Part shown: piece by piece, positions 1 to 40,000 of the stretch | How positions within the stretch are numbered: the first letter of the stretch is position 1 | Layout of the letters: each line of letters opens with the position of its first letter | From: Symbiopectobacterium sp. RP | GTDB taxonomy: Bacteria > Pseudomonadota > Gammaproteobacteria > Enterobacterales > Enterobacteriaceae | Direction: 5' to 3' | NCBI RefSeq assembly: GCF_050472005.1 | Contig: NZ_JBGOGS010000001.1 | Span: 1,279,935 to 1,319,934 of the forward strand | Length of the DNA: 40,000 nucleotides | The notes under the pieces: model-generated | What the model saw: only the letters and a program-made list of their open reading frames with translations | What the model was told of the DNA's origin: nothing | Database searches by the model: none | Made by a program: the position numbers and the translations under genes

Positions 1-1036
1 CCTTTTGAGCAACCTTATTGTAAATTTCGTCAGACTGATTTTGCAGGTTTGATATGATGCTATCAAACTTTGATGCCAGCCTGTCGGAAACTGCCTGCTT
101 ATCCAGATCACCGCCAAACGAGGTGATCAACTCATCGGCGCGTTTCCCAAGCTCAGAGATGAATCGCTTATGCCCTTCATTGATTTCAGTGCCTGGAAGC
201 GTGGCAACTGCATTGTCTAGCGCCCTGACTGTGGGGTTTTTTGATACCATGCCGGGAGTGGTGTAATTCTCCATCCCCAGTTCACGTATGGCATTAATGG
301 CATTCTGGTCAGGGCTAACCTCTTGAGCAAAACCCTGCATTGCCCTCTGGTTTCCAATAATTCTATTACTCATTGCGCTGGATGCTTTATCAAGCGTAGC
401 GCTAGTAGAATCTCCACCTATGCCTGTGGCGGCGCGATACAGATCGCCAGCACCCTCTTTTATTTTCCCCGCGACCTTACCAACGGCAGGTCCAACAAGA
501 TCAGCTACAGGGCCAGCAACGGCACCCACTGCGGCACCAGTGGCAACATCATTGCCTGTCCCTTTCGCCACAATGCCACCCTCTGCCGCACCTAATCCAG
601 CAGCAGCCGCTAGCCTTGCAGCACGAGCAGGCGCTTGAGCTATCAGACCGCCACCGCCAAGAAATGGCGCAGCCTGTCCGACAAACTCACCAACATCCTG
701 TGAAGTAGATGGCTTGGCAGCCAGCTTCTGCTGAACCGACTTGATCGCCGCTTGTTCTTCTGGTGTCATGTCGTCAAACAAACCAACACCCTTGCCAACA
801 TCCATCAACCCGTTGATCACCCCAAACATAAAGCGGTCGAAGCCATTGGCGTTGTTAACCACATTTTCCTGTCTGGCGCTTTCCTCTGCCGATACCCCTG
901 GTGATGATGGCTGAGGTGAGTGAGCTCGCTGCCCTTGAGACTGGATCATCTGAGCAATCCTGGTCGCACCTTCCGTATCCCCTGCCGCGTCAGCGTTGCG
1001 TAACGCGGTCATAAGCTGTTCGCGGTCGTATGCCAC
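1..1036 (-). CDS. Ejection (internal virion) protein, P22 gp16 position; N-terminal part only, gene continues past window start
   Basis: By-eye translation found no stop on the minus strand from GTG at 1036 (overlaps the TAG of the upstream gene as TAGTG) to position 1. Gly/Ala-rich stretches. Last slot of the P22 order 26-14-7-20-16. Confidence 0.6.
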   Translation of the reverse strand, partial: MAYDREQLMTALRNADAAGDTEGATRIAQMIQSQGQRAHSPQPSSPGVSAEESARQENVVNNANGFDRFMFGVINGLMDVGKGVGLFDDMTPEEQAAIKSVQQKLAAKPSTSQDVGEFVGQAAPFLGGGGLIAQAPARAARLAAAAGLGAAEGGIVAKGTGNDVATGAAVGAVAGPVADLVGPAVGKVAGKIKEGAGDLYRAATGIGGDSTSATLDKASSAMSNRIIGNQRAMQGFAQEVSPDQNAINAIRELGMENYTTPGMVSKNPTVRALDNAVATLPGTEINEGHKRFISELGKRADELITSFGGDLDKQAVSDRLASKFDSIISNLQNQSDEIYNKVAQK

Positions 1037-2349
1037 TATCTGCCCCCGAGATATTTATTTACCAGATCATCATCTGACATCTGTGATTGCTGCTGATTGG
1101 GCTGCTGCACAGGGATATCCTTCCCATATTTTTGTTGCAGTCGCTTCTGAGCCATCTGCGTTGTGTCAATGATGGCCTTTATCGATGCGCGTGCCGATTT
1201 TTCAGACTGGCTTGCCGAAAGGTTTCCGATCGCGTCCATCACCTTTTGACCCTCAGCATTACTCAAGGCTCCAAGTCCACGCATTTGCTGAATTCCTGAC
1301 ATGAACCCCTGAGATTTGAGAGTGTCTACCAGAGCGCTAGTGTCTGCCGCGTCGGTACCGGGGATCCATCTGTTAGTGCCAGGTATTAGGTTGACGCCGA
1401 AATATCCTGTGAATCCGGGGCTGTCAAGAACCTTATTTGCCGTGTCAATGGTGCGAGTCATCGTATCCATGCTGGTATTGTATGCGTCGACCTTATCCGT
1501 CCTGGCCTGCCCAAGATCCCGTTGCGTTGCTGCTCGTTTATCTTGCAAAATTCCCAATTGCACCTGATTGGTTTCGTTTTGTATTTTCCTGTCCAGCGCT
1601 TTATCTTGTAGCTCCAACTTGCGCACTTTGACGTTTTGCTGAGCAATATCAACATTGGCCCAGCCTTGAGCCTCACCAACGCGATTGCTTCTCGCCGTTT
1701 CCGCCGCTTTATCCTGATCAACCGCCAGCTTGCCGCGGTCAATCTCTCGTCCTTGCAGTTTATCCAGGATGTCGAAATATTTATCACCGCTCCCGGCCAT
1801 ACCAAGAGTGTCAAACAGTTGCGCGGCACCCTGTGGGTCTTGTATCCCCATTTGCGCCAGAATGCCCGGATTAGCGCCAACACGAGACAACTCACCTGAG
1901 TTTTTTTGCAGATACTGAGCATATGCATCCGGACCCTGAGACAGTGCTAGCCGCAACTTTGCGGCCTGATTGGTCATATCGGAACGCTGACCAGCATCAA
2001 GGCCGGAAACAGCCTGCTGAGCCTGACCTATGAATGCCGGGTTCTGCACAGCGAAATCGCGCAATGCTGACGTGTCACCAGATTTCCATGCGTTGGCATG
2101 GGCCTGATTGAATGCGGCTTGCGTTTTCTGTAGCTGGTCTTGCTTGTAAGCATCAGACAGCCCTTGCAGCCCCTGTAATGCCTGCAAGCCGATATTGTTA
2201 CCGCCAGCGCGGGCAAAGTCGTTGTTCTGTCGAATCAGTCCTGGCGTTGCGTTAACATCACTGGCTTGTGGTGCATTGGTGTTTACCTGACCAACGCCAC
2301 CAAAAAAGCCGCCAGAGTTAATATTCTGCTGCCAAGTAGCCATGTTCAC
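1036..2349 (-). CDS. Ejection protein, P22 gp20 position (437 aa)
   Basis: Long ORF, Gln/Ala-rich, tightly packed after the gp7-slot gene. Called by synteny with the P22 late operon. Confidence 0.65.
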   Translation of the reverse strand: MNMATWQQNINSGGFFGGVGQVNTNAPQASDVNATPGLIRQNNDFARAGGNNIGLQALQGLQGLSDAYKQDQLQKTQAAFNQAHANAWKSGDTSALRDFAVQNPAFIGQAQQAVSGLDAGQRSDMTNQAAKLRLALSQGPDAYAQYLQKNSGELSRVGANPGILAQMGIQDPQGAAQLFDTLGMAGSGDKYFDILDKLQGREIDRGKLAVDQDKAAETARSNRVGEAQGWANVDIAQQNVKVRKLELQDKALDRKIQNETNQVQLGILQDKRAATQRDLGQARTDKVDAYNTSMDTMTRTIDTANKVLDSPGFTGYFGVNLIPGTNRWIPGTDAADTSALVDTLKSQGFMSGIQQMRGLGALSNAEGQKVMDAIGNLSASQSEKSARASIKAIIDTTQMAQKRLQQKYGKDIPVQQPNQQQSQMSDDDLVNKYLGGR

Positions 2350-2352
2350 ACC

Positions 2353-2988
2353 TTAAAATAGCGAGCCTAGAATTCCGATACCTGCACCGATACCAGCCCC
2401 CCACGGCGTAGACATGCCCAGAGCACTAGCAATGCCGCCGCCAGCAAGAGCACCACCAAATCCACCAGAAATGCTCTGCTGTAGCGCCGATGGCCTATTA
2501 GCGTTGGCCGCGGCGAGCGCCGCGTTCTGCTGCAATAACTGCCCAGTGTTGTTGGTGTAGGTTTGACCTGCGTTGGCTTGCCCTTGCAATGCTCCCAATC
2601 CGATGTTTGCCAAATTGTTCGCATTATTCATCTGGCCGGATAGCCAGTTCTGTCCTAGCGTGGGAGCGATGGACGACAACTGGTTTCCCGTTGCAGTAGA
2701 GCCTAGTCCGCCTGTAGCTTGTGCCGAGCGTAAAATCTGGTTACGCGCCTGGTCTGCCAAGCCCTGATATTGTGCGGAGTTGTAATACTCATTCAGCGCT
2801 TTGTTCTGACCGTCAAGGGATGAGTAATCCTGCAACTGAGTGACGTACTGCTGTGCTAATGGCGTAAAAGGCGAAAGATTATTCATCACCGTCTGCCATT
2901 GCTCTCTTTGTAATTCTGTGGCTCTGTTCGTGGCGTCAGCTTGTGCCGCCGCACCATTATTTTTACTTCCGCCTTTACCGCCGCCCAT
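2353..2988 (-). CDS. Ejection protein, P22 gp7 position (211 aa)
   Basis: Gly/Asn/Gln/Ala-rich low-complexity protein with a hydrophobic Gly-rich C-terminus (GGALAGGGIASALG...GAGIGILGSLF). Called by synteny. Confidence 0.6.
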   Translation of the reverse strand: MGGGKGGSKNNGAAAQADATNRATELQREQWQTVMNNLSPFTPLAQQYVTQLQDYSSLDGQNKALNEYYNSAQYQGLADQARNQILRSAQATGGLGSTATGNQLSSIAPTLGQNWLSGQMNNANNLANIGLGALQGQANAGQTYTNNTGQLLQQNAALAAANANRPSALQQSISGGFGGALAGGGIASALGMSTPWGAGIGAGIGILGSLF

Positions 2989-3421
2989 AGCCTAGCTCCT
3001 CGCGTGTTGCTGAATAGATCGTTACGTCAGTTGTGCCGTCAAGGAATTTGGGGATTACTCCCCGGCGCTTTAACCCGATTGACGCACAGTAAAACTTGCC
3101 TTTTCTGAACTTGTCAGAGGCCATAGACAGGACGCACTCAGCATCGTAGTAGGTGAAAAAGTATTGCCAGAAGGCCAGTCCGATATCTTTACTGAACCCG
3201 CGCATATGCTCTAAAAACATGGCGTGACACTCGTACGATTCAGGCTGAACCTCGATAGCCCGAACGATCCCGGCGAAGTTGTGATACACGCCGACTTCGA
3301 AATAAAGCTCGTTAGGGTTGTATGAAAAATGGTTTCCGTTGGCTGTTCCGGCCTGAATATCAGGCTCATTAGCCACCGTCTCGATAACATCAATGTTACG
3401 GGTGGGAGTGAAGCTAATCAT
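2975..3421 (-). CDS. Hypothetical virion-associated protein in the gp14 slot (148 aa)
   Basis: ORF between the tail needle and gp7-slot genes with overlapping ends. Sequence family not recognised by me. Confidence 0.4.
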   Translation of the reverse strand: MISFTPTRNIDVIETVANEPDIQAGTANGNHFSYNPNELYFEVGVYHNFAGIVRAIEVQPESYECHAMFLEHMRGFSKDIGLAFWQYFFTYYDAECVLSMASDKFRKGKFYCASIGLKRRGVIPKFLDGTTDVTIYSATREELGYGRR

Positions 3422-3430
3422 GGGGAAACC

Positions 3431-4132
3431 TCAGTTAATCAGGCCGTGCGCGCGTAAAGCATCTTCAAGCGCCTTTGTGCGCTGACGAGCTTCAACGAGG
3501 CCAGCAGCCAGCGCCTGAATATCTGCCTGCGAACAGGTTGCACCTGCTGCATATGACTGGTCAGCGTTGAATGCGCCGAGAAATGCTGTGCCGGCTGCTG
3601 CCGTCCATCCGGTTTGCTGCGGGCCTAATACTTTGGTGCCGTTGACAGAGTAGGATGCAGCCACGTTTAGCGGGCTGGCGAGAGATTGGGGCGCGGTGGC
3701 AGACCTGGATGCATAATCAGTCTGGATAGCTGCTACGCTGGTTTGCAGAGTTGTGATGTTGCCCTCTGCTGCCGTCATTCTCGTCTGAAGGGGGGTTATA
3801 GCCCCCTCGGCGCTAGTTACTCTGACATCCAGAGCGGCGATCGAATTGGTGTTGGCTGTTATTCGAATCTCATGTCCATCAACATCAATGCGCAATTGCG
3901 CAATCCGGCCCTCGTGGTCGGCAAGTGTCACGTTCTGAGCATCATTCACAACCTGAGCGTTATATGCGCCATCGGCGGCCTGATTTGCCTTACCTGCAAC
4001 CTGAGTGAAGTCCATCGCCTGGCTAAGCACGTATTGCTGATATGCCGGGGAGAACCCGACCGGAAGAGATACAGCCTTGATACTGACAGCACGAACTTTC
4101 ACAGGCGTGTTTAGTGAGTCATCAGCCATCAC
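3431..4132 (-). CDS. Tail needle protein, P22 gp26 homolog (233 aa)
   Basis: Same length as P22 gp26. Shared strings as recalled: LADHE.RI.QLRIDVD.HE.RITANT, SQSLASPLNV, YSV.G.KV.G, QTGWTAA.GTA, ALEDALRAHGLI. Confidence 0.9.
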   Translation of the reverse strand: MMADDSLNTPVKVRAVSIKAVSLPVGFSPAYQQYVLSQAMDFTQVAGKANQAADGAYNAQVVNDAQNVTLADHEGRIAQLRIDVDGHEIRITANTNSIAALDVRVTSAEGAITPLQTRMTAAEGNITTLQTSVAAIQTDYASRSATAPQSLASPLNVAASYSVNGTKVLGPQQTGWTAAAGTAFLGAFNADQSYAAGATCSQADIQALAAGLVEARQRTKALEDALRAHGLIN

Positions 4133-5547
4133 TCAACCCTCACTTGTAGCCCTGATAGGGTTACCGGGCTTTTAGTAATAATTCTGAACTTGAAGCCGAT
4201 GTTTTTGCGCACACGCCCAATCCGACGCCATAGCGCCCTCTGGTCATAGCGGAACGGTGCATTCCACGGCACCATTTGTTCCCTGCCGTAGTTGATGCCA
4301 TCAGTGGTGGTAGAGATAAACAGCCGTTCAGCGAATTGAGCAACGCCCGTCGATACTTCAAGCTCGAGGTCGAACAGTCTCGCGTTGTCCGCCTTGATGA
4401 GCGGGGAATAGAGCAAGTGCTCCTGTTGTTTGTCATATTGGGCAGACGATGCAAAATTAAGCTGTCCGGTCACAGATTCCAGCTTGTCACCGCATGTGAT
4501 AGCGCCGCCTTCGTAGAAGAAATCAATCCCACGGTACACGTCATCAAACAGGCCCGTTTTCAGGATGGCCCACTGTGGACCGCTCTCGCTCACCGACGAA
4601 TCAAACACCAGCACATGACGTGGCAGGTGGATAATCAGCAGTTCGTGAGAGTCGAAACGCAATGACTCCATGACGCCAGTTGATAGCTCAGCGTTAGTGT
4701 ATTCGCGTAGCGTTTTCTCAGTCGTTGCTGATGCGATGGGTTTGGCCTGACCAGAGTCAATCAGGTAGACAGACGGTGCGCCTGTTGCCGGGTTGCTGAT
4801 AATGGCGAATGCGTCCATAAACGGGCACTTGCAAAACGTCCCAGCTATCCCTTTTGTGACCATGTACGCCGGGTTAGCGATGTATACCGCCTGACCCGCA
4901 CCAGAGTTACCCGTCAGAGAAAAATACTCAGTCGTGGTTGTGCCGAAGCACACAACCATATCACGCCATGAACCAACACCAATAATGCCGTCTGGTTGTG
5001 ACTCCGCACGGTATTCAGCACGGTATTTATCGGGAAAAGCCTCATCATCCAAATCAGAGATGAAAAACGAATCAGTCCCATCTTTCGACCACACGTAGTT
5101 ACCGCGTGACCAGCAGATATCACGCGATGAGCCCAGCTGATACTGCGTGGTGCCACTCGATACAGGCCAGTTAGCAACAGTTTTCACCGTGCCATCGTAG
5201 CCATATTGCACAACCTGACCGCCGACGATCACCGCCTGAGAGTTGCGGCTATGCGCCATCGGCACACGACCAGAGCCAGACAACGAACCAACCACCGACG
5301 CGCCACGATACAGACTACCTCCACAAACGCGATATACGGCATTCTGAGCAGTGTTGAACATTGCGCCACGCGATATACCTGCAACATCCGATCGCTTGTC
5401 TATGCCGGGGAATGAGCGCAAATATCCGCTGCTGTTCAGCACTTGCCTGGGTGTCGCCAACATATTGACCGGAAGCAGATCAACATAGTCAGCGTCCCGG
5501 AAGTTTTTTCCAACGCCCTTAATCAGGGGAAGTTGTTGTATCGGCAT
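4129..5547 (-). CDS. Tail hub / head-completion protein, P22 gp10 homolog (472 aa)
   Basis: Same length as P22 gp10. Sits between the gp4 and gp26 homologs, with an ATGA-type overlap with the needle gene. Confidence 0.85.
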
Positions 5548-6013
5548 CTGGCTTCTCTCCGGGGAAGTAATGCCAGCCGTTCAGCGTGGCAGGACTGTTG
5601 CCGCTGCCAATCGGCATCCGGCTGGGGTAAGGCGCTCGCCTGGAGCGCTCAATCGCGGTCTGCTTATAGAGCAATTCTTTGCCGTATTTCGCGGTGGCGA
5701 TGATTTTCGCGGTAGCTTCGAGTGAGTAGTCAGGAGCAATTCGGCAAGCCAGGTTGTGGTATACGGCACTGACAGCGCCAGAGCGTAATCCGTGGTCGTC
5801 ACCTTCCGCTGGCAGGTTATTCATGTCGGCAAACTCATAGCCGGTGATAATTCCCTTACCGTCCTGATACCACTCAGCCATCATTGTTTCGAGGTCGTCT
5901 ACCGCATCCTGCATTGACTGCGGTTCGACATCGATCAGGGTGGCATTGGAGGCAATAGCCAGCCTACGCAACGCAGCCCTAACCAAATCACCTTTAGTTG
6001 CTATCAGCATCAC
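5519..6013 (-). CDS. Tail adaptor / head-completion protein, P22 gp4 homolog (164 aa)
   Basis: Near-identical strings to P22 gp4 as recalled: [92 protein letters not shown]. Confidence 0.9.
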
Positions 6014-6203
6014 TCACCGCCTTGGGCTTTGTCCCCGGCTTCTTGCGTTGAACAGGCTCAGGAGAATCAAACAGCTTACCCGGATGGTCTAGCCAGCCAT
6101 CAGCCAGATATTCTTCCAGGTCAGCCTCATCAATGACGATAACGTGAGCCGTAGTGTTCCAGACTTTCGTTTTTCCGCCCGGCTTATAAATCATCTGTGA
6201 CAT
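5994..6203 (-). CDS. Small hypothetical protein (69 aa) between the coat and gp4 genes
   Basis: ATG at 6203 preceded by GAGGTG. The listed 116-aa ORF extends upstream over the coat gene 3' end and a hairpin, so the internal start is preferred. Product [15 protein letters not shown]... Confidence 0.5.
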
Positions 6204-6211
6204 GCGCACCT

Positions 6212-6236
6212 CAAAATAAAGGGGACGAAGCCCCTG
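6212..6236 (-). terminator. Hairpin plus T-run just after the coat gene (partial terminator/attenuator)
   Basis: Minus strand reads AGGGGCTTCGTCCCCT followed by TTATTTTGA, starting 5 nt after the coat stop (6241-6243). Confidence 0.5.
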
Positions 6237-6240
6237 TTTG

Positions 6241-7524
6241 TTATGCCTGATTAGCCAACCCAACACCGATTGCCTCGGGGCGAACCGCACATGCCGAGTA
6301 CCACAACGCGATGCGGCATTTACCGGACAGGGTGCTGATATCACCCTGATAGGCTACAACGCCGTTCAGCCCCACATTCGGGATTGAGAAGCTCTGGGTT
6401 TTCATGCCAGAGAACAATTCGTGATTGATGGGGATCGGCTGTGATACAAGGCGGATAGAGTCATCAGCCCAGAACACGTTGGATTGCGCAGTGGTGGTGT
6501 TCAGAATGTTCACCGCCATAGTGTCGGCCAATGAGGTGTTTACGTTGGCGTATGCGCGTTCTTCCGGCAGCAATGCTGTGTCATCCAGAGCAATAGGCTT
6601 TGGTGTGATGGTGACTTGAGCGCCGTTAACAGCTACAACAGAAAAGGTTGCATCCTGTGTCAGCAGGTTTTTAGCCATCTGAGAAAGGTACTTGACGCCA
6701 GCAAACGAAATTTTGTCGCCGCGTTTCAGTCCCGTTCCAGAACTTAACGCCACTGTTGCCGTGCGGTTGTCCACGTTTTCACGGTTACCGTCAGCGTCAG
6801 CAACCCATGCTTGCGGCTTGAATTTCTGTGCGCCGGATACCGTGATACCCGTTGCCGTAGAGGCTAACAGCGTTGGCATTTTGGGTGAACGAAGCACCTC
6901 ATTAAACCCGGCGACCTGTTTCTGAATCGTGCCAGATTTATATGCCTCCTCTGGAATGCGGCCGTAGAAGTCTTTACCCACCAATTCCTGACCCGCACCG
7001 CGATAATCGGTAGGGTTGAAGAAGAATGACAGGCCAGCACTGCGATTCAATTCGCGAGAGAAGACAAGCGCCTCTGCCTCGGAAATGAAATCCCATCCTG
7101 TTTTAGCGGAACCAATCGGAGACGTGCTAGCAACTAACAGAGAGCCCATTTCAACCGCCTGTTTTGCGATAGCGTTCTCAACGTTATTAGCCAGTTTCTG
7201 ACCAGATGCAGCAGCACGGCGGCGTATTGACCGTTCATCACGCAAATCATCAGCACGCAGAGTAAAAAAGTCGTTATCCGGCACGCCCATGTTGCACTTG
7301 ACTAACAACTCCAACATACCTGTAGCCTGACCAGTCAAATCCCACCCCTGTTGAGTCGGCGCTTCCTGTTCCAGAGGCATCCATACGGTGTTTTGCGAAC
7401 GTTGCATATCGCCAGCGGGTGGAGTGTATTTACCGACGCGCTGAGCCATCGGTGTGATATTTTCCACGGTTTCGATGATTTCATCGACCATGTAGGTAAT
7501 TACCTGACCTTCGTTCAAAGCCAT
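6241..7524 (-). CDS. Major capsid (coat) protein, P22 gp5 position (427 aa)
   Basis: Length is close to P22 gp5 (430 aa). Directly follows the scaffold gene with an ATGA overlap. Highly expressed-type codon usage. Confidence 0.85.
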
Positions 7525-8435
7525 TATCGTGATCCTTTATTAAGTTTTGCCTTGAGTGCGCGATAGGCTTCCGTGTCACCTTTGCTTGCTGCCGCTTCCA
7601 TCTGTCTGCGAATGGCGTCGGTGTTAGCCGCCATCACATCACCTGCAATGGATTGGTCAGCCGGGGGCGCGGAGGAAACCTGAGTCCCGCGAGGCTTGAG
7701 AGTTAATTGCTCAGATAGTCGAGTGAGTTCGATGAGTGCGCGTTGACCGTCAAGCGCCAGGATTCGGCGTAATTTCTCTGGGTTTGCGCCCAGGTGATAC
7801 ATGATGGCCGCCGACTTTTCAGGAAAGAGATCCATAATGGTAGTGTCCACGCCTGCCGGGACTAACTGCCGGAACGCATCTTCTTTCTCCTGATAGTCGG
7901 GAAGATTGAGTTTCTCTGCCGAATCGTAGTGCTTACGCGCCGCTTCAACGTATTGCGCTGATTGCTGGGTGAATGCTTGAGTTTTTCGCCCTTGCTCCGC
8001 TACTGCGTTGCTACGAGCGTCCATCGCCTTGATTTGCCAGTCAGACTGAGCGGCCTGGAATGCCGCCAGCGCTCGACCCTGATCAAAGCCGTACTTCTCC
8101 ATTGCAGCATCAGACAGATAATCATTAATGTCTGGCTGAGGCGGTAACTCAGGATTAACCCGCAAATTCTCCGGCACCTCGCCACGTTGAACCGCCTGCA
8201 TCTGCTGTTCAATCTCACGCTGCCGCTTACGCTCAAGGCGTTTAGCTGCAAACCTGGCATTGGTTTCCGGGTCTTGTTTCGGTTTTGTCTCATCGTCTTT
8301 CAGGACAATCTCAAAGCCTGCATCCTGCGACTGTGCGTCGTTGGCATTTGGCGCTGTATCGACTGCGGTTGCCGCCGCATTATCGACGTGCAGGGGTTGG
8401 CCTTCAGTTTCCTGAATTTCGGTGGTATCGGTCAT
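7524..8435 (-). CDS. Scaffolding protein, P22 gp8 homolog (303 aa)
   Basis: Same length as P22 gp8. Acidic, Ala/Gln/Glu-rich helical protein between the portal and coat genes. Confidence 0.85.
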
Positions 8436-8448
8436 GATTAACTCTCTC

Positions 8449-10626
8449 TTATTGAGGTGATTTCTCGGCTACGCTGCCGGAAGGTGTATTTTGTCTCTGC
8501 GATTGCAGGTGATTGGCCACGTCCAGCCTCTGCTTGTGCTGCTGGTCTGTGCCTTTAAGAAGCAATTCAGCGTTGGCGCGAGCGTCATCGCTGTTCTGTT
8601 GTTGGAATTTACCCATGAGAGACAGGAACTCACGGAATGCGGCTTGCTTATCCAGGTCCATGTTGTTGAAGATTTCAGCAACCCTGGCGGCGTTAAGCTG
8701 GTTCTGGCCTTCGACCTTCGCTGCATCAACCTGGATTTGCATCTGTTGGTTCTGCGCTTTGAGCAATTCAGCCTGACCTTGCAGGTATACGCCCTGAGCC
8801 TGCATTTGTTCAGCTGATGGCTCTTGCGGTTGTTGTTGCGCTTCCTTGACCATCTGTTGCTCTTCTGGTGTCTCTGGCTGTTTCAGGCCCATCATTACCA
8901 ACTGTTTGTTTGCATACTCGCGCATTATCTCGACGCCTTTCCCGTCAAGTAGCGTGAAATATTGCAGCAGCAACATCTGGAACTCTGGTGTGCCTTGCGG
9001 CACAGAAGAAAGTAACGCCTGAATCTCCTTCCGGTTCTGCTCCTTCATTGACTGGAAGGAGGGGCCAACATCCGTGTACGTCTCGTAACGTCCGCGAACA
9101 TCATTGAGTGTGATGACCTGACCAGATTGATAGTCAACAACCTGAGACATCAGTTGAACGTCTTTCTCGCTGCCATCCTCCAGCGTCATTGATACTGATC
9201 GCGGTACGTCATAGATATCGTTGACGATGGATGAATATATCTCCCCGTCTCGCCGCATCGCTGTAGCCAAATTGTCGAGAAAAACATACGTTTCAAGATC
9301 GGCGCGCTGGTTTAGCTGATTGACCGTATCGAATGCCACTTGTCCATTAGCCGCTTGCTCATCCACACCGAGGCTAGCGACCTCTTTCACTGAATTAGTC
9401 GCAGCTTCCAGCATGTAGGCGTTGGCCTGCGGAACCTCTGGGTTTTCCATGTATGCGATGGGCTGTACGGGTAACTCACCGTTACTCTCGTCAGTGCGGT
9501 TCATCAGATAGTACGGGTAGTCATCATTACCGCCGTACATGTATTCGTAGCCTGCGATTTGCTCCGGCCAGAATATCGGTTTCTTTTTCGGTGTCCGGGC
9601 TACGATATCGGCGTTAAACGACATAATCATGTTGCGCAGGCGCTGACCATCCTTTGTCAGTCTGACAACTCCCTCGTAAACTTCTTTATCGCCGACGAAT
9701 CCCCACTCACCGAATACCGGAACAATCGGGATATGTTCACCCGCTTTTAGTTCCCGGTCTTTCAGTATTTCCGTAAGCGTCAGAAGGGTTTTGTACACAC
9801 GGCGACGCTTGACGTTACGCTCACCGATTTTAACCATGCCGCGCTCGGACAGTTCGTCGATAACATCCTTGATATCGCGCTTGAAATAGCTTACTGGTTC
9901 GCCTGTCAGTGGGTCTTGATAGATGAATACTGTTTCCTTCTTTTCCTCTACCTCGTAGTGTTCACCGACATAGAAGACCGATTTAGTTATCCATGGAAAC
10001 AGGTAATGGCTATCCGGCGACTGGAATGTCGGCATGTTCTCAGCATCCAGCCCGTGCTCTTCTGCAAACGCTTTCCACCCATCCTGACTCATCGCACAAA
10101 TTACCGTGCAATGTTTGGCGTCAGATTTGTCCATTTGTTTGCTGTTGCAGTCCCAAACCACATGAGAGCACGCCTCATGAATGGGAACGCGGCGGATAAT
10201 CTGATTATTGCTCGTCGGGTCCTGGTCTTCGTGCTCTGTGACGATACGCCACGCCCCTACGCCCGCCTCAATTTGCTCACGCACGGCAATGTTGACGCTG
10301 ATTTTCGCGGTGTTATGCCGCATATCGGTGCGATACATCCCCATCAGAATGTCGGCGGCGTCAGAGCTAGCATTGTCTTTCGGCTTGAACAGCACATCAA
10401 TTGGGTTCTGTCGCATTTCTGCAACGAGTTTACGCACAACGGGGCGAACAACATCAAATTGCCCGCGATATTGCAATGTCGTGTATTGACTTAGCCAGTC
10501 ATCCCACTGCGACACTCGACTAAAGAACAGATCGTTTGTCGCCTCGTTTCTGGCCTCTTTGCTGTAACACCAGTCCCTGTCAAATTGACAGAGAATGTCA
10601 TTCAGCCGGGTATTGTTATCGGCCAT
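8449..10626 (-). CDS. Portal protein, P22 gp1 homolog (725 aa)
   Basis: Same length as P22 gp1, with long identical runs as recalled: [92 protein letters not shown]. Confidence 0.97.
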
Positions 10627-12131
10627 TACCTACTCCGTGGGATTGGTTTGATTGGTGCGGGGATTTTCTTCTCTTTCGGCTGCTTGATGTCGCGCATCAG
10701 CCTGGCAAAGCGACGCATCATGTAGCCGTAGCGAACGGCAGACAGAACGTCATCGTTAATCTTGACTATCTTTCCATTTTCATCGCGGTGATAGAGGCGG
10801 AACTCTTCAAAGAATGGCTCGCAGGTATTGAACACTTTGAACCTACCATCGAGCATCATGTCACGCAGTTCAGTGATTCCTGGCTCAACGGCGTTACCAC
10901 CATCGGGCCACGTTGCATGCTCAGGCAGCATCATGAAACCGGCATCAGCATATTGAGCTTTAAGTTGCTCACCGCCGCCCTTCTCATGCTGATTGCCATC
11001 GTGAGGCCACGCCGTGGGAATTTTACTTGCCCATGATTTGACAGCGCCCCATGCCTGAACCGCTGTTTTCTCTTTGTCTTTCCACACGCGAGCGACATAT
11101 ATTGTGTCCGCGTCCTTGTCCCACCAGAGTTGAATCTGTGCTTGCGGGTGATCCCATCCGAAATCCATCGCGTCGATAACATAGAAATGATCAGGGCATC
11201 CAAACGGCTGGCACTTAATCGTCTCTTCCGGTATCTGGAAGATGCGACCGCTACCCATCGTCGGGATGCCACGCGCACGAGCTTCACGCTCATGCTCTGG
11301 ATAGCCAGCAATGATTTGCTCTCGCAGCTCATCAGAATAATGTTCAGCGTCATAAATGGTCATGTTGACCACCTTCTGCGCCTTGCTGGGATTTTTGAGG
11401 AACTTGATTACAACGTCAGACATACCCATCAAGGGGGTGAATGTCAGGATTGAGAATTGCCCGTGCTTGTTAGTTCGCGTGAGACCTTCGCCATAAATGC
11501 CATACGGCGGCTCTTCGTCGAACCACACCCCATGGATGGTGTCACCTTGCCAACGGGTGCGACCTTGTGAGTACGGCTTGAAGTAGCAGATAGACATGCC
11601 ATCTTCAACACCATCGGCAGTGTGGTGCCTGACAAGCAGGTGATCGACAAGGTTCGGGAAGAAGGGTGACTTCTTCCAACCAATGATGTCCTCTTTCGGG
11701 ATTGATCCGTAGCCGGGTTCATCATTCTCTTCGATACGACCACACAGAATGCGCTGTGTGGTCTTCGTTACTGTCTCGTTAGTCTCACCACCGACCCAGA
11801 ACATAACCGGCTCATAGAAGCGCTTACCTTTCCAGTCCTCGCCGTATTTACCGTCATCTGGATATCCTTTAGTGCCGGGATAGCGCCCGGTGAGATGAAA
11901 GGCCACCTCAGCACCACCGGTATAAGATTTACCCAACTGGTTGCCAGCCATAAAGCATCGCTCGGGGTAATCATGCCCTGCGTCGATAAATTCTCTTTGC
12001 CTGCTGTATGGAGTGAACCCGTAAAGCAGGTGGGTTTTGCGGTAGTTCTCTTCTTCTTCCAGTAATTCGAGCAATTCTATCTGCTCGTCTTCTGTTAGCT
12101 CATCGATATCAATCGTCGCTGCGTTTGCCAC
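10626..12131 (-). CDS. Terminase large subunit, P22 gp2 homolog (501 aa)
   Basis: Walker A-like MAGNQLGKS. Length is close to P22 gp2 (499 aa). Sits between the terS and portal genes, with overlapping starts and stops. Confidence 0.93.
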
Positions 12132-12594
12132 GTAAAAGCTCCTGAATTCGGGAAAGCCGCTTGCCGCGATCTCCCTTATCAGGTGTCACGTCTTCAACCT
12201 GCGACTGTTCTTTGAGGCCCAGGTCTCGGGCAATGATGTTTGCGTTGAGCAGGTCAGCAGCAGCGCCAGAGAATTTCTGGTCGTAGATGACTTTCTCCGC
12301 TCGCGTAGTGAGCACCATAAAATCTTCACGAGCGCGATATAGTTGCCACGTGCTTTCGGCAATATCCAGGAACAGGCATAGACCCGTTAATGTCATTGCT
12401 CGCATCTTTGCAATGGGTTCCTGCGTCACTTCCCCTTGATACGGGAAGGCCTTCATTTCCCACAATGGGTGCTCTTCTACCCACTCGAAGTATTCACAGC
12501 AGGCTGACCATAGCGCCTCGGGCGAATCGAACTTGGGGTTGCGCCCATGACTGCTACGAGCCTCCCAGAATCGGTTACCCTTTGGCGCTGCCAT
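12109..12594 (-). CDS. Terminase small subunit, P22 gp3 homolog (161 aa)
   Basis: From ATG 12594 (GAGGAA 7 nt upstream) the product starts [22 protein letters not shown], matching P22 gp3 as recalled. C-terminal region [39 protein letters not shown] matches too. Confidence 0.92.
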
Positions 12595-12604
12595 AATCAT
12601 TTCC

Positions 12605-12838
12605 TCATCCAAATAGTGTCAGCGCTTCTTTTGCCTCGCGGATAGCTTTTTCAGTGCGAGCAAGCGGGGTTTGTTCGGCGGCTGCGAGTGTGTACTGGTC
12701 TTTGAACAGCTCGTAATTCAGCTTAACGCCAGCAACAAATTCAATGGCCTTTTCTGCCGCTGCTGTGTCAGATTGAACCAATCGCAGCAGTTCAAGATTC
12801 ATTTGCTGAACGTCTGTTAATTCGGTGATTGCGGTCAT
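12605..12838 (-). CDS. Hypothetical protein (77 aa)
   Basis: ORF with GAGGA 9 nt upstream of the ATG, immediately upstream of terS. Helical, no recognised family. Confidence 0.5.
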
Positions 12839-12865
12839 TTAGAATAATCCTCTGAAAATGGTTAT

Positions 12866-13291
12866 CTATCCCATGAGCCATACTGCGTTCATGCTGAAAT
12901 ATCGAACACTCAGCGTCAGTTCTTTAAGCTGGTTAATATTCATGAGTGCCAAATTTGGCTGAGATTCTTTGTCAACCAGATCAAGTAACCAGCGGCGTAA
13001 TGCTTTGGCTATCTTGGTATCCGCCAGCATACCCAGCAGATGGCCTCCCCGCGGAGAAAACACACGCACACGATTGTATTGTATCTCTTTGTTTTTATTA
13101 CGAGAGGTCACACTGACCACCCGGCTCATTTCGTCTGTAAATTCATTTTTATTGCGGTTATACAAGCGATTTACTGATTTCTCATCAGCGTATTCGAGCA
13201 ATTCAGCCATATGTGCACTGGTAAACCAGATTTTCCCGTCACCGTTATCAAACGGCAAAATCGAATGTTTTTTAAACGTTAATGCTTTCAT
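12866..13291 (-). CDS. Bro-N-like domain protein, putative antirepressor family (141 aa)
   Basis: ATG 13291 with AAGGA upstream. Pattern F....ILPF..GDGKIWFTSAHMAELL.Y ... VRVFSPRGGHLLGML..TKIAKALRRWLLDLV resembles Bro-N domains. Confidence 0.55.
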   Translation of the reverse strand: MKALTFKKHSILPFDNGDGKIWFTSAHMAELLEYADEKSVNRLYNRNKNEFTDEMSRVVSVTSRNKNKEIQYNRVRVFSPRGGHLLGMLADTKIAKALRRWLLDLVDKESQPNLALMNINQLKELTLSVRYFSMNAVWLMG

Positions 13292-13616
13292 TGTGTATTC
13301 CTTTTGGAAATGACCCTCAGCGCCCAGAAATGACAGCCCATAGAAGCTCACCAGCTATACTGGCATTCCTCTGAGAATCATTTCCAAACAGGATCTATGG
13401 TGGGTTATCGCCGGGCTTGGCGGATTTGTGGACTTTCTTGCTGCTTGCTTTTCTACTGCGACTTGACGTTTTTACCTTCTGTGGTGCGAGCCTGTTCGCG
13501 TAGACATGGGCAGCCGAGAGCGGAACGAGGTGATCCACCGCCCTGCCTCAGACTCACACTACGGAAAGCTCTCTAGTGAAGTGTACGCGAATGCACGGTT
13601 TGATTTACTACAGGCG

Positions 13617-13643
13617 AAAAAAAGCCCCACGAGATACGAGGCT
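13617..13643 (-). terminator. Rho-independent terminator after the Ant N-domain gene
   Basis: Minus strand reads AGCCTC-GTATCTCGT-GGGGCT followed by T7. The 5' arm overlaps the TAA stop at 13643-13645. Confidence 0.55.
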
Positions 13644-13894
13644 TATCGATTTTTGGTTTGAAGCCAGCCGTTTAATTTGCGCAGAGCCAGACAAAGCATC
13701 TTCTGTGGGCCACCTTGGGTAGGGATCATGATTTCCATGACCCCCTTGGCAAAGCGAGATTTCAACTTACCCGCCTGACCCTGGTATGCCAACCCCATAC
13801 CCTCAATGATTGGGCGCATCGGGGTATAGGGTTCATCGTTACAGTTAACGACATACAGGGCATTTCCATGAAACGGAACGGTGATTGTTTGCAT
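13643..13894 (-). CDS. Stand-alone P22-Ant N-terminal domain protein (83 aa)
   Basis: VPFHGNALYVV...PMRPIIEGMGLAYQGQAGKL..RF......I....GG.QKMLCLALRKLNGWL resembles the N-terminal domain of P22 Ant-type antirepressors. The protein ends right after this domain. Confidence 0.65.
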   Translation of the reverse strand: MQTITVPFHGNALYVVNCNDEPYTPMRPIIEGMGLAYQGQAGKLKSRFAKGVMEIMIPTQGGPQKMLCLALRKLNGWLQTKNR

Positions 13895-13916
13895 AGTGCT
13901 TATCCTTACTTAGGTA

Positions 13917-13990
13917 ATGAACCTTTGGCGCATAGGAAATCAGCCCGTCGAAGGCAGCACTAGCCAGCTGCTTCCTCAAAGGCTCATTCC
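13917..13990 (-). promoter_or_regulatory. Conserved 5' leader element, copy A (upstream of the Ant N-domain gene)
   Basis: 74 nt sharing conserved blocks with 14837-14913. Outer arms (sense) AATGAGCCTTTG and CAAAGGTTCATT are complementary with one G-U. Confidence 0.4.
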
Positions 13991-14032
13991 TAAACAAGAT
14001 CCGACGTGTGATGGGTGCATGCACTGCACCGA

Positions 14033-14057
14033 TGAAAAGGCCCGGATTAACCGGGCC
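14033..14057 (-). terminator. Rho-independent terminator after the KilA-N gene
   Basis: Minus strand reads GGCCCGG-TTAAT-CCGGGCC followed by TTTTC, 30 nt after the stop at 14087. Confidence 0.6.
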
Positions 14058-14086
14058 TCAAGGTTTCTCTTTCGCTTTTTGTCATA

Positions 14087-14815
14087 CTAAGCCGCCAGTC
14101 GGTGTTGTTCTTCAATCAGCGGTTGGCGATGGTTTTTGTTGAATATTCCCATCAGCGTGGCTTTGCGTTGCTCGAAGTCCCATTCCATGCCAATGAATAC
14201 CGTATTAGCGCGTTGCAGTTCGGTAATGCAGTGGATCTGCTCTGGCGTCAGATAGTCACGGAGAGATTCTTTCTTACCTATTTCATGGTGGACTCGAAAT
14301 TTTGCGGATGTCATACCCAGTGCAATGCGGTTAATCAGGTCAGCTTCGTTGCTGAAGTGATGAGGGGCAATGTTTTTCCCCTGTGCCTCACGCTCGTGCT
14401 TGATGGCATCGGTCAATGGGCGGTACTCAAGCCGGGCCATATCACGATACGAAATACGTATCTGCTCTTTGGCAACGGCTGCATCAAACGTGCGTATAAC
14501 ATGAAGGTGGAATTTGGGGCTAATCCACATAGCATAGGCGTAAACTAATTCTTTACACACGTAAGTCCCACCGTTTCGCCCCTCAATAGTGAAAAAGGCT
14601 AAACTACGGAGTTTTCCCGTAGTTTCATTTTCTATCTCTCTTATCAACCCCTTAGTATCTGGTCGGCGCATGAATTCATGTATTTCAAATGTTCTTTCTG
14701 AGCGCTTTTGCCCCTCTGATTTTTTAGCCGCTTTCTGTAAATCATTCAGACGAAAATAACCTGATTGATCAGTTTTGATCACAACGCCGCTTATGATTAT
14801 CGATAATTTATTCAT
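14087..14815 (-). CDS. KilA-N domain protein (242 aa)
   Basis: N-terminal pattern GYFRLNDLQKAA... GGTYVCKELVYAYAMWISPKFHLHVIRTFD is typical of KilA-N DNA-binding domains. C-terminal half not recognised. Confidence 0.75.
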   Translation of the reverse strand: MNKLSIIISGVVIKTDQSGYFRLNDLQKAAKKSEGQKRSERTFEIHEFMRRPDTKGLIREIENETTGKLRSLAFFTIEGRNGGTYVCKELVYAYAMWISPKFHLHVIRTFDAAVAKEQIRISYRDMARLEYRPLTDAIKHEREAQGKNIAPHHFSNEADLINRIALGMTSAKFRVHHEIGKKESLRDYLTPEQIHCITELQRANTVFIGMEWDFEQRKATLMGIFNKNHRQPLIEEQHRLAA

Positions 14816-14836
14816 AGCGTTTACCTTTTCTATGAA

Positions 14837-14913
14837 ATGAACCTTTGCCGAAATAGAACGTCAGCCCACCGAAGGCTCGCCAGCACAAACTGACGCCCTC
14901 AAAGGCTCATTCC
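14837..14913 (-). promoter_or_regulatory. Conserved 5' leader element, copy B (upstream of the KilA-N gene)
   Basis: 77 nt with the same outer arms and central GCCC..CGAAGGC block as copy A. Its interior diverges and contains its own CGTCAG/CTGACG helix. Confidence 0.4.
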
Positions 14914-14973
14914 ATAGGTTCAGGTTCGGTGTTTTTAGATGCGCTTTCGGTGCGCGGGGATATTGCAAGACAC

Positions 14974-14998
14974 AAAAAAAGCCCGGATTAACCGAGCC
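14974..14998 (-). terminator. Rho-independent terminator after the lysis cassette
   Basis: Minus strand reads GCTCGG-TTAAT-CCGGGC (one G-U pair) followed by T7, about 50 nt after the Rz1 stop. Confidence 0.65.
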
Positions 14999-15046
14999 TC
15001 ATTGTTTGGTTTCACAGCCTTGCCACTTCTTCACAGAGTTGCACAG

Positions 15047-15310
15047 CTACCTGGCAGGTAAATGCTTCCGGGATCCTTCGATTTCCCGAATGCTTCGCTT
15101 GTCGGCGTTACACTTCTCAATAACGGTCAGCAATTCTTCATTCAGCGCTACGCTCTGGCCGTATGTCATTTGATGAGCGATTTCAGGCGCTGGGCAGTCC
15201 TGTAGAAGTTCAGCGGGGATCGGTACGACGGGTGCCGTTACGTATTCTGTCCGCGTGCTCTCGCAGCTTGCTAACGACATCATCAGGAACAGGCCGAACA
15301 GCACACTCAT
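15047..15310 (-). CDS. o-spanin (Rz1-like outer-membrane lipoprotein, 87 aa)
   Basis: From ATG 15310 the product starts MSVLFGLFLMMSLASC with an LASC lipobox. It starts inside the Rz frame and extends past the Rz stop (overlapped architecture). Confidence 0.7.
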   Translation of the reverse strand: MSVLFGLFLMMSLASCESTRTEYVTAPVVPIPAELLQDCPAPEIAHQMTYGQSVALNEELLTVIEKCNADKRSIREIEGSRKHLPAR

Positions 15311-15578
15311 CAGTCGATAACTTTTCACGGATGTCAACCCCGGTATTTTCCGACCGCTGCTGTATCTGCTGTTTTTCATCGTGATTGGCCTGTGTGATGG
15401 CGGTGAAGATGCGCATCGACTGGATCACATTTCCAGCGATGGTTTCGGCCTGCTTTTGTTGCCGCTCTGCTGCTTCGAGGTCTTTCGCTTTATCACTGTA
15501 TGCGTCGTGGTAGTAGTAGACGCCAAATGACAGTGTAGCCAGCAGAGCAACGAGAGCGGCGTAGAAATATAGCCTCAT
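15210..15578 (-). CDS. i-spanin (Rz-like, 122 aa)
   Basis: ATG 15578 overlaps the endolysin stop (ATGA). N-terminal TM segment LYFYAALVALLATLSFGVYYY followed by a charged helical periplasmic domain. Confidence 0.75.
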   Translation of the reverse strand: MRLYFYAALVALLATLSFGVYYYHDAYSDKAKDLEAAERQQKQAETIAGNVIQSMRIFTAITQANHDEKQQIQQRSENTGVDIREKLSTDECAVRPVPDDVVSKLREHADRIRNGTRRTDPR

Positions 15579-16105
15579 GCGCCCAGCCCCCAGCACGATA
15601 ATTCCGCCTCCTGGTCACGCCGCGCTATCTGCCCGTAACAGTTATTGGCGCGGATACGGCAATCTTTGCCTCCGTCCCAAATCCAGCGCTTAATCTCTTT
15701 GCAGGCACCAATGAGATCGCCGGCATTCAATTTGCGGTAGAACGTTGAGGTGAAGCAGTTACCGGGACCGATATTCCACGGACAAAATGAGGCAATGCCG
15801 ACTTTCTGAGTCTCAGTGAGCGGCACTTTAACGTTGCGATCCACCCAATCGAGCGCCTTTTGCTGTTCTGCGGCATCAATCTTTGCGCACTGCCCGGCGG
15901 TCAGCTTCATGCCCTTCACTACCGGCTTGCCATCTACCCGTGTCACGCCACCGCAAATCGTCCAGATGCCGCCGCCGTCAGGATAAGCGTTTATACGCAT
16001 CCCCTCTTTTTCAGTCTGGAATTGCGCCATCATCACGGGAGCAGTCGCGCCAGCAGCGATGAGCGCCAGCATTACCGCACTGAGTTTGCTTGCTTTTGAC
16101 ATCAT
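15575..16105 (-). CDS. SAR endolysin, T4-lysozyme (GH24) type (176 aa)
   Basis: Weakly hydrophobic N-terminal signal-anchor KLSAVMLALIAAGATAPVMMAQF. Catalytic spacing E-x8-D-x5-T in EGMRINAYPDGGGIWT. Confidence 0.88.
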   Translation of the reverse strand: MMSKASKLSAVMLALIAAGATAPVMMAQFQTEKEGMRINAYPDGGGIWTICGGVTRVDGKPVVKGMKLTAGQCAKIDAAEQQKALDWVDRNVKVPLTETQKVGIASFCPWNIGPGNCFTSTFYRKLNAGDLIGACKEIKRWIWDGGKDCRIRANNCYGQIARRDQEAELSCWGLGA

Positions 16106-16356
16106 GCACCGCCTTTTTCCCTCAGCTGATACTCCTTCCTGCGGTAGTACCAGTTGATTACAAAAGTGCCGATAGTGCAGACCATACCGACGATGATCGC
16201 CCAGTCACCGAGCGTTAACCCGGCCATTTTGTCTGCAAGCAACCATACGCTCTCTGTAGTTGATGCGGCGTAGGCTCTGGCAGACGCGCCAAGGCCCATT
16301 AAGCCCGTCCCGCTTCCGTATGAAAGCCTGCTGTAGAGAGTGCTCATTCGTGTCAT
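16102..16356 (-). CDS. Putative holin (84 aa)
   Basis: ATG 16356 preceded by GGTGAGG. Hydrophobic segments, basic C-terminus (YYRRKEYQLREKGGA), and a stop overlapping the endolysin start (ATGA). Confidence 0.7.
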   Translation of the reverse strand: MTRMSTLYSRLSYGSGTGLMGLGASARAYAASTTESVWLLADKMAGLTLGDWAIIVGMVCTIGTFVINWYYRRKEYQLREKGGA

Positions 16357-16398
16357 AGCCTCACCCGCTAAGTGGGCGCTGTGTGATTTACAGGAAAC

Positions 16399-16423
16399 AA
16401 AAAGGCCGAGCAATAGCTCAGCC
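16399..16423 (-). terminator. Rho-independent terminator just upstream of the holin gene (tR'-like)
   Basis: Minus strand reads GGCTGAGC-TATT-GCTCGGCC followed by T5. Confidence 0.6.
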
Positions 16424-16515
16424 TTAGGATATTTATTAAACAAGAATTATGATTAAGTCGTGTTACTGTGGAGTGCTGCACCAAACTGCCGAGTCATAAC
16501 GAGAAGGACACCGCA

Positions 16516-16740
16516 ATGAACAATAAACCAACAGCCCGCCAACTTGCGTTTGAATATCTTCGCAGACTGTCCGAGGAGCTAAGCCCTACCGATTACCTGA
16601 AGAGATTTGAACAGCTGGAATCAGAATTCAGCGCATTACTTCACTCATCAGGCTCCAATGATAAAACAACAGGGCTTTGCGATTTTCTGTCGCGCTTCTG
16701 TACAAAATGCAAAATCGATAGCCAGAGTAGAAACCGCTAG
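16516..16740 (+). CDS. Hypothetical protein (74 aa), antisense to the late operon
   Basis: ATG 16516 with GAGAAGGA upstream. Product MNNKPTARQLAFEYLRRLSEEL... is followed by the hairpin at 16751-16768. Family not recognised. Confidence 0.45.
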   Translation: MNNKPTARQLAFEYLRRLSEELSPTDYLKRFEQLESEFSALLHSSGSNDKTTGLCDFLSRFCTKCKIDSQSRNR

Positions 16741-16750
16741 AAAGCGAAAA

Positions 16751-16768
16751 CCCCGGCATTAACCGGGG
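16751..16768. terminator. GC hairpin, possibly a bidirectional terminator
   Basis: CCCCGG-CATTAA-CCGGGG with an A-run before and TTTTCGCTTTC after on the minus strand. On the plus strand it lies 10 nt after the 74-aa ORF stop. Confidence 0.45.
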
Positions 16769-16864
16769 CCTTATCGCACATCTAAGCCAAACTGATATGG
16801 AGGGAACAACAAGCGAGATGTGCGACCCGATGATTTTATTCAGCAATCAGTCGCTGTCAATAGC

Positions 16865-16891
16865 AAAAAGCCCCAGCTGTCAGGCTGGGGC
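16865..16891 (-). terminator. Rho-independent terminator after the Bro-N gene
   Basis: Minus strand reads GCCCCAGC-CTGACA-GCTGGGGC followed by TTTTTGCT. Confidence 0.7.
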
Positions 16892-16964
16892 CTGAATTCG
16901 ATAAGTATCATGACGTAGTAGTCACTCTTACCATGATATTGCGTTTTTTACGATCGTAAAGACC

Positions 16965-17747
16965 TTATTGGCGATAAAGTAAATCTTTTACACCGGACTC
17001 ACATAACTTATCCAGCGCGAGCATTCCGTCGCGTTCATTATCCTGAAATTCCAGCATTTGGCCTGTCATCTTTTCGACCATCGACTCCATGTTGCCACGC
17101 CGCCTGACTACCGAGCGGATAACCTCTTTCTCGAAGTCGTAGACTACCGAGTTAAATCTCGAAGTAACTTTCAACAGCCTGCGACATTCTTCACCGAGAG
17201 CTGGCAAATCATTTACTGAGAAGGGTTCCGGTGATGGTCTACCGGTTACAGAGCGCAAGCAGTGCCATACACCCGCGTTCCACGCTCTCTCGAACTTCAT
17301 GCCATTGGTCATTAGCCAGACAAGGCGAGTAAGGTTGCTCATATCGTTAGGTGACAACGGTTCTACTGCTAGGTTTCTCTCGTAGCTACCAGTCTTACGG
17401 ATCGTTGGCAGGACTTCGTTTGTTACCCACTTACGGAAACGCCACGGTAAGGTTCCCTGCCTTACCGCATCCCGGCAGCGAAGAATAAGGGTGTATAGAC
17501 CAGATTCTGATATTACTGATATGTCCTGAATTCCTCCCGGGGTCTGCATTGAATGCAGATCCTTTTCATCATCGTCTAACTTGCGAATAGACGTGTTATC
17601 TAGTTCGACAGCCCTGCAAACATCAGATGCAACAAACCACAGATTTCCATCTTTCATAATGATTCTTATCTGATAATCTTCAAAAGTGAAATTAATATTT
17701 GCGTTTTTTGGCGTGCATTCAGTCACTGCCCTTGCTAAAATCGACAT
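16965..17747 (-). CDS. Bro-N domain antirepressor-like protein (260 aa)
   Basis: F.F....IRII..DGN.WFVASDVC.A..L.N...... T.GG.Q....ISESGLYTLILR.......... FRKWVTNEVLPTIRKTGSY is a classic Bro-N pattern. AAGGA SD 20 nt after the Arc-like stop. Confidence 0.8.
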   Translation of the reverse strand: MSILARAVTECTPKNANINFTFEDYQIRIIMKDGNLWFVASDVCRAVELDNTSIRKLDDDEKDLHSMQTPGGIQDISVISESGLYTLILRCRDAVRQGTLPWRFRKWVTNEVLPTIRKTGSYERNLAVEPLSPNDMSNLTRLVWLMTNGMKFERAWNAGVWHCLRSVTGRPSPEPFSVNDLPALGEECRRLLKVTSRFNSVVYDFEKEVIRSVVRRRGNMESMVEKMTGQMLEFQDNERDGMLALDKLCESGVKDLLYRQ

Positions 17748-17767
17748 GTCTTTTATCCTTGTGTGGA

Positions 17768-17959
17768 TTAGGGCAAATTAAGAGTCCTAGCTGTTAGCGC
17801 AGTTAGGACTTTACTATTTTTGTGGGCATGTTCCTTAAGAACTTGCACAATCTCTGAGTTCATAGATCTTCCATTTAAACAAGCTAATTTTCTGATCGTA
17901 TCCCGTAAGATTTCTGGCATACGGACATTTACTTGCGGTGGCCTGACTTCATTTTGCAT
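17768..17959 (-). CDS. Arc-like ribbon-helix-helix repressor (63 aa)
   Basis: PQVNVRMPEILRDTIRKLACLNGRSMNSEIVQVLKEH parallels P22 Arc PQFNLRWPREVLDLVRKVAEENGRSVNSEIYQRVMESF. Confidence 0.8.
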   Translation of the reverse strand: MQNEVRPPQVNVRMPEILRDTIRKLACLNGRSMNSEIVQVLKEHAHKNSKVLTALTARTLNLP

Positions 17960-17978
17960 GGTTCACCCTTTAAGGCAA

Positions 17979-18028
17979 TAGCCAATGGCTACCATTGTTA
18001 ATTTAGTAGCCAATGGCTATAGTGTCAA
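17979..18028. promoter_or_regulatory. Divergent promoter/operator region of the immI-like switch
   Basis: Two identical 13-bp palindromes TAGCCAATGGCTA (17979-17991, 18007-18019). Plus strand: TTGTTA-17-TATAGT. Minus strand: TTGACA-17-TAAATT. Both spacers contain the second palindrome. Confidence 0.6.
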
Positions 18029-18052
18029 CAAAATATTGACAGGAATTTTTCC

Positions 18053-18355
18053 ATGAAAAGAGAACCTACAATACACATCAGGCTTTCCTTGGAGTTGAAA
18101 GATCAGCTTCATTCTCTAGCAAAGGAGAACAAAAGATCGGTTAATGCCGAGGCTGTGGCAGCGATTGAAGCTGCTATTCACCGCGCCATAGAAAGAAAGG
18201 AACCTTGGAATTTAACAGAAAAAGAAGTCGATTTTTCACTAAAATATGAATTTAAGAGGCATGCCGAAAAACAAGAAAAAATGCACAAAGAAATGATGGA
18301 GAGGCTTACCGAGTTGGAGAAAAATTACAAATATCTGAAACCAGATGACCTTTAA
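18053..18355 (+). CDS. Mnt-like ribbon-helix-helix repressor with C-terminal coiled coil (100 aa)
   Basis: N-terminus PTIHIRLSLELKDQLHSLAKENKRSVNAEAVAAIEAAI fits the RHH pattern. Divergent from the Arc-like gene, as in P22 immI. Confidence 0.65.
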   Translation: MKREPTIHIRLSLELKDQLHSLAKENKRSVNAEAVAAIEAAIHRAIERKEPWNLTEKEVDFSLKYEFKRHAEKQEKMHKEMMERLTELEKNYKYLKPDDL

Positions 18356-18430
18356 GACCGCCAACGCAGCTATGTGTCTGTTGATATCCGGAGTTCCAAT
18401 CCCGACAACCGATTTTGCGGCTGCACAGGG

Positions 18431-18460
18431 AATATAGCCCCGGATATCGAGTGTCGTCAA
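18431..18460 (-). promoter_or_regulatory. Candidate late promoter PR' directly after Q
   Basis: Minus strand reads TTGACG (18460-18455, overlapping the Q stop) - 18 nt - TATATT (18436-18431). Confidence 0.5.
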
Positions 18461-18846
18461 GCTACGAACTCCCGCCTGACGTATTTGTCCATTTCTAAAT
18501 TGATATCTAACGCCATGAGATACCCGTCAATGACGCCCTCGGCGTTCTGTAGCTTCTTGCCTATGTACGTATCAGAGCAATGGTTCTCGTGAGCCAATTG
18601 CATAAATGTTTTGCCGAACACGTAATAATCAAACAACAGGTTATGGGTCACTGGATGTTTACTGCGTAACCCGGCCATAACGTTAGAAATAATGAGTCCA
18701 TCATCATCACAGCACTGAATGCGACTAAGAACCCTTGACGGAATAAGCCCGGAAAAACCCACAGCAACAGGAGGCCAGCAAACATCTTCTCGGTTATCTG
18801 CCGCCCATGCGCCCCAGCGCTCCATAACCTGTTGTATATCTCTCAT
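18457..18846 (-). CDS. Q: Late antiterminator Q, phage-82/QuuD type (129 aa)
   Basis: [21 protein letters not shown]......F.GLI.S.V.SR.QCCDDD..II... [26 protein letters not shown] matches the E. coli QuuD-type Q as recalled. Confidence 0.9.
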
Positions 18847-19001
18847 TTCACCGCGCCCCAGTTTTTGCCGTTCCGGATGCTGTAGATATGCTGCTTGCTG
18901 GTATCAAATTTCCTCGCCACCTCCGCCACTGGCATACCGGAGGCCAACAGTGTCCGGATAAGCGGAATATCTTCCGCCGTCAGTTGCACACGCTGTCTCA
19001 T
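18843..19001 (-). CDS. Small HTH protein (52 aa) in the ninH slot
   Basis: Hand-translated: [56 protein letters not shown] overlaps at both ends couple it to the NinG-like gene and Q. Confidence 0.55.
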
Positions 19002-19459
19002 GCCGCTTCCCCCATCTGATAAGTAATGCCCTCCTGATACCAGGGTGGTAGCGTGAACTCGATTCGCCAGATATTTCCGCCGGCGCGTAATTCCCGCAGT
19101 CGCTTGAGCTCAGTTTTCATGTGCTGATAAATCTCATCCATCTGCCACGGCTTTAACCGCACCGGCACTGCCGCCAGATGCGCCACGCGGTCAATGAGCA
19201 TCTCCCCATAAGTGATGTTGGTGTGCATCGTGAACTCATACGGGTCTTCACCCAATTTACGGTGGCAGCCCGCGCAGTGTGCGAAGGCGTTGAAGGGATG
19301 GTAGCGGGTCGCTTTGTGTCGGCGGGACTTGAAGTGGGAGCAATGGAGATTACCGTGGTCGTGGTGAAAATAGTTACCGCAATAGTCGCACTGCCAGTTA
19401 GTTCTCTCGCGCACAAGCTCAGAAAATACCGCGTCGTGCTTATCGCGTTTTAGTGCCAT
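18998..19459 (-). CDS. Cys/His-rich nin-region protein, NinG/Rap-like (153 aa)
   Basis: From ATG 19459 (MALKRDKHD...). Pattern RER..W.C.YCG......H.SHF.SRRH..TR....N....C.GCH loosely parallels the NinG zinc-binding core. Nin-region position. Confidence 0.45.
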   Translation of the reverse strand: MALKRDKHDAVFSELVRERTNWQCDYCGNYFHHDHGNLHCSHFKSRRHKATRYHPFNAFAHCAGCHRKLGEDPYEFTMHTNITYGEMLIDRVAHLAAVPVRLKPWQMDEIYQHMKTELKRLRELRAGGNIWRIEFTLPPWYQEGITYQMGEAA

Positions 19460-19461
19460 AT

Positions 19462-19977
19462 CTACCCCCACATCCGGTTAATCAGCGCGTGCCTGCTTAC
19501 CGTAGTCATCCCTTTAGGGGTTGTGCGCCACGGTCGCCAGATGAACAACACGCTGCCCTTGCGGTTACCCGCCTTGCCTTGTTTGCCCGTTTCAGCGCTG
19601 ATAAACGACAATCGCCCTTCGGTGATGAAGCGCACCTCATCAACCGTTTTCTGTGCCTGTGCGAACCATCCCGTCGAGGTATCCGCAGGCAGCAGCATAA
19701 CGACCGTTTTATTCTGCTTGCGGCTCTGCTCAGCAGCTTTATCAACCCAGGGGCGGATATTGCTGTACGGGGGATTGCAGAAGATGGCGCCGGTGCTACT
19801 CCAGTCACAGGCAAGGGCATCATCCTCTGGCGTCAGATACAGACGACACAGGGTATTGTCGTGGTCCGCGGCGGCATCGAGGTAGAAGCCAAACTCCGCA
19901 TCCAGCGCCTGGAAGACCTCGTGCGGGGTTCGCCATGTGTCCTTGTGCTCTGGTCTGGTGTGTGATTTGAGTGCCAT
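19462..19977 (-). CDS. Phage Dam-family N6-adenine DNA methyltransferase (171 aa)
   Basis: From ATG 19977. WRTP..VF..L..EFGF.LD.AA plus the catalytic FCNPPYS motif, typical of the small phage N6A MTase family. Confidence 0.85.
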   Translation of the reverse strand: MALKSHTRPEHKDTWRTPHEVFQALDAEFGFYLDAAADHDNTLCRLYLTPEDDALACDWSSTGAIFCNPPYSNIRPWVDKAAEQSRKQNKTVVMLLPADTSTGWFAQAQKTVDEVRFITEGRLSFISAETGKQGKAGNRKGSVLFIWRPWRTTPKGMTTVSRHALINRMWG

Positions 19978-19979
19978 AG

Positions 19980-20180
19980 CTACCCCCACATCTTGTTGAG
20001 CATTGAGCGTGGTGTTAGTTTGAGGTACTGCTGTTCGGGAAGGGTGACAACGATATCCCAATATTTGGGGTCGCGGCTCAGTGACCTGGCAGCGCGATAG
20101 CCGTTGTCTTTGTAGTGCCTGACGAGTAGCTCCGCCTCTTCACCGGTTAAGCCGTCGTACCTGAAACTGGTTTTCTTCAT
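19980..20180 (-). CDS. Hypothetical nin-region protein (66 aa)
   Basis: ATGA overlap with the NinB stop and a GGGAGAG SD. Family not recognised. Confidence 0.5.
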   Translation of the reverse strand: MKKTSFRYDGLTGEEAELLVRHYKDNGYRAARSLSRDPKYWDIVVTLPEQQYLKLTPRSMLNKMWG

Positions 20181-20614
20181 CCGACTCTCCCAAAATAATC
20201 CCCGGAATAACGCACCTCCCGCCGCCTGACACCGTTGCCAACCGACCAGGCCTGGGCATACTCAATCAAACTGTTCATGCGCTTTACGCCCATCTGAGCC
20301 GTGCTCTCGCGGATGCTGCAAAACTCCCCCTCCAGCCCCGTCACCACCTCCCCCGGCCTGCCGGTAGCGATGGCATGTCCCGAGACAAACAGCGCCTTCC
20401 AGTCCAGCAGCGAGTGGGGTTTATCGGCCCACACCACCTGACGCGAAACATCGGTGCATAACGCATGGAACAGGTCGTTCTGCGGTAATGTCCGTTTAGC
20501 ATCGTTGACGGTAATTTCGAGAGGGCGGTGTGGGTCGGTGGGCAGGGAATCAATAAAGGCTTTCAGGTTTTTTCGTATTCGTTCATCACGCAGCAGGAAG
20601 CGTGTTTTATCCAT
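20177..20614 (-). CDS. ninB: NinB/Orf-family recombination mediator (145 aa)
   Basis: ATG 20614 after GGAGGGTGAC. R.LPQNDL.HALC.DVSRQV.W and STAQM.V..M..LIEY.QAW parallel lambda NinB (146 aa). Confidence 0.8.
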   Translation of the reverse strand: MDKTRFLLRDERIRKNLKAFIDSLPTDPHRPLEITVNDAKRTLPQNDLFHALCTDVSRQVVWADKPHSLLDWKALFVSGHAIATGRPGEVVTGLEGEFCSIRESTAQMGVKRMNSLIEYAQAWSVGNGVRRREVRYSGDYFGRVG

Positions 20615-20615
20615 G

Positions 20616-20801
20616 TCACCCTCCGCTTCTGGCGCGAAGCCTTCTGTCATGCTCTATCAACTTTCCAATAAGTGATAGAATGAAGTTGATTTTTTGCTCG
20701 CCATGAGTTATCTCATAGCGTTGTAACAACGCCACCTCTGGCCTGTCCGCGTTACTCAATATCGTGGATATATCATTCAAATAGGGAGTTAACTTATTCA
20801 T
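20616..20801 (-). CDS. Hypothetical protein (61 aa)
   Basis: ORF with AAGGAAAG upstream. First gene after the rex cassette on the PR strand. Confidence 0.4.
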   Translation of the reverse strand: MNKLTPYLNDISTILSNADRPEVALLQRYEITHGEQKINFILSLIGKLIEHDRRLRARSGG

Positions 20802-21052
20802 GGGTATGCTTTCCTTTAATACAACCTGTCCTCACTGCTTGAAAGAAAATGCAGTGTCATAGGGGGTTCGTGAACATAGGCGGGGTATACTTAAAGGGTC
20901 TACACCCGCAATGGCCTATGGTGCCGATCGATGGAAGTTGCCGCCTCATTGGTGTGGCTGTCGAAACCAAAATGCGGCTAATCTAGCCACGGCATAAGCA
21001 GATGGGTGTAGGTACATAGCACGCACCCGACACAGATAGGGGCGTTACTAGT

Positions 21053-21080
21053 TTGCCAGGAATGAAAACTTCAATATAAT
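21053..21080 (+). promoter_or_regulatory. Sigma70-type promoter for rexA
   Basis: TTGCCA (21053-21058) - 16 nt - TATAAT (21075-21080). The rexA ATG at 21091 is only 10 nt after the -10 and has no clear SD. Confidence 0.55.
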
Positions 21081-21090
21081 GGATTGATAT

Positions 21091-21930
21091 ATGAAAATCG
21101 GTTTTTATGCATTTTATAGTCAAAAAAACAAAAGTAAAGATAAGTCGGGGATAAAAATGCTTGATTTTCTCCTTCATCAGGCAACTCATAGTAATTCATT
21201 ATCTCATGGTGCTGACTATCTTTATCTTCATAACATTGATAATAAAACATTTCTTTTTACAAAAACAAACGACAACAGTCTTATACAAAAAATAAACAGG
21301 TCAAGCGCTTCCATAGAGGATATTAAAAAAAGCCTCGCGGATGATGAATCTCTTGGCTTTCCCGCATTCGTTTTCGTAGACGAAGATGTTATCGGATTTG
21401 CAAGGACAGTTTATGGACCGACTACCACTGATTTAATAGATTTTTTACATGGTAAAAATATTGCTATCGAAGATGGATCCAAGGTGCAACTAGAACCACT
21501 GATGAAAAGCACAACAAAGAAAGATGTTATGACAATGAGCTTCATAGGCAGAACCACAGTCAAAATAGAGTCTAACACCACGATATTTGTCGATATAATG
21601 AGAGCGTTAGGGGCCAAGGACATTGAAGATGAGCTATTTGATTCCATTGAGGTGATAATCAAACCAAAGCACAGAAGGGATATCAAATCAGCGACAAGAG
21701 ACATTGTAAACAATCCAAATCCTCCTTACTCTGAAATTAGCATGAGAGCTAGAGAAGAGGCTGGTGATATCCTTTCAGAGCATTATCTATCAGAAAAGGG
21801 TCATCTTTCAGCAATCATTGAAAAGGCCACAAATGCCGAAATTGCTGAGGAAATGAGTTATTGCTTCACAAGAATGAAATCCTCTATAGTAAGCTGCTTT
21901 AATCGCCAAATAGGCACACTATCACGCTAG
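21091..21930 (+). CDS. rexA: RexA homolog (279 aa)
   Basis: Same length as lambda RexA. Shared strings as recalled: GFYA.Y..KNK.KDK, KTFLFTKTND.SL.QKINRS.AS.EDIK.SLADDESLGFP, IGFARTV.GPTT.DL.DFL, EAGDIL.EHYLSEKGHLSA, NAEIAEEM.YC..RMKS. AT-rich. Confidence 0.88.
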   Translation: MKIGFYAFYSQKNKSKDKSGIKMLDFLLHQATHSNSLSHGADYLYLHNIDNKTFLFTKTNDNSLIQKINRSSASIEDIKKSLADDESLGFPAFVFVDEDVIGFARTVYGPTTTDLIDFLHGKNIAIEDGSKVQLEPLMKSTTKKDVMTMSFIGRTTVKIESNTTIFVDIMRALGAKDIEDELFDSIEVIIKPKHRRDIKSATRDIVNNPNPPYSEISMRAREEAGDILSEHYLSEKGHLSAIIEKATNAEIAEEMSYCFTRMKSSIVSCFNRQIGTLSR

Positions 21931-21951
21931 TACAAATCCGCTGGAGGTGTT

Positions 21952-22383
21952 ATGCGTAACAAAATAATGCCCGGGATTTGCATTGTAGCCATCCCTTACC
22001 TCTTTGTTTTTACTTCATATTTTATTTTTCGTCATTATCTGCCAGGCGTGTCTTTTTCTTCCCATAAAGATGGACTTGGTGCCGCATTGTCATCTTATGC
22101 AGGAACAATGATAGCAATCCTGATCGCAGGAATGACGTTTATGATAGGAAGCAGAACCAGAAAGTTAAGTAAGATTCGAGAATACGGATACATGACCTCT
22201 GTAGTCATCGTGTATGCACTAAGTTTTGTTGAGCTTGGTGTGCTTTTCTTTGCTGGCGTTCTTTTGATCTCAAGTATCGACGGCTACATGCTGCCAACGG
22301 TTGCCATCGGGATAGCTGCTGCCTCATTTGCTCATATATGCATGCTTGTAATTCAGCTTTATAACTTTACGCATGAATCCTGA
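21952..22383 (+). CDS. rexB: RexB homolog, polytopic membrane protein (143 aa)
   Basis: MRN.IMPG..IV.IPY....... FRHY.PGVSFS.H.DGLGA.LSSYAGTMIAILIA..TF.IGSRTR.L.KIREYGYMTSVVIVYALSFVELG matches lambda RexB (144 aa) as recalled. Confidence 0.9.
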   Translation: MRNKIMPGICIVAIPYLFVFTSYFIFRHYLPGVSFSSHKDGLGAALSSYAGTMIAILIAGMTFMIGSRTRKLSKIREYGYMTSVVIVYALSFVELGVLFFAGVLLISSIDGYMLPTVAIGIAAASFAHICMLVIQLYNFTHES

Positions 22384-22407
22384 ACATACCCATCAATTTT
22401 GGCCCCC

Positions 22408-22431
22408 ACCCGGCCCCGCGCCGGGTTTTTT
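22408..22431 (+). terminator. Rho-independent terminator after rexB
   Basis: CCCGGC-CCCGC-GCCGGG followed by T6, 25 nt after the rexB stop. Confidence 0.75.
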
Positions 22432-22618
22432 GTGCCCTATTCCCAGCATTTCGAACTACCTCAAATTCCTGGGTAGTTGCCCAATCGATTTAGGTACCAC
22501 CAATTTCATCGTAACTCACTGATTATAGCGTGCAGGATCTGCATGCCTCCCGATATGGGCACCACCTGCATATTTTCGTTACTCCTGCACCTTTTCATCA
22601 CTCCTCCTGTTTGTTTGC

Positions 22619-23995
22619 CTAGACGTCAGCGCCTTTTGCGTACCTGCGTACGCTGGTTTCTGTCTGCTGCCTTGTCGTGCACTTCTCCCGCGCTTCGTCC
22701 TGGTCGCACTCAATGAAATGACCGTTAACGAATCGCTGATAGACGGTGCCGAGTGAGCCAAAGCGGTTTTTTGTGACGATGATTTCTGCGAATGGAGCGG
22801 CGGGTGAATTCTCGTTATACACCGCGTCGCGGTAGAGCATGATGATTGAGTCGGCATCCTGTTCAAGGCTGCCAGAGTCACGCAAATCGGCGTTGGTCGG
22901 GCGCTTGTTAGGTCGCTTCTCAATGTCTCGTGATAGCTGACCAAGCGCGATCACTGGCGTTCGCAGCGTCTTGGCCATTGCCTTTAGGCTCCATGAGATA
23001 TGGGCTATGGCAAGGTCGTTACGCTCCGCTTTCGGTTTGGCGATCAGCCCGAGATAGTCTGCCATGATCAGCGATAGCGCTGGGTGCTCCTGTTTGTGCC
23101 GCCTGGCAATGGCTACGATTTCCTCCACCGTCAGGCGGCAAGCATCAACGACCCATACGTCAAGATCTGCCAGTCGGTTAATCCCGTCAACAATCCTCGC
23201 CCATCCCTCATCGTCAAGGTTTGAAGGGTTACGCAGCAGACTTACCGACATCCGCCCTGCCCCGGCTATCGAACGCTCAGCTACCTGTAGAGAACTCATT
23301 TCCATGCTGAAAATCAGAACGCCCCTCCGCTGGTTCTCCCCGGGTAACTTCCGGTTTGCCACGCCTTCGGCAACCTTAAGCGCCAGTTCAGTTTTCCCCA
23401 TTCCGGGCCGGGCGGCGACGATCACTAAATCCTCAGCGTTCATCCCCCCGGTGATCGCGTCCAAGTCGTCAATGCCTGTTTTCAGCGTGTCGGACTCTTC
23501 CCCGTTTTTCAGGCGGCGCGCTAACGTGTTGGTGTATTCGGAGATGATGTCTCCAAGGCGAACCGGCTTCACTTCCTGCTTCGGCTTTCGAATGCCTGAC
23601 AGTCTGCCGATAAGTTCGTCCATCGCCACGGTAGCCACTTCAATCGATGAATTTCCGATTGTCCCGCGCAGCTTGTCAACAGCCGAAACGAACATCCGGC
23701 GCTGGTACATCTCAGTCACCATGTCGGCATAGCCCCGCAGGTTTGCAGCGCTGGGGCAGCTACGCGCCGTTTCCATGATGTAGGCAAAATGCTCATCGCC
23801 ACATTCCTCGGCAACCATCAGGGAATCAATCATGTTTCTGGTGCGAGCCTGTTTACGGATCACCTCATAGGCTCGTTTGTAAATCGGGATCTCGAAGGTT
23901 TCCGCCTCCAGCGTTGCCAGAACCTCAGTTGCCGTTGGCGTTAAACCGCCGATCAGCAAACCACCAATCACGCTGGCCTCGATATCCTGTCTCAT
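22619..23995 (-). CDS. DnaB-type replicative helicase, P22 gp12 equivalent (458 aa)
   Basis: Walker [10 protein letters not shown], DnaB C-terminal motifs ([26 protein letters not shown]). Same length as P22 gp12. Confidence 0.95.
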
Positions 23996-24807
23996 AGCGT
24001 ACCCTCCCTGATTTTCGTCAGGGTCTTGCGTTGAAGCAGGTAATCAAAATTAGCCACCCAGCCGCGATCATTGTCGCCAAAGTGGAACGGCCTGGCAGCA
24101 GCCATAAACGCCCTGACGTAAGACTTGAAGCCGTCCTGGTTTGGCGTGGCCAGAGATTTAACCAGAGCAGCAAGTTTCCGTTTTCGCTCGTCATTGGCTT
24201 CAACAGCGTGAGGCAGTCTGTCACCCACGGCTTCGTTGTAAGCGTTCAGGTAGTCGTCGTATTTGATTGGGTTTGATTTTCGTTTAGAGGGTTTACCCCC
24301 CTTCACACTTTCACCCGTAGGGGGTAAGGGGGTATTATTTATTTTATCTTTAAAGATATCTTTTGTGTGTTCCGTTTTGGTAACACTCGGTGTATCCAAT
24401 TTGGTAACATTTTTTGTTCCCGATTTGGTAACAATGTTATCTATTTGGGAACACTCCGGGATCTCCCATTCTGATATGTTTTTGTTTGGGCCAATTTTGC
24501 TTCCGTCTTTCACCAGAACTTTCATGGCGATAAGCTCATTTTTGGCAATGTTGGCCTTTGGCCTGCTGATTCTGCAAAGCTCGGCTAATTGACTGTCAGC
24601 AATGCGATCCATTTTCTTCTTGAAGCCGTATGTCTTTCGGCATACAGCGTGTGCCATCTTGGCTTGATTGCGAGTCAGATTAGCGCCGATCAGTTCTTCG
24701 TAAAGCTCCATCGCCAGCATGATGAAGCCATCATCAGTGTCAGCCACGCGAGGCTCCTGTTGCCCCTGCTCAGGGCCGGGAAATTGATATATCTCAGCAG
24801 CGTTCAT
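23992..24807 (-). CDS. Replication initiator, lambda O / P22 gp18 type (271 aa)
   Basis: N-terminal Phage_rep_O-like region ([13 protein letters not shown]...[20 protein letters not shown]). Internal iterons. Same length as P22 gp18. Stop overlaps the helicase start. Confidence 0.85.
24330..24460. repeat. Origin of replication: four iterons plus adjacent AT-rich tract inside the initiator gene
   Basis: ATTTGGTAACA-type repeats at 24375-24386, 24399-24410, 24423-24434 and 24443-24454 (spacing 24, 24, 20 bp). Flanked by the AT-rich segment 24330-24370. Confidence 0.65.
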
Positions 24808-25496
24808 GCGGCGTTCCCCACGGCTTTCAGAAGACCCGCATCAAGCATCTTCCGCGTCAGCCATTGCTGGCCCTTGCCGGTGATCTTCGTCGTGAATGAG
24901 ATTTGAATGCCGTGATTGGTGTCTACGGGCGTCTCACGGACAGTGAAATAACCTCTATCCATGTACTCCTGCATCGGGACGTTGCGGCGAGCGCCAGAAG
25001 CGATCAGCACCCGCTTATCGCGCAGCCACGCAAAGAGCTTGTTGGGGCCGAGTCCTACGGTTTTCGCGTAGTTGCCGATGAGCACGCCAGCAGCCTCACC
25101 GACACGATCAGCAAACTCGACCTTTGGCGCGGCGATAGCTAACTGGTTTTCTAACTGCTGGCGCTGTTCAACCTCTGCCGTCAATGCTTTTAGGGCGGAC
25201 AGGTAATCCGTTGGTAGTTGAGTGAGTGATTCCAACTCCTGCCAGCGGTCAACTACTGCGGCGGTGAACTCAGGGGATAATCTGGCAACCAGCACTAGAC
25301 TGTCCCGTTTGTTCAGTTCGTAATAGTCAAATTGTTGCCCTCGATACTCAAATTTTAGTGGCTCAATTTGAGCGGCTAAAATTCCACCGCCAATAAGGTC
25401 ACGAATAACGCGTAAAACGTTCTTGTGTTCTTTCCGCACAAGATCGGCTATCTCACGGCTACTCATTGTTGGGTTTACTGTCGTAGATAATTGCAT
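24804..25496 (-). CDS. Rha N-terminal domain plus ANT/KilAC C-terminal domain regulatory protein (230 aa)
   Basis: MSSREIADLV.KEHKNVLR.IR is a Rha-type N-terminus. C-terminus AKTVGLGPNKLFAWLRDKRVLI......N.PMQEYMDRGYF is the ANT-type pattern. Confidence 0.8.
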   Translation of the reverse strand: MQLSTTVNPTMSSREIADLVRKEHKNVLRVIRDLIGGGILAAQIEPLKFEYRGQQFDYYELNKRDSLVLVARLSPEFTAAVVDRWQELESLTQLPTDYLSALKALTAEVEQRQQLENQLAIAAPKVEFADRVGEAAGVLIGNYAKTVGLGPNKLFAWLRDKRVLIASGARRNVPMQEYMDRGYFTVRETPVDTNHGIQISFTTKITGKGQQWLTRKMLDAGLLKAVGNAA

Positions 25497-25507
25497 GTAT
25501 AATTACC

Positions 25508-25822
25508 TCAGAAATCGATTGAGTATTGCCCTGAATCCTCACCTGCCAGTGGGGATTTTTTCTTTGTCAGAATCAGCGCGACTTGCTTAGCCAAATGCGC
25601 CAGCTCGTCGTCGTTAACTCCCCATTCCAGAATCGCTAGAGCCAGACTCATCAGCCCGAAAAACGAGTGCTTCTCCTTCCCCTTGGCGACTTTCATCCGG
25701 CTTATCTGGGATTCGTCCAGGTTCAGAAAATCAGCGAACTTTCTCTGACCGAATAACGCCAGCTTGCTTAGAAGCTGCGATTCAATCTGGCGTGCTTTCT
25801 TGCGTGTACTTGTGATGTCCAT
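25508..25822 (-). CDS. cII: CII-like transcriptional activator (104 aa)
   Basis: IES.LL.K.A..G.RK.A......ESQISR.K....... LA.LEWGV.DDE.A.LAKQVA.ILT.KK parallels lambda CII. Position after cro. Confidence 0.85.
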   Translation of the reverse strand: MDITSTRKKARQIESQLLSKLALFGQRKFADFLNLDESQISRMKVAKGKEKHSFFGLMSLALAILEWGVNDDELAHLAKQVALILTKKKSPLAGEDSGQYSIDF

Positions 25823-25997
25823 TTGTGATACTTTCCTTGTTGAAAAAAACAGGTTATCGGATGCGCGTGTAGAGACACGGCACCTGTGTTTTGGTGATCA
25901 ACAGACGTGACGAAGCCGTGAGCCAGTCACAGTGAGTTTGTTACTGTGGGATGTTGAGTTCGCCACGTTGTCGGTGGCTTCCGTAGGACGAGTGTCC

Positions 25998-26010
25998 GTT
26001 GTAAAGAGCG
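25998..26010 (-). promoter_or_regulatory. boxA-like element of a nutR candidate
   Basis: Minus strand reads CGCTCTTTACAAC, 11 nt after the cro stop. It is followed by the small hairpin GGAC-ACTC-GTCC. Confidence 0.5.
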
Positions 26011-26020
26011 GTGCTGCTGG

Positions 26021-26236
26021 TTAGGCAATCTTATTTACGGACGGAAAAAGATCATCTAACCCTATTGATATACCTTTTGAATTAATTACCTGAACTATCT
26101 TATGAGCTAACTTGATATCTATGTTTCGTCTACCGTGTTCATAGTGGCAAATGCCTCTAGGGGTACATCCCATCATTTTTGCGAGCTCTGTCTGAGTTAA
26201 GTGAACTCGGTTCCTGAATTGCCGTAATTTGTTCAT
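26021..26236 (-). CDS. cro: Cro-like HTH repressor (71 aa)
   Basis: ATG 26236 preceded by GGAGGTATAC. The XRE-type HTH LTQTELAKMMGCTPRGICHYEHGRR is divergent from the cI-like gene. Confidence 0.8.
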   Translation of the reverse strand: MNKLRQFRNRVHLTQTELAKMMGCTPRGICHYEHGRRNIDIKLAHKIVQVINSKGISIGLDDLFPSVNKIA

Positions 26237-26254
26237 GTATACCTCCAAGTGGCA

Positions 26255-26333
26255 AGTATACATAACGTAATCAGATTGCACAACATGATTATCCATTATG
26301 TGTATTTATTGGTTTTTATACAAAGCGTATAAT
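26255..26333. promoter_or_regulatory. OR region with PR and PRM candidates
   Basis: Operator arms AGTATACATAACG (26255-26267) and CATTATGTGTAT (26294-26305). PR (minus): TTGTGC-17-TATACT. PRM (plus): TATAAT at 26328-26333, 6 nt before the cI ATG. Confidence 0.6.
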
Positions 26334-26339
26334 AAAGAA

Positions 26340-26756
26340 ATGGAAAGAGCTAAATGGCATGAAGTCGCTAAAGCCCGGATGAGGGCTTTGCGCATAACAC
26401 AAGATGAGTTAGCGGAACGCTTGGGTGTCACAAAGGGTGGAATTAGTCACTGGCTAAATGGACGGCGTGAGCCTCGAATAGAGGATTTTTGTAAGATAAT
26501 GGCGATCTTGGGTTTGAACAAACTCATTCTTAATAATGATGGCTCATTATTGGTAGATAATGAGCGTGAAGCCATGTCTCCTACAACATCCTCTATACCC
26601 ACCTTGACTGAGGAAAAGCTAGAACTTCTCAAGCTGTTTGATGACTTACCTGAAGTCGAAGCTAAGCGTTTTCTTGTAGAGATGAAGATCAAAAAGACAC
26701 ACTATGATGCTCTTTTTGAAGAGATGTACAAAAAAAGAAAACAAAAAGTGCTATAA
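26340..26756 (+). CDS. CI-like prophage repressor, HTH only, no S24 peptidase domain (138 aa)
   Basis: From ATG 26340. XRE HTH ITQDELAERLGVTKGGISHWLNGRR. C-terminal 70 aa are charged and helical. No Ala-Gly site or Ser/Lys protease module seen. Confidence 0.75.
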   Translation: MERAKWHEVAKARMRALRITQDELAERLGVTKGGISHWLNGRREPRIEDFCKIMAILGLNKLILNNDGSLLVDNEREAMSPTTSSIPTLTEEKLELLKLFDDLPEVEAKRFLVEMKIKKTHYDALFEEMYKKRKQKVL

Positions 26757-26877
26757 TATTAATTAAATAGTGGTTATTGCGATACTCCCTTCTAATTTTC
26801 ATATCCCTTTTCCCCTAATTCATAGAACAGAAATAAATTATCATAAAAATCAGTAGGATAAACTTTCTCACACAAAA

Positions 26878-26921
26878 AGTATACATAATGTAATTTACAT
26901 TAAAAAACCATTATGTATACT
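26878..26921 (+). promoter_or_regulatory. OL/PL candidate
   Basis: Perfect 13-bp inverted repeat AGTATACATAATG / CATTATGTATACT (18-bp spacer) sharing the OR arm sequence. TTTACA (26894-26899) - 16 nt - TATACT (26916-26921). Confidence 0.6.
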
Positions 26922-27089
26922 TAATCCCATCACCCCACCAGACAGCCTTCAGCCAGACGGTGGAACACCAACCCGCAACGGCAATACCCCGGCAGGCAAG
27001 ACCTCGAGTTACCCGCCGATTGCCTGAGCGTAAGTAGCCAGCCCGAGGCACACGAACATGACGGCGGTTGTGGTGATTTAGTAGACAAC

Positions 27090-27114
27090 AAAAAAGCGCC
27101 CTACTGGACGCTTC
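27090..27114 (-). terminator. Rho-independent terminator of the 172-aa gene
   Basis: Minus strand reads AGCGTCC-AGTA-GGGCGCT (one G-U pair) followed by T6. Confidence 0.6.
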
Positions 27115-27126
27115 GCTCTTTAACAA
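27114..27126 (+). promoter_or_regulatory. boxA-consensus-like sequence in the PL leader
   Basis: CGCTCTTTAACAA on the plus strand, about 190 nt after the PL -10. It differs from the rrn boxA consensus TGCTCTTTAACAA only at the first base and abuts the minus-strand terminator. Confidence 0.35.
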
Positions 27127-27182
27127 TCTGTATCCCCAACACAATGCCAGACTGGTAGTAAGAGCAAGCTGGTTGCTCAAAT

Positions 27183-27701
27183 TTATCGACCACCTCCGCT
27201 AAATCGGGATCCGTATCCGGCAACCTGTGTCGGTTTCTTGGGAGGGAGTTTATTCATCTTGAAGTCATTTTTACATTCGGGGCAGTAATGAACATGAAAT
27301 CCACTCATCGCCGTAGTCGTTACGCCAGGCTGAAGTATCGATATTTTATTTTGATGAAAACAATGTGGGCAGGCATTCACCGCGGTCTCACCATCACTCA
27401 AAACAATATTCTTCGAATAAACAAGCGTACCCGAATCAACTTTATTCAGAGAATAATCTACCGCCTGAACTTTAAAGTTTTCGAACTCTGCAATTTTTGC
27501 TTTGAGAGATGTATTCATTTCTTGGTAAGTGCCCACGAGCTCAACGAGAAATACGCATTCACACTGAATAGACGCAAGTTTTGAATTTAACTCATTAACC
27601 GCAGCGTTTACTTCGGCCTCGGTTTTGGCGTCATTGATCAGTTTGGCAAGTTGCGCAGTTTCACGAATTGCAGCCATGGCCACAGATAATTCAGCGATCA
27701 C
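27183..27701 (-). CDS. Hypothetical coiled-coil plus zinc-ribbon protein (172 aa from GTG 27701, or 164 aa from ATG 27677)
   Basis: Clean ORF antisense to PL with its own terminator. The N-terminal ~85 aa are helical. The C-terminal part has CPHC-x25-CPEC and a basic Gly-rich tail. Family not recognised. Confidence 0.7.
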   Translation of the reverse strand: MIAELSVAMAAIRETAQLAKLINDAKTEAEVNAAVNELNSKLASIQCECVFLVELVGTYQEMNTSLKAKIAEFENFKVQAVDYSLNKVDSGTLVYSKNIVLSDGETAVNACPHCFHQNKISILQPGVTTTAMSGFHVHYCPECKNDFKMNKLPPKKPTQVAGYGSRFSGGGR

Positions 27702-27845
27702 TTTGAATTCTCTTCTGACTGTTGGGGATATCCAGATTAACGCATTCCTGCCTGTTGGGGAATAGCAGGAACCACTGCCGCCTGAGGTGGAGAAGTAAAC
27801 CAGGCATTAAACCACAGAAAATTAATGAGTCTGCTCTGTTTTAAC

Positions 27846-27873
27846 CGCTCTTTTTACAACGAGCCTCGTGCTC
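27846..27873 (+). promoter_or_regulatory. nutL candidate (boxA-like plus small hairpin)
   Basis: CGCTCTTTTTACAAC resembles the nutR boxA-like CGCTCTTTACAAC. It is followed by GAGC-CTCGT-GCTC and lies 135 nt upstream of the N-like gene. Confidence 0.45.
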
Positions 27874-28007
27874 TACAGAAGGCACCGACAACGTGCCGAA
27901 CCTTTGCCCAGATGTTTTTGGGGTGTGGTGGGCTGAATAAAAATTATAGCCAACACCAGGACTATACCCGTTCACCACACCACCAAAACCATCTATTGGA
28001 GGGGAGC

Positions 28008-28394
28008 ATGGCTACTATCATTTACCGTAAATCCGTTAATCCCGTTAATTGTGTTAGCAAAACCAACGCCGCTATTCGCCGTCATGCCAGACGCAAGGCA
28101 GAAGCCATCCGGCGTGAACTGCTGGTATCACGCATCGATAAAGCTTTAGGTCAGAAGCCAGAAAGACGCAAAGCGCTTAACCGAATTGAAGTGGCTTTCA
28201 AGCGCAAACGTGCGCCACGAATTAATTTCAATTTACTGGCTGGATTCAGAGAGCAAATTAACCGTTTCGCCGAAATGTACGACATGGTTAAGCGTCTTAA
28301 CCATCGCATCTGGTACAGCAAGCCGAAAACCGAGTATGGCATTACCGCCAGAGCAAGGCAGACGCATACATCGTGGGGTGTTCGTAAAGTTTGA
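28008..28394 (+). CDS. N: N-like antitermination protein (128 aa)
   Basis: ATG 28008 after GGAGGGGAG. N-terminus MATIIYRKSVNPVN..SKTNAAIRRHARRKAEAIRRE parallels the P22 gp24 arginine-rich motif (MTVITYGKSTFAGNAKTRRHERRRKLAIERD as recalled). Confidence 0.7.
   Translation: MATIIYRKSVNPVNCVSKTNAAIRRHARRKAEAIRRELLVSRIDKALGQKPERRKALNRIEVAFKRKRAPRINFNLLAGFREQINRFAEMYDMVKRLNHRIWYSKPKTEYGITARARQTHTSWGVRKV
28302..28362 (+). repeat. 61-bp direct repeat, copy 1 (inside the N 3' end)
   Basis: CATCGCATCTGGTACAGCAAGCCGAAAACCGAGTATGGCATTACCGCCAGAGCAAGGCAGA matches 29153-29213 at 58 of 61 positions. Confidence 0.9.
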
Positions 28395-28475
28395 GGAGCG
28401 GTCTTATTGCCTGCAGCAAGTCGTCATATCCCCAGCAGGTCACAGCAAGTCAGTTAACGTAACAGCGAGGTAAGT

Positions 28476-28742
28476 ATGCAAAACGATGACATGAAAGAGT
28501 ATCGCAGAAAGTTGGGTGAATTCTTTTATCCGTTCCTTGGAAATGTTGAGTTAGGGAATGTTTCAGCATTGGAAAACACCACAACCCTCATTGATGCATT
28601 TATTAATTTCAATGAGATTGGTTATTTTAACCGACCGACTAAAGTTGGAAACACCAAAATTGGCGGACAAACAACGCCGCCATCAAGTGAGTCAGAATGC
28701 GAATCAGGAATCGGGAAGAGGGAGAAAGGTCAGGACGACTAA
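28476..28742 (+). CDS. Hypothetical protein (88 aa)
   Basis: ATG with GAGGTAAGT upstream. Ser/Glu/Gly-rich acidic tail. Family not recognised. Confidence 0.5.
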   Translation: MQNDDMKEYRRKLGEFFYPFLGNVELGNVSALENTTTLIDAFINFNEIGYFNRPTKVGNTKIGGQTTPPSSESECESGIGKREKGQDD

Positions 28743-29014
28743 ACCCTGTTCAGACTCCAGGCTCTTCCATCAGATTTTGTGACTAACACATCAGGGCGAG
28801 GCTTTACCTTTTTGGCGATTTCCAAAACTTCATCCCTAACATCGGATTTACTCATATTCTTATCGCATATGTATTCTGCATTTGGCAGTTGATAGGTTTT
28901 CCTATTTGAATTTATCTCTTTGGAGTAACCATTTCTGCCCATTTTTTCATGCAGGTTATCATAGTCTTCAGAATCTGCATCATGCAGCTCGACCCTGACA
29001 GTAAACTGAGCCAT
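28739..29014 (-). CDS. Hypothetical protein (91 aa), convergent with the 88-aa gene
   Basis: ATG 29014 with AAGGAA upstream. Product MAQFTVRVELHDADSEDYDNLHEKMGRNGYSKEI....RKTYQLPNAEY... Its stop overlaps the 88-aa gene stop by 4 nt. Confidence 0.55.
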   Translation of the reverse strand: MAQFTVRVELHDADSEDYDNLHEKMGRNGYSKEINSNRKTYQLPNAEYICDKNMSKSDVRDEVLEIAKKVKPRPDVLVTKSDGRAWSLNRV

Positions 29015-29152
29015 TTCCTTAAATTGTCTGTGGAATAACCAGGTTATCAGGTTCCTTTGTCTGTGGAAAGCAGGGAAACCACGCGCCGGGCGTGGATAAA
29101 TATCCCGGCACATACATTAGACAAGCCACCTGGTTCGGCTTTTTTATTACAT

Positions 29153-29213
29153 CATCGCATCTGGTACAGCAAGCTAAAAACGGAGTATGGCATTACCGCC
29201 AGAGCAAGGCAGA
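29153..29213 (+). repeat. 61-bp direct repeat, copy 2
   Basis: Second copy. In frame it encodes HRIWYSKLKTEYGITARARQ followed by NVNSYERTLYK, an alternative N C-terminus now detached from N. Confidence 0.9.
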
Positions 29214-29258
29214 ATGTTAACTCATATGAACGAACTTTATACAAGTGAGGAATTATTA

Positions 29259-29696
29259 ATGTACGAATTAAGCTTCAAGTCATCCCCAATTAGCCCAACT
29301 TATGATCCCACAGCGAATCATTACCTAATCGTGAGCAGGTGAGAAGGGTATAATCTTGTCAATGGCTCCTTTGATGAAAATGGTTTCTTTCTATGTTTCA
29401 TAGGGTGGGTTGCTGGACACCTACAGACTTACCACACCGACGACTATGTAGCTTGGGCTATATTACCTAATTCTGCTGAAATCATCCTGTCGGGCGTTGT
29501 AGACGACTGCGGCTATTTAATGCAACAGAATGATACCCCTGACTTTTTCAGCGTCTATATCCGAGGCAGCGACGGCTTGCTACAGGCCATCGGTGACCTC
29601 TCCGACCGTGAGGACGCACTCGCTTATGCCGCGAGGATGCTTGAGAAATATCAAGCACAACTCACGGACAATACCCGGAAGTTATTAAACGATTGA
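29259..29696 (+). pseudogene. ea-type gene interrupted by an in-frame TGA
   Basis: ATG 29259 (GAGG upstream). 27 codons, then TGA at 29340-29342, then 117 more sense codons in the same frame to TGA 29694-29696. No canonical restart before Met at codon ~93. Confidence 0.6.
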
Positions 29697-29707
29697 GGTA
29701 TGTATTT

Positions 29708-29998
29708 ATGGAAAATGAAAATCGGACCACGATTAAAGCATGCTTAAAACCAATTGCCCCTTCTGATTATGATGAGTGGTGTGATGCCTTGGAATGGCTA
29801 GATAAAAACGTCGTAGATTTTCCAACAGCCATAGAGAATGACATAAACAATAATGTTTCACCCTGGATATTTAAAAACTGGTGCTTTATCGAGACTATTG
29901 ATGGTGAAATAGTTTTCGCCAATGGCTTAATACCATGCATTGATGTGAAAGATTTAAAGGAGTACAGGGAATTTAATAAAAAATGGCAGATGATGTAG
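29708..29998 (+). CDS. Hypothetical protein (96 aa)
   Basis: ATG 29708 after GAGG. AT-rich. Family not recognised. Confidence 0.5.
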   Translation: MENENRTTIKACLKPIAPSDYDEWCDALEWLDKNVVDFPTAIENDINNNVSPWIFKNWCFIETIDGEIVFANGLIPCIDVKDLKEYREFNKKWQMM

Positions 29999-30141
29999 AT
30001 ATAGCCAGCCAGAACGAAGAAGCCTTTCGCCAACACCTGAGCACCAATCATCGAGAGAAGGAATTACCGGTTAACGGGCGCTGCTATAATTGCGAGGGGC
30101 CAACCGAGGGTAATTTCTGCTGCAAAGAATGTCGAGAATGA
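29983..30141 (+). CDS. Small Cys4 zinc-finger protein (52 aa)
   Basis: Hand-translated: MADDVDIASQNEEAFRQHLSTNHREKELPVNGRCYNCEGPTEGNFCCKECRE. CxxC...CxxC arrangement like small phage TraR/DksA-type fingers. Confidence 0.5.
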   Translation: MADDVDIASQNEEAFRQHLSTNHREKELPVNGRCYNCEGPTEGNFCCKECRE

Positions 30142-30183
30142 TTGGGAGAAGCGAAAATATTTTGATAACCAAATGAGGATTGA

Positions 30184-30420
30184 ATGATGCAACTTAATAA
30201 ACCTTATATCACGACCTTCAATCACCCTAATTTCGGTGACATGGTCGCTGTCACCAACGGCAGCAATAATATTAATGATTCACGTTATTTGATGAGCATC
30301 AATACTCACCCATATGACGACCACGAAACATTGGTATACAAATCAACCATCGCCTTTCTGGTGGAGGAAAATAAGTGGCTTAAAAAGCAGGTGAAAAAAT
30401 TAACGGGTATCCATGACTGA
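30184..30420 (+). CDS. Hypothetical protein (78 aa)
   Basis: GAGGA 6 nt upstream of the ATG. Family not recognised. Confidence 0.5.
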   Translation: MMQLNKPYITTFNHPNFGDMVAVTNGSNNINDSRYLMSINTHPYDDHETLVYKSTIAFLVEENKWLKKQVKKLTGIHD

Positions 30421-30527
30421 AACACTTTCAGCATTCCCATCATCCGCTTATCGCCGCAATCTCCCCCCCATACTCAATAACGCCATCGGACGGTGGTTTT
30501 TTTACGCCTGAATCCAGGGAATTTTAA

Positions 30528-31007
30528 ATGAAAAAATTCGAACTCACTGCCGAAGTGAAAGCGTTTTTCGGCATCAAATTGTTTCGCATTAAAGCGCTTA
30601 TCGCCTTCGGTAATGTTCGTGCTGGCGAATTAGGCGGCTGGGTAAAAAAAGAATCGAACCTGGCTCAGGACGGCAATGCGCGGGTGTACGGCGATGCGCG
30701 GGTGTACGGCAATGCGTGGGTGTACGACGATGCGCGGGTGTCCGGCAATGCGTGGGTGTCCGCCGATGCGGACTGGATCACCCTATCCCCCATTGGCTCA
30801 GAAAATGGAGTTCTAACCGCATTCAAGCAGAAGGATGAAACGGTAATGGTACATAGGGGGTGCTTCTCTGGAACTATTGAAGAATTCGAATCGGCAGTTA
30901 ATAAGCGCCATTACGACAATAAGCACGGTGAAATTTATCGTCATGTCATTTCGTTGCTGAAATTACGGTTTAACCTGTCATCCTGTCATAAAGAGATGAA
31001 TATTTAA
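30528..31007 (+). CDS. Hypothetical protein with hexapeptide-like repeats (159 aa)
   Basis: Central GNARVYGDARVYGNAWVYDDARVSGNAWVSADA repeat block, encoded by 18-bp tandem repeats. Confidence 0.6.
   Translation: MKKFELTAEVKAFFGIKLFRIKALIAFGNVRAGELGGWVKKESNLAQDGNARVYGDARVYGNAWVYDDARVSGNAWVSADADWITLSPIGSENGVLTAFKQKDETVMVHRGCFSGTIEEFESAVNKRHYDNKHGEIYRHVISLLKLRFNLSSCHKEMNI
30672..30770 (+). repeat. About 5.5 copies of an 18-bp in-frame tandem repeat
   Basis: GGCAATGCGCGGGTGTAC-type units, imperfect, entirely inside the 159-aa ORF. Confidence 0.85.
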
Positions 31008-31066
31008 CCCTCGGCGATATTTTTCGGCATCAATTAATACATCAATCCAAATTAAGGAAAGCCACG

Positions 31067-31252
31067 ATGGAACTTACTATCGCGGGCGCCCCCATCGTGC
31101 GTCCTGAAATTAAATTTGACCCGATTCGGTCAATCGAACATCACCGCTCAAATATCGTCACGGGCCAGAGCTTCAAAAACAAAAGCGGGCTGCAACGGTT
31201 ATTCGAGCAGCTTATTGAAACGGTTAATCAGAAGGGGAACCCCAATGCTTAA
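31067..31252 (+). CDS. Hypothetical protein (61 aa)
   Basis: AAGGAAAG upstream. Its stop overlaps the next start (ATGCTTAA). Confidence 0.5.
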   Translation: MELTIAGAPIVRPEIKFDPIRSIEHHRSNIVTGQSFKNKSGLQRLFEQLIETVNQKGNPNA

Positions 31253-31553
31253 TCCATCAACGATACAGGCTATTCGCAAAATCATGGAAGAAATGCCGCC
31301 TGAAATCACAGAGGACTGTTACGCAGAGGCTGAGCAATTGGCGGAGAAGTCTATCGAAAGGTTTCGTGAACCGCTTAGAAAGCACTGCCCTGATGCTTAC
31401 ACATCGCTAGCCTGTGAGTACATGGAAGATAGCGATGTTGATTATCAGGAAGCCGAGAGTCAGCGAGTATTCGACGCCATTTTCCACCGTGTGAAGGTTG
31501 AGCGGGCTTTTTGGATTTATAACAGGCAGAACAGCACGGAGGATGCAGCATGA
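31245..31553 (+). CDS. Hypothetical acidic protein (102 aa) upstream of recT
   Basis: ATG 31245 is translationally coupled on both sides (ATGA overlap with the recT start). Confidence 0.5.
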   Translation: MLNPSTIQAIRKIMEEMPPEITEDCYAEAEQLAEKSIERFREPLRKHCPDAYTSLACEYMEDSDVDYQEAESQRVFDAIFHRVKVERAFWIYNRQNSTEDAA

Positions 31554-32290
31554 GCACGGCATTAACAACAATGGCAGGGAAGCTGGCTGAACGTCTCGGG
31601 ATGGAGCCCGGTACGGACTTGATGAATACCCTTAAGAATACGGCGTTCAAGGGGGGTAACGTCACGGACGAGCAATTTACCGCCCTACTTATCGTTGCCA
31701 ACCAGTACGGGCTTAACCCGTGGACGAAAGAGATTTACGCATTCCCTGATAAGGGCGGCATTGTCCCGGTTGTTGGTGTAGATGGTTGGGCGCGGATCAT
31801 TAACGAACATCCGCAGTTCGACGGCATGGAATTCGGCTACGACAAGGAAGAGGGGGCTTGCACCTGCAAGATTTACCGCAAAGATCGCAAACACCCCACT
31901 GTAGTCACCGAATACATGGGCGAGTGTAAGCGCAATACCCAGCCGTGGCAATCACACCCCACCCGTATGCTGCGCCACAAGTCACTTATTCAGTGTGCCC
32001 GCATGGCATTTGGGTTTGCTGGCATTTACGACAGCGACGAAGCAGAGCGGATCATCGAAAGCAGCCCGGCAAGCGTTGTTGTTGGACAACAAACAGACGA
32101 GCGCCGACCGGCATTGATTGCCCGGTGCGAAGAGGCGGCTCAGCTAAGCATGGAAGTCTTCGCAGAAACATGGAAAAACCTGACCCACGAAGAGCGCCAG
32201 ATTATCGGCAATGCAGAGAAGGAGCGCATCAAAAAAAGCATTCCCGTCGATGCAGAATATAGCGAGGTGGATCATGCAACAGCGCAGTGA
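31550..32290 (+). CDS. recT: RecT-family single-strand annealing protein (246 aa)
   Basis: LLIVANQYGLNPWTKEIYAFP.KGGIVPVVGVDGWARII and PTRMLRHKSLIQCARMAFGF.GIYD.DEAERI are typical RecT motifs. Confidence 0.9.
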   Translation: MSTALTTMAGKLAERLGMEPGTDLMNTLKNTAFKGGNVTDEQFTALLIVANQYGLNPWTKEIYAFPDKGGIVPVVGVDGWARIINEHPQFDGMEFGYDKEEGACTCKIYRKDRKHPTVVTEYMGECKRNTQPWQSHPTRMLRHKSLIQCARMAFGFAGIYDSDEAERIIESSPASVVVGQQTDERRPALIARCEEAAQLSMEVFAETWKNLTHEERQIIGNAEKERIKKSIPVDAEYSEVDHATAQ

Positions 32291-32897
32291 TGAATGGTTT
32301 TCCGCCCGTTGTGGCAACGTGACCGCCAGTCGCCTGTCTGACGTAATGGCAAAAACCAAATCGGGCTATTCCGCCAGCCGCCAGAACTACATGGCAGAGC
32401 TTATCTGCCAGCGCCTAACAGGAAAGGTGGAAGAAAGTTACGCAAACTCGGCCATGCAGCACGGCACTGAACTTGAACCGGTGGCGCGGGAGATGTACCT
32501 GCTTAACCAGTTTGACGCAGAAGTTACAGAAGTGGGATTTATTCCCCATCCAGAGATCGTAGGATTTGGGGCGTCGCCTGATGGCCTGGTCGGAAATGAT
32601 GGCCTGATAGAAATAAAATGCCCCAACACATGGACGCATTTAGAAACCATCAAGACAGGTAAGCCGAAAAAACAATACCTCCTACAGATGCACGCCCAAA
32701 TGATGTGTACGGGCAGGAAATGGTGTGATTTTGTCAGCTATGACGACAGGCTACCGCCAGACCTTGCCTATTACCAGTTGAGAATTCATCAGGACGATAA
32801 ACGGGTTGCTGAAATAGAGGAGGCGTTAAGGCAGTTTCTGACTGAGCTTGAAAACGAACTTGAGGTTATTAGACAGTTAGCCAAGGTAGCAGCATGA
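32274..32897 (+). CDS. YqaJ/lambda-exonuclease-type recombination exonuclease (207 aa)
   Basis: ATG 32274 after GAGGTGG. QRSDEWF..R.G.VTAS ... GASPDGLV.. DGLIEIKCP ... Y..Q.. QM..TG fits the PD-(D/E)xK YqaJ pattern. Confidence 0.88.
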   Translation: MQQRSDEWFSARCGNVTASRLSDVMAKTKSGYSASRQNYMAELICQRLTGKVEESYANSAMQHGTELEPVAREMYLLNQFDAEVTEVGFIPHPEIVGFGASPDGLVGNDGLIEIKCPNTWTHLETIKTGKPKKQYLLQMHAQMMCTGRKWCDFVSYDDRLPPDLAYYQLRIHQDDKRVAEIEEALRQFLTELENELEVIRQLAKVAA

Positions 32898-32908
32898 GGG
32901 GGTTACTG

Positions 32909-33064
32909 ATGAAAGAATTCATTGCCAGCATTAATAAAACACTCGCTCTCGTATTAGCCACGCTGACATTATCCTGGGTGATAGGGTTTGGTCTGACCGC
33001 GGGCTTCGTCATGGCACTTGAGGTATGGAAACGAGTGGTAGAAATCACTAGCAGACATCTTTAA
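32909..33064 (+). CDS. Small membrane protein (51 aa)
   Basis: Hand-translated: MKEFIASINKTLALVLATLTLSWVIGFGLTAGFVMALEVWKRVVEITSRHL. GAGGGGG upstream. Two hydrophobic stretches. Confidence 0.5.
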   Translation: MKEFIASINKTLALVLATLTLSWVIGFGLTAGFVMALEVWKRVVEITSRHL

Positions 33065-33474
33065 CCGCCCCACAGTTTCGGAAGTACGTCTTTAAACAAC
33101 AAACTCAGAATACCCGCCAGTAAGAACCATTGAAGACGGTCAAATTTAATTTCAAGACGGTCAAATCGCTTTTCGGAAAAATCTAGTCGCTTGTCTATCT
33201 GGCCAATATCCTTACGCACATCGGCTATCTCTGCGGACAGGTCCTTGCGGACATCGGCTATCTGCGCCTCAGTTTTCTCGAAGCGTGCGTCAACCTTATC
33301 GAAGCGGGCGTCAATTTCCTTACGAACGTCGTCAAGGTCACGCTTGGTAGCCACATCCGCCACCTCATGAGACTTGCGTACGACGAGCGAAATCGCCTTG
33401 GCCTGCTCACTGGTAAGCCCGGCGGTTTGAAGCTCTTCTGACGCCTGCAATGTATCAAATGCAACCTGGCCCAT
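33061..33474 (-). CDS. Coiled-coil protein with C-terminal TM anchor (137 aa), antisense in the PL operon
   Basis: ATG 33474 after AGGAGG. Repeated IADVRKD heptads. C-terminal WFLLAGILSLLF. Resembles the DUF1640-type architecture (from memory, unverified). Confidence 0.6.
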   Translation of the reverse strand: MGQVAFDTLQASEELQTAGLTSEQAKAISLVVRKSHEVADVATKRDLDDVRKEIDARFDKVDARFEKTEAQIADVRKDLSAEIADVRKDIGQIDKRLDFSEKRFDRLEIKFDRLQWFLLAGILSLLFKDVLPKLWGG

Positions 33475-33623
33475 AGCGGATCCTCCTGTATTAAGCCAAG
33501 TGTAAGCGATCTGACCGCCAACCTGCAAAATTTTACAAGTTAGCCCCCTGACCCTGCTTTTTATGTCACTTTTTTCACCGTTTTAATTGTCGTCAGACAC
33601 ATAAACAACCTCGGAGAGAATTA

Positions 33624-33821
33624 ATGTACAAAATAACGGCAACTATCAAAAAGCCCGCCGGACTGGATGTTCAGTGGCTACGGTTCTCTAAGGTGAAACT
33701 CACCATGTCAGAATGCGAAAAACTGCTCTTTAAGCCTAAGGAGACAGGTAAGTCGTTCGGCGATAAGGTGAAACTGGAGGATTTCCGCTGCGTCAGGGTG
33801 AAAAACAGGGATACGTGGTAA
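33624..33821 (+). CDS. Hypothetical protein (65 aa)
   Basis: GGAGAG upstream. Family not recognised. Confidence 0.45.
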   Translation: MYKITATIKKPAGLDVQWLRFSKVKLTMSECEKLLFKPKETGKSFGDKVKLEDFRCVRVKNRDTW

Positions 33822-33857
33822 ATAGCACAATAAACCATCCCATTGACGCAAGGAGAA

Positions 33858-33955
33858 CCCATGCGCTCGAAAAATGGCAACAGGCGAACGTTAGCCAGTT
33901 CCTGCAGCGCCACTAATCACTAATCCCGCCCCGGGATCGTGCCGGGGCTTCATTA
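33858..33955 (+). repeat. ~98-bp direct repeat, copy 1 (left border of the AT-rich island)
   Basis: Matches 37753-37850 at about 90 percent. Contains a gene 3' end (..ALEKWQQANVSQFLQRH stop) and the hairpin GCCCCGG-N7-CCGGGGC. Confidence 0.85.
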
Positions 33956-34457
33956 ATCACATTCACTTGTGTTAGCGAAATACTACAGGAGACGTGGGAA
34001 TCAGCTGATGACTGGTTCCAATCGTAATAAAACCCCATCTAAGTAGGACATTCTGAGGTGCATTATTTTTTCTATAAAAATCATAACCATAAAGAATAGA
34101 ATATTTTTAGGAATATTTTGTTGTCATTTTTGTTGTTAATGATATACCCAATAAACCTCAAGATGCAGGTTTGAGCACCTGAAAACGATCGTGAATTCTG
34201 GACGTCAGCGAGTCCGCTATTTCTGGTAGCGTATTGGTGAAAAAATTGAATATTGCATCGGCTTTGTTGAATAAATAGATTTTATGCTGGCAGCCCAGCG
34301 AAACGACGGATCCTCGCAACGTAAAATCATGCAGTTAGGCCTCATGAGAAAAGTGTACACCTGAGATGACAAGCATTTTCAACCAAAACTGGCATGGAAA
34401 AACAGCATGATTACCTATTATTCAACAAAGCCGTTCCGCTTGACAAAAGGGGTAGCA

Positions 34458-34490
34458 TGGTGGGTTGTGCAGGATTCGAACCTGCAACCG
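34458..34490 (-). other. tRNA 3'-end fragment (T-arm, acceptor 3' strand, CCA); att-site remnant
   Basis: Minus strand reads GGTTGCAGGTTCGAATCCTGCACAACCCACCA. It differs at 2 positions from the E. coli tRNA-Lys(UUU) 3' end as recalled. No D or anticodon arms upstream. Confidence 0.7.
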
Positions 34491-34582
34491 AAATTTTTTA
34501 TCTTATTGATTATAAATAATTTATTAAAAAGTGAATTTACTGCGGCTCTTTTACGGCGCTTCCTCTGTCCGGGTGTAGTCGT

Positions 34583-35462
34583 CTAGCTCATAGCATTTTT
34601 AATGGCAGGTGCTTTTACCTTAGTTGGATCATCGGTTTTAAAGACCTTCAATCGTTTACTGAAGAACATCACTTCTGAGCCCTTATATCGCTCTTGAGCA
34701 CTGTAGTTTATTCCATACACTAATGATGATGCCTTATAAATACCTTGGATCTCAGGAGTATTATCGTAAGAAACAATCCATGGTGTTTTAATATCATTCT
34801 GTACTACTTTTGCAACATTAACATGGTCACCATGTTCATAATGGTTGATATATAATCCCTTACCTTTTATGTAATATGGCGGGTCTAAATATGTTAATGA
34901 TTTCTTAGGCAATTGAACAACTATTTTTTATGAAATCAATTGCATCCATGTTATACAAGTCTATTCTTTCACGGTTTTTTGATATTTTCTTTATCCGAGA
35001 AATTAAATCACTTTTGTTATAGCGAGCATCAAGCTTCCATTGCCCTTCTTGATTTTTACCACCAATCACACCGCCTTTTAATATTCCAGAACGATTTGTT
35101 CTATTAAGAAAAAAGGAAGAAAAACCAATTGTTAGCATATCATGGCCTTTGGGATTATTAATTATTTCTTTCTGTTTGAACCACTCATTCATTGTGACTT
35201 CAGTTCCTTCAATTAAAGTACACAGGTGGTCTGCATTATTTAATACAGTGTGCCAAAAGGCATAAACAGAAATATTAATATCATTAAGAATGATTTTTTC
35301 AGCTACATTTAAATGTAAAAGCTTCAGCGCTAAACCAGCCCCTCCAGCATATGGCTCTGCATAATGTATAGGCGAAAGCTTATTATCTTCAATAATCCGA
35401 AGCATGAAATTTGAAAGCTTGCCTTTGCCGCCAGGATAGCGAAGTGGGGTGTTAAAACGCAT
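34583..35462 (-). pseudogene. Dam-like (D12 class) N6-adenine DNA methyltransferase split by a frameshift
   Basis: The 185-aa part has PLRYPGGK, AEPYAGGAG and LNDIN. The 109-aa part has LDPPYY. The two frames overlap at 34905-34912, near a T6/A6 tract (34924-34929). Confidence 0.75.
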
Positions 35463-35541
35463 ATGATACCTCTAAATGTCAGTTCTAAAGTATATCAAAA
35501 AAAGGGCTTTATGGACATCACATAAAGCCCTTTGCAATCAA

Positions 35542-37275
35542 TCAGTTGCCAGACAGATACGAAGTGATAGTAGCAGAGTCAACGCCATGTCCATTTGTCA
35601 TAATAATTTTAAGATTTTTGATTAATTCATGCTTGAAACTATCGGATTCCAATAAGTGTTTATCGACCCAATATCGATAGGGATTATCTTTAACACGCCC
35701 TTTTACTTGTTCCAGGAACTCACGTGTATGGGCAAAATCTTTAAATAGTTTTCTAACCACTCCGCCATGGTTTTTGTTTGATTTTTTATAATTCTCTATC
35801 GAATTTTGTAAATCAATAGGGTGGTTACCTATGTTTAGCGTTGTAATTATATCTTGAGTTATTCTCATAAATACTGGTTTTGTAAATCCATTATTATTGT
35901 TCCAATATGTGTCATCAGGAGGTAAATTATATAAGAATTCAAAAATCATTTGATCTGGAGGAAGAATGCTTGGAAGCAAGCATAAGCTTCTCTCTTTTTT
36001 TGCTTTTTTTTGCATTATCACTGTTATCGAGAGCAACATCACCGTCTAAGATCACTAGGCTTTTAATAGTAAACTCAGGAATTTTTCTTGCCATTAAATC
36101 TAAGATAGCAGTACAGCTAATATTTATATTTCCTAATGTGTTCAATATTTTGTTTATTTTTCTATTATTTATCAATTGCTTGAAAAAATCGAAACCTTCT
36201 TTATCTTCAAAATAAACGTTAGCTTTTGGAAGGCTAATCTCATCATTGATTTTTACAGTTTCAACATGCAAATCAGCATTGATATCAGCCCAAGATAGAT
36301 TATCCTTTGTTTTTATATCACCATAAGTGTCTGTTAGGTATATTGTTTTAAATACGTTGGCATCTTGTTTAGAACGATTGAAAATACCTTCAATTATTAA
36401 TGGTGAGTGAGAAGTCATGATTATTTGCAAATCATATTTTTTAGCTGCTTTAGCTAGGATGTTAATTAATTCTAACTGAGCAGCAGGGAAGAGGCCTGCG
36501 TCCGCTTCATCAATTAATAAAATACCTCCATGATAATCAGCATAAAGTTCTTTCAGCCTTTTAAATGAAAATATTGCTTGAATTAATTGTCCTACATTAT
36601 CTTCACCAACAGAAACTGATTGGTGGTCATAATTATCGCCATGCACGACCATTGAATCAATCGTCCCTTTCGTGGCTGTTACTGAGCACCCATTATTTTT
36701 AAGTAAGAGTTGATTGCTCATTATTCTTATATCATCAGAATTTTCATTAAGATACTGAACATCCCTTGTTGAGTAATCAGTTCGGAGAGTAATAGGGAGA
36801 AGCCTGGCTAAGCTTAAAAAAATAACAGGATGGGTGACATTTCTACTTTGGTTTTTCCCTTGAATGGAATCATTACCCCTGACTATTGGCCTTGATTTAT
36901 CCCTGTCACTGTAGTCATATAGACCCAATGTTAGCTTTTCAAGATGTTTGTTAGATGCGCCATCATAAACACTAATTCTGACTTCCATTGAACCAGCAGT
37001 ATCAAATTTTTCTGAAAGTCTAAAATGTTCACTGAAAGCTGACTTGAAGCTGCCATTAGTTAATGTCTTATATTGTGTTAAATCAAACTCGGGGTTCTTG
37101 GACAAGTCTTTTGTAAAACTAAAAATCTAGGCGACAATACCAAGAATTGTTGATTTAGAAGTGCCATTTTTACCACAAATAACAGTTAGGCGAGAACCAA
37201 ATTCTATATTTATATTTTTTAGTCCACGAAATTTTACTACGTTTATTTTTTTAGTTTGGTTATTGGATTTGCCAT
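35542..37275 (-). pseudogene. OLD-family / PARIS-like ABC-type ATPase plus TOPRIM-like nuclease gene (~575 codons) with three disruptions
   Basis: ATG 37275 (GAGG upstream). Walker A GKNGTSKST, Walker B ILLIDEADAGL, TSHSP. C-terminal YFEDKEG and VILDGD (Glu plus DxD). Frameshift at A7 (37246-37252), in-frame TAG (37127-37129), frameshift in A8/A7 tracts (35995-36011). Confidence 0.65.
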
Positions 37276-37332
37276 GTTTGTACCTCGTTCCATGAAATGG
37301 ACACAAATTGCGGCCAATAATTCAGACATGGA

Positions 37333-37690
37333 TTATATTGTTATCTTCTTCAGGCTTGTTTGTCCATCATATTCCTTCAGATATGAGCCGTAGTGACGGG
37401 AAAGCATCTCTGGTCATTTATGTCCCATTTGAGTCGCAAGCCAGAACAAGTTTGTCCCCTGACTGATATGGCTTGTGGCGAATGTATGCCTGGTCTGATA
37501 TAGGTTTCTGTATCGAATACCTGCCTTTCGCAATGTAGGAACCCATGCTTTTTTTCTAATTGCGTCAGCACTGGCCCATGGTTTGTTACTTTTTGGATCT
37601 TCGAATATCGTTTCATCCTTCATAAAAGTGAAGAGTTTCTGGCTGGCTAGAGCTGCCAATGCCTCTTCAGTCAGTTCTACCTGAAGCTAT
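37333..37690 (-). pseudogene. Tyrosine-integrase 3' fragment with an in-frame TGA
   Basis: AWVPTLRKAGIRYRNLYQTRHTFATSHISQGTNLFWLATQMGHK, then TGA (37414-37416), then PEMLSRHYGSYLKEYDG in the same frame (R, H-x-x-R and Y-type catalytic region). The N-terminal two thirds are absent. Confidence 0.75.
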
Positions 37691-37752
37691 CGTGCTCAGA
37701 GAGATGCAGCAGATGCTTGAAGAAAGCACGCAGCAGCATTACGGTGTGATGA

Positions 37753-37850
37753 CCCACGCGCTCGAAAAATGGCAACAGGCTAACGTTAGCCAGTTCCTTC
37801 AGCGCCACTAATCACTAATCCCGCCCCGGTAACGTGCCGGGGTTCCATTA
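37753..37850 (+). repeat. ~98-bp direct repeat, copy 2 (right border of the island)
   Basis: Second copy. Here it is preceded by more of the same reading frame (..MQQMLEESTQQHYGVMTHALEKWQQANVSQFLQRH stop at 37809-37811). Confidence 0.85.
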
Positions 37851-37877
37851 TCGTTTTAACCAGCGAGGTATATCTGT

Positions 37878-38627
37878 ATGCAAAATTTAACCATTGCACA
37901 AACAGTAACCATGTCCAGCCGTGAGATTGCGGAGCTGACCGAAAAGCAGCATAAACACGTGCTGGAAGACTGCCGCAAGATGTTCGAGGCGCTCAATATT
38001 CAATCGGAGGACTTTTCCGCCGATTACAAAGACAGCAAAGGACGCACCTATCAGGAGTTTTTGCTTGACAAAGACCTGACAATGACGCTCGTCATGGGGT
38101 ACAGCATTGAGCTTCGCCATAAAGTCGCCAAGCGCTGGCGTGAGCTGGAAGAACACGCCAAGACCCCCGCTATCCCGCAAACATACCCCGATGCACTGCG
38201 CCTCGCTGCCGAATTAGCAGAGGAAACCCAGCAGCTAAAACTGATCAACAAAGAGCAGGAAGCAGAACTCCACGACCTCAAGAGCCTGTTCAAGGAGGGC
38301 ATGACCCCGACCCAGTTCTGTAAAATGCTCAACGGCGTCAATACCCAAAAGGTTAACGGCTGGCTCGCTGAGCGCCACTGGCTACACAACGAAAGCCAAT
38401 CCGGTACCCGTTGGCGGGCAACATCCTACGCTCGCGACAGATACCTGACTGAGCACCAGCATCTGATTGGCGTTCACGGTGCCGACGACTTCATTAAATA
38501 CCAGCCAGTATTGCTGCGTAAAGGTGCTGAACGCCTCTACGTCCTTTACCGCCGTGGCAAAGTGCCCATGAAACTCAACTGGAACGGCGATTTTACCCAC
38601 CAGAAGCACGTCAGCCTTGCATCGTGA
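37878..38627 (+). CDS. Rha-family regulatory protein (249 aa)
   Basis: N-terminus MSSREIAELTEKQHKHVLEDCRKM is Rha-type. C-terminal half is possibly ANT-like (TQFCKMLNGVNTQKVNGWLAERHWL). Confidence 0.7.
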   Translation: MQNLTIAQTVTMSSREIAELTEKQHKHVLEDCRKMFEALNIQSEDFSADYKDSKGRTYQEFLLDKDLTMTLVMGYSIELRHKVAKRWRELEEHAKTPAIPQTYPDALRLAAELAEETQQLKLINKEQEAELHDLKSLFKEGMTPTQFCKMLNGVNTQKVNGWLAERHWLHNESQSGTRWRATSYARDRYLTEHQHLIGVHGADDFIKYQPVLLRKGAERLYVLYRRGKVPMKLNWNGDFTHQKHVSLAS

Positions 38628-38639
38628 GAGGAGCAACGA

Positions 38640-38849
38640 ATGAAACCTAAAATACCTAACAGGATAAAGGAGCGGGAGAAGCTATTTAAACGCTTATACC
38701 GTGAAGGACTTATTCATGCAAAACGCATACGACGAACCGGTTATTTATCAATGCGGCTTTCTCACTACTGGCGCATGTTATCCAAAGATAACGGTCAGAG
38801 TTGGAAAACCATGAGTCACGCGACATACGACACCCAAATAGCAATATAA
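38640..38849 (+). CDS. Hypothetical basic protein (69 aa)
   Basis: GAGGAG upstream. Family not recognised. Confidence 0.45.
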   Translation: MKPKIPNRIKEREKLFKRLYREGLIHAKRIRRTGYLSMRLSHYWRMLSKDNGQSWKTMSHATYDTQIAI

Positions 38850-38864
38850 AAACAGGAGCACCCC

Positions 38865-39026
38865 ATGAATTATGCATTCGCGGGTCATGCTGCCCTCATG
38901 GGGAGCTATCACCCGCAAGAAACCCACCTGGATAAATGGGTTAAATGGCTGCGAAACGGATACCGAAAGCTTATCGCTATCCTCGAACAGCAAGGCAAGC
39001 CTCTACGACCTGCATCAGTACGTTAA
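38865..39026 (+). CDS. Hypothetical protein (53 aa)
   Basis: Hand-translated: MNYAFAGHAALMGSYHPQETHLDKWVKWLRNGYRKLIAILEQQGKPLRPASVR. AGGAG upstream. Confidence 0.4.
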   Translation: MNYAFAGHAALMGSYHPQETHLDKWVKWLRNGYRKLIAILEQQGKPLRPASVR

Positions 39027-39144
39027 CTAAGGCTGTTACAGCCTGAAATCCCCTTCACCCCCGCATTTCTTCGATTGGTCATTCCCCCGCCTGCCCGCCG
39101 TCATGACGAACGGCGCAGTGGCTTAATTTTAGCAGAGGTCAATT

Positions 39145-39384
39145 ATGGCATACATCACCTTATCCGAGTGGAATCGGCGGCAACCCCGTCCGCGCTGTAT
39201 GGAAACCGTCAGGCGATTGGTCAGGAGCGGAATGATTTTTCCCGCACCGATACGAGATGGGCGCGAGTATCTGGTTGAGGAAAATGCCTGCAAGCTCACC
39301 CAGAATAAAAACCTTCGCTCATCAGGTTACCTTCATCCCGCCCTGTTATCGAGGATAAAACATGGCACGCCGGAGAAGCCATAA
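39145..39384 (+). CDS. xis: Excisionase, lambda Xis type (79 aa)
   Basis: ITLSEWNRRQPRPRCMETVRRLVRSGMIFPAPIRDGREYLVEE parallels lambda Xis (LTLQEWNARQRRPRSLETVRRWVRECRIFPPPVKDGREYLFHE). Confidence 0.9.
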   Translation: MAYITLSEWNRRQPRPRCMETVRRLVRSGMIFPAPIRDGREYLVEENACKLTQNKNLRSSGYLHPALLSRIKHGTPEKP

Positions 39385-40000
39385 GAACCGCGATTTGCCG
39401 CCAAACCTGCAACCGCGCAATGGCGGCTATTTTTGCTACCGCGACCCACGCACCGGAAAAGAATATGGCCTGGGCCGCCATCGACAGGAGGCCATTACAC
39501 AAGCCCTCGCCGCTAATATGGCGATTTATGGCTCATCAAAACCATCACCGCTCGTTGACCGCATCAACGACACACAGGTGACCACAGTTAGCGAATGGAC
39601 TGAACGCTATCTGACGATACTCGAAGGACGGAAACTCAAGCCGACAACGATGAACGAGTACCATAAATACCTGAAGGCCGTTAATGCCCATTTAGGGGAA
39701 TTTGTTCTTCATAAAGTAGAAACCAAAGACATTGCCTCGTTCCTTAATCAGTGGGTAAACGCAGGGAAAGTGACAATGGCGAACTGCATAAGAGCGTTGT
39801 TACGTGACCTGTTTCGTGAAGCGATTGCTGAGGGGGTATTCAAAAGCAATCCAGCCGAAGCTACGCGCAACCAGCGTGTAGACATTCAACGTGAGCGCAT
39901 AACCCTGGACGCGTGGAGGCTCATACGCAAGGCCGCGGATACCTTACCTGCATGGGTCGGCCCCTGCCTTGACCTTGCTTTAGTCACCGGTCAACGTTTA
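39362..40000 (+). CDS. int: Integrase, lambda Int type; N-terminal 213 codons, continues past window end
   Basis: MARRRSHKNRDLPPNLQPRNGGYFCYRDPRTGKEYGLGR parallels lambda Int MGRRRSHERRDLPPNLYIRNNGYYCYRDPRTGKEFGLGR. LRDLFREAIAEG and LALVTGQR also match. Overlaps xis by 23 nt. Confidence 0.92.
   Translation, partial: MARRRSHKNRDLPPNLQPRNGGYFCYRDPRTGKEYGLGRHRQEAITQALAANMAIYGSSKPSPLVDRINDTQVTTVSEWTERYLTILEGRKLKPTTMNEYHKYLKAVNAHLGEFVLHKVETKDIASFLNQWVNAGKVTMANCIRALLRDLFREAIAEGVFKSNPAEATRNQRVDIQRERITLDAWRLIRKAADTLPAWVGPCLDLALVTGQRL

Follow-up and report, generated by a model that had tools for sequence, protein, structure and literature searches.

The DNA analyzed here is a stretch of 40,000 nucleotides from Symbiopectobacterium sp. 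RP (the window), part of which is a P22-like lambdoid prophage. In the immunity region of this prophage, a single gene is found on the minus strand between the early-left promoter PL and the gene for the antiterminator N. A sequence-only reading of the locus had found no family for this gene and had proposed it as a single-gene defence or superinfection-exclusion function, and as the best candidate in the window for an undescribed system. The question raised by the locus is what the gene encodes.

The antisense gene and its protein family

The open reading frame was found as the sequence-only reading had given it, at 27183..27701 of the minus strand, and encodes a protein of 172 amino acids. 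Support for its GTG start comes from homologues that start at the same residue and from 12 of 15 related loci in which the start codon is GTG. Two long helices make up the N-terminal part of the protein, and a beta/Cys4 zinc-ribbon domain the C-terminal part. In the AF2 model (pLDDT 83), helices spanning residues 2-24 and 28-80 are followed by a beta-rich domain, and the two CxxC pairs, arranged as CPHC-x25-CPEC (C111, C114, C140 and C143), presumably form a zinc site. The cysteine motif, helical N-terminus and beta-rich middle noticed earlier are all present in the sequence and the AlphaFold model. On a simple hydrophobic-moment scan, the N-terminal helices are only moderately amphipathic, with values of 0.43–0.47 for residues 7-30 and lower values elsewhere; Rip1 of coliphage HK446 is similarly modest on this scale.

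A profile built from 35 close homologues of the window protein matched one PDB chain with an E-value below 0.2. This was 9oox_L, the HK446 Rip1 protein (E 8.4e-21, positions 6-152 of 170), with both CxxC motifs and the SILQ motif aligned. The window sequence alone, without the profile, reached E 0.03 against the same chain. Foldseek comparison of the AF2 model with the PDB returned significant matches only to 9oox_L and 9oox_M, each with a probability of 1.00 (for 9oox_M, E 2.3e-5 and TM-scores of 0.55 and 0.72 when normalised to query and target, respectively); apart from the 9oox chains, no PDB match had an E-value below 0.2. The title of this entry names "ring interacting pore 1 (Rip1)" of HK446 in complex with the T6 small terminase. 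The window protein also matches PHROG 1244 (E 9e-44), and its family comprises 2838 clusters at 50% identity (E<=1e-3). By tblastn, it found hkaP of phages HK620, HK629 and HK630 (E 2e-21) and a gene lying antisense between JBD30_029 and JBD30_031 in Pseudomonas phages of the DMS3/JBD30 type, the position at which the original Rip1 was reported, as summarised in PMC13434031. When the window protein was compared with five close homologues, HkaP, HK446 Rip1 and JBD30_030, residues Q46, L66, Y83, V94-Y95, C111, C114, I122-L123-Q124, C140 and C143 were invariant, such that the four cysteines and the ILQ and VY motifs are unchanged in the window protein, HK446 Rip1, HK620 HkaP and Pseudomonas JBD30_030.

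Judged by sequence profile and modelled fold, the product of 27183-27701 is a Rip1 homologue, and the gene is another member of an already known family. The PHROG and 9oox matches replace the earlier verdict that the gene was unrecognised, and the protein is not an orphan. Nor can the system be called undescribed: the Rip1 mechanism and its cryo-EM structure were published in 2026 (PDB 9oox), and the genome record of HK620 already annotated hkaP as a putative superinfection exclusion protein. The homology to Rip1, seen in the profile, the Foldseek matches and the invariant residues, thus supports the defence hypothesis and not the claim to an undescribed system. In the public records examined the family is labelled hypothetical; it can now be named as Rip1-type defence, including its enterobacterial relatives and HK620 hkaP.

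Searches of Pfam, NCBIfam and PADLOC reached no family threshold and returned sub-threshold noise only, including weak Pfam zinc-ribbon matches and a weak GajA stretch, which was discounted. PADLOC-DB v2.0.0 (2023) has no model for the Rip1 family. Megablast of 26000-29000 gave no match among phages and only short pieces among E. coli genomes. A literature search for HkaP gave unrelated papers only, and the "Rip1" of an integrative-elements preprint proved to be the plasmid RIP113 and is irrelevant here.

HK446 Rip1 (HK446_037; 164 versus 172 amino acids) shares with the window protein its family and fold, two CxxC pairs and the SILQ and VY motifs. Both are encoded by a single gene with no partner, placed antisense in the PL operon near N of a lambdoid prophage. 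However, in HK446 the gene follows N and converges on it, occupying the sieB position, whereas the gene of the window precedes nutL and N and is convergent with cI; the basic Gly-rich tail is also longer in the window protein. JBD30_030, from Mu-like prophages of P. aeruginosa, is homologous over ~95% of the length (tblastn E 7e-6, 24% identity), keeps the same invariant residues and is likewise on the strand opposite to its neighbours, but in this transposable phage it is flanked by the terminase subunit genes and does not lie in an immunity region. The closest named phage homologue is HkaP of HK620, HK629 and HK630 (33% identity), which is also antisense in the PL operon and whose annotation as a putative superinfection exclusion protein rests on position. 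Its gene lies between hkaQ (downstream of N) and cIII, without the conserved flanks of the window gene (no boxA-block match in L001 or L002).

The cassette and its slot in the immunity region

The gene for the cI-type repressor (26340..26756, plus strand; Pfam HTH_3, E 5e-12) is convergent with the Rip1-family gene, and cro (26021-26236) and cII (25508-25822), both on the minus strand, lie on the other side of cI. The OL operators and PL occupy 26877..26923 of the plus strand, where TTTACA-16-TATACT at 26894-26921 is the only sigma70-like plus-strand site in 26200-28100. A perfect 14-nt inverted repeat (26877-26890 and 26909-26922) flanks PL, and both of its arms are found again between cro and cI, at OR (26254-26271 and 26293-26308). 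Beyond the Rip1-family gene lies nutL (27844..27897, plus strand), with boxA ACCGCTCTTTTTACAAC and boxB GGCAC-CGACAAC-GTGCC at 27881-27897. It has the same boxA and the same 7-nt boxB loop, CGACAAC, as nutR (26012..25962, minus strand), and the two boxB stems differ by a compensatory G-C/C-G swap. The N-like antiterminator gene (28008..28394, plus strand) encodes the Arg-rich motif NAAIRRHARRKAEAIRRE and matches Pfam N_peptide with E 2e-4 and 22.2 bits, below the cut-off of 27.9.

OL/PL, nutL and N, all three of which had been proposed earlier, were found, and their layout bears out the statement that PL transcription must cross the gene: a PL transcript runs for ~920 nt to nutL and ~1.08 kb to N, and is antisense to the Rip1-family gene on the way. 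Along this stretch, the only plus-strand open reading frame of at least 40 amino acids is 27288-27584, embedded antisense within the gene. There is none in the 5' part of the leader before the cassette (26925..27086), whose composition is comparatively rich in G+C and poor in T (C 34%, G 26%, A 26%, T 14%). From 26964 on, the sequence is ~98% identical to the S. purcellii locus L012, while the adjoining immunity region differs.

The gene is carried by a mobile cassette (27087..27806, minus strand) made up of an upstream element, the open reading frame and a terminator/boxA block. Homology with a second Symbiopectobacterium prophage begins and ends sharply at 27087 and 27806, and in that prophage the cassette occupies another place in the early-left operon. 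An unrelated antisense gene is enclosed by the same flanks in Shigella phage SfIV, and in SfV part of the upstream flank is kept beside a different cargo. The slot is bounded by GCCTGTCTTTTCACCAC... and ...GCTCTTTAACAATCTGGATATCC, and its non-coding flanks are better conserved than the open reading frame. All homologues examined with called or annotated neighbours (in HK620, HK630, HK446, PhiR29_2, JBD30 and the Symbiopectobacterium and Lelliottia loci) run opposite to the phage genes on either side; a coarser survey of additional genome loci, based on open reading frames, gave antisense placement in most, with L013 and L021 as exceptions. The gene is convergent with cI in at least nine loci, as it is in the window, and in L011 OL repeats are found in the gap between cI and the Rip1-family gene. 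These comparisons support a reading of the gene as a lysogen-type accessory gene in a cI-to-N slot that behaves as a cargo slot, and the accessory slot suggested earlier finds its counterpart in the exchanged cargo of SfIV and SfV. A conserved, exchangeable antisense cargo slot just after PL, together with its well-conserved flanks, strand-asymmetric terminator and PL-sense boxA, may be new.

The conserved upstream element (27702..27806, minus strand; 105 bp) is a putative promoter, operator or 5' UTR. It is more conserved than the gene itself, with a mean pairwise nucleotide identity of 81% versus 59% for the open reading frame in 12 loci. It contains AATCTGGATATCC as well as two copies of TCCCCAACAG (27719-27728 and 27752-27761), the pair of CTGTTGGGGA direct repeats that had been noticed upstream of the start, 33 bp apart. 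The repeats can be extended to CTGxCTGTTGGGGA (27715-27728 and 27748-27761, with the same 33-bp spacing), and both copies are kept in 15 loci. Seven matches to the 10-mer were found at up to one mismatch, versus 2.1 expected from shuffles. At the other end of the gene, 27131..27141 holds TATCCCCAACA, an inverted copy of the upstream repeat TGTTGGGGATA (27720-27730), so that the two bracket the open reading frame. Allowing a single gap of 2 nt lengthens the inverted repeat to ~20 nt; by itself, the 11-nt match is within what chance would give, and the GGATATCCAGATT / AATCTGGATATCC pair is kept in other loci. Rfam gave no match in 25700-28500.

No sigma70 promoter was found upstream of the gene in the window or in two related loci, and the best candidate picked by eye, a weak extended -10 (TGcGTTAAT), is not kept in other loci. 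The want of a recognisable promoter would suit a decaying or silent copy, intact by chance and no longer expressed or functional in its host. Symbiopectobacterium includes genome-reducing symbionts, and the allele of S. purcellii MEX (L012), the closest backbone relative, carries a premature stop (E14-to-stop), so the intact window copy could be heading to decay. We consider this improbable, because the open reading frame is full-length with all family-invariant residues in place, intact copies 97% and 85% identical to it are found in other Symbiopectobacterium genomes, and the upstream element and terminator are kept base for base.

Proposed mode of action

Patel et al. (Nature, 2026) reportedly describe Rip1 as a prophage-encoded sensor and effector in one protein. 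The family properties used here come from a review, a meeting report and the title of the PDB entry, and the mechanism is summarised in PMC13434031, PMC12908700 and PMC13601566. According to these summaries, Rip1 surrounds small-terminase or portal rings and then forms a membrane pore, and the HK446 and Pseudomonas proteins bring about abortive infection with membrane permeabilisation and are non-toxic without a trigger (PMC13434031, PMC12908700). For the Pseudomonas protein, abortive infection by pore formation is described, with oligomers of the portal or the small terminase as the trigger (PMC13434031).

For the window gene, the analysis shows the homology and the fold, the conserved residues, the setting in a prophage and the antisense orientation; its activity, its trigger and all of its regulation we infer. 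A single-gene anti-phage function is the best reading of the gene and is supported by homology, and we think it probable that this Rip1-family member of a P22-like lambdoid prophage uses the anti-phage pore mechanism of its characterised homologues. The lysogen would produce the protein by means of the cassette's own expression signals, and the protein alone would be harmless. Once a superinfecting phage enters late expression and its small terminase or portal forms a ring, many copies of Rip1 would dock around that ring through their C-terminal beta/zinc-ribbon domains, and the templated oligomer would gather the N-terminal helices into a membrane pore. Collapse of the inner membrane before progeny mature would then abort the infection. 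The C-terminal part is exchanged between otherwise near-identical alleles, including that of S. purcellii L012, which fits a role in target recognition, and these swapped halves point to a site that may encode target specificity. With only 23% identity to HK446 Rip1 and 24% to the Pseudomonas protein, trigger specificity and even activity could differ from those of characterised Rip1.

The same low identity and the variable C-terminal part would also be compatible with a Rip1 homologue that has another job, such as timing or assisting lysis or regulating the phage's own packaging. Such a protein would bind the ring of its own gp3-type small terminase or P22-type portal, and the prophage does encode a gp3 TerS (12109-12612) and a P22 portal (8449-10626), ring-formers of the type that Rip1 recognises. 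This job is nevertheless unlikely, since antisense placement to the lytic operon in all contexts with annotated or called neighbours, together with a terminator of its own, is the layout of a lysogen-expressed moron, and since unrelated cargo in the slot of SfIV and SfV indicates that its content is dispensable for the phage cycle.

The sequence-only reading had compared the gene with rexAB, sieB and bstA. The analogy is one of position only: in lambda, rexAB lies beside cI, and the sieB slot is known from P22 and lambda. RexAB, SieB and BstA, like the window protein in its presumed role, are encoded in or next to prophage immunity regions and abort or exclude superinfecting phages. RexB acts by membrane depolarisation, an outcome broadly similar to that of Rip1. 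However, no sequence or domain similarity of the window protein to RexAB, SieB or BstA was detected in Pfam or PADLOC (each at E<=1); rexAB comprises two genes that share a transcript with cI, whereas the window gene is single and convergent with cI, and Rip1 alone senses assembled ring proteins. That the protein is an exclusion factor of the SieB, Rex or BstA kind with a different mechanism, or a zinc-ribbon nucleic-acid-binding regulator of PL/N or lysogeny, seems very improbable despite the Cys4 zinc ribbon, the basic tail, the sub-threshold Pfam matches, the proximity to cI and the presence of HK620 hkaP in the sieB slot, because no threshold was reached in the family databases, Rip1 is the only significant match in both sequence and structure and covers the full length, and the C-terminal half of Rip1 is summarised as touching the terminase ring and not nucleic acid (PMC13434031).

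Transcription from PL across the cassette

The Rip1-family gene ends in an intrinsic terminator (27085..27114, minus strand), whose stem (27114..27093, nine pairs) is followed by TTTTTGTTGT; it corresponds to the rho-independent terminator previously placed at 27090-27114. This terminator is strand-asymmetric: where the gene strand has two G.U wobbles, the PL-sense strand has A.C mismatches, and the predicted folding energies are -14.2 and -8.3 kcal/mol, respectively. The block is kept in related loci, and in 11 of 12 loci the hairpin of the gene strand has the higher stability, by 2.6 kcal/mol or more. Directly 3' of the weakened hairpin, on the PL-sense (plus) strand, lies a boxA with the exact consensus CGCTCTTTAACAA (27114..27126). 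It agrees at 12 of 13 bases with the boxA of the E. coli rrn leader, a sequence confirmed to occur in E. coli genomes with a median of 7 copies each, and is the sole match in the window when up to two mismatches are allowed. The corresponding GCTCTTTAA[C/A]AATCTGGATATCC is found at the same place in 16 related loci, or 17 with the window.

Three features of the locus would favor passage of RNA polymerase in the PL sense: the weak terminator on that strand, the rrn-type boxA after the hairpin and nutL just beyond. In the lysogen, repression of PL by cI would leave the gene to be expressed undisturbed. Upon induction, convergent transcription from PL should silence the gene, together with the antisense RNA to which it gives rise, and the position of the gene in the PL leader suggests that the shut-off would spare the prophage's own terminase and portal rings. 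A broader, tentative possibility is that a large group of enterobacterial temperate phages has an undescribed exchangeable antisense slot in the PL leader, whose conserved cis elements pass PL transcription without N and silence the defence at induction. The elements in question would be the 105-bp element with its two TCCCCAACA repeats, a terminator that is strong on the cargo strand only and the PL-sense rrn-type boxA. If true, these elements would let PL transcription cross the slot in the absence of N, and would amount to a built-in switch by which the defence is turned off when the prophage enters its own lytic cycle. The locus also raises the question of how a prophage that encodes a ring sensor keeps its own rings from triggering it. 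The boxA, the conserved flanks and the constant antisense position within lytic operons suggest a transcriptional answer.

A separate observation concerns the PL-proximal leader of related phages, which contains a conserved RNA element in one copy per locus. Identity with the HK022-type put element was rejected, since there is no sequence similarity to the HK022 immunity region and each locus has a single copy. A covariance model built from 18 phages detected no copy of this leader RNA in the window and a shortened one in L004 and L009.

Family of the protein encoded between cI and N

The 172-codon minus-strand ORF at 27183-27701 is present as the sequence-only reading described it. Its GTG start is credible because homologues share the same first residue (M1 is nearly invariant in their alignment) and 12 of the 15 related loci compared also have GTG there. 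When the protein was compared with curated family libraries, nothing scored above threshold except PHROG 1244 (E 9e-44), a family of unknown function. Searches of phage genomes with tblastn identified homologues in prophage-derived phages of Klebsiella and E. coli (58–61% identity), in hkaP of HK620, HK629 and HK630 (33%, E 2e-21), and in Pseudomonas phages of the DMS3/JBD30/MP38 type (24% over ~95% of the length). Another 118 relatives were returned from a search of 5.8 billion proteins. All of the named ones are called "hypothetical protein", and a precomputed Pfam domain was found in just one, a 295-aa protein. In the alignment of relatives, four cysteines are invariant and the N-terminal helix is conserved.

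A profile made from the homologue alignment matched one entry among PDB sequences, chain L of 9oox (E 8.4e-21), which is HK446 Rip1 ("ring interacting pore 1") in complex with the T6 small terminase. The match spans nearly the whole protein and aligns both CxxC motifs as well as the SILQ motif. The AlphaFold model (pLDDT 83) consists of two long helices followed by a beta domain, and its only significant Foldseek matches in the PDB were chains L and M of 9oox (probability 1.00; TM 0.72 for chain M, normalised to the target). When the window protein is aligned together with five close homologues, HkaP, HK446 Rip1 and JBD30_030, twelve positions (Q46, L66, Y83, V94, Y95, C111, C114, I122, L123, Q124, C140 and C143) are invariant. 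The sequence-only reading could not assign a family; profile and structure searches both give Rip1, and we are confident that the protein belongs there. The family is very large: a sensitive search gave 2838 clusters at E<=1e-3 among 1.84 billion cluster representatives. Rip1 was reportedly described by Patel et al. (2026, Nature 651:1060).

The Pseudomonas tblastn matches lie at the reported Rip1 site, antisense between JBD30_029 and JBD30_031. A review, a meeting report and a later paper describe Rip1 as a prophage protein of P. aeruginosa whose gene is located between those for the small and the large terminase; it is not toxic alone, and escapers map to the portal in Pseudomonas phages and to the small terminase in E. 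coli phages (PMC13434031, PMC12908700, PMC13601566). The same sources describe a cryo-EM structure in which 12 Rip1 surround an 11-mer small terminase ring, a complex that acts as a pore (dye release from liposomes, holes in cells), and homologues that occur widely across Proteobacteria, chiefly within prophages (PMC13434031, PMC12908700, PMC13601566). The review describes the N-terminal part as an amphipathic helix, with the C-terminal half making contact with the ring (PMC13434031). Rip1-type abortive infection is a good candidate, and to us the likeliest one, for the function of the window protein: its C-terminal domain would sense rings, the ring would template oligomerisation, and the N-terminal helices would form the pore. 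An undescribed single-gene defence or superinfection-exclusion system had been proposed for this gene. Given the homology to Rip1 the functional guess was a good one, but the system is already described.

Comparison with two other Symbiopectobacterium alleles revealed that the promoter region and the N-terminal 75–125 codons are almost identical, while the C-terminal part has been replaced. Exchange of a recognition module between Rip1 alleles would be a reasonable reading, because the swapped half is the one that contacts the terminase ring in Rip1 (PMC13434031). The allele of S. purcellii MEX (~4001-4465 of its locus), with a C-terminal half different from that of the window allele, is a pseudogene, with GAA changed to TAA at codon 14. 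Its locus shares nutL, the cassette and the PL-leader backbone with the window (~98% identity), and its immunity region is different.

The gene within the PL leader

A promoter scan of the plus strand from 26200 to 28100 detected a single sigma70-like site, TTTACA-16-TATACT at 26894-26921, which lies within a perfect inverted repeat of 14 nt. The two arms of this repeat occur again at 26254-26271 and 26293-26308, in the interval from which cro and cI diverge, and the region is therefore assigned as OL/PL. The suspected nutL-like site is real: it lies at 27844-27897 (+; ACCGCTCTTTTTACAAC...GGCAC-CGACAAC-GTGCC), with a nutR counterpart downstream of cro at 26012-25962 (-; ACCGCTCTTTACAAC...GCCAC-CGACAAC-GTGGC). 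The two have the same 7-nt boxB loop, CGACAAC, and one compensatory swap of a stem pair. The loop contains GACAA, which we take to be the P22 boxB pentaloop; here it is closed by a C-C mismatch. The gene after nutL encodes an Arg-rich motif and has a sub-threshold match to Pfam N_peptide. Given these positions, the PL transcript crosses ~920 nt, running antisense through the Rip1-family gene as had been anticipated, before it reaches nutL.

This arrangement is not peculiar to the window. A survey of 15 genome loci and several encoding contigs found the same order (early-left genes, the Rip1 gene on the opposite strand, cI convergent with it, cro) in at least nine genome loci and phage records. 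In one related locus (L011), copies of the OR operator repeats are present in the interval that separates the Rip1 gene from cI, which places OL/PL there as in the window, and in another (L010) the scan found TTGACC-17-TATATT directed into the 3' end of the Rip1 gene. The idea of an accessory slot beside the repressor is therefore correct and general. HK446 rip1 (HK446_037) is likewise an antisense gene of the PL operon, where it converges with N, and HK620 hkaP, annotated as a putative superinfection exclusion protein, lies antisense between hkaQ and cIII. The rexAB, sieB and BstA genes, with which the slot had been compared, are analogues by position but have no sequence similarity to the window gene.

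Cassette flanks and the cargo slot

A second prophage of Symbiopectobacterium (protein identity 85%), in which the Rip1 gene is several genes distant from cI, shows homology to the window that begins and ends sharply at ~27806 and ~27087. Across 12 loci, the flanks of this cassette are more conserved than its coding sequence: mean pairwise nucleotide identity is 81% for the 105 bp upstream element and 78% for the 48-nt 3' block, compared with 59% for the ORF, whose proteins are 42–61% identical to the window protein. The upstream element contains the two previously noted TCCCCAACA repeats, within direct repeats at 27715-27728 and 27748-27761 (33 bp apart), plus AATCTGGATATCC, an inverted copy of GGATATCCAGATT in the 3' block. 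No sigma70-type promoter was found in this element by scanning the window and two related loci (L010 and L017). A perfect TATAAT without an acceptable -35, read by eye and not called by the scan, is present at 27950-27942 (-), in the interval from nutL to the start codon of N; were it active, the Rip1 transcript would begin with a leader of ~240 nt that is antisense to nutL.

On the gene's strand, the 3' block reads GGATATCCAGATT(G/T)TTAAAGAGCnAAGCGTCC-loop-GGGCGCTTTTTT. The terminator scan located the gene's own terminator here, as expected, with a 9-pair stem at 27114..27093 (-) followed by TTTTTGTTGT. Where the stem has G.U wobbles on the gene's strand, the PL-sense strand has A.C mismatches, and the folding energies in the window are -14.2 kcal/mol for the gene's strand and -8.3 kcal/mol for the PL-sense strand. 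In 11 of the 12 loci, the gene-strand hairpin is favoured by 2.6 kcal/mol or more. Directly after the hairpin in the PL sense is an exact 13-nt rrn-type boxA consensus, CGCTCTTTAACAA (27114-27126, +), conserved in 16 related loci. It equals the E. coli rrn leader boxA except for the first base, and the rrn leader sequence is found in all 5426 E. coli genomes (median 7 copies). Hairpin then boxA is also the order of rrn leaders, and this boxA lies ~730 nt upstream of that of nutL. The rrnG boxA binds NusB:NusE ~10x more tightly than the lambda nut boxA (PMC2800207).

We infer the following regulation for the window gene. With PL repressed, the gene would be expressed; upon induction, it would be silenced by the convergent transcription from PL and by antisense RNA, such that Rip1 would not be triggered by gp3 and portal rings of the prophage itself. 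The terminator, weak in the PL sense, and boxA may help polymerase through the ~0.9 kb of antisense RNA, which is not translated, that precedes the loading of N at nutL.

In Shigella phage SfIV (2599-3350 of its locus), the two flanks are found on either side of SfIV_36, an unrelated antisense gene (144 aa), and a small sense ORF, and SfV (2890-3130) retains part of the upstream flank beside different cargo. Judging from these sequences, the slot is therefore a cargo site with Rip1 as one occupant, and the SfIV and SfV genes are candidates for other lysogen-expressed functions. A conserved cargo slot with cis elements, of which we found no account in the secondary literature on Rip1, is a reading that we put forward tentatively. 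Just past the slot in PhiR29_2 (4114-4337, -), the PL-sense strand has a sub-threshold Rfam match to the sRNA STnc100 (42.4 bits, gathering score 47), and similar sequence occurs in SfV and ST64B.

The prophage and a leader element in related phages

The prophage is P22-like, with a gp3-type small terminase, T4-type large terminase, P22 portal, cII and a Rha/ANT protein. The gene for the latter, of the antirepressor Rha/KilAC (ANT) type, follows cII in the PR operon (24804-25496, -) and precedes the replication genes. Symbiopectobacterium is the probable host, as this genus supplies both the best protein match (97% identity) and the best backbone match. A 388-aa ORF (35939-37105, -) towards the distal end of the early-left region, with AAA_15/AAA_21 ATPase matches of the OLD/Gabija-GajA/AbiEii type, may be a second defence gene. 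Another antisense ORF in the PL operon, downstream of N (28739-29113, -; 124 aa, without a Pfam match), is possibly another moron.

A conserved element, immediately downstream of PL, makes up the first ~75 nt of PL transcripts in many related phages. A covariance model found no copy in the window, and the element is thus not part of the finding there. It is present among 52 phage records, for example SfV, SfII, SfIV, ST64B, ZF40, YeP1-3, phiNP, SPN3UB, mEp237 and mEp460 (L010 4580-4675, -; SfV 2499-2572, +; ST64B 2486-2581, +), and is unannotated in most of those listed. It has no match in Rfam 15, and identity with HK022 put was rejected for want of sequence similarity to the put region. The element is possibly a leader RNA with an effect on early-left transcription and deserves separate study. 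Its two helices, which RNAalifold also recovers, show strong covariation: 9 of 10 pairs have compensatory changes, and 94.9% of alignment cells are paired, versus 65.6% in shuffles and 21–49% in slid controls. The 5' strand is nearly invariant (AGGCAGGACGCCCACGAAGUAGCC).

What the first reader, a model, noticed from the sequence alone, without database searches (positions are those of the whole stretch)
33858..37850. 3.8 kb AT-rich island with att and integrase remnants and defence-type genes, bracketed by ~98-bp direct repeats
The same ~98-bp phage segment (a gene 3' end plus the hairpin GCCCCGG-N7-CCGGGGC) occurs at 33858-33955 and 37753-37850. Between the copies lies much more AT-rich DNA. 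Read on the minus strand, it carries an integrase 3' fragment (37690-37333), an OLD/PARIS-like ATPase-TOPRIM gene (37275-35542) and a Dam-like MTase (35462-34583). These are followed by a tRNA-Lys-like 3' fragment (34490-34458) and about 500 bp of non-coding flank. Integrase at one end and a tRNA 3' repeat at the other is the layout of a tRNA-integrated genomic islet. Here that layout is embedded in the PL operon of a phage, between the recombination genes and xis. This suggests the phage captured part of a chromosomal defence islet, including its attR side, and then recombined through the 98-bp module border.
Basis: partly seen in the sequence, partly recalled or inferred. Interest (0 to 1): 0.7.

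Follow-up and report, generated by a model that had tools for sequence, protein, structure and literature searches.

The report
Dead prophage fragment inside another prophage
The AT-rich island is a decayed leftover of the integrase end of a second temperate phage, carrying a now-dead two-gene defence cassette, lodged inside a P22-like prophage of an insect-symbiont bacterium; it is genome decay, not a working defence island.

Summary
Four points change the reading.

- **Source.** The window comes from Symbiopectobacterium sp. RP, a genus with heavy pseudogene loads.
- **Donor.** Window 34458-37680 is 92-94% identical to the integrase-proximal end of phiNP-family prophages. Their layout is xis-int-ATPase-MTase-att, and they integrate into ssrA, not tRNA-Lys. 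So the donor was a phage end, not a chromosomal islet.
- **State of the genes.** All three are dead. The integrase is truncated and has a stop codon. The ATPase has one stop codon and two frameshifts. The methylase has a -2 frameshift. The "flank" is insertion-sequence debris.
- **The repeats.** They are not insertion scars. They are two diverged copies of an antirepressor-cassette border that related prophages without the island also carry. Both true junctions (33971|33972 and about 37680|37681) lie outside the repeats.

In intact relatives the OLD-family ATPase-TOPRIM and the PD-lambda-5_B-like methylase form a widely conserved gene pair. That pairing is not among the described OLD classes, and it is the only moderately novel lead.

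The parts
33857..33971 (+). Cassette border A. It holds the last 20 codons of the small gene X (repeat copy 1, 33857-33955), a GC hairpin at 33929-33947, and the leader TTCATTAATCACATTCACTTGTG, which is cut 3 nt before the ribosome-binding site of the gene it normally precedes.
   Evidence: One search gives the repeat. Searches show the same hairpin and leader directly upstream of Rha/ANT genes in L081, L082, L208 and L209. The window diverges from them at 33972.
33972..34128 (.). 157 nt of AT-rich sequence of unknown origin, just inside the left junction.
   Evidence: No match in phages, E. coli genomes, IMG/VR or any fetched locus.
34129..34259 (-). Terminal fragment of an IS630-family (ISEc40-like) element: the 3' end of its transposase gene.
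   Evidence: 80-84% identity to ISEc40 copies in several hundred E. coli genomes. One search places the match on the transposase 3' end.
34259..34433 (.). Miniature transposable element (~175 bp) with IS903-like 31-nt inverted ends at 34259-34289 and 34403-34433. It has no target-site duplication.
   Evidence: Inverted repeat I1. Copies at 70-73% identity in E. coli and in S. purcellii L081 at 8110-8288. The resemblance of the ends to IS903 is from my own memory.
34458..34489 (-). tRNA-Lys-like 3' fragment (T arm, acceptor strand and CCA), sitting where relatives carry the ssrA 3' attachment core.
   Evidence: 30 of 32 positions match E. coli tRNA-Lys(UUU). 31 of 32 match tRNA-Lys(UUU) genes with a GGGTTGT acceptor. 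Alignments with phiNP, Citrobacter, Salmonella and E. coli are.
34490..34582 (-). Non-coding arm between the methylase gene and the attachment core, homologous to the phiNP family.
34583..35462 (-). Dam-like (D12 class) N6-adenine methylase pseudogene, split by a -2 slip in the A-run at 34924-34929.
   Evidence: Intact relatives match PADLOC PD-Lambda-5_B at 1e-123.
35501..35533 (-). Terminator-like hairpin with a U-run, between the ATPase and methylase genes. Its 3' arm and T-run are seen in the E. coli relative.
   Evidence: The E. coli context is.
35542..37275 (-). OLD-family ATPase-TOPRIM pseudogene. It has a TAG at 37127-37129 (invariant Q50), a -1 slip at 37246-37252 and a +1 slip at 36004-36011.
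   Evidence: The fold of an intact relative matches OLD and GajA over the full length.
37333..37680 (-). Integrase remnant: codons ~274-388 of a phiNP-type tyrosine integrase, with an in-frame TGA at 37414-37416.
37681..37877 (+). Cassette border B. It holds the last ~43 codons of X (repeat copy 2, 37752-37850), a hairpin at 37824-37842, and leader B, which runs into the Rha/ANT gene that starts at 37878. The annotated 50-aa ORF at 37659-37811 is a junction chimera.

Best explanation
**What it is.** The island (33972-37680) is a non-functional relic. It is the integrase-proximal end of a phiNP-family temperate phage, stranded inside a P22-like prophage of Symbiopectobacterium sp. RP.

**Shown**
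- The layout int'-ATPase-MTase-att core is collinear with, and 92-94% identical to, intact prophage ends in Citrobacter and Salmonella, and 87% identical to those in E. coli.
- Every gene is inactivated.
- The outer flank is IS630 and miniature-element debris.
- The two 99-nt repeats are diverged copies of an antirepressor-cassette border (the 3' end of a small gene plus a GC hairpin). This border pre-exists in related prophages.
- Neither junction falls inside a repeat.

**Inferred route**
1. The incoming phage recombined at its attachment core with a tRNA-Lys-type sequence. That gave an attR-type joint: the phage arm up to TTTCGG, then 30 nt of tRNA-Lys 3' end. The target was probably a tRNA-Lys gene carried by the resident prophage itself. 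A related S. purcellii prophage has such a gene on the same strand in the same region.
2. One deletion then removed more than 90% of the incomer, from integrase codon ~273 to beyond attL, and fused int' antisense to gene X.
3. Insertion-sequence activity and point mutations did the rest.

**Function in intact relatives (inferred).** The ATPase-TOPRIM plus methylase pair probably works like a restriction-modification system. The methylase marks self DNA, and the OLD-type nuclease attacks unmarked or sensed invading DNA.
For: **Homology and collinearity.**

**Lesions.**. Two of them are base substitutions, so they are not homopolymer sequencing errors.

**Timing of decay.** dN/dS for the window copy against relatives is 0.09-0.12 for the ATPase, against 0.04-0.08 among intact copies. 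The decay is therefore recent.

**Source genome.** The junction-spanning 50-aa ORF and the Rha protein are each 100% identical to Symbiopectobacterium sp. RP proteins on a 2.67-Mb contig. Papers on this genus report heavy pseudogene loads.

**Insertion-sequence debris.**

**Cassette-border family**
- L003 has one copy. It is non-coding there and has the same left boundary.
- L081 has three hairpin elements.
- L082/L083 and L208/L209 have one hairpin directly upstream of Rha. These serve as the empty site.
- The six elements are aligned.

**Attachment core**
- The published phiNP attP is the 25-bp ssrA 3' end (PMC6456863).
- The window has a tRNA-Lys-like block of the same length at that position.
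- L081 carries a phage-borne tRNA-Lys gene on the minus strand beside the homologous coiled-coil ORF.

**The gene pair as a system**
- The methylase gene follows the ATPase gene directly in 37 of 37 distant loci where the downstream DNA is present.
- The pair also sits at an icd/e14-type attachment site with a different integrase.
- The methylase matches PD-Lambda-5_B at 1e-123.
- A confident AlphaFold2 model (pLDDT 88.5) has the T. scotoductus OLD nuclease and GajA as its top full-length matches.
- E357 and D411-x-D413 are invariant.
Against: - The switch from phiNP-like to tRNA-Lys-like sequence lies 5-7 nt upstream of the published 25-bp attP/attB identity block. A textbook integrase crossover inside that block does not produce this joint.
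- The fragment is closer to bacterial tRNA-Lys(UUU) variants (31 of 32) than to the phage-borne tRNA-Lys(CUU) of L081 (29 of 33). In L081 that tRNA also sits on the other side of the coiled-coil ORF.
- The 24 nt after CCA and the 157-nt stretch match nothing, so the nature of the target DNA is unproven.
- The source genome could not be read beyond the window.
- The methylase's only lesion is a homopolymer slip, which could be an assembly error.
- The restriction-like mechanism of the intact pair is inferred from domains and synteny only.
Confidence: 0.6

Rival explanations
1. A defence islet integrated at a chromosomal tRNA-Lys gene was partly captured by the phage together with its attR side and some chromosomal flank. 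It was then fixed in the phage by recombination through the 98-bp module border.
For: - The tRNA fragment matches bacterial tRNA-Lys(UUU) variants at 30-31 of 32 positions and includes an encoded CCA.
- The flank beyond it is unlike the phiNP P' arm.
- That flank is full of insertion-sequence debris, which is more typical of chromosomal DNA.
Against: - The donor segment is a phage end whose examined relatives all use ssrA.
- Both junctions lie outside the repeats, and the two repeat copies carry different leaders.
- The repeats exist in relatives that lack the island.
- The island is not next to the host phage's own int-att, as it would be after aberrant excision. Rha, other ORFs and xis lie between them.
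- No chromosomal match was found for the flank.
Confidence: 0.2
2. Cassette import. The island was first assembled in another lambdoid prophage of the same host. It then moved into this prophage by homologous recombination between the conserved antirepressor 3'-end and hairpin borders. On this view the repeats are the recombination substrates even though the island's own junctions are older.
For: - The border elements are repeated and 90-93% alike across prophages of Symbiopectobacterium and relatives, and they occur in arrays.
- The sp. RP genome holds at least one more Rha-type prophage copy, P0135.
- The two copies differ by 7% and carry different leaders, as expected if they come from different parents.
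Against: - No second prophage carrying the island was found.
- This model only moves the question of how the phiNP-like end first entered a prophage to another element.
Confidence: 0.15
3. A working, possibly phase-variable, defence island. The homopolymer differences are sequencing errors or reversible slips, and the ATPase and methylase are expressed.
For: - All three frameshifts lie in A-runs of 6-8 bases.
- dN/dS is still low.
Against: - The ATPase has a substitution-type TAG at the invariant Q50, and the integrase has a substitution-type TGA.
- The integrase lacks its first ~273 codons.
- Three independent slips would all have to be errors.
Confidence: 0.03

Closest known systems
Integrase-attachment end of Citrobacter phage phiNP and related ssrA-integrating prophages of Citrobacter, Salmonella and E. 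coli
   Same: The order int-ATPase-MTase-attachment core is the same, on one strand. Nucleotide identity is 87-94% over 3.2 kb, including the non-coding arm up to TTTCGG.
   Different: - The window copy keeps only the last ~115 integrase codons.
- All its genes are broken.
- The ssrA-type core and the 5 nt before it (30 nt in all) are replaced by a tRNA-Lys-like block of equal length.
- It lies inside another prophage, not next to ssrA.
PD-lambda-5 (Vassallo et al. 2022, PMC9519451)
   Same: The methylase belongs to the same family: PADLOC PD-Lambda-5_B at 1e-123 over the full length. It is a prophage-borne two-gene unit. A PD-lambda-5-type pair of this methylase family with a ParB/Srx protein was seen in E. 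coli locus L206.
   Different: PD-lambda-5 component A is a ParB/HEPN protein (paper supplement). Here the partner is an OLD-type ATPase-TOPRIM, and PD-Lambda-5_A is not among its PADLOC hits.
OLD-family nucleases (P2 Old and T. scotoductus OLD, class 1; Gabija GajA, class 2)
   Same: - An N-terminal ABC ATPase (AAA_15, AAA_21, AAA_23).
- A C-terminal domain with an invariant Glu and DxD.
- The best full-length fold matches are 6p74 and GajA.
- Prophage-borne, like P2 old.
   Different: - The conserved partner is a Dam-like methylase. The published class contexts are a single gene, a UvrD-like helicase, a retron, or a split AriA/AriB (PMC10568477, PMC12392090).
- Pfam TOPRIM models do not match by sequence.
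Mosaic module borders and moron-type cassettes of lambdoid phages
   Same: A short conserved sequence made of a gene 3' end and a hairpin recurs between interchangeable small genes of the early-left region and flanks foreign DNA. The comparison with lambdoid boundary sequences is from my own knowledge.
   Different: Here the foreign DNA was not joined at the borders. Both junctions lie 16 and 71 nt outside the repeat copies.

Membership tests
OLD-family nuclease | N-terminal ABC-type ATPase with Walker A and Walker B motifs | tested here: met
   Pfam AAA_15, AAA_21 and AAA_23 match the intact relatives and the window fragments. GKNGTSKS and LLIDEAD are invariant.
OLD-family nuclease | C-terminal TOPRIM domain with a catalytic Glu and DxD | tested here: inconclusive
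   For: E357 and D411-x-D413 are invariant, in a strand-helix-strand layout. The PADLOC retron I-B ATPase-Toprim profile aligns across this region at 5.6e-12. The top Foldseek matches are OLD 6p74 and GajA over the full length, though TM-scores are only ~0.3. Against: no Pfam TOPRIM match even at E up to 10, and no PDB sequence match beyond the ATPase.
OLD-family nuclease | One of the four described genetic contexts (single gene, GajB helicase, retron, AriA/AriB) | tested here: not met
   The gene directly downstream is a D12-class methylase in 37 of 37 distant loci and in every enterobacterial relative examined. The classes are as listed in PMC10568477 and PMC12392090.
OLD-family nuclease | Intact reading frame in this window | tested here: not met
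   A TAG at 37127-37129 and two frameshifts.
PARIS (AriA/AriB) | A separate TOPRIM protein AriB next to the ATPase AriA | tested here: not met
   No second TOPRIM gene is present. The partner is a methylase. The AriA matches are partial, with PtuA and GajA models scoring about as well.
PD-lambda-5 | Component B methylase | tested here: met
   PD-Lambda-5_B at 1.2e-123, covering profile positions 1-283 of 291, for the intact E. coli relative.
PD-lambda-5 | Component A, a ParB/HEPN protein | tested here: not met
   The partner is an ABC ATPase. PD-Lambda-5_A is absent from the best 25 PADLOC hits. The description of A is from the paper's supplement.
Dam-like D12-class N6-adenine DNA methylase | MethyltransfD12 domain with a SAM-binding motif and a DPPY motif | tested here: met
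   Pfam PF02086 matches both window fragments. EPYAGGAG and LDPPYY are visible in the translations.
Dam-like D12-class N6-adenine DNA methylase | Intact reading frame in this window | tested here: not met
   A -2 slip at 34924-34929 separates the SAM-binding part from the DPPY part. The lesion is a homopolymer slip only, so an assembly error cannot be excluded.
tRNA-integrated genomic island | An intact tRNA gene at one end and a direct repeat of its 3' part at the other | tested here: not met
   No tRNA gene anywhere in the window. Only one 32-nt fragment is present.
tRNA-integrated genomic island | A complete integrase adjacent to the attachment site | tested here: not met
   Only codons ~274-388 remain, with an internal stop.
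tRNA-integrated genomic island | Relatives of the element use the same tRNA as their target | tested here: not met
   phiNP, two Citrobacter-type loci, two Salmonella loci and one E. coli locus all carry the ssrA 3' end. No phiNP-arm/tRNA-Lys joint was found in metagenome contigs, and no copy of the tRNA-Lys-type 3' end in IMG/VR.
Insertion with flanking duplication (target-site or staggered-crossover repeat) | The repeats abut the inserted DNA and derive from a single pre-insertion copy | tested here: not met
   The junctions are at 33971|33972 and about 37680|37681, which is 16 and 71 nt away from the repeat copies. The copies are 7% diverged and carry different leaders (A and B), both of which occur in island-free relatives.

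The most novel reading that the evidence does not exclude
In its intact relatives, the OLD-type ATPase-TOPRIM plus PD-lambda-5_B-like Dam methylase pair is an undescribed, restriction-modification-like defence system. That would make it a fifth genetic context for OLD nucleases. It travels as a two-gene cassette that repeatedly lands between integrase and attachment site in different prophages (ssrA-type and icd-type). It also occurs in beta- and gammaproteobacteria and in a Flavobacteriales genome. The same methylase family pairs alternatively with a ParB/HEPN effector (PD-lambda-5), which suggests a swappable "methylase + effector" design. The copy in this window would be a dead example of it.
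Probability: 0.4. Interest if true: 0.55.

Novelty: new member of a known kind. Interest (0 to 1): 0.3.

Why it matters
For this window the result is mainly a correction. What looks like a captured defence island is a pseudogenised scrap of one prophage inside another, in a symbiont genome known for decay. It should not be counted as a phage-borne defence system or as evidence of recombination at module borders.

Two side results could be useful.
- The conserved OLD-type nuclease plus methylase pair sits in the integrase-attachment hotspot of enterobacterial prophages. It can be tested directly by cloning an intact copy.
- A phiNP-type attachment core is joined to a tRNA-Lys-type sequence. If the target was a tRNA gene carried by the resident prophage, this would be a concrete case of one temperate phage integrating into another.

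Tried and rejected
**Searches that found nothing**
- Exact-protein look-ups of window proteins (Rha, ORF65, Bet, the coiled-coil ORF, and P0121/P0122). The source genome is not indexed there.
- Exact DNA patterns in IMG/VR: two from the repeat, one from the tRNA-like core and two from the junctions. All gave zero hits.
- A metagenome scan for the joint between the phiNP arm and the tRNA-Lys block: zero hits.
- BLAST of the host-phage flanks against the phage and E. coli collections. Only distant matches in phage genomes, none in E. coli; no close relative.
- Comparison of the flank with the phiNP P' arm: no similarity.
- tblastx of the 157-nt unknown stretch against all fetched loci: nothing.

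**Searches that missed their aim**
- The single genome-collection scan, run with the repaired ATPase, returned only 41-47% relatives. It therefore did not find the donor or the source genome. It did show that the ATPase-methylase synteny is conserved.
- Sequence-only searches for a TOPRIM domain failed: Pfam at E up to 10, and a PDB profile search.

**Ideas rejected**
- PD-lambda-5 membership: component A differs.
- PARIS membership: there is no AriB.
- The repeats as intrinsic terminators: neither hairpin is followed by a U-run, and the terminator scan does not flag them.
- The repeats as target-site duplications.

Full report

Yes. The repeat finder returns one long direct repeat in 32500-39500. 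The copies are 33857-33955 and 37752-37850, 99 nt long and 93% identical. Each copy contains a 7-9-bp GC hairpin, at 33929-33947 and 37824-37842.

GC content is 0.354 for 33972-37680. It is 0.495 for the rest of the window.

The minus strand carries, in order:
- an integrase 3' fragment;
- an ATPase gene;
- a D12-class adenine methylase gene;
- a 32-nt stretch that matches the last 32 nt of E. coli tRNA-Lys(UUU) at 30 of 32 positions.

ARAGORN and Rfam find no complete tRNA in the region.

**2. Where the window comes from**

Two proteins place the window on a 2,665,613-bp contig of Symbiopectobacterium sp. RP.
- The 50-aa ORF at 37659-37811 is 100% identical to a hypothetical protein of that genome. 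This ORF spans the right junction of the island, so it is specific to this rearrangement.
- The 249-aa Rha/ANT protein at 37878-38627 is also 100% identical to a protein of that genome.

The genus consists of insect- and nematode-associated symbionts. Papers on it report very high pseudogene loads (titles and abstracts).

The surrounding element is a P22-like prophage.
- Portal, terminase, scaffold and coat genes are about 76% identical to those of P22.
- The early-left genes include Bet/RecT-type and YqaJ-type recombination genes and xis. The start of int lies at the window's end, by collinearity with the int gene of L082.

**3. What the core of the island is**

Window 34458-37680 matches integrated prophage ends in four hosts:

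| Relative | Identity |
|---|---|
| Last 3.2 kb of Citrobacter phage phiNP | 92% |
| Prophage end in Citrobacter sp. | 93% |
| Prophage ends in Salmonella enterica | 94% |
| 85 E. coli chromosomes | 85-87% |

In all of these the order is xis, int (388 aa), ATPase (577 aa), methylase (293-299 aa), attachment core, chromosome. The donor was therefore the integrase-proximal end of a temperate phage, not a chromosomal islet.

The window copy is badly damaged.
- **Integrase.** Only codons ~274-388 remain. A GGC-to-TGA change gives a stop at 37414-37416.
- **ATPase.** There is a TAG at 37127-37129, which replaces a glutamine that is invariant in 35 family members. There is also a -1 slip in an A-run (37246-37252) and a +1 slip in another (36004-36011).
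- **Methylase.** A -2 slip at 34924-34929 separates its SAM-binding part from its DPPY part.

The two stop codons are base substitutions, so homopolymer sequencing error cannot explain them. dN/dS between the window copy and intact relatives is 0.09-0.12 for the ATPase, against 0.04-0.08 among intact copies. Inactivation is therefore recent.

**4. The attachment core**

The published phiNP attP is the 25-bp 3' end of ssrA (PMC6456863). phiNP, the two Citrobacter-type loci, the two Salmonella loci and the E. coli locus L002 all carry that sequence after a conserved arm that ends ...TTTCGGACGCT.

The window shares the arm up to TTTCGG. It then reads TTGCAGGTTCGAATCCTGCACAACCCACCA, a block of the same 30-nt length that is tRNA-Lys-like. 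A metagenome scan shows that real tRNA-Lys(UUU) genes with the GGGTTGT/ACAACCC acceptor stem exist. The window fragment matches them at 31 of 32 positions.

The switch point lies 5-7 nt upstream of the 25-bp identity block. A simple integrase crossover inside the block does not produce this joint, and this remains unexplained.

The sequence after CCA is unlike three candidates:
- the phiNP P' arm;
- the ssrA downstream region;
- the regions downstream of E. coli tRNA-Lys genes.

**5. The "flank"**

From the core outward the flank consists of:
- 24 nt that match nothing;
- a ~175-bp miniature element with 31-nt inverted ends (34259-34433) and no target duplication;
- the last ~130 nt of an IS630/ISEc40-like element (34129-34259);
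- 157 nt that match nothing.

**6. What the repeats are**

Related prophages settle this.
- **L082/L083 (Symbiopectobacterium sp. Eva_TO).** These are collinear with the window through RecT-YqaJ (92.6%) and the coiled-coil ORF. They then have one hairpin followed by TTCCATTAATCACATTCACTTGTG-AGGAG...ATG of Rha.
- **Window copy 1.** It shares this leader up to 33971 and then diverges. The left junction is therefore 33971|33972, which is 3 nt before the ribosome-binding site.
- **L003 (IMG/VR).** It has a single copy of the whole 99-nt element, with leader B, directly upstream of its Rha gene. The element is non-coding there because of an in-frame TAG.
- **L081 (S. purcellii).** It has three hairpin elements.
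- **L208/L209 (S. purcellii).** Each has one hairpin element.
- **Window copy 2.** It carries leader B and extends 71 nt further 5' into a small gene X. X is known only as 39-73-aa ORFs in Symbiopectobacterium and Sodalis. The right junction is about 37680|37681, where int' is fused antisense to X.

The C-terminal peptide of X, together with the hairpin, resembles the 3' ends of Rha/ANT-type genes in L083 and L208.

The repeats are therefore two diverged members of a cassette-border family that predates the island. They are not a duplication made by insertion, and the island was not joined through them (alignment).

**7. How it probably got there**

The joint falls exactly at the attachment core of the incoming element and exactly at the homologous T-arm position of a tRNA-like sequence. 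That points to attachment-site recombination, or recombination driven by T-arm homology, and not to a random break.

A related S. purcellii prophage carries its own tRNA-Lys gene. It is on the same strand and next to the homologue of the window's coiled-coil ORF. I therefore favour this sequence of events:
1. a phiNP-like phage integrated into a tRNA-Lys-type gene inside the resident prophage;
2. one large deletion ran from integrase codon ~273 through attL into X;
3. insertion-sequence activity and point mutations followed.

Two alternatives remain open because the source genome could not be read. One is capture from a chromosomal tRNA-Lys locus. The other is import of a pre-assembled cassette from another prophage.

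**8. What the gene pair is in intact relatives**

*ATPase.*
- It is an ABC/SMC-type ATPase (Pfam AAA_15, AAA_21, AAA_23).
- An AlphaFold2 model of a 94%-identical relative is confident, with mean pLDDT 88.5.
- Its best PDB matches over the full length are the T. scotoductus OLD nuclease and Gabija GajA. The ATPase-only PtuA proteins align over the N-terminal part only.
- E357 and D411-x-D413 are invariant.
- A retron I-B ATPase-Toprim profile aligns across that region.
- Pfam TOPRIM models do not match by sequence. I therefore call the TOPRIM assignment supported but not proven.

*Methylase.* It matches PADLOC PD-Lambda-5_B at 1e-123. PD-lambda-5's other component is a ParB/HEPN protein, and such a pair was seen in E. 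coli locus L206.

*The pair.*
- The ATPase-methylase pair is adjacent in 37 of 37 distant loci from beta- and gammaproteobacteria and a Flavobacteriales genome, without the integrase.
- It also sits between icd and a different integrase in E. coli L65.
- The published OLD classes do not include a methylase partner.
- A restriction-modification-like mechanism is the natural inference, but it is untested.

**9. Verdict**

The feature in this window is an ordinary product of prophage-on-prophage traffic and genome decay in a symbiont. The gene pair it once carried is the more interesting lead, and it is best studied in intact relatives.

Noticed in passing
window 21091-21930 and 21952-22383 (+): Apparently intact RexA (Pfam 3.6e-71) and RexB (7.2e-70) homologues. 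They lie between NinB (20177-20650, minus strand) and the DnaB-type helicase (22619-23995, minus strand), on the opposite strand to both. In lambda these genes sit next to the repressor gene.
   Followed up: partly
window 26298-26756 (+): The repressor-like ORF is 152 aa with an HTH_3 domain only and no Peptidase_S24 domain. S. purcellii L208 (3728-4186) has the same architecture. L082 and L209 have 215-218-aa HTH+S24 repressors instead.
   Followed up: no
L001 1-1086 (phiNP record OR565852.1, ~43850-44790): The phiNP GenBank record leaves an intact 293-aa Dam-like methylase ORF unannotated, between the ATPase gene and the ssrA attachment core.
   Followed up: yes
L205 2976-5615 (E. coli L65, NZ_CP034738.1): A second, more distant ATPase (569 aa) plus methylase (286 aa) pair lies between icd (an e14-type attachment site) and a different integrase. 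The pair therefore recurs in the integrase-attachment slot of unrelated prophages.
   Followed up: partly
L206 4901-7205 (E. coli 2015C-3107): A methylase of the same family lies convergent with a 467-aa ParB/Srx-domain protein, just downstream of antiterminator Q in a lambdoid prophage. This looks like a PD-lambda-5-type pair.
   Followed up: partly
L081 7590-7663 (-), S. purcellii CP189882.1: A phage-borne tRNA-Lys(CUU) gene lies next to the coiled-coil ORF of a lambdoid prophage. It has mismatches in both the acceptor and T stems, so it may itself be decaying.
   Followed up: partly
window 33857; L003 7871; L081 10094: Homology to gene X begins at exactly the same base (ACCCAC/TGCG) in three different upstream contexts. 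In one of them it directly abuts an IS30-family element. This recurrent breakpoint is unexplained.
   Followed up: no
L083 12037-15978 (Symbiopectobacterium sp. Eva_TO): Two P22-like prophages lie in tandem. The integrase gene of one is followed after 1.6 kb by the tailspike gene of the next, and an ANT-like ORF and a partial IS903-like end lie between them.
   Followed up: no
window 35501-35533 (-): A strong terminator-like hairpin (13 pairs plus a U-run) lies between the ATPase stop codon and the methylase start codon. Its 3' arm and T-run are seen in the E. coli relative. The methylase gene may therefore have its own promoter.
   Followed up: no
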